NCBI GenBank assembly: GCA_964573245.1
Contig: CAZNJA010000024.1
Location: 1 to 18,492, forward strand
Length of the DNA stretch: 18,492 bases
Direction: 5' to 3'
Source of the DNA: an uncultured bacterium
Lineage (GTDB): Bacteria; CAIJMQ01
Part shown: in pieces, positions 1 to 18,492 of the stretch
Position numbering within the stretch: the first letter of the stretch is position 1
Layout: each line of letters opens with the position of its first letter
The notes under the pieces: model-generated
The model's input: only the letters and a program-made list of their open reading frames with translations
What the model was told of the DNA's origin: nothing
Databases searched by the model: none
Program-made: the position numbers and the translations under genes

Positions 1-1
1 T

Positions 2-829
2 GATGATACGCCTGAAGCTGTCACTTTGTCGGGATTCGACCCTGTTCGAAGAGAAATCGCCAAACAATCCCTTGAAAAACTTATCGCTGACGGAAGAATA
101 CATCCCGCGAGGATTGAGGAAGTGGTAAGCAAGGTCAAGGAGAAGATAGAAGCATCCATCAGAGAAGAAGGCGAAAAAGCCTGTTTTGAATTGGGCATAC
201 ACGATTTGAAGCAGGAAGAAAAAATCCTTTTGGGTAGACTAAAATATAGAACAAGTTATGGGCAAAATGTGTTGCAGCACTCTATGGAAACAGCTTATCT
301 AATGGGAATAATGGCTGGAGAATTGAAATTAGACATAAAATTAGCCAAAAGGATAGGACTTTTGCATGACTTGGGCAAAGCAATTGACCACGAAGTTGAA
401 GGTTCGCATGACCAGATAGGCGCTCAATTAGCCGAAAAATTCAACGAGTCGGTTGATTTAATAGAGGCCGTTAGAAGTCATCACGGAGCCGGAACGTCTG
501 AGTTGAGCATCTATGCGGTCCTTTTACAGGCAGCGGATGCAATTTCTGCAGCAAGACCAGGGGCAAGACGGGAAAGTTTGGAAAATTACATCAAACGGCT
601 GGAAAAATTAGAAGGCATTGCCAACTCTTTCAACGGTGTTAAAAAATCATACGCCATTCAGGCAGGCAGAGAAGTGAGAGTAATGGTTGAACCGGAAGCA
701 ATCACTGATGACCAAACCGCAATTTTGGCGCATGATTTATCCCAAAAAATTCAAAAGGAAATAGAATATGCAGGTCAGATAAAAATTACCGTAATCAGAG
801 AAAAAAGAGCAGTAGATTACGCAAAGTAA
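2..829 (+). CDS. rny: Ribonuclease Y, 5'-truncated by the window edge
   Basis: The frame is open from position 2 ([18 protein letters not shown]), upstream of the ORF-track TTG at 26. It has the end of the KH region ([11 protein letters not shown]), the HD domain ([32 protein letters not shown]) and the typical C-terminus ([11 protein letters not shown]...IKITVIRE). Confidence 0.97.
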
Positions 830-875
830 CAAAATAGTGCATACCTATCAAAGCGGGGAGAATACGTTATAGATA

Positions 876-1640
876 ATGGTAAAAATATTAGTCATAGGGG
901 ATATAATTGGCAAAGCAGGCAGAAATCTAGTCAAAAATTATCTTGCTTGCCACAGAAAAGAGTTTAATCTCTGCATAGCAAACGGAGAAAATACTGCCGG
1001 CGGGGTTGGGTTGACACCTCAAACAGCCGCGGAACTTTTTGAATCTGGTATTGATGCTATTACTTCAGGCAATCACATTTGGGATAAAAAAGAGATAATT
1101 CCCGATCTTGACAACAACAACATATTAAGACCTGCTAATTATCCTCCGGGAGTTCCCGGTCACGGTTCATGTGTTGCAAAAACAGATAACGGCATATCAG
1201 TAGGCGTAATAAATTTGTCCGGCAGAGTTTTTATGCCAATTGTGGATTGTCCTTTTCGCAAGGCACTTGAAGAGATAGAGCAAATAAAAGAAAAAACTCG
1301 TATAATAATCGTGGACTTCCATGCCGAAGCAACATCCGAAAAAATCGCGATGGGCAGATTTTTAGACGGCAAAGTATCTGCAGTTGTAGGAACTCATACT
1401 CATGTCCAGACCGCAGACGCTTGTATTCTGCCCAATAAAACCGCATATATCACGGATGTAGGAATGGCCGGACCAATTGATTCTATAATAGGCGTAGAAA
1501 CAGAAATTGCCTTAAAGAGGTTCCTTACGGGGATTCCCTACAGAATGAAACCCTCATTAGGGAAAAGTTTATTAAATGCAGTAATTATTACGGTTGACGA
1601 AGATGGAAAAGCAGAAGCAATCCAAAGCGTAAGAGAATAA
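876..1640 (+). CDS. ymdB: YmdB/TIGR00282-family metallophosphoesterase (2',3'-cyclic nucleotide phosphodiesterase)
   Basis: Motifs GDIIG, NGEN, TSGNH, DFHAEATSEK, GTHTHVQTAD, TDVGM. The rny-ymdB gene order is conserved. Confidence 0.95.
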   Translation: MVKILVIGDIIGKAGRNLVKNYLACHRKEFNLCIANGENTAGGVGLTPQTAAELFESGIDAITSGNHIWDKKEIIPDLDNNNILRPANYPPGVPGHGSCVAKTDNGISVGVINLSGRVFMPIVDCPFRKALEEIEQIKEKTRIIIVDFHAEATSEKIAMGRFLDGKVSAVVGTHTHVQTADACILPNKTAYITDVGMAGPIDSIIGVETEIALKRFLTGIPYRMKPSLGKSLLNAVIITVDEDGKAEAIQSVRE

Positions 1641-1686
1641 TTTTGATAGCCAAATAAAGAATCTGATTACCAAACCCTAATTTAAA

Positions 1687-2901
1687 ATGTTTGTCGCCGA
1701 TTTGCATATCCATTCCAAATATTCGCGAGCCACCAGCAAGGACATGGATGTGGAGAATTTGGCAAAGTGGGCGAAAATAAAAGGGATAGAACTATTAGGA
1801 ACAGGAGATTTTACTCATCCTGAATGGCTTAAAGAATTAAAAGAAAAACTTCATTTTGAAAAGGGGCTTTACGAATACAAAGGCATCCATTTTATATTGA
1901 CTTCTGAAGTCTGCAATATTTTCCCATATAAAGATAAAGTAAAAAAAATCCACAATATTCTCCTTGCTCCAAACTTCTCTGAAGCAGAAAATATAAATAA
2001 GGAACTCAAAAAATATGGCAATCTTTCTGGCGACGGGCGTCCAATTTTGCATTTGGATTGTCGTTCAATGGTTAAAATTATCAAAAAAACATCGCCTGAT
2101 TCTCAAATAATCCCTGCGCATATCTGGACTCCTCATTTCTCCCTTTTGGGGGCAAATTCTGGTTTCGATAAAATTGAGGAATGTTTTAAGGACACTACGC
2201 AGGAAATTCTTGCTTTGGAAACCGGGCTTTCTTCCGACCCGCCCATGAACAGAAGATTATCTTCCCTTGACATATTTAATCTCGTTTCTAATTCCGATGC
2301 GCACTCCCCTTCTAAAATCGGAAGAGAAGCAAATATTTTGGATTGTCCGCTGCGATACGAAGAAATAATAAAAACATTGAAAACCGGGGAAAACTTTCTT
2401 CTTACAATAGAATTTTTCCCTCAGGAGGGTAAATATCATTTTGACGGGCACAGGAATTGCGGAATAAGAATGTCTCCGGAAGAATCGATAAAGAAAAACA
2501 ATTTGTGTCCTCTATGCCTTAAGCCATTGACAATCGGTGTGATGCATCGGGTTTTGAAATTAGCAGACAGAAAATCCGAAGATATTCCTGATAAATTTGT
2601 TTTTCACAGACATCTGATCCCATTGGAAGAAATAATTGCCGATGCTTTTAAAGTATCGGTGCAAAGTAAACGAGTCCGCAAAGAATATTTGTCATTGGTT
2701 AATCGGTTTGAAAGCGAGTTGCACATTTTGCTTGATCTTTCACCTTCCGTAATAAGAGAGCATCTTAATCCGTCCATCGGCGAAAGAATCTTGGCGGTTA
2801 GAGATGGAAAGGTTTTGATAGAAGAAGGCTATGATGGTGTCTACGGAAAAATAAAAATCCAAGTAGAAGAAAAAACGGATAACCAACTTAACCTGTTTTA
2901 G
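1687..2901 (+). CDS. Endonuclease Q family protein (PHP domain, Zn finger, helical C-terminal domain)
   Basis: DLHIHSKYSRATS, GTGDF, PAHIWTP, ETGLSSD, NSDAHS, GREAN, GKYHFDGHRNC...CPLC, GVMHRV, EGYDGVYG match EndoQ/TIGR00375-type proteins. It ends in QLNLF. Confidence 0.88.
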   Translation: MFVADLHIHSKYSRATSKDMDVENLAKWAKIKGIELLGTGDFTHPEWLKELKEKLHFEKGLYEYKGIHFILTSEVCNIFPYKDKVKKIHNILLAPNFSEAENINKELKKYGNLSGDGRPILHLDCRSMVKIIKKTSPDSQIIPAHIWTPHFSLLGANSGFDKIEECFKDTTQEILALETGLSSDPPMNRRLSSLDIFNLVSNSDAHSPSKIGREANILDCPLRYEEIIKTLKTGENFLLTIEFFPQEGKYHFDGHRNCGIRMSPEESIKKNNLCPLCLKPLTIGVMHRVLKLADRKSEDIPDKFVFHRHLIPLEEIIADAFKVSVQSKRVRKEYLSLVNRFESELHILLDLSPSVIREHLNPSIGERILAVRDGKVLIEEGYDGVYGKIKIQVEEKTDNQLNLF

Positions 2902-2984
2902 TCTGAAGAATTAAGGGTTTGTCACCTGCCTGTGGCAATCTTGCATACGGACCATCCTGTTCATTTTCCCTATTTTTTTTGATT

Positions 2985-3013
2985 TTGCTTTGTTTTATAA
3001 AAAAAGATATAAT
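2985..3013 (+). promoter_or_regulatory. Sigma70-type promoter for mreB
   Basis: TTGCTT (2985-2990), 17-bp spacer, TATAAT (3008-3013). SD GGAGGT at 3115-3120 precedes ATG 3126. Confidence 0.65.
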
Positions 3014-3125
3014 CCTGAAAAATATTAGCAGGGATGGTTTTATATATCTGAAAAGTTACATTGAGATTAGATATAACCCAAGTCCATTAAAAGGGAAATA
3101 CAAAGGTTGTATCGGGAGGTAATTT

Positions 3126-4154
3126 ATGATATTTGATCGTATCTGGGGTTTTTCTTCCAATGACCTGGGTATAGATCTGGGCACCGCAACTACTTTGGTA
3201 TATGCTAAAGGTAAGGGTATAGTTTTGTTTGAGCCTTCGGTCATAGCTATTCATAAGGGGTCAAATTCTATACTTGCTGTAGGAAACGACGCAAAAGAAA
3301 TGCTTGGCAAAACCCCTGCCTCTATCGTCGCAACAAGACCTCTGAAAGACGGAGTAATCACCGATTTTGAAGCGACAGAAGCAATGTTGAGATATTTCAT
3401 GAACAAAGCCAACAGTAGAAGAAGACTTATTCGTCCGAGAGTAGTAATAGCAATTGCCTCCGGAATTACGGAAGCCGAAAAAAGAGCAGTTAAGGAGTCC
3501 GCAGTAGAAGCAGGGGCTCGTGAAGTGTATTTAGTAGAACAACCGATGGCTGCAGCTATCGGCGCAGGTCTGCCGGTCCAAAATCCAGGTGGGAATATGG
3601 TTGTTGATATTGGCGGCGGAACGAGTGAAGTCGCAGTAATTTCCCTGGCGGGAATCGTGGAATGCCAAATGATTAGAATTGCGGGTGATGAAATGAACGA
3701 GGCAATAATCCAACACATGAAAGATAAACACAATTTGATGATAGGAGAACGGACAGCGGAAGACGTCAAGATAAAAATCGGCTCTGCTTTCCCGCAAGAA
3801 GAGGAAACAAGCATGCAAGTGAAAGGAAGAGATTTAGTTGCAGGGCTTCCCAAAACTTTGACTATTTCTTCAGAGGAAATAAGAGAAGCATTGAAACCTC
3901 CTGTAGACGCAATTCTAAAAGTAATAAGGGAAACCCTGGAAAGAACTCCGCCCGAATTGGCCGCGGATTTAGTTGATAAAGGGATAGTTTTGGCAGGCGG
4001 TGGTTCCTGTCTTAAAGGATTGGACAAAACTATCGCGGAAAAAACCGGCTTGCCAGTGGCAATGGCTGAAGATCCTTTCACTGCAGTAGCAGTAGGCGCA
4101 GGCAAGTGCCTCGACGAAATAGCTTTTTTAAGAAGAATCGCAACTTTCGAATAA
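3126..4154 (+). CDS. mreB: Rod shape-determining protein MreB (actin-like ATPase)
   Basis: GIDLGTATT, EPSVIAI, RPLKDGVI, PMAAAIGAGLPV, VDIGGGTSEVAVISL, TPPELAAD, GIVLAGGG. Confidence 0.97.
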   Translation: MIFDRIWGFSSNDLGIDLGTATTLVYAKGKGIVLFEPSVIAIHKGSNSILAVGNDAKEMLGKTPASIVATRPLKDGVITDFEATEAMLRYFMNKANSRRRLIRPRVVIAIASGITEAEKRAVKESAVEAGAREVYLVEQPMAAAIGAGLPVQNPGGNMVVDIGGGTSEVAVISLAGIVECQMIRIAGDEMNEAIIQHMKDKHNLMIGERTAEDVKIKIGSAFPQEEETSMQVKGRDLVAGLPKTLTISSEEIREALKPPVDAILKVIRETLERTPPELAADLVDKGIVLAGGGSCLKGLDKTIAEKTGLPVAMAEDPFTAVAVGAGKCLDEIAFLRRIATFE

Positions 4155-4315
4155 ACCCCGTTAGAGATAGGTCGCCACATATACCCTCGGCTTCGCCGAG
4201 AGGCGAGCAATGGCGACCGTAACTTATCTGTAATGTCTCTATCTTCTCGTCAACTTTTACAATTTTAAGTGGGATTTGATCTTTTGTTTGTTTTTTTATC
4301 TCTAAACGGGGTAAA
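4152..4315. mobile_element. MITE-like palindromic element with terminal inverted repeats and an internal nested hairpin
   Basis: ACCCCGTTAGAGATA (4155-4169) pairs with TATCTCTAAACGGGGT (4297-4312) apart from one extra A. TAAA occurs at both ends (4152-4155, 4312-4315). Inside, GGTCGCCA (4170-4177)/TGGCGACC (4211-4218) encloses CTCGGC-ttc-GCCGAG (4186-4200). Confidence 0.65.
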
Positions 4316-4330
4316 TAATCAGTTGTTATT

Positions 4331-5008
4331 TCACTTGTTTTTCTGTTTTCTGCCTATCAAAAAAAACGGAATAAGAACTATACCAACCGCAAATCCCCCT
4401 ATGTGTGCCCACCACGCGACTCCTCTAGATACCGTTTCTTCCGTTAATATAGATGATGTCCCGGAGAAAAACTGGACGAGAAACCATAATCCCAAGAAAA
4501 GGAAAGCAGGAAGCTTTATAAAATACAGAAAGAAAAAAATAGGCACTGCGGTAAGAATGCGCGCAAAAGGATAAAGGACAAAGTAAGCTCCGAGTATGCC
4601 TGATATGGCTCCCGAAGCTCCTATAGTCGGGATAGTTGAAGTGGGATTCATGTAAATATGTGTTAATGTGCCTGCTATCCCGCATCCCAAATAAAAAATT
4701 ATAAAGCGAAAATGCCCAATTCTATCTTCTATGCTGGCTCCAAAAATCCACAAAAACCACATATTCCCCAGAAGATGCAGCCAGCCTCCGTGTAGAAAAA
4801 TAGAGGTAACCAAAGGACAGCCCCTTTGAAAAAGGTTAGCCTTACTGGAAAGAAAAACTGCGGGCATGGCACCATAATTCTTTACGAAAACCGCCAGGGA
4901 TTTTCCCAAAGATATCTCATAGAAGAAGAGAAGGATGTTAATGAGAATAAGCAACAAAACCATTAAAGGGAAACTGTTTCTTGCAACATCATTTTTTAAC
5001 GGTATCAT
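4331..5008 (-). CDS. Rhomboid-family intramembrane serine protease
   Basis: About 6 hydrophobic segments; FLHGGWLHLLGNMWFL, catalytic GASGAISG, and VAWWAHIGGF (catalytic His). The start overlaps the folP stop (ATGA). Confidence 0.93.
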   Translation of the reverse strand: MIPLKNDVARNSFPLMVLLLILINILLFFYEISLGKSLAVFVKNYGAMPAVFLSSKANLFQRGCPLVTSIFLHGGWLHLLGNMWFLWIFGASIEDRIGHFRFIIFYLGCGIAGTLTHIYMNPTSTIPTIGASGAISGILGAYFVLYPFARILTAVPIFFFLYFIKLPAFLFLGLWFLVQFFSGTSSILTEETVSRGVAWWAHIGGFAVGIVLIPFFLIGRKQKNK

Positions 5009-5856
5009 GGCAATGGGTTCTCTTTTTTAAGTATCGCGTCCGTCATTTTTACTACCTGCGACATTTCGGCTACATCGTGAACCCTTAAAATATCGGCTCC
5101 ATTGATAATTGCCGTTGCCACAGATGCAGCAGTGCCCAAAAGCCTTTCTTCCATTGGCAAATCAAGAACCTTCCCTATAAAAGATTTCCTTGAAACTCCA
5201 AGGACAATGGCTTTTCCCAAACTCTTAAATCTTTTCAGTTCCCTTATAATTTCGAGATTGTCCTCTAACCTTTTCCCAAAGCCAATTCCTGGGTCAATAA
5301 GGATATTTTTTCCCTCTATTCCGGCTGCAACAGAAAATCCAATTCTTTCTTCAAAGAATTGGATGATTTCTTCTATTACATCCTCATAATAAGGATTTTC
5401 CTGCATTGTGCGCGGTTCACCCTTCATATGCATTAAAACCACTGGAACATTGTATTCGGCGACAATTTCAGCCATTTTTTTATCGCCGCTTAAAGCGGTA
5501 ACATCATTTACAATGCTTACGCCCAAATCAAGCGCTTTTTGGGCTACTTTTGCGCGGTAAGTATCTATTGAAACGGGAATGTTGACTTTTTTAATTATTT
5601 TTCCGATTAAAGGAATGACTCTCTGAATTTCTTCTTCTTCGCTTGGAGGTTGCGAGCCGGGACGGGTGGAAACTCCTCCTATATCTATTATATCTGCCCC
5701 CTCTTCCTCTATTTGGAACGCTCTTTTCTCTGCTTCTGACAGACAAAAATATTTCCCGCCGTCATAAAACGAATCAGGTGTCAGGTTCAAAATACCCATT
5801 ATGCGAGTTTTTGAATCCAAATTGAGATTATACCTACCACACTTAAGATAAACCAT
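5005..5856 (-). CDS. folP: Dihydropteroate synthase
   Basis: IMGILNLTPDSFYDGG, DIGGVSTRPG, SIDT, NDV, LMHMKG, DPGIGFGK, SRKSFIG, RVHDV. It lies downstream of ftsH, as in many bacteria. Confidence 0.97.
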   Translation of the reverse strand: MVYLKCGRYNLNLDSKTRIMGILNLTPDSFYDGGKYFCLSEAEKRAFQIEEEGADIIDIGGVSTRPGSQPPSEEEEIQRVIPLIGKIIKKVNIPVSIDTYRAKVAQKALDLGVSIVNDVTALSGDKKMAEIVAEYNVPVVLMHMKGEPRTMQENPYYEDVIEEIIQFFEERIGFSVAAGIEGKNILIDPGIGFGKRLEDNLEIIRELKRFKSLGKAIVLGVSRKSFIGKVLDLPMEERLLGTAASVATAIINGADILRVHDVAEMSQVVKMTDAILKKENPLP

Positions 5857-5867
5857 TGGGAGATTAT

Positions 5868-7796
5868 CTATACGTTTTTAGGACGATTCGTTTCTTTGGT
5901 CTGTTGTTCTTTTTCGGATGTAGTGGAATTTTTAAAACTCGGGGAATTTTTCGGGGACTTACCCAATATTTTTTCAATTTCTTTGGCGTCCAAAACTTCC
6001 TTCTCAAGAAGAGCCTTAACCAACTCTTCTATTTTGGACTTATTAGTCTTGATTATTTCTTCGCCTCTTTTGTAACACTCGTTTATTATTCTGCGCATTT
6101 CTTCGTCTATTTCCGAAGCTACAGCCTCCGAGAAGTCTCTTTCTTTTATTATATCCCTTCCCAAAAATACTTGTTCGTCTTTCTTGCCTAAAGTCATCGG
6201 CCCTAACTTTTTGCTCATTCCGTATTCGGTCACCATTTTTTGAACTGCTTCAGTCGCAACTCTTAAATCATTACGCGCTCCCGTAGTGCTCTCATTGAAA
6301 AATAAATTCTCGGCTATCCTGCCGCCCAAAAGAACCGTAATTTTTTCAAGTATTTCCTCTTTTGTCATTATAAATCTATCTTCCAAAGGTAGTTGCATCG
6401 TGTACCCAAGAGCAGAGACACCGCGAGGAATAATAGAAATTTTATGAACCGGGTCTGTAAAAGGGAGAAAATGCGCAAGAACGGTATGCCCTGATTCGTG
6501 ATAAGCAATTAATTTTTTCTCGTATTCGGATATTACTCTGCTTTTCCTTTCGGGACCTGCCATGACTCTGTCAATCGCTTCTTCAAGTTCCATATCACTG
6601 ACCGCTTGTTTATTTCTTCTTGCAGCAAGCAGAGCCGCTTCATTTACTAAATTCGCCAAATCGGCCCCTGAAAATCCTGGTGTTTGCCGAGCAACTAATT
6701 TTAAATCTATTTCCTTGCCTAATTTAACATCTTTAACGTGAACTTTAAGAATTTCTTCTCTCCCTTTTATATCAGGGATATCAATTACAACGCTTCTATC
6801 AAATCTTCCGGGACGAAGAAGGGCTGGGTCTAAAACATCGGGTCTATTTGTAGCCGCAATCAAAATTACTCCGGCTTTTGTGTCAAATCCATCCATTTCG
6901 GAAAGCAATTGATTTAAGGTCTGTTCTCTTTCATCGTGCCCTCCGCCAAGCCCCGCAAACCTTTGTCTTCCCACAGCATCAATCTCGTCCACAAAAATAA
7001 TACACGGAGAACTCTTCTTGGCTTTCTCAAAGAGGTCCCGAACTCTTGCCGCACCCACCCCTACGAACATTTCAACAAAATCCGAACCCGAAATAGAGAA
7101 AAAAGGAACACTTGCTTCACCTGCTATGGCTTTTGCCAACAATGTTTTACCTGTCCCAGGAGGGCCTACAACAAGAACGCCTCTTGGTATCCTACCGCCC
7201 AATTTCTGGAACTTTTGGGGATTTTTTAAGAAATCGACTATTTCCTGTAATTCTTCTTTTGCTTCATCCACTCCAGCAACATCTTTAAACGTTATTTTTT
7301 GTTTATCGCTTCCAGCCATTTTCGCCCTGCTTTTGCCAAATGACAATGCTTTAGTTCCTGTGGTTCGCATTTGCCGAATAAAGAAAAACCATATTAATAA
7401 GATAAATAAAATAAACGGCAGAAACGAAAGTATTTGTTTTAAAGTCGTATCTTCCTGTTTTGCTTCATAATCAATGTTATGTTCTTCAAGAAGTGTGAAT
7501 AAAACAGGGTCTTCTGGAGCATACACTTCAAAAGATTTCCCGGAAGTTAAGACTCCCTTTATATCTCTGCCTTTGGTAATTCTTTCTATGACAACTGCGG
7601 AAGCTATATTCCCTTCTTTTACCTGTCGGATAAATTCCGAATATATGATTTGCATCGGTTCTTCCCTATTTATCTGAAATAGGCTAAGCAAATAAAGAAG
7701 TAACCCCAAAATTACAATTGCCAGTATAAAGGTTCCGGAAAAGTTTCCACGGCTCTTTTGAGCAAGCCTCTTTTTAAAATTTTCTTTTCTACCCAT
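5868..7796 (-). CDS. ftsH: ATP-dependent zinc metalloprotease FtsH
   Basis: Two N-terminal TM segments, Walker A GPPGTGKT, Walker [32 protein letters not shown], Zn motif HESGH. Confidence 0.98.
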
Positions 7797-7817
7797 TTAA
7801 AAACCCTATTTTGAAGC

Positions 7818-7846
7818 ATTATAACAAATGGGTATTTTATAGACAA
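7818..7846 (-). promoter_or_regulatory. Sigma70-type promoter for ftsH-folP-rhomboid
   Basis: The minus strand reads TTGTCT (7846-7841), 17-bp spacer ending TGT (extended -10 TGn), TATAAT (7823-7818). Confidence 0.7.
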
Positions 7847-7859
7847 CCGCTTTTTGTTT

Positions 7860-8034
7860 TGCCGTAGCGTGAAAAAACATTTAACGGGGTTTACTCTGAA
7901 CCCTGCCCACCCGCCTGCTAATAGGTTGCAGGCAGGCTTCGCAGCAGGTGGGAGAGAAATCTCGATTCAGGGTTTGCCCCGCCACTACAAATTGGCGAGG
8001 TCAATCTCGCCAAAGTTTCTTTGGCGGATTGACA
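7860..8034. repeat. Tandem and nested cluster of short GC-rich palindromic elements
   Basis: ...TAACGGGG|TTTA|CTCTGAA[..CCCA[CCCGCCTGC-9nt-GCAGGCAGG]CTTCGCAGCAGGTGGG..GAGAAATCTC]TTCAGGG|TTTG|CCCCGCCA-8nt-TGGCGAGG, then GTCAATC(T)CGCCAAAG-TTT-CTTTGGCGGATTGAC (8000-8033). Confidence 0.75.
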
Positions 8035-8057
8035 ATAAGGCAGCATCTTCTTACAAT
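8029..8057 (+). promoter_or_regulatory. Sigma70-type promoter for the 8073/dgt operon
   Basis: TTGACA (8029-8034), 17-bp spacer, TACAAT (8052-8057). The -35 box coincides with the right arm of the 8000-8033 palindrome. Confidence 0.72.
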
Positions 8058-8072
8058 AGAGCGGTTAAATCG

Positions 8073-8363
8073 ATGGATAAAATAAAGAAGGCTGTTTGGC
8101 TTTCGGTTTTGCTTACAGGCGCAGGACAATTGTATTTGGGAGAAAAGAAAAAAGGCTGGCGCTTTCTAATTTTTTCGATTTTGGGAATAGTTTTTAGCTG
8201 TATAGGGATAGTTCTTGTCGGCAATACACTTTTGGGGTTCTTATCCCCCTCCCGCCCCAACGTTTTTTTGCACATTGGTTTTTTGCTTTCGGCAATCGGG
8301 TTGACTTTAATCTTAGTGCTGGGTTATATAAGCATAAAAGATATAACATCAAGGAATAAGTAG
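8073..8363 (+). CDS. Small membrane protein (96 aa, about 3 TM) with an LSxxxxGxGQxYxG motif
   Basis: MDKIKKAVWLSVLLTGAGQLYLGEKKKG followed by hydrophobic segments. The start is reassigned from TTG 7854 to ATG 8073 because the upstream part is the palindrome cluster plus the promoter. Confidence 0.75.
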   Translation: MDKIKKAVWLSVLLTGAGQLYLGEKKKGWRFLIFSILGIVFSCIGIVLVGNTLLGFLSPSRPNVFLHIGFLLSAIGLTLILVLGYISIKDITSRNK

Positions 8364-8376
8364 CATAAAAGATAAT

Positions 8377-9567
8377 ATGCGGAAAAAAGAATCTATCAGA
8401 GAAAGGATTGAATCGCAGGAAGAAGCATTGTTGGCTTGCTATAGTTCCAAAAGCAAAGACGCAAAAAGGCATTTCAAAGAAAACAAAGACCTTTACCGAA
8501 GTGCTTTTCAAAGAGACAGAGACCGAATAATTTATTCGTCGGCTTTCAGAAGATTGCAGTACAAAACGCAGGTCTTCCTCGTACACGAAGCCGATTTTTA
8601 CCGCACCCGTCTTACTCACACCATAGAAGTGATGCAACATGCCCGCACTTTGGCGAGAGTTTTAAAAGCGAACGAAGATTTGGCTGAAGCCATTTCTCTT
8701 GTCCATGACATAGGACATCCGCCTTTTGGCCACGCGGGCGAAGAGGAACTCAATGAACTTTTAAAAGAGCACGGAGGATTTAATCATAACCTTCAAGGGT
8801 TACGCATTGTAGGCAAATTGGAAAAAAGATATGTCGATTTTGACGGATTGAATCTTACATGGCAAGTTAGAGAGGGAATTGCACGTCATTCGACAGCCTA
8901 TGACAATTTCACTCCCCCAAAAGAATTCCTACGCTTCCTACAGCCGAGTATAGAAACGCAAATAGTGTCAGTCGCGGATGAATTGGCATTTTTGGCACAC
9001 GATTTGGATGACGGTTTAAGAATAGGCCTCATCACGGAAGAAACCTTACGGAAAAACCTATTATGGAGAAAAGTTTTCGCCAAAGCGCAAAAAGAAGTGG
9101 ATTCTCATAACAAAGAACTTTTATATCGCAGAACCGTGAGACATTTAATTGAATATTGCAATGTGGGTGTAATGAACCAGACGTTCAAAAATATAGAAGA
9201 AAAAAATATCTCGAGTCCGCAGGAGCTTAGAAAATTATCTCATCCGCTTGTTAGTTTCCCGAAAGACGAAGTAAAAGAACTGGAGCATTTAAGAAACATA
9301 TTGGAAAAAGAAGTATATCAACATCCTAATGTATTGTTGATGATAGAAAAAGGCAGGGAAATAATAAGAAGTCTTTTTAAGAAATTCAGCGACAATTGCA
9401 GATTGCTGCCAAGAGGTGTCCAGAAAAAAATAGAAAAAAACAAAAAACAAAAGTTAGTATTAATTTCGGATTATATCGCCGGCATGACCGACCGCTATGC
9501 TATGGATACTTACGATATGATTTTCCAGCCGCATATGAAAATTCTTTCCCAAATAGGCAGGAGATAA
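8377..9567 (+). CDS. dgt: dNTP (dGTP) triphosphohydrolase, HD family
   Basis: FQRDRDRIIYSSAFRRLQYKTQVF, RTRLTHTIEV, HDIGHPPFGHAGE, GLNLT, HDLDDG, DYIAGMTDRYA. Confidence 0.94.
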   Translation: MRKKESIRERIESQEEALLACYSSKSKDAKRHFKENKDLYRSAFQRDRDRIIYSSAFRRLQYKTQVFLVHEADFYRTRLTHTIEVMQHARTLARVLKANEDLAEAISLVHDIGHPPFGHAGEEELNELLKEHGGFNHNLQGLRIVGKLEKRYVDFDGLNLTWQVREGIARHSTAYDNFTPPKEFLRFLQPSIETQIVSVADELAFLAHDLDDGLRIGLITEETLRKNLLWRKVFAKAQKEVDSHNKELLYRRTVRHLIEYCNVGVMNQTFKNIEEKNISSPQELRKLSHPLVSFPKDEVKELEHLRNILEKEVYQHPNVLLMIEKGREIIRSLFKKFSDNCRLLPRGVQKKIEKNKKQKLVLISDYIAGMTDRYAMDTYDMIFQPHMKILSQIGRR

Positions 9568-9599
9568 TTTAAAAAATCCGAACAGGCAGAACAAACGGA

Positions 9600-10499
9600 A
9601 TGATTACAGTTATTTTGGCGGGAGGATTTGGTACGAGACTTGCTCCTCTTACCGAACATCATGCCAAAGCGCTGCTTCCTGTGGCTGATAGACCTATTAT
9701 CGACTGGATAATAGAAAGAATCCCTTCCTCAAAAGTTTTTCTCTCAACAAACGAAAAGTTTGCCCCCGACTTCGAAAAATGGGCAAAAGATAGACCCATA
9801 GAAATTATATCGGAAAAAGCGACAAGCAACGAAGAAAAGTTGGGCGCCGTCGGTGGGATTCTTTATGTGATTCAAAACAAAAAAATAACGGAGCCAATAC
9901 TGCTTGTAAGCGGAGATAACATCTTCGATTTTTCTTTGAAAGACATCGCAGAAAACGAGCAAAATATTATCAACCTTTTATACGACATAAAAGACACAGA
10001 AAAAATCAAAGGCAAATACGGCAATGCACGCGTTGAAAACGGATTTATAACTGAATTTCTGGAAAAACCCCAAAATCCTGTCTCGTCTTTTGTGTCGGCA
10101 GGCATATATTATTTGCCTGTTTCCAGTTTTGCATACATAAAGGAATTTTATGAAAGCGATTACAGCGACAAAGACAATATCGGGTCTTTGCTTAAATGGA
10201 TGAACAAGGAAAAAAACCAAAAAATCAAAGCAGTTATCAAGCAAGGGCTTTGGCTTGATATCGGTTCAAGAGAGTCCTACATACAGGCAAACCAAGTTCT
10301 CTGTAAGCAGGATTTGTTCGTCTCTCCGTCTGCAAAAGTCCTGAATTCATCCGTAAAAAACTCGGTAATCCTTAAAAATTGCCATATAAAAAATTCTGAA
10401 ATAGAAGGATGCGTGATAGACGAAGATTGCCTTATCGAAAACTCACAGATTAAAGATAAAATAGTTGGAAAGGGAGAGAGAATAATAAATCGCAAATGA
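9600..10499 (+). CDS. Sugar-phosphate nucleotidyltransferase (NDP-sugar synthase) with a short C-terminal left-handed beta-helix
   Basis: [14 protein letters not shown]...KALLPV, GDN, FLEKP, AGIY, WLDIG, and hexapeptide-like repeats ([28 protein letters not shown]). Substrate cannot be determined. Confidence 0.88.
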
Positions 10500-10915
10500 A
10501 ACCAATCAATTTATCCGCGCAAAAACAGCATGAGCTCGAAATCCGCATGCAAAAGTTAAGAGTTTTTGAGAACGACATAGAAGAAAAATTTATCCGTTCA
10601 TCCGGTCCCGGCGGGCAAAACGTAAATAAAGTATCAACCTGTGTTGTATTAACCCATATCCCGACAGGACTTTTGGTTAAATGCCAACAAACACGCTATC
10701 AAGCATTGAACCGCTTTCTTGCAAGAAGACGCCTTCTTGATTTAATAGAAAAAAAACAGAAAGGTTATATTGAAGCAGAAAGAAAACGCATAGAAAAAAT
10801 CCGCCGGCAAAAAAGAAGACGCTCAAAAAGAGCCAAAGAAAAAATGCTGGAGGCAAAACGCAGGCAATCGGAGAAAAAAACGCTAAGGGCTAAAGTAAAA
10901 AGCAACGAGGAGTAG
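10496..10915 (+). CDS. Stand-alone class I release-factor GGQ-domain protein (ArfB/C12orf65-like peptidyl-tRNA hydrolase)
   Basis: [12 protein letters not shown] (GGQ at 10610-10618), HIPTG, and a very basic C-terminal tail. At 139 aa it has no codon-recognition domains. Confidence 0.9.
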
Positions 10916-10934
10916 ATAAATAAGGGGACTTTTT

Positions 10935-11582
10935 ATGAAAAGGTGGGCTTTTTTAACGGTTCTTTTGTATGTTTTATGTGCGGCAATATTGGGTATTCCG
11001 GTATATCTTTACTTGGGTGAGGATGCCGGTGATTTATCTCTATTTTTCTATATATACCTATTTCCGGTTTTGGTTTTAGTTCAGATTATCTTGTTGCTGG
11101 TGCCTGTAGCAGTAGCCGAAAAAAGACCGGTGGGAAGAAGAAGTATTAAGACATCTGCTATATTTGGCGCAATCCCGATGGCTTTTTTGGGGATGTTCTT
11201 TGTTATTTCTGTTGTTTTAATGATTTTGGGCGAAGATGCATCTGACAAATATATATATAACTGGCCTATTCTGTTTGTGCCGGGAATTTTATGGTTCTTG
11301 TGGGGTTTTTTGTTTTATAAAAATTATTCCGCCGATAACCCCAACAAATTTACAACGGTAGTTACACGCTGGTTATTAAAGGGAAGTATTCTGGAACTAT
11401 TAGTAGCAATCCCCAGCCACATAATATCCCGACACAGGGAAGAATGCTGCGCTCCCCCGATTACATTTATAGGAATTATAACCGGCTTGGCAATCGCTTT
11501 ACTTTCTTTCGGCCCCGGCGTCTTTTTCTTATTTGCTAAAAGAATAAAGGATAAAAGAGCAAGAGGGGAACGTAGGATTTAA
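10935..11582 (+). CDS. Hypothetical polytopic membrane protein (about 6 TM)
   Basis: 215-aa ORF with alternating hydrophobic segments, SD-like AAGGGG upstream, and a distinctive ELLVAIPSHIISRHREECCAP segment. Confidence 0.8.
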   Translation: MKRWAFLTVLLYVLCAAILGIPVYLYLGEDAGDLSLFFYIYLFPVLVLVQIILLLVPVAVAEKRPVGRRSIKTSAIFGAIPMAFLGMFFVISVVLMILGEDASDKYIYNWPILFVPGILWFLWGFLFYKNYSADNPNKFTTVVTRWLLKGSILELLVAIPSHIISRHREECCAPPITFIGIITGLAIALLSFGPGVFFLFAKRIKDKRARGERRI

Positions 11583-11607
11583 GAATAATTAAATAAATAG
11601 GTGTGAA

Positions 11608-12228
11608 ATGCGTTTAAATTTAAATGTTGGGGGCATGACTGTTAAGCAATTGAAGGATAAAGCATTAATAAAAAAGTTAGAACAAAAATATAAGCATTTT
11701 AAAAAGATGAGGGCAGAAATTATTGAGGAAGCACTATACATTGAAAATCTCCTAACAGTTACAATATTACATTTTTTAGTTGGCACAGACTATTCACGAC
11801 ATGGTTTATTGCGAGCACTAATCTTTGAATCTGAATTTTGCACATTTATGAATAAACGTAAAATGTTGTCAAATATATTTCAAATGTACAGTGATAAAAT
11901 TACTTGTATAAGTGCAAAAGAATCTAAATTATTACGAAGTCAATTAAATCATTTAATTTTAGAAAGAGATATGGTTGTTCATGGTGATATTTTTATTAAG
12001 GGTTTAACGGGGAAGGTTCTAATCGAATACTATAGAGGAGAGCCACTAGAACAAGAAATAGATGATAACTTTTTAAAGAGTTTTAAAAAAAGATGTAAGC
12101 TTGTAGATAGGCTTCTCTCAAAAACAAATGAGTATTTTAGAAGAAATCGAGTAGACTATCCAGAGAAAAAATCTAGCATTATTCCGTTCTCTATGAAAAG
12201 GAAAAAGGTTGAATCCGTGGTAAAATAA
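11608..12228 (+). CDS. Hypothetical AT-rich protein, possible HEPN-like domain
   Basis: 206-aa ORF with SD-like AGGTG at 11599-11603. Helical character; R120-D-M-V-V-H125 fits Rx4H. The CDS is likely; the function is tentative. Confidence 0.65.
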   Translation: MRLNLNVGGMTVKQLKDKALIKKLEQKYKHFKKMRAEIIEEALYIENLLTVTILHFLVGTDYSRHGLLRALIFESEFCTFMNKRKMLSNIFQMYSDKITCISAKESKLLRSQLNHLILERDMVVHGDIFIKGLTGKVLIEYYRGEPLEQEIDDNFLKSFKKRCKLVDRLLSKTNEYFRRNRVDYPEKKSSIIPFSMKRKKVESVVK

Positions 12229-12241
12229 TTTAGGAATAGCG

Positions 12242-12853
12242 TTACTCTATCCCCCTAACCCTCTTCACAAACTCCTCTAACTTCTTCTTGTCTTTTTTGC
12301 CGGGGGAGGATTCTACGCCGGAAGATACATCTACTGCGTAGGGTTGGACTTTTTGAATTGCTTCTTCAACGTTATCTGGATTTAGCCCGCCTGCCAGTAT
12401 TATCGGCCCGAATTTTTTAGCTTCTACTGCCAGGTCCCAGTTAAATGTTTCGCCTGTACCTCCAAATTCTTTGGATGAATAAGTATCCAATAGATAAGCG
12501 CTTACTTTATAGTCGGGAATAATTTTTAAGGAATTTTTATCTTTAATCCTGAATGATTTGATTACCTGTTCTCTGAATTTCAGTGTGTATGAAGGTGATT
12601 CATCTCCATGGAATTGAAGCAGGTCAAGACCGCAGAATTCAAGTGCCTCTCTTACTTTTTTTTCTGTTTCGTTGACAAATACACCGACTGTTAGAGTAGA
12701 CGGTGGAATCTCATCAATAATTTTGCTGGCATCTTCAGGGGTTAATTTTCTTTCGCTTTTGGCAAATACGAAACCGAGCATATCTACTCCGAGTGAATGC
12801 GCAAAAAGCGCATCTTTTAAATTCGTTATCCCACAAACCTTTATTTTAACCAT
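12242..12853 (-). CDS. trpF: Phosphoribosylanthranilate isomerase
   Basis: KIKVCGIT, LGFVF, VGVFVN, QFHGDE, LLDT, GGTGETFNW, LAGGLNPDNV, VDVSSGVE. Confidence 0.97.
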   Translation of the reverse strand: MVKIKVCGITNLKDALFAHSLGVDMLGFVFAKSERKLTPEDASKIIDEIPPSTLTVGVFVNETEKKVREALEFCGLDLLQFHGDESPSYTLKFREQVIKSFRIKDKNSLKIIPDYKVSAYLLDTYSSKEFGGTGETFNWDLAVEAKKFGPIILAGGLNPDNVEEAIQKVQPYAVDVSSGVESSPGKKDKKKLEEFVKRVRGIE

Positions 12854-12871
12854 CTTTTAAAATATCACAAC

Positions 12872-12941
12872 GATTCTAGATACCAGATTCTAGTTACTAG
12901 TAGAAGATTTTACTAGTATCAAGTATCTAGCATCCAGCGTC
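12872..12941. repeat. Inverted array of degenerate 7-bp repeats forming a long hairpin
   Basis: GATTCTA-GATACCA-GATTCTA-GTTACTA (12872-12899), a short spacer, then TAGTATC-AAGTATC-TAGCATC-CAGCGTC (12914-12941). Confidence 0.7.
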
Positions 12942-13526
12942 AATTGTTTTAAGGTATTCTCTCACTTTCTTAAAAGCCATTGCTCTGTGTGAAATCTTAT
13001 TCTTTATCTTATCTCCGAGTTCTGCGAATGTTTTGTTATATTCCGGTATGAGAAAGACCGGGTCGTAGCCGAAACCCGATGTGCCGTGTGGAACTGTTGT
13101 GATTATTCCTTCTATTGTGCCGTTGAATATTTCCTTTCTGCCGTCGGGAAAAACCAAAGCGGCAACACATCTGAACCGTGCTTTTCTGTTCTCTTCCGGG
13201 ACATTCTCCATCATTTTAAGCAGGTTATTGTTGTTATCGGCGTATGTGGCATTTTCTCCGGCAAAACGTGATGAATATACTCCGGGAGCGCCGTTAAGGT
13301 AATCCACTTCAAGCCCCGAATCATCCGCCAAAGCGGGCTTCCCTGTTTCTTTCATCCAAGCGTTGGCTTTTTTTATCGCATTTTCTTCCAAAGTTTTCCC
13401 GTCTTCTTTAACCGAAAGTTCCCGCGGGTGTTCGTCAAAAGTTATGATGTTAACAGGAAGCCCTTTAAGTATTTCCCTAATCTCTTTTATTTTATCTTCG
13501 TTTTTAGTAGCGAGAACTATTTCCAT
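12927..13526 (-). CDS. rdgB: XTP/dITP diphosphatase (Ham1 family non-canonical purine NTP pyrophosphatase)
   Basis: LATKNEDKIKE, EDGKTLEENAIKKA, ADDSGLEVD, GAPGVYSSRF, GFGYDPVF, KNKISHR. Confidence 0.96.
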   Translation of the reverse strand: MEIVLATKNEDKIKEIREILKGLPVNIITFDEHPRELSVKEDGKTLEENAIKKANAWMKETGKPALADDSGLEVDYLNGAPGVYSSRFAGENATYADNNNNLLKMMENVPEENRKARFRCVAALVFPDGRKEIFNGTIEGIITTVPHGTSGFGYDPVFLIPEYNKTFAELGDKIKNKISHRAMAFKKVREYLKTIDAGC

Positions 13527-13540
13527 TTCTTTTAGAAATT

Positions 13541-13694
13541 GATTACACGGATTATTAAATGCAGATTACACAGGTTTTTAGTTGTTAATCCTTAATCAGT
13601 GTAACCGCTAGTAAATGATAGCAGAAATTATAGCAAAATGTTAAAGTATTAGGTTTTTACTCAATTCTTAATCCTGAATACTTAATCCTGTATT
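13541..13694. repeat. Degenerate short-period repeats in the rdgB / radical SAM divergent intergenic region
   Basis: GATTACAC occurs at 13541 and 13564. GATTACACGGATTA (13541-13554) has an inverted copy TAATCAGTGTAACC (13593-13606, 12/14). A heptamer run CTCAATT-CTTAATC-CTGAATA-CTTAATC-CTGTATT spans 13660-13694. Confidence 0.6.
13627..13635 (-). promoter_or_regulatory. Candidate extended -10 promoter for rdgB-trpF
   Basis: The minus strand reads TGCTATAAT (TGnTATAAT) about 100 bp upstream of the rdgB start. There is no consensus -35. Confidence 0.45.
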
Positions 13695-13698
13695 TATT

Positions 13699-15171
13699 AT
13701 GCAAAACATTTTACTAATTAATCCCTGGATATGCGATTTTGCGGCGTATGATTTATGGATGAGGCCTGTCGGACTTCTGCGGATTGCGTCTCTTTTAAAA
13801 GCGCACGGTTATAATATTTCTTATATAGATTTTCTCGACCGTCACCATCCCAAAATAAAAAAATTGATAAGAAGTGATGATTTTGGCTGCGGAAAATTTT
13901 ACAAAAGGCAAATTCCAAAACCGGATAAAATAAAAGATGTCCAGCGCCCTTATTTTATATATGGGTTGCCTGAAGAGTTGATAAAAGAAGAAGTAAAAAA
14001 TGTTTTTAAGCCCGATGTTATCTTTATGACATCGGGAATGACGTACTGGTATCCTGGGCTGGAATATACCTCGCAATTTTTGAAGAAAAAATTTCCCGAT
14101 ATCCCGATTGTTCTTGGCGGCATATATGCAACCTTGCTCCCAAAACACGCAAAGAGTTTAAAGGGTATAGATTATGTAGTAACAGGGAGTGATTTGTCCG
14201 CGCACCAGTCCCAAACCGATGCTGGTTCGGGACGGTGCGGGATTTCGCCCAACAATGAAGTTCCACATACAAAGGTGGCTACACCGTCGGTTTGTTCTCA
14301 AGTTTCCGAAATCTTAGGCCAGGATGTAAAATCTCCCGAGAATTATCTTTACCCTGAATATTCCTTACTTTCCGATACTTCATCCTTGGTAATAGAAACT
14401 TCCAAAGGTTGTCCGTTTAATTGTTCTTACTGCGGGTCAAAACAACTAAATAAAAGTTTCGTTCAAAGAGCTCCCGAAGAGGTTGTTGAAGAAATAGAAT
14501 TTTACCGAAAAAACTACGGGGTTAAAGATATTGCTTTCTATGATGATGCTCTTTTGGTTAATGCCGATGAACATATTATTCCTATTATGGACGGGGTTTT
14601 GGAAAGAGAAATCGCTGTAAACCCCCACACCAAAGGTTTTCCTGCCCGCCAAGATTTGGCAGGCGGGGGTGTGGGGGTAAACTTTCATACCCCTAACGGC
14701 TTACATGTAAGGTTTATAGATAAGAAATTGGCGAAGAAACTGAAAGAGGCAAATTTCAAAACTATAACGTTATCTTTTGAAACGATTAATCCTGTTCGCC
14801 AGAGAAATACCGGAGGTAAAGTTACTACCGAGGAATTCAAGACAGCGATTGAAAATTTAAAAAGTGTTGGCTACAGCGGAAGAGAAATTGGTGTATATCT
14901 TATGATGGGGATGCCTTATCAGGGGGGAGAAGAAGTAAAAGAAGGCATTGAATTTCTGCATAAACTTAAAATTCATATTACCCTTGTTACATATTCGCTT
15001 GTTCCAAATACTATGGACGCAAAGGCGTTGCTGGAGAAAGGAATAATAAGTACGGATTTAGACCCATTATGGCACAACGATACTATTTTTCCGCTTGTGG
15101 AGGGCAATTTTTCGCTTGAGGAGATAAGAAAACTAAGAAATTATGTTTCAATTCTAAATAGAAAACTTTAA
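13699..15171 (+). CDS. B12-binding-domain radical SAM protein carrying two in-frame palindromic insertions
   Basis: N-terminal ILLINPWICDFAAYDLW..P.GLL, TSGMTYWYPG, VLGGIYATL (cobalamin-binding-like domain). The radical SAM core has TSKGCPFNCSYC (CxxxCxxC), FYDDALL, FHTPNGLH and YLMMGMP. Confidence 0.92.
   Translation: MQNILLINPWICDFAAYDLWMRPVGLLRIASLLKAHGYNISYIDFLDRHHPKIKKLIRSDDFGCGKFYKRQIPKPDKIKDVQRPYFIYGLPEELIKEEVKNVFKPDVIFMTSGMTYWYPGLEYTSQFLKKKFPDIPIVLGGIYATLLPKHAKSLKGIDYVVTGSDLSAHQSQTDAGSGRCGISPNNEVPHTKVATPSVCSQVSEILGQDVKSPENYLYPEYSLLSDTSSLVIETSKGCPFNCSYCGSKQLNKSFVQRAPEEVVEEIEFYRKNYGVKDIAFYDDALLVNADEHIIPIMDGVLEREIAVNPHTKGFPARQDLAGGGVGVNFHTPNGLHVRFIDKKLAKKLKEANFKTITLSFETINPVRQRNTGGKVTTEEFKTAIENLKSVGYSGREIGVYLMMGMPYQGGEEVKEGIEFLHKLKIHITLVTYSLVPNTMDAKALLEKGIISTDLDPLWHNDTIFPLVEGNFSLEEIRKLRNYVSILNRKL
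14193..14295. repeat. In-frame insertion of about 99 bp made of two tandem hairpins
   Basis: TTTG|TCC(G)CGCACC-A-GTCCCAAACC-6nt-GGTTCGGGAC-GGTGCGGGA|TTTC|..CCAACAATG..CCAC-8nt-GTGG..CACCGTCGG|TTTG. It encodes SAHQSQTDAGSGRCGISPNNEVPHTKVATPSVC. Confidence 0.65.
14617..14682. mobile_element. 60-bp in-frame nested palindromic insertion bounded by a GTAAAC direct repeat
   Basis: GTAAAC at 14617-14622 and 14677-14682. ACCCCCACACC (14621-14631)/GGTGTGGGGGT (14668-14678) is a perfect inverted repeat. An inner 27-bp hairpin spans 14641-14667. Confidence 0.8.
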
Positions 15172-15292
15172 AAAATACAAATAGATAACATTTCAATTTC
15201 AAAACTCCACAAGTGTTCCTCCGAAGAAAAGACAACCCTACTCTTGTTATTTCAACAGGATTGGCGGATGTCTTATGGGTTTCTGCATAAAG

Positions 15293-15321
15293 TTGAATAT
15301 CCCCATATTATTCACTATAAT
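15293..15321 (+). promoter_or_regulatory. Sigma70-type promoter for tRNA-His
   Basis: TTGAAT (15293-15298), 17-bp spacer, TATAAT (15316-15321), 12 bp before the tRNA. Confidence 0.75.
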
Positions 15322-15333
15322 CCCAGTCAGATT

Positions 15334-15408
15334 GGTGGCTATGGTGTAATGGCAGCACAAGAGACTGTGGCTCTCTTTGTACGAGTTCAAATCTCGTTAG
15401 CCACCCCA
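15334..15408 (+). tRNA. tRNA-His (GUG)
   Basis: G-1, acceptor stem GTGGCTA/TAGCCAC, D arm GTGT..GCAC, anticodon arm AGAGA-CT-GTG-GC-TCTCT (anticodon 15367-15369), T arm ACGAG-TTCAAAT-CTCGT, discriminator C and encoded CCA. The G-1:C73 pair is the His identity element. Confidence 0.97.
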
Positions 15409-15444
15409 GTAATCTCTCTCTCATTCAGAGAGTAGAGAAGATAG

Positions 15445-15478
15445 AAGCCATAATTGCATCAAGCGATTATGGCTTTTT
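15445..15478 (+). terminator. Probable intrinsic terminator after tRNA-His
   Basis: AAGCCATAATTGC-ATCAA-GCGATTATGGCTT is a 13-bp stem with one G-U pair, running into a T tract. Confidence 0.7.
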
Positions 15479-15485
15479 ACTTGAT

Positions 15486-15514
15486 TTGACAATCCAATTA
15501 AATAGTATTAAATT
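15486..15514 (+). promoter_or_regulatory. Sigma70-type promoter for the HTH operon
   Basis: TTGACA (15486-15491), 17-bp spacer, TAAATT (15509-15514). SD AAGGAG at 15543-15548. Confidence 0.65.
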
Positions 15515-15556
15515 GCATCTAACCTTATAAAATAACAACTGCAAGGAGATCTTTCA

Positions 15557-15748
15557 ATGATAAGATTTTTACTAACAAAGGAAGTTGCAGAATTACTGCG
15601 TGTAGGTGAAGAACATGTTCGTGAACTCATCCGGCAGAGGAAACTGAAAGCTTTCAAAGAAGGCAGAAGAGGCGGCTATAGAATTCGCGTAGATGATTTT
15701 AATGAATATATTGAAGAAAAAATTAAAGAGGAAATGGTAGCTAGGTAA
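15557..15748 (+). CDS. Excisionase-family (HTH_17/MerR-like) DNA-binding protein
   Basis: FLLTKEVAELLRVGEEHVRELIRQRKLKAFK.G..GYRI...D fits the stand-alone Xis-like winged HTH pattern. Good SD. Confidence 0.88.
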   Translation: MIRFLLTKEVAELLRVGEEHVRELIRQRKLKAFKEGRRGGYRIRVDDFNEYIEEKIKEEMVAR

Positions 15749-15764
15749 CAACAGGAGGAAAAAT

Positions 15765-15989
15765 ATGAAGAAAAATATTTCCGCTATATTGGGAATTCTC
15801 GGCATGATTTCATTATTGCTTAGTTTCGTCATACATTCTTATTATCTCCAGTTCTTAGTATTGGGAATCTTTTTTCTTTGTTTATTTATTGCAACCTATA
15901 GAAAAAAAGAAATTGAAGAATTAAAAAAAATTATCGAAGAACACAATAAACTGATAAAAGAAGATATTGATGAGTTGAAGAAGAGGTAG
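15765..15989 (+). CDS. Small 2-TM membrane protein with a C-terminal coiled coil
   Basis: SD AGGAGG at 15753-15758, two hydrophobic segments, then a heptad-like EIEELKKIIEEHNKLIKEDIDELKK. Confidence 0.75.
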   Translation: MKKNISAILGILGMISLLLSFVIHSYYLQFLVLGIFFLCLFIATYRKKEIEELKKIIEEHNKLIKEDIDELKKR

Positions 15990-16027
15990 GGGTTTTAATA
16001 ACAATTTATAAAAGTTGATATATTGGA

Positions 16028-16678
16028 ATGGAAGTTCTAAGACACATTGGTTCTTTTGTATGCCATCAGATATCAGACAGAACCTTACACATTGTTGGTC
16101 ATTCCTTACCGCTTTGTGCAAGATGCACCGGAATATATTCAGGATTTCTTTTGGGTATTATCTATCATATGCTTATTGGGAGCAGAAAAAACAGCCAGTT
16201 GCCGCCCATGAAAATTCTTTTAACTTCTATAGGTTTTATCATGCTTTTAATAGCAGACGGATTAGCTTTCCAATTAGGATTGTGGAATTCAACTAATTAT
16301 ATGAGACTTTTATTAGGGCTCTTATGCGGAAGTTCCATTAGCTTATTTTTATTACCATTATATAACCATTTTTTAAGAAAAAATGTTCTTAATAAACCAG
16401 TCATTGAAACCTGGCTTAAATACCGTGGAATGTTTTTGGTGATAGGCATTCTATTTAGTCTATATTTCATAAATCATATATGTATATTCTACTTCTTATC
16501 GATTTTCTCTATTCTGGGACTTTTATTGGAGTATCTAATGATGAATACAACTTTTGCGGCAATAATTATCAACTATAAAAAAAGAAATCCTACTTTTGCA
16601 AACATTACTATGTTGATAGCAGTAACTTTAATTTTAATTTCAGGAGAAATATGGCTACTCAAAATAATCCACTCTTAA
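16028..16678 (+). CDS. DUF2085-like membrane protein
   Basis: VCHQISDRT...LPLCARCTGIYSG, ADG, and N..RLLLGLLCG match the DUF2085 pattern. Extra C-terminal TM segments follow. Confidence 0.82.
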   Translation: MEVLRHIGSFVCHQISDRTLHIVGHSLPLCARCTGIYSGFLLGIIYHMLIGSRKNSQLPPMKILLTSIGFIMLLIADGLAFQLGLWNSTNYMRLLLGLLCGSSISLFLLPLYNHFLRKNVLNKPVIETWLKYRGMFLVIGILFSLYFINHICIFYFLSIFSILGLLLEYLMMNTTFAAIIINYKKRNPTFANITMLIAVTLILISGEIWLLKIIHS

Positions 16679-16694
16679 GAGAAGGAGATTTGTT

Positions 16695-18492
16695 ATGAGC
16701 AACAAAATTAAGTCTTTTGTAAATGTAAGGGAACTTGCCATGAAGGTTTTATGTGCCATCATAGTTGTATTAGTTCTTTCTTTAGGCATTGCGTGTGGCG
16801 GTGGTGGTGGTGGCGGTGGTGGTGGAGGTAGTGATGAAAGCAGTGGAGGAAACACCCCCCCTCCTTCAAATGAACCTATCATACCAGACACCACCAAAGT
16901 TTTGGATGATTCTACATCGGATAACCTTTCCTCTGTTTCGGGAGATGGCTCCACTTTTACTTTTGATGATACAAGTTCTCAAATTGATTCCTTAGAATCC
17001 GGAGATGTAATAGTTTTTGGCGTAACTGGTAACACTCCTTACGGTGCTCTTCGCAAGGTTATTTCAACTACGCGTACTACACGAGGAACTCGCACGCAAG
17101 TTGTGGTGGAAACTTCACAATCAACCCTTGAAGAAGCAATAGAAAAGGGGTCAGTGGAAACATCAGCATTTTTGACACGATTGAACCTTGCGAAAGATGT
17201 ACCACTACAAAAAGGAGTTGTCTTAAAGGACCCTTCAAGAGAACCTCGCTTGGAAGGTTTTTCATTTTCATTTAACGATGTTGTTCTATATGATGAAGAT
17301 GGTAGCGAAACTACTACCGATGACCAGATAAGAGCAAATGGAAATCTGTCTATAGAACCAAGCTTTAGTTTTTCAGCAGAATTTGATAATGGTTTGAGAA
17401 ACCTTAACTTCACTAACACAACCACAGAAACAGCAGAACTTCAAATTGTAGGAGAAAGAAATACATTGAACGTAGACTGCAGTACGGCTATACATGAATT
17501 GTATTTTACTCCTATTACGGTCTGGATTGGCTATGTACCTGTCATCTTTACGCCAAAATTAACAGTTTATGTTGGTATTAATGGAAATGTATCAGTGGGG
17601 ATTACTACCAGCGTAACTCAAGAAGCAACTCTTACGTCGGGTATAACATATCAAAACGGTAACTGGAACCCTACACGCAGTTTTTCAAACAGCTTTCAAT
17701 ACAACTCACCCACTCTCTCTACAAATTGCAGTTTTAAAGGATATACTAAACCCCAAATAGAAATCCTACTTTATGGTGTAATCGGACCCTACGCAAACAT
17801 AGAAGGATATCTGGAACTTGACGCAAACTCATTGTCAACGCCCTGGTGGATGCTATATGGCGGTCTTGGAGCGCATGTAGGGGTAAAACTGGCCATATTT
17901 AGTCATGTCATCGCTAATTATGAAAGTCCTGACCTCATAAATTATGAGATATTGTTGGCTCAGGCAGATGAAAGCGGACAAAATGATGCGGGTAGTGGTA
18001 CTGATGCAGGGGATTCGTTTGAGAACGCTATATTGATTCCACCAGGAAGTTATACCGGATATTTAGTATATCCTGATGATGTATGGGATAGATATAAATT
18101 TTCAGTGAACGATGGTCAACAAATAACCGTAAGTATGACACCTCCTATTAACGCAGATTTTGATTTAATTTTATGCGCACCCAACGAGGTAGAAAGAGCA
18201 TATTCAATGACCGAGGGTTCGGGACAAACTGAAAATATATCATTTACCGCAGATTCTTCTGGATATTGGAGTATCCTTGTTTACGTTTATGGTACCGGTT
18301 CAGGAAATTATTCGTTTACTGTTTCTTTAAGTGGCGACGAAATAGAGATAGCGTATGATGATGGCTCTTCTTATGCGGGGTATGGTATAGGCACTTGTGA
18401 AGGATGCGGCGACTATTATGTTAATGATAATAAATGGGGTTTTGCCAAGAGATTAACACCTCTATCCTATCCTTTCCAATTAACAAAAGTTA
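16695..18492 (+). CDS. Large secreted/surface (lipo)protein, 3'-truncated, with a PPC-like beta domain
   Basis: Absent from the ORF track. Manual translation from ATG 16695 (SD AAGGAG 16682-16687) is open for 599 codons to the window end. It begins MSNKIKSFVNVRELAMKVLCAIIVVLVLSLGIAC-G11-SDESSGGNTPPPS, has a Ser/Thr/beta-rich body, and includes QNDAGSGTDAGDSF...DRYKF...DFDL...GNYSFTVSL (about 17979-18329). Confidence 0.88.
   Translation, partial: MSNKIKSFVNVRELAMKVLCAIIVVLVLSLGIACGGGGGGGGGGGSDESSGGNTPPPSNEPIIPDTTKVLDDSTSDNLSSVSGDGSTFTFDDTSSQIDSLESGDVIVFGVTGNTPYGALRKVISTTRTTRGTRTQVVVETSQSTLEEAIEKGSVETSAFLTRLNLAKDVPLQKGVVLKDPSREPRLEGFSFSFNDVVLYDEDGSETTTDDQIRANGNLSIEPSFSFSAEFDNGLRNLNFTNTTTETAELQIVGERNTLNVDCSTAIHELYFTPITVWIGYVPVIFTPKLTVYVGINGNVSVGITTSVTQEATLTSGITYQNGNWNPTRSFSNSFQYNSPTLSTNCSFKGYTKPQIEILLYGVIGPYANIEGYLELDANSLSTPWWMLYGGLGAHVGVKLAIFSHVIANYESPDLINYEILLAQADESGQNDAGSGTDAGDSFENAILIPPGSYTGYLVYPDDVWDRYKFSVNDGQQITVSMTPPINADFDLILCAPNEVERAYSMTEGSGQTENISFTADSSGYWSILVYVYGTGSGNYSFTVSLSGDEIEIAYDDGSSYAGYGIGTCEGCGDYYVNDNKWGFAKRLTPLSYPFQLTKV
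16797..16829 (+). repeat. (GGN)11 poly-glycine-coding tract
   Basis: GGC-GGT4-GGC-GGT3-GGA-GGT immediately after the Cys codon at 16794-16796. Confidence 0.9.

Follow-up and report, generated by a model that had tools for sequence, protein, structure and literature searches.

The window analysed here, meaning the whole stretch of DNA (18,492 nucleotides), belongs to a fragmented draft genome (G000: 1,456,377 bp in 110 contigs, 38.4% GC, 93% complete) and carries a gene for a B12-binding radical SAM protein (Table 1). The ORF was matched by domain search to Radical_SAM (PF04055, 1.1e-24, 87.9 bits) and, in its N-terminal part, to the B12-binding domain (PF02310, 5e-11, 42.9 bits), and the invariant residues C238, C242 and C245 were all retained in an alignment with 20 homologs; the protein combines a Radical_SAM domain bearing CxxxCxxC with an N-terminal B12-binding domain, as its class does. 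A protein search returned 6656 homologs at E <= 0.001. Among the matches listed, the closest homologs were 66-75% identical and mostly 441-450 aa long, against 490 aa for the host protein.

Two separate in-frame insertions lie in this gene. The upstream one includes a copy of another dispersed hairpin family (family D). The other, with which this report is concerned, occupies 14622-14681: 60 bp in frame, adding 20 aa from residue 307 onwards. The ORF around it translates as ...EREIAVN-PHTKGFPARQDLAGGGVGVN-FHTPNGL, and the insert can be written VN-PHTKGFPARQDLAGGGVG-VN-FHTPNGL. The original prediction had placed a 60-bp in-frame insert of 20 aa just before FHTPNGL, composed of an inner part of 27 bp and an outer part of 33 bp, both multiples of three; the coordinates, the ORF reading and the lengths agree with it. 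The sole Rfam match in the interval 13500-15400 was a tRNA (15335-15400), and no Rfam family covering the 60-bp insert was found in the scan of that interval.

Table 1. Positions of the host gene, its two insertions and the parts of the 60-bp insert, in window coordinates
Feature	Positions	Strand	Remarks
Host gene, B12-binding radical SAM protein	13699..15171	+	Intact 490-aa ORF, CPFNCSYCG cluster motif
Upstream in-frame insertion, distinct from the 60-bp insert	14197..14285	+	87 bp, 29 aa, SAHQSQTDAGSGRCGISPNNEVPHTKVAT; boundaries uncertain by 2 nt
Target-site duplication (TAAA, 4 bp) flanking the outer unit, left copy	14618..14621	+	TAAA on both sides of the C60 and C77 copies too
Outer unit (family A), left arm and loop, CCCCCACACCAAAGGTTTT	14622..14640	+	Near-identical uninterrupted copy at C60:6937-6967
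Inner unit (family B), 27-bp imperfect hairpin CCTGCCCGCC-AAGATTT-GGCAGGCGGG, encoding PARQDLAGG	14641..14667	+	Identical 27-mers elsewhere
Outer unit (family A), right arm, GGTGTGGGGG	14668..14677	+	Arm complementarity
Right copy of the TAAA duplication	14678..14681	+	Flank reading

The outer unit is a 29-bp palindrome (CCCCCACACC..GGTGTGGGGG) which amounts, with the 4-bp TAAA duplication, to 33 bp in total; at this site the core reads CCCCC...GGGGG with TAAA on either side. The arms ACCCCCACACC (14621-14631) and GGTGTGGGGGT (14668-14678) are 11 nt long and 100% complementary. Once the inner 27-mer (14641-14667) was deleted, the remaining 31 nt formed a hairpin whose 14-bp stem is perfect and whose loop is GGT, so that the hairpin claimed earlier was recovered on recomputation. 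A bordering direct repeat, GTAAAC, had also been reported: it is present (14617-14622 and 14677-14682), but a 4-bp duplication, TAAA, describes it better; the extra G and C derive from the element ends and the flank. The stem of the inner unit, in the RNA fold, consists of 11 bp including one G-U pair and one C/A mismatch. The 66-nt stretch as a whole folded at -22 kcal/mol as DNA and at -39.8 kcal/mol as RNA (z = -4.8 each), and 0 of 200 shuffles folded as well, for DNA and RNA alike. For the outer word, counts confined to the window are weak evidence (2 matches against 0.34 expected, with 2 reached in 12 of 200 shuffles).

Two families of dispersed hairpins

For family A, the word CCCCCACACC was observed 8 times in G000 against 0.58 expected (3rd-order Markov model). 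A tolerant pattern recovered 7 copies and two more (C11 and C77) were recognised by eye, as was expected of an outer unit with other copies in the genome. The copy at C60 stands alone, and only its loop differs from the hairpin reconstructed for the window. The exact A pattern was present in 3 of 61 related genomes (reversed-pattern control, 0), and a scan of one genome per species placed the A hairpin at at least 121 loci in many phyla. According to record titles, the carriers are many Patescibacteria, Omnitrophota, Planctomycetota, Nitrospira, Deltaproteobacteria-type organisms and one Nanoarchaeota genome.

A copies are built of two inverted arms of 12-14 nt around a loop of 3-5 nt. Among the matches listed, the commonest core was 29 bp long (51 of 122 copies), for an insertion of 33 bp. 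In 50 of these 122 copies the core was abutted by an exact direct repeat of 4 bp, against 9.5 when the flanks were randomly re-paired; the repeats, again among the matches listed, were TTTA (17), TAAA (14), TGAA (4), CAAG (3) and others. We take these flanking repeats to be target-site duplications, and A accordingly to bear the probable mark of transposition.

For family B, CCTGCCCGCC was observed 39 times in G000 against 3.0 expected and GGCAGGCGGG 28 times against 3.2 expected (3rd-order Markov model). With a tolerant pattern, 26 copies were found in G000, so that the inner unit also has the other genome copies that had been foreseen. Identical 27-mers lie once in C2 and twice in C17. B occurs alone, within other palindromes and, at several loci, within runs of heptamer repeats. 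When ORFs of at least 90 aa were used as a proxy for genes (90.4% of G000 covered), 16 of the 26 copies lay outside ORFs (binomial p = 1e-10).

The exact B pattern was present in 6 of 61 related genomes (reversed-pattern control, 1), and B was also present in 11 viral contigs. Among the matches listed, B lay at at least 119 loci in many phyla, with the related loops AAGGCTT (21) and AGGGCTT (11), and 88 of 131 copies had no flanking repeat at their nominal ends, which no shifted boundary improved. Six of 119 copies among the matches listed, from other phyla, were found inside another B unit, four of them exactly between loop and 3' arm; this position is consistent with the junction rule considered below.

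The idea that B always targets hairpins was dropped: by duplex energy, only 6 of 25 copies in G000 were placed between strongly complementary flanks, so that a hairpin host is not required. Nor did perfect flank stems of at least 7 bp separate the 119 B copies from other genomes, among the matches listed, from the control (9% vs 5%); in this test the host sequences are not perfect, and the control has repeat families in common with them. Genome-wide, perfect hairpins (stem at least 9 bp, loop 3-14 nt) numbered 210 against 127-139 in Markov controls; this screen was too strict, because the repeats are imperfect and nested. Clustering of k-mers was set aside, since with a low threshold on counts all of them fell into a single component.

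Both families reach into other genes of G000, which were named by reading their sequences and not by family search. The composite of A and B also sits in a folC-like gene; there, only A is present in G003, and the site is empty in three relatives. B lies inside a family-C hairpin in a uvrC-like gene, inside a family-C element in an mfd-like gene, in a fused rpoB-rpoC ORF and in a pyrK-like gene. The uvrC site is filled in G000, G001 and G002 with differing inner variants, and is empty in G003 and G004. In rpoC, B is present in G000, a different 36-bp insert occupies the same point in G001 and G002, and G003 and G004 are empty. In mnmA, A occurs alone as a clean insertion of 33 bp and 11 aa, and 3 of 3 orthologs are empty.

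The site in relatives and the order of events

The host protein was aligned with 20 of the 120 listed homologs (P0002-P0018, P0020, P0023 and P0034). Eighteen of the 20 have no insert at the 60-bp site and read ...GVLEKKIRVNFHTPNGL; the single VN and the 20-aa gap expected of such an alignment were found in these 18, and close homologs did not show the equivalent 20-aa loop encoded by non-palindromic DNA that would have spoken against the original prediction. The B-encoded peptide PARQDLAGG was found in 0 of 20. P0004 and P0008 have a 9-residue hairpin-type peptide at the site (PHTKGFGVG or PYTKNSGAG), which in P0004 was recognised at the peptide level as A only.

An ortholog of the host gene was found in 5 of 41 related genomes, G000 included. 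The empty-site alleles that had been sought in relatives were found at the DNA level in G001, G002 and G004, three of the four other genomes. G003 (the source of P0008) has a degenerate 28-bp A-type hairpin at the site, without the inner unit and with a left flank 15 bp shorter. The gene tree forms a polytomy in which three sister pairs have support, and hence cannot show that the A copy studied here is the event seen in G003 or P0004. Each of these pairs has one member with an insert and one without: P0002/P0006 and P0003/P0007 differ at the other insertion of the gene (insertion 1), and P0004/P0010 at the 60-bp site. Same-site gains or precise losses must therefore recur.

Four A+B composites were found in G000 (C24, C2, C17 and C77) with one common junction: in all four, B follows ...TTT and precedes GGTGT.. 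within the A hairpin. The A halves of the four differ, and the B parts are identical or 1 nt apart. A strict composite pattern matched 0 loci in the species-genome collection; a loose pattern gave at least 120 matches, with no proven composite and with many from GC-rich taxa titles such as Streptomyces.

In our interpretation, two miniature repeats unrelated to each other inserted one after the other into a single loop that tolerates them, in a gene that still works; we give this reading a probability of roughly 0.78. The sequential in-frame insertions originally proposed are supported by an A-only state at the site itself, in G003 as DNA and in P0004 as peptide, and likewise in folC. At two sites that hold A+B in G000, A occurs alone in G003; this and the comparison of the composites favour A first and B later, and the sequences favour an entry of B into A at what would be a preferred junction. 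The proposed steps are as follows: the 29-bp A would have inserted at TAAA in the Val-Asn codons and duplicated 4 bp, for a net gain of 33 bp, and the 27-bp B would then have entered the A hairpin, after ...GGTTTT and before GGTGTGG, without duplication.

The main competitor is a single event, in which a pre-nested 56-bp A+B composite transposed into TAAA and the hairpins of G003 and P0004 arose as independent insertions. It would explain why the TAAA duplication brackets the whole composite and why the four G000 composites share their internal junction, and it would agree with the different left boundary of the G003 copy and with the gene tree, in which P0001 stands apart from P0004 and P0008 and is joined with neither. 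Copies of a ready-made composite are nevertheless hard to reconcile with A arms and loops that vary among the four composites while the B parts scarcely do, with folC, where the exact position of the G000 composite is occupied in G003 by A alone, and with the failure of the exact composite pattern to match any locus of the species-genome collection. We consider a single event improbable, and prefer two successive insertions.

Reading frame, predicted fold and mobilisation

Neither A nor B contains a stop codon in any of the six frames and, their lengths being multiples of three, the gene stays open. Three frames of B are used in solid genes (PARQDLAGG, RLPNLGGQ and PPAK.WRAG). A dependence of length modulo three on genic position had been predicted; the direction was as predicted, with 6/6 solid-gene B copies of 27 bp vs 12/20 elsewhere, but the difference was not significant (Fisher p = 0.13).

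An AlphaFold2 model was obtained from the 21-sequence alignment (mean pLDDT 80.1, pTM 0.82). It was confident except at residues 15-24, 166-194 and 307-324, and the last two segments, with pLDDT < 50, fall at the two insertions. In the model, the loop made by the 60-bp insert lies between helix 293-306 and strand 328-330, and the strand after the insert carries the invariant FHTPNG motif. Helix-to-strand loops of TIM-barrel-like radical SAM folds lie on the face opposite the active site. The gene is most likely translated with a 20-residue loop, which the model predicts to be disordered.

For the two successive insertions, A may have been moved in trans by a transposase making 4-bp staggered cuts, and B may have spread by a different, duplication-free route (e.g. 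single-strand hairpin insertion or conversion). The copies would be selfish or neutral passengers, among which selection would filter for an intact frame and a permissive position. In searches of G000 (93% complete), DDE_Tnp_1, rve and the TnpB zinc ribbon were all without a match. One PF01797 (Y1_Tnp-like) match was found in this genome (32.7 bits, C12:23931-24167), and its ORF reads SYCLSSDKVYLLI at the position that we take to be that of the HUH motif, which seems to be lost. HUH/Y1 enzymes are expected to leave no target duplication, and B likewise has none. A parent insertion sequence with A ends was not found in G000, where the A half-sites at C26 and C83 were without a partner arm or a transposase. 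At 93% completeness, and with repeats often left unassembled, a missing enzyme is not evidence of absence.

The hairpins could instead have been retained as useful: their RNA structure might pace translation or the decay of the mRNA, or the protein loop might be under selection. The very stable RNA fold (-39.8 kcal/mol, z = -4.8) would suit such a role, as would the refilling of the same loop positions in relatives, sometimes by different elements (rpoC and uvrC sites). Yet the presence of inserts varies among the closest relatives (P0004/P0010 here; P0002/P0006 and P0003/P0007 at insertion 1), B copies are mostly intergenic and the inserted loop is predicted to be disordered, so that we judge usefulness very unlikely as the explanation. 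Template switching can make perfect hairpins, and is reportedly described in a preprint as a known source of them, but a local origin without mobility, by template switching or slippage during replication, is scarcely credible given that unrelated loci and other phyla share identical 27-mers and near-identical 31-mers, and given the 4-bp target duplications of A. An assembly or binning artefact, which a draft genome in 110 contigs might invite, can practically be discounted, given that the insert is in frame, that independent assemblies of relatives hold related, diverged inserts at the same site and that the copies bear target duplications.

Comparison with known repeats

Among the papers listed by full-text literature searches, none described these repeats in Omnitrophota or Patescibacteria. 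Several known classes of repeat resemble them in part. As summarised in the passages of PMC10969869 and PMC3733652 that deal with Ogata et al. 2000, RPEs are in-frame palindromic repeats of Rickettsia (about 150 bp, from the passage in PMC10969869), and the function of the proteins that bear them is thought to survive. The units described here are likewise dispersed palindromes that lie in frame in functional ORFs of unrelated housekeeping genes and are read as extra peptide. Size sets them apart: with a core of 29 bp (+4) and a length of 27 bp, they fall below the ~100-150 bp of RPEs, and the earlier statement that the Rickettsia elements are several-fold longer is correct (~150 bp vs 29 and 27 bp). 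RPEs are known from Rickettsia; the present units nest, occur in an Omnitrophota/Ratteibacteria-type host and have arms matched letter for letter across many phyla. Selfish DNA within working genes is textbook material for Rickettsia only, and the elements found here are five times smaller, are stacked and have filled, half-filled and empty alleles among close relatives.

REPs, in the relevant passages of PMC3116915 and PMC3733652, are palindromic repeats tagged with GTAG or CGTC, and REPINs are moved by RAYT transposases; intragenic REPs are stated in part of PMC3733652 to be often in DNA repair genes and also in genes of RNA-binding proteins. B resembles these 20-40-bp GC-rich imperfect palindromes, which are mostly intergenic and sometimes in repair genes: it is a multi-copy, mainly extragenic, short GC-rich palindrome (26 copies, 16 outside ORFs), with copies in uvrC, the mfd-like gene and rpoC. 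It differs in that no constant GTAG or CGTC tag was seen at the B ends when the flanks were read by eye, and no intact RAYT was found in G000. REPs are also described as confined to one species or genus, whereas B crosses phyla.

MITEs, according to the passage on them in PMC3733652, measure 70-300 bp and have inverted repeats of 15-30 bp. A shares with them terminal inverted repeats (perfect arms of 11-14 nt), a fixed 4-bp duplication, a preference for TTTA/TAAA targets and filled and empty sites among relatives. It differs in being only 29 bp long, essentially two arms and a loop, which places it below the 70-300 bp size range. If the 4-bp duplications mark transposition, 29 bp suffices for mobilisation, which would push the minimum size of mobile elements down and would point to a widely shared transposase.

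A broader proposal is put forward tentatively, at somewhat less than even odds. A would be the smallest transposable element yet, of 29 bp with a 4-bp duplication and with identical arms across Patescibacteria, Omnitrophota, Planctomycetota, Nitrospirota, Deltaproteobacteria-type organisms and one Nanoarchaeota genome. B would be an equally cosmopolitan second hairpin, of 27 bp, which follows another, duplication-free route and enters A at one fixed junction in G000. Together the two would form a reversible generator of in-frame loops in essential genes of small-genome uncultured microbes, with enzymes that are possibly horizontally mobile. Inserts of this kind inflate and vary the loops of conserved proteins in metagenome-assembled genomes, and can mislead alignments, gene trees and structure predictions.

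The SDRs of Nostoc-type cyanobacteria, which Elhai et al. are said to have described in 2008, are reportedly very small mobile repeats of about 21-27 nt, which nest in each other and go together with tandem heptamers. B copies likewise lie in heptamer arrays at several loci, and the difference is in the host phylum. In size, the cyanobacterial SDRs seem closest to the units found here. What distinguishes the present units is how small they are, the clear 4-bp duplication made by an element of 29 bp, their nesting and the identity of arms across phyla.

Insertions in the radical SAM gene and its orthologs

The radical SAM gene carries a second in-frame insertion, which is common to the encoded protein (P0001) and to its homologs P0002 and P0003. 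The related genomes G001 and G002 show 96.3% identity over the gene, yet they are distinguished by precisely these 87 bp. When the genome that holds the window (G000) was compared with G002, the two copies of the insertion shared 83.9% identity and the gene 77.4%. A fourth hairpin family (ACCCRCGCACCAGTCC..GGACGGTGCGGGGTTTCGCC), characterized by a variable inner hairpin, has one of its ~10 copies within the insertion.

Additional hairpin-like inserts were found at other sites of the orthologs, in the protein alignment (A1) and in the DNA of G003 (locus L005). SPHTKSFSVG or YPHIKGFGVG precedes YPEYSLL in P0008, the G003 ortholog, and in P0010; in the G003 DNA, the insert ahead of YPEYSLL is a degenerate copy of family A (the outer 29-bp palindrome). 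P0009 carries a 37-aa insert C-terminal to the cluster motif, and VPPTFLRNVAGGT is found close to the C-terminus of P0011, P0013 and P0014, with an additional nested piece in P0013.

Features located in the window and in related genomes
Feature	Location	Details
Second in-frame insertion, radical SAM gene	window 14197-14285	87 bp, 29 aa
tRNA gene	window 15335-15400, directly 3' of radical SAM gene	match to Rfam family RF00005 at 51.5 bits, stopping where searched stretch ends
MITE-like family	window ~4150-4235, also genome-wide	terminal repeats ACCCCGTTAGAGAT
Heptamer repeat run, pyrK-like gene	G000:C9:7690-7770; L395 (G003); L397 (G004)	in frame
Y1-transposase-like ORF	G000:C12:23859-25169 (L006 1429-2739)	436 aa; only one in G000

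Repeats and palindromes in other genes

The heptamer run of the pyrK-like gene occupies a single site, and its unit varies among relatives: G000 has a CATCGTC-type heptamer, G003 has TCTGTCG, and the G004 unit is different again. The G000 run includes a copy of family B, the inner 27-bp imperfect hairpin; several further B copies are located in heptamer arrays on contigs C13, C48, C52, C40 and C27.

The rpoB and rpoC genes appear to be joined as a single ORF of 2662 aa (G000:C8:25479-33464), and open frames in G001-G003 span 2652-2691 aa. At one point of this ORF, B is present in G000 versus a different 36-bp palindromic insert in G001 and G002. In G002 the folC gene (L128) contains an additional in-frame segment, TRLRSSSFGCASPKALPAARGQV, at another folC site; this segment is absent in G000, G001, G003 and G004.

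Transposase-like ORF and MITE-like elements

The Y1-transposase-like ORF seems to be devoid of an HUH motif. Directly upstream, a small ORF resembles its C-terminal part, with a common ...IIWETMQ...WRG...VMRGVLS stretch.

The MITE-like elements are ~70-125 bp long, with swappable internal hairpins, and the word CCCCGTTAGA of this family was observed 87 times genome-wide versus 1.2 expected. Complete or partial copies are located in frame in uvrC-like and mfd-like genes.
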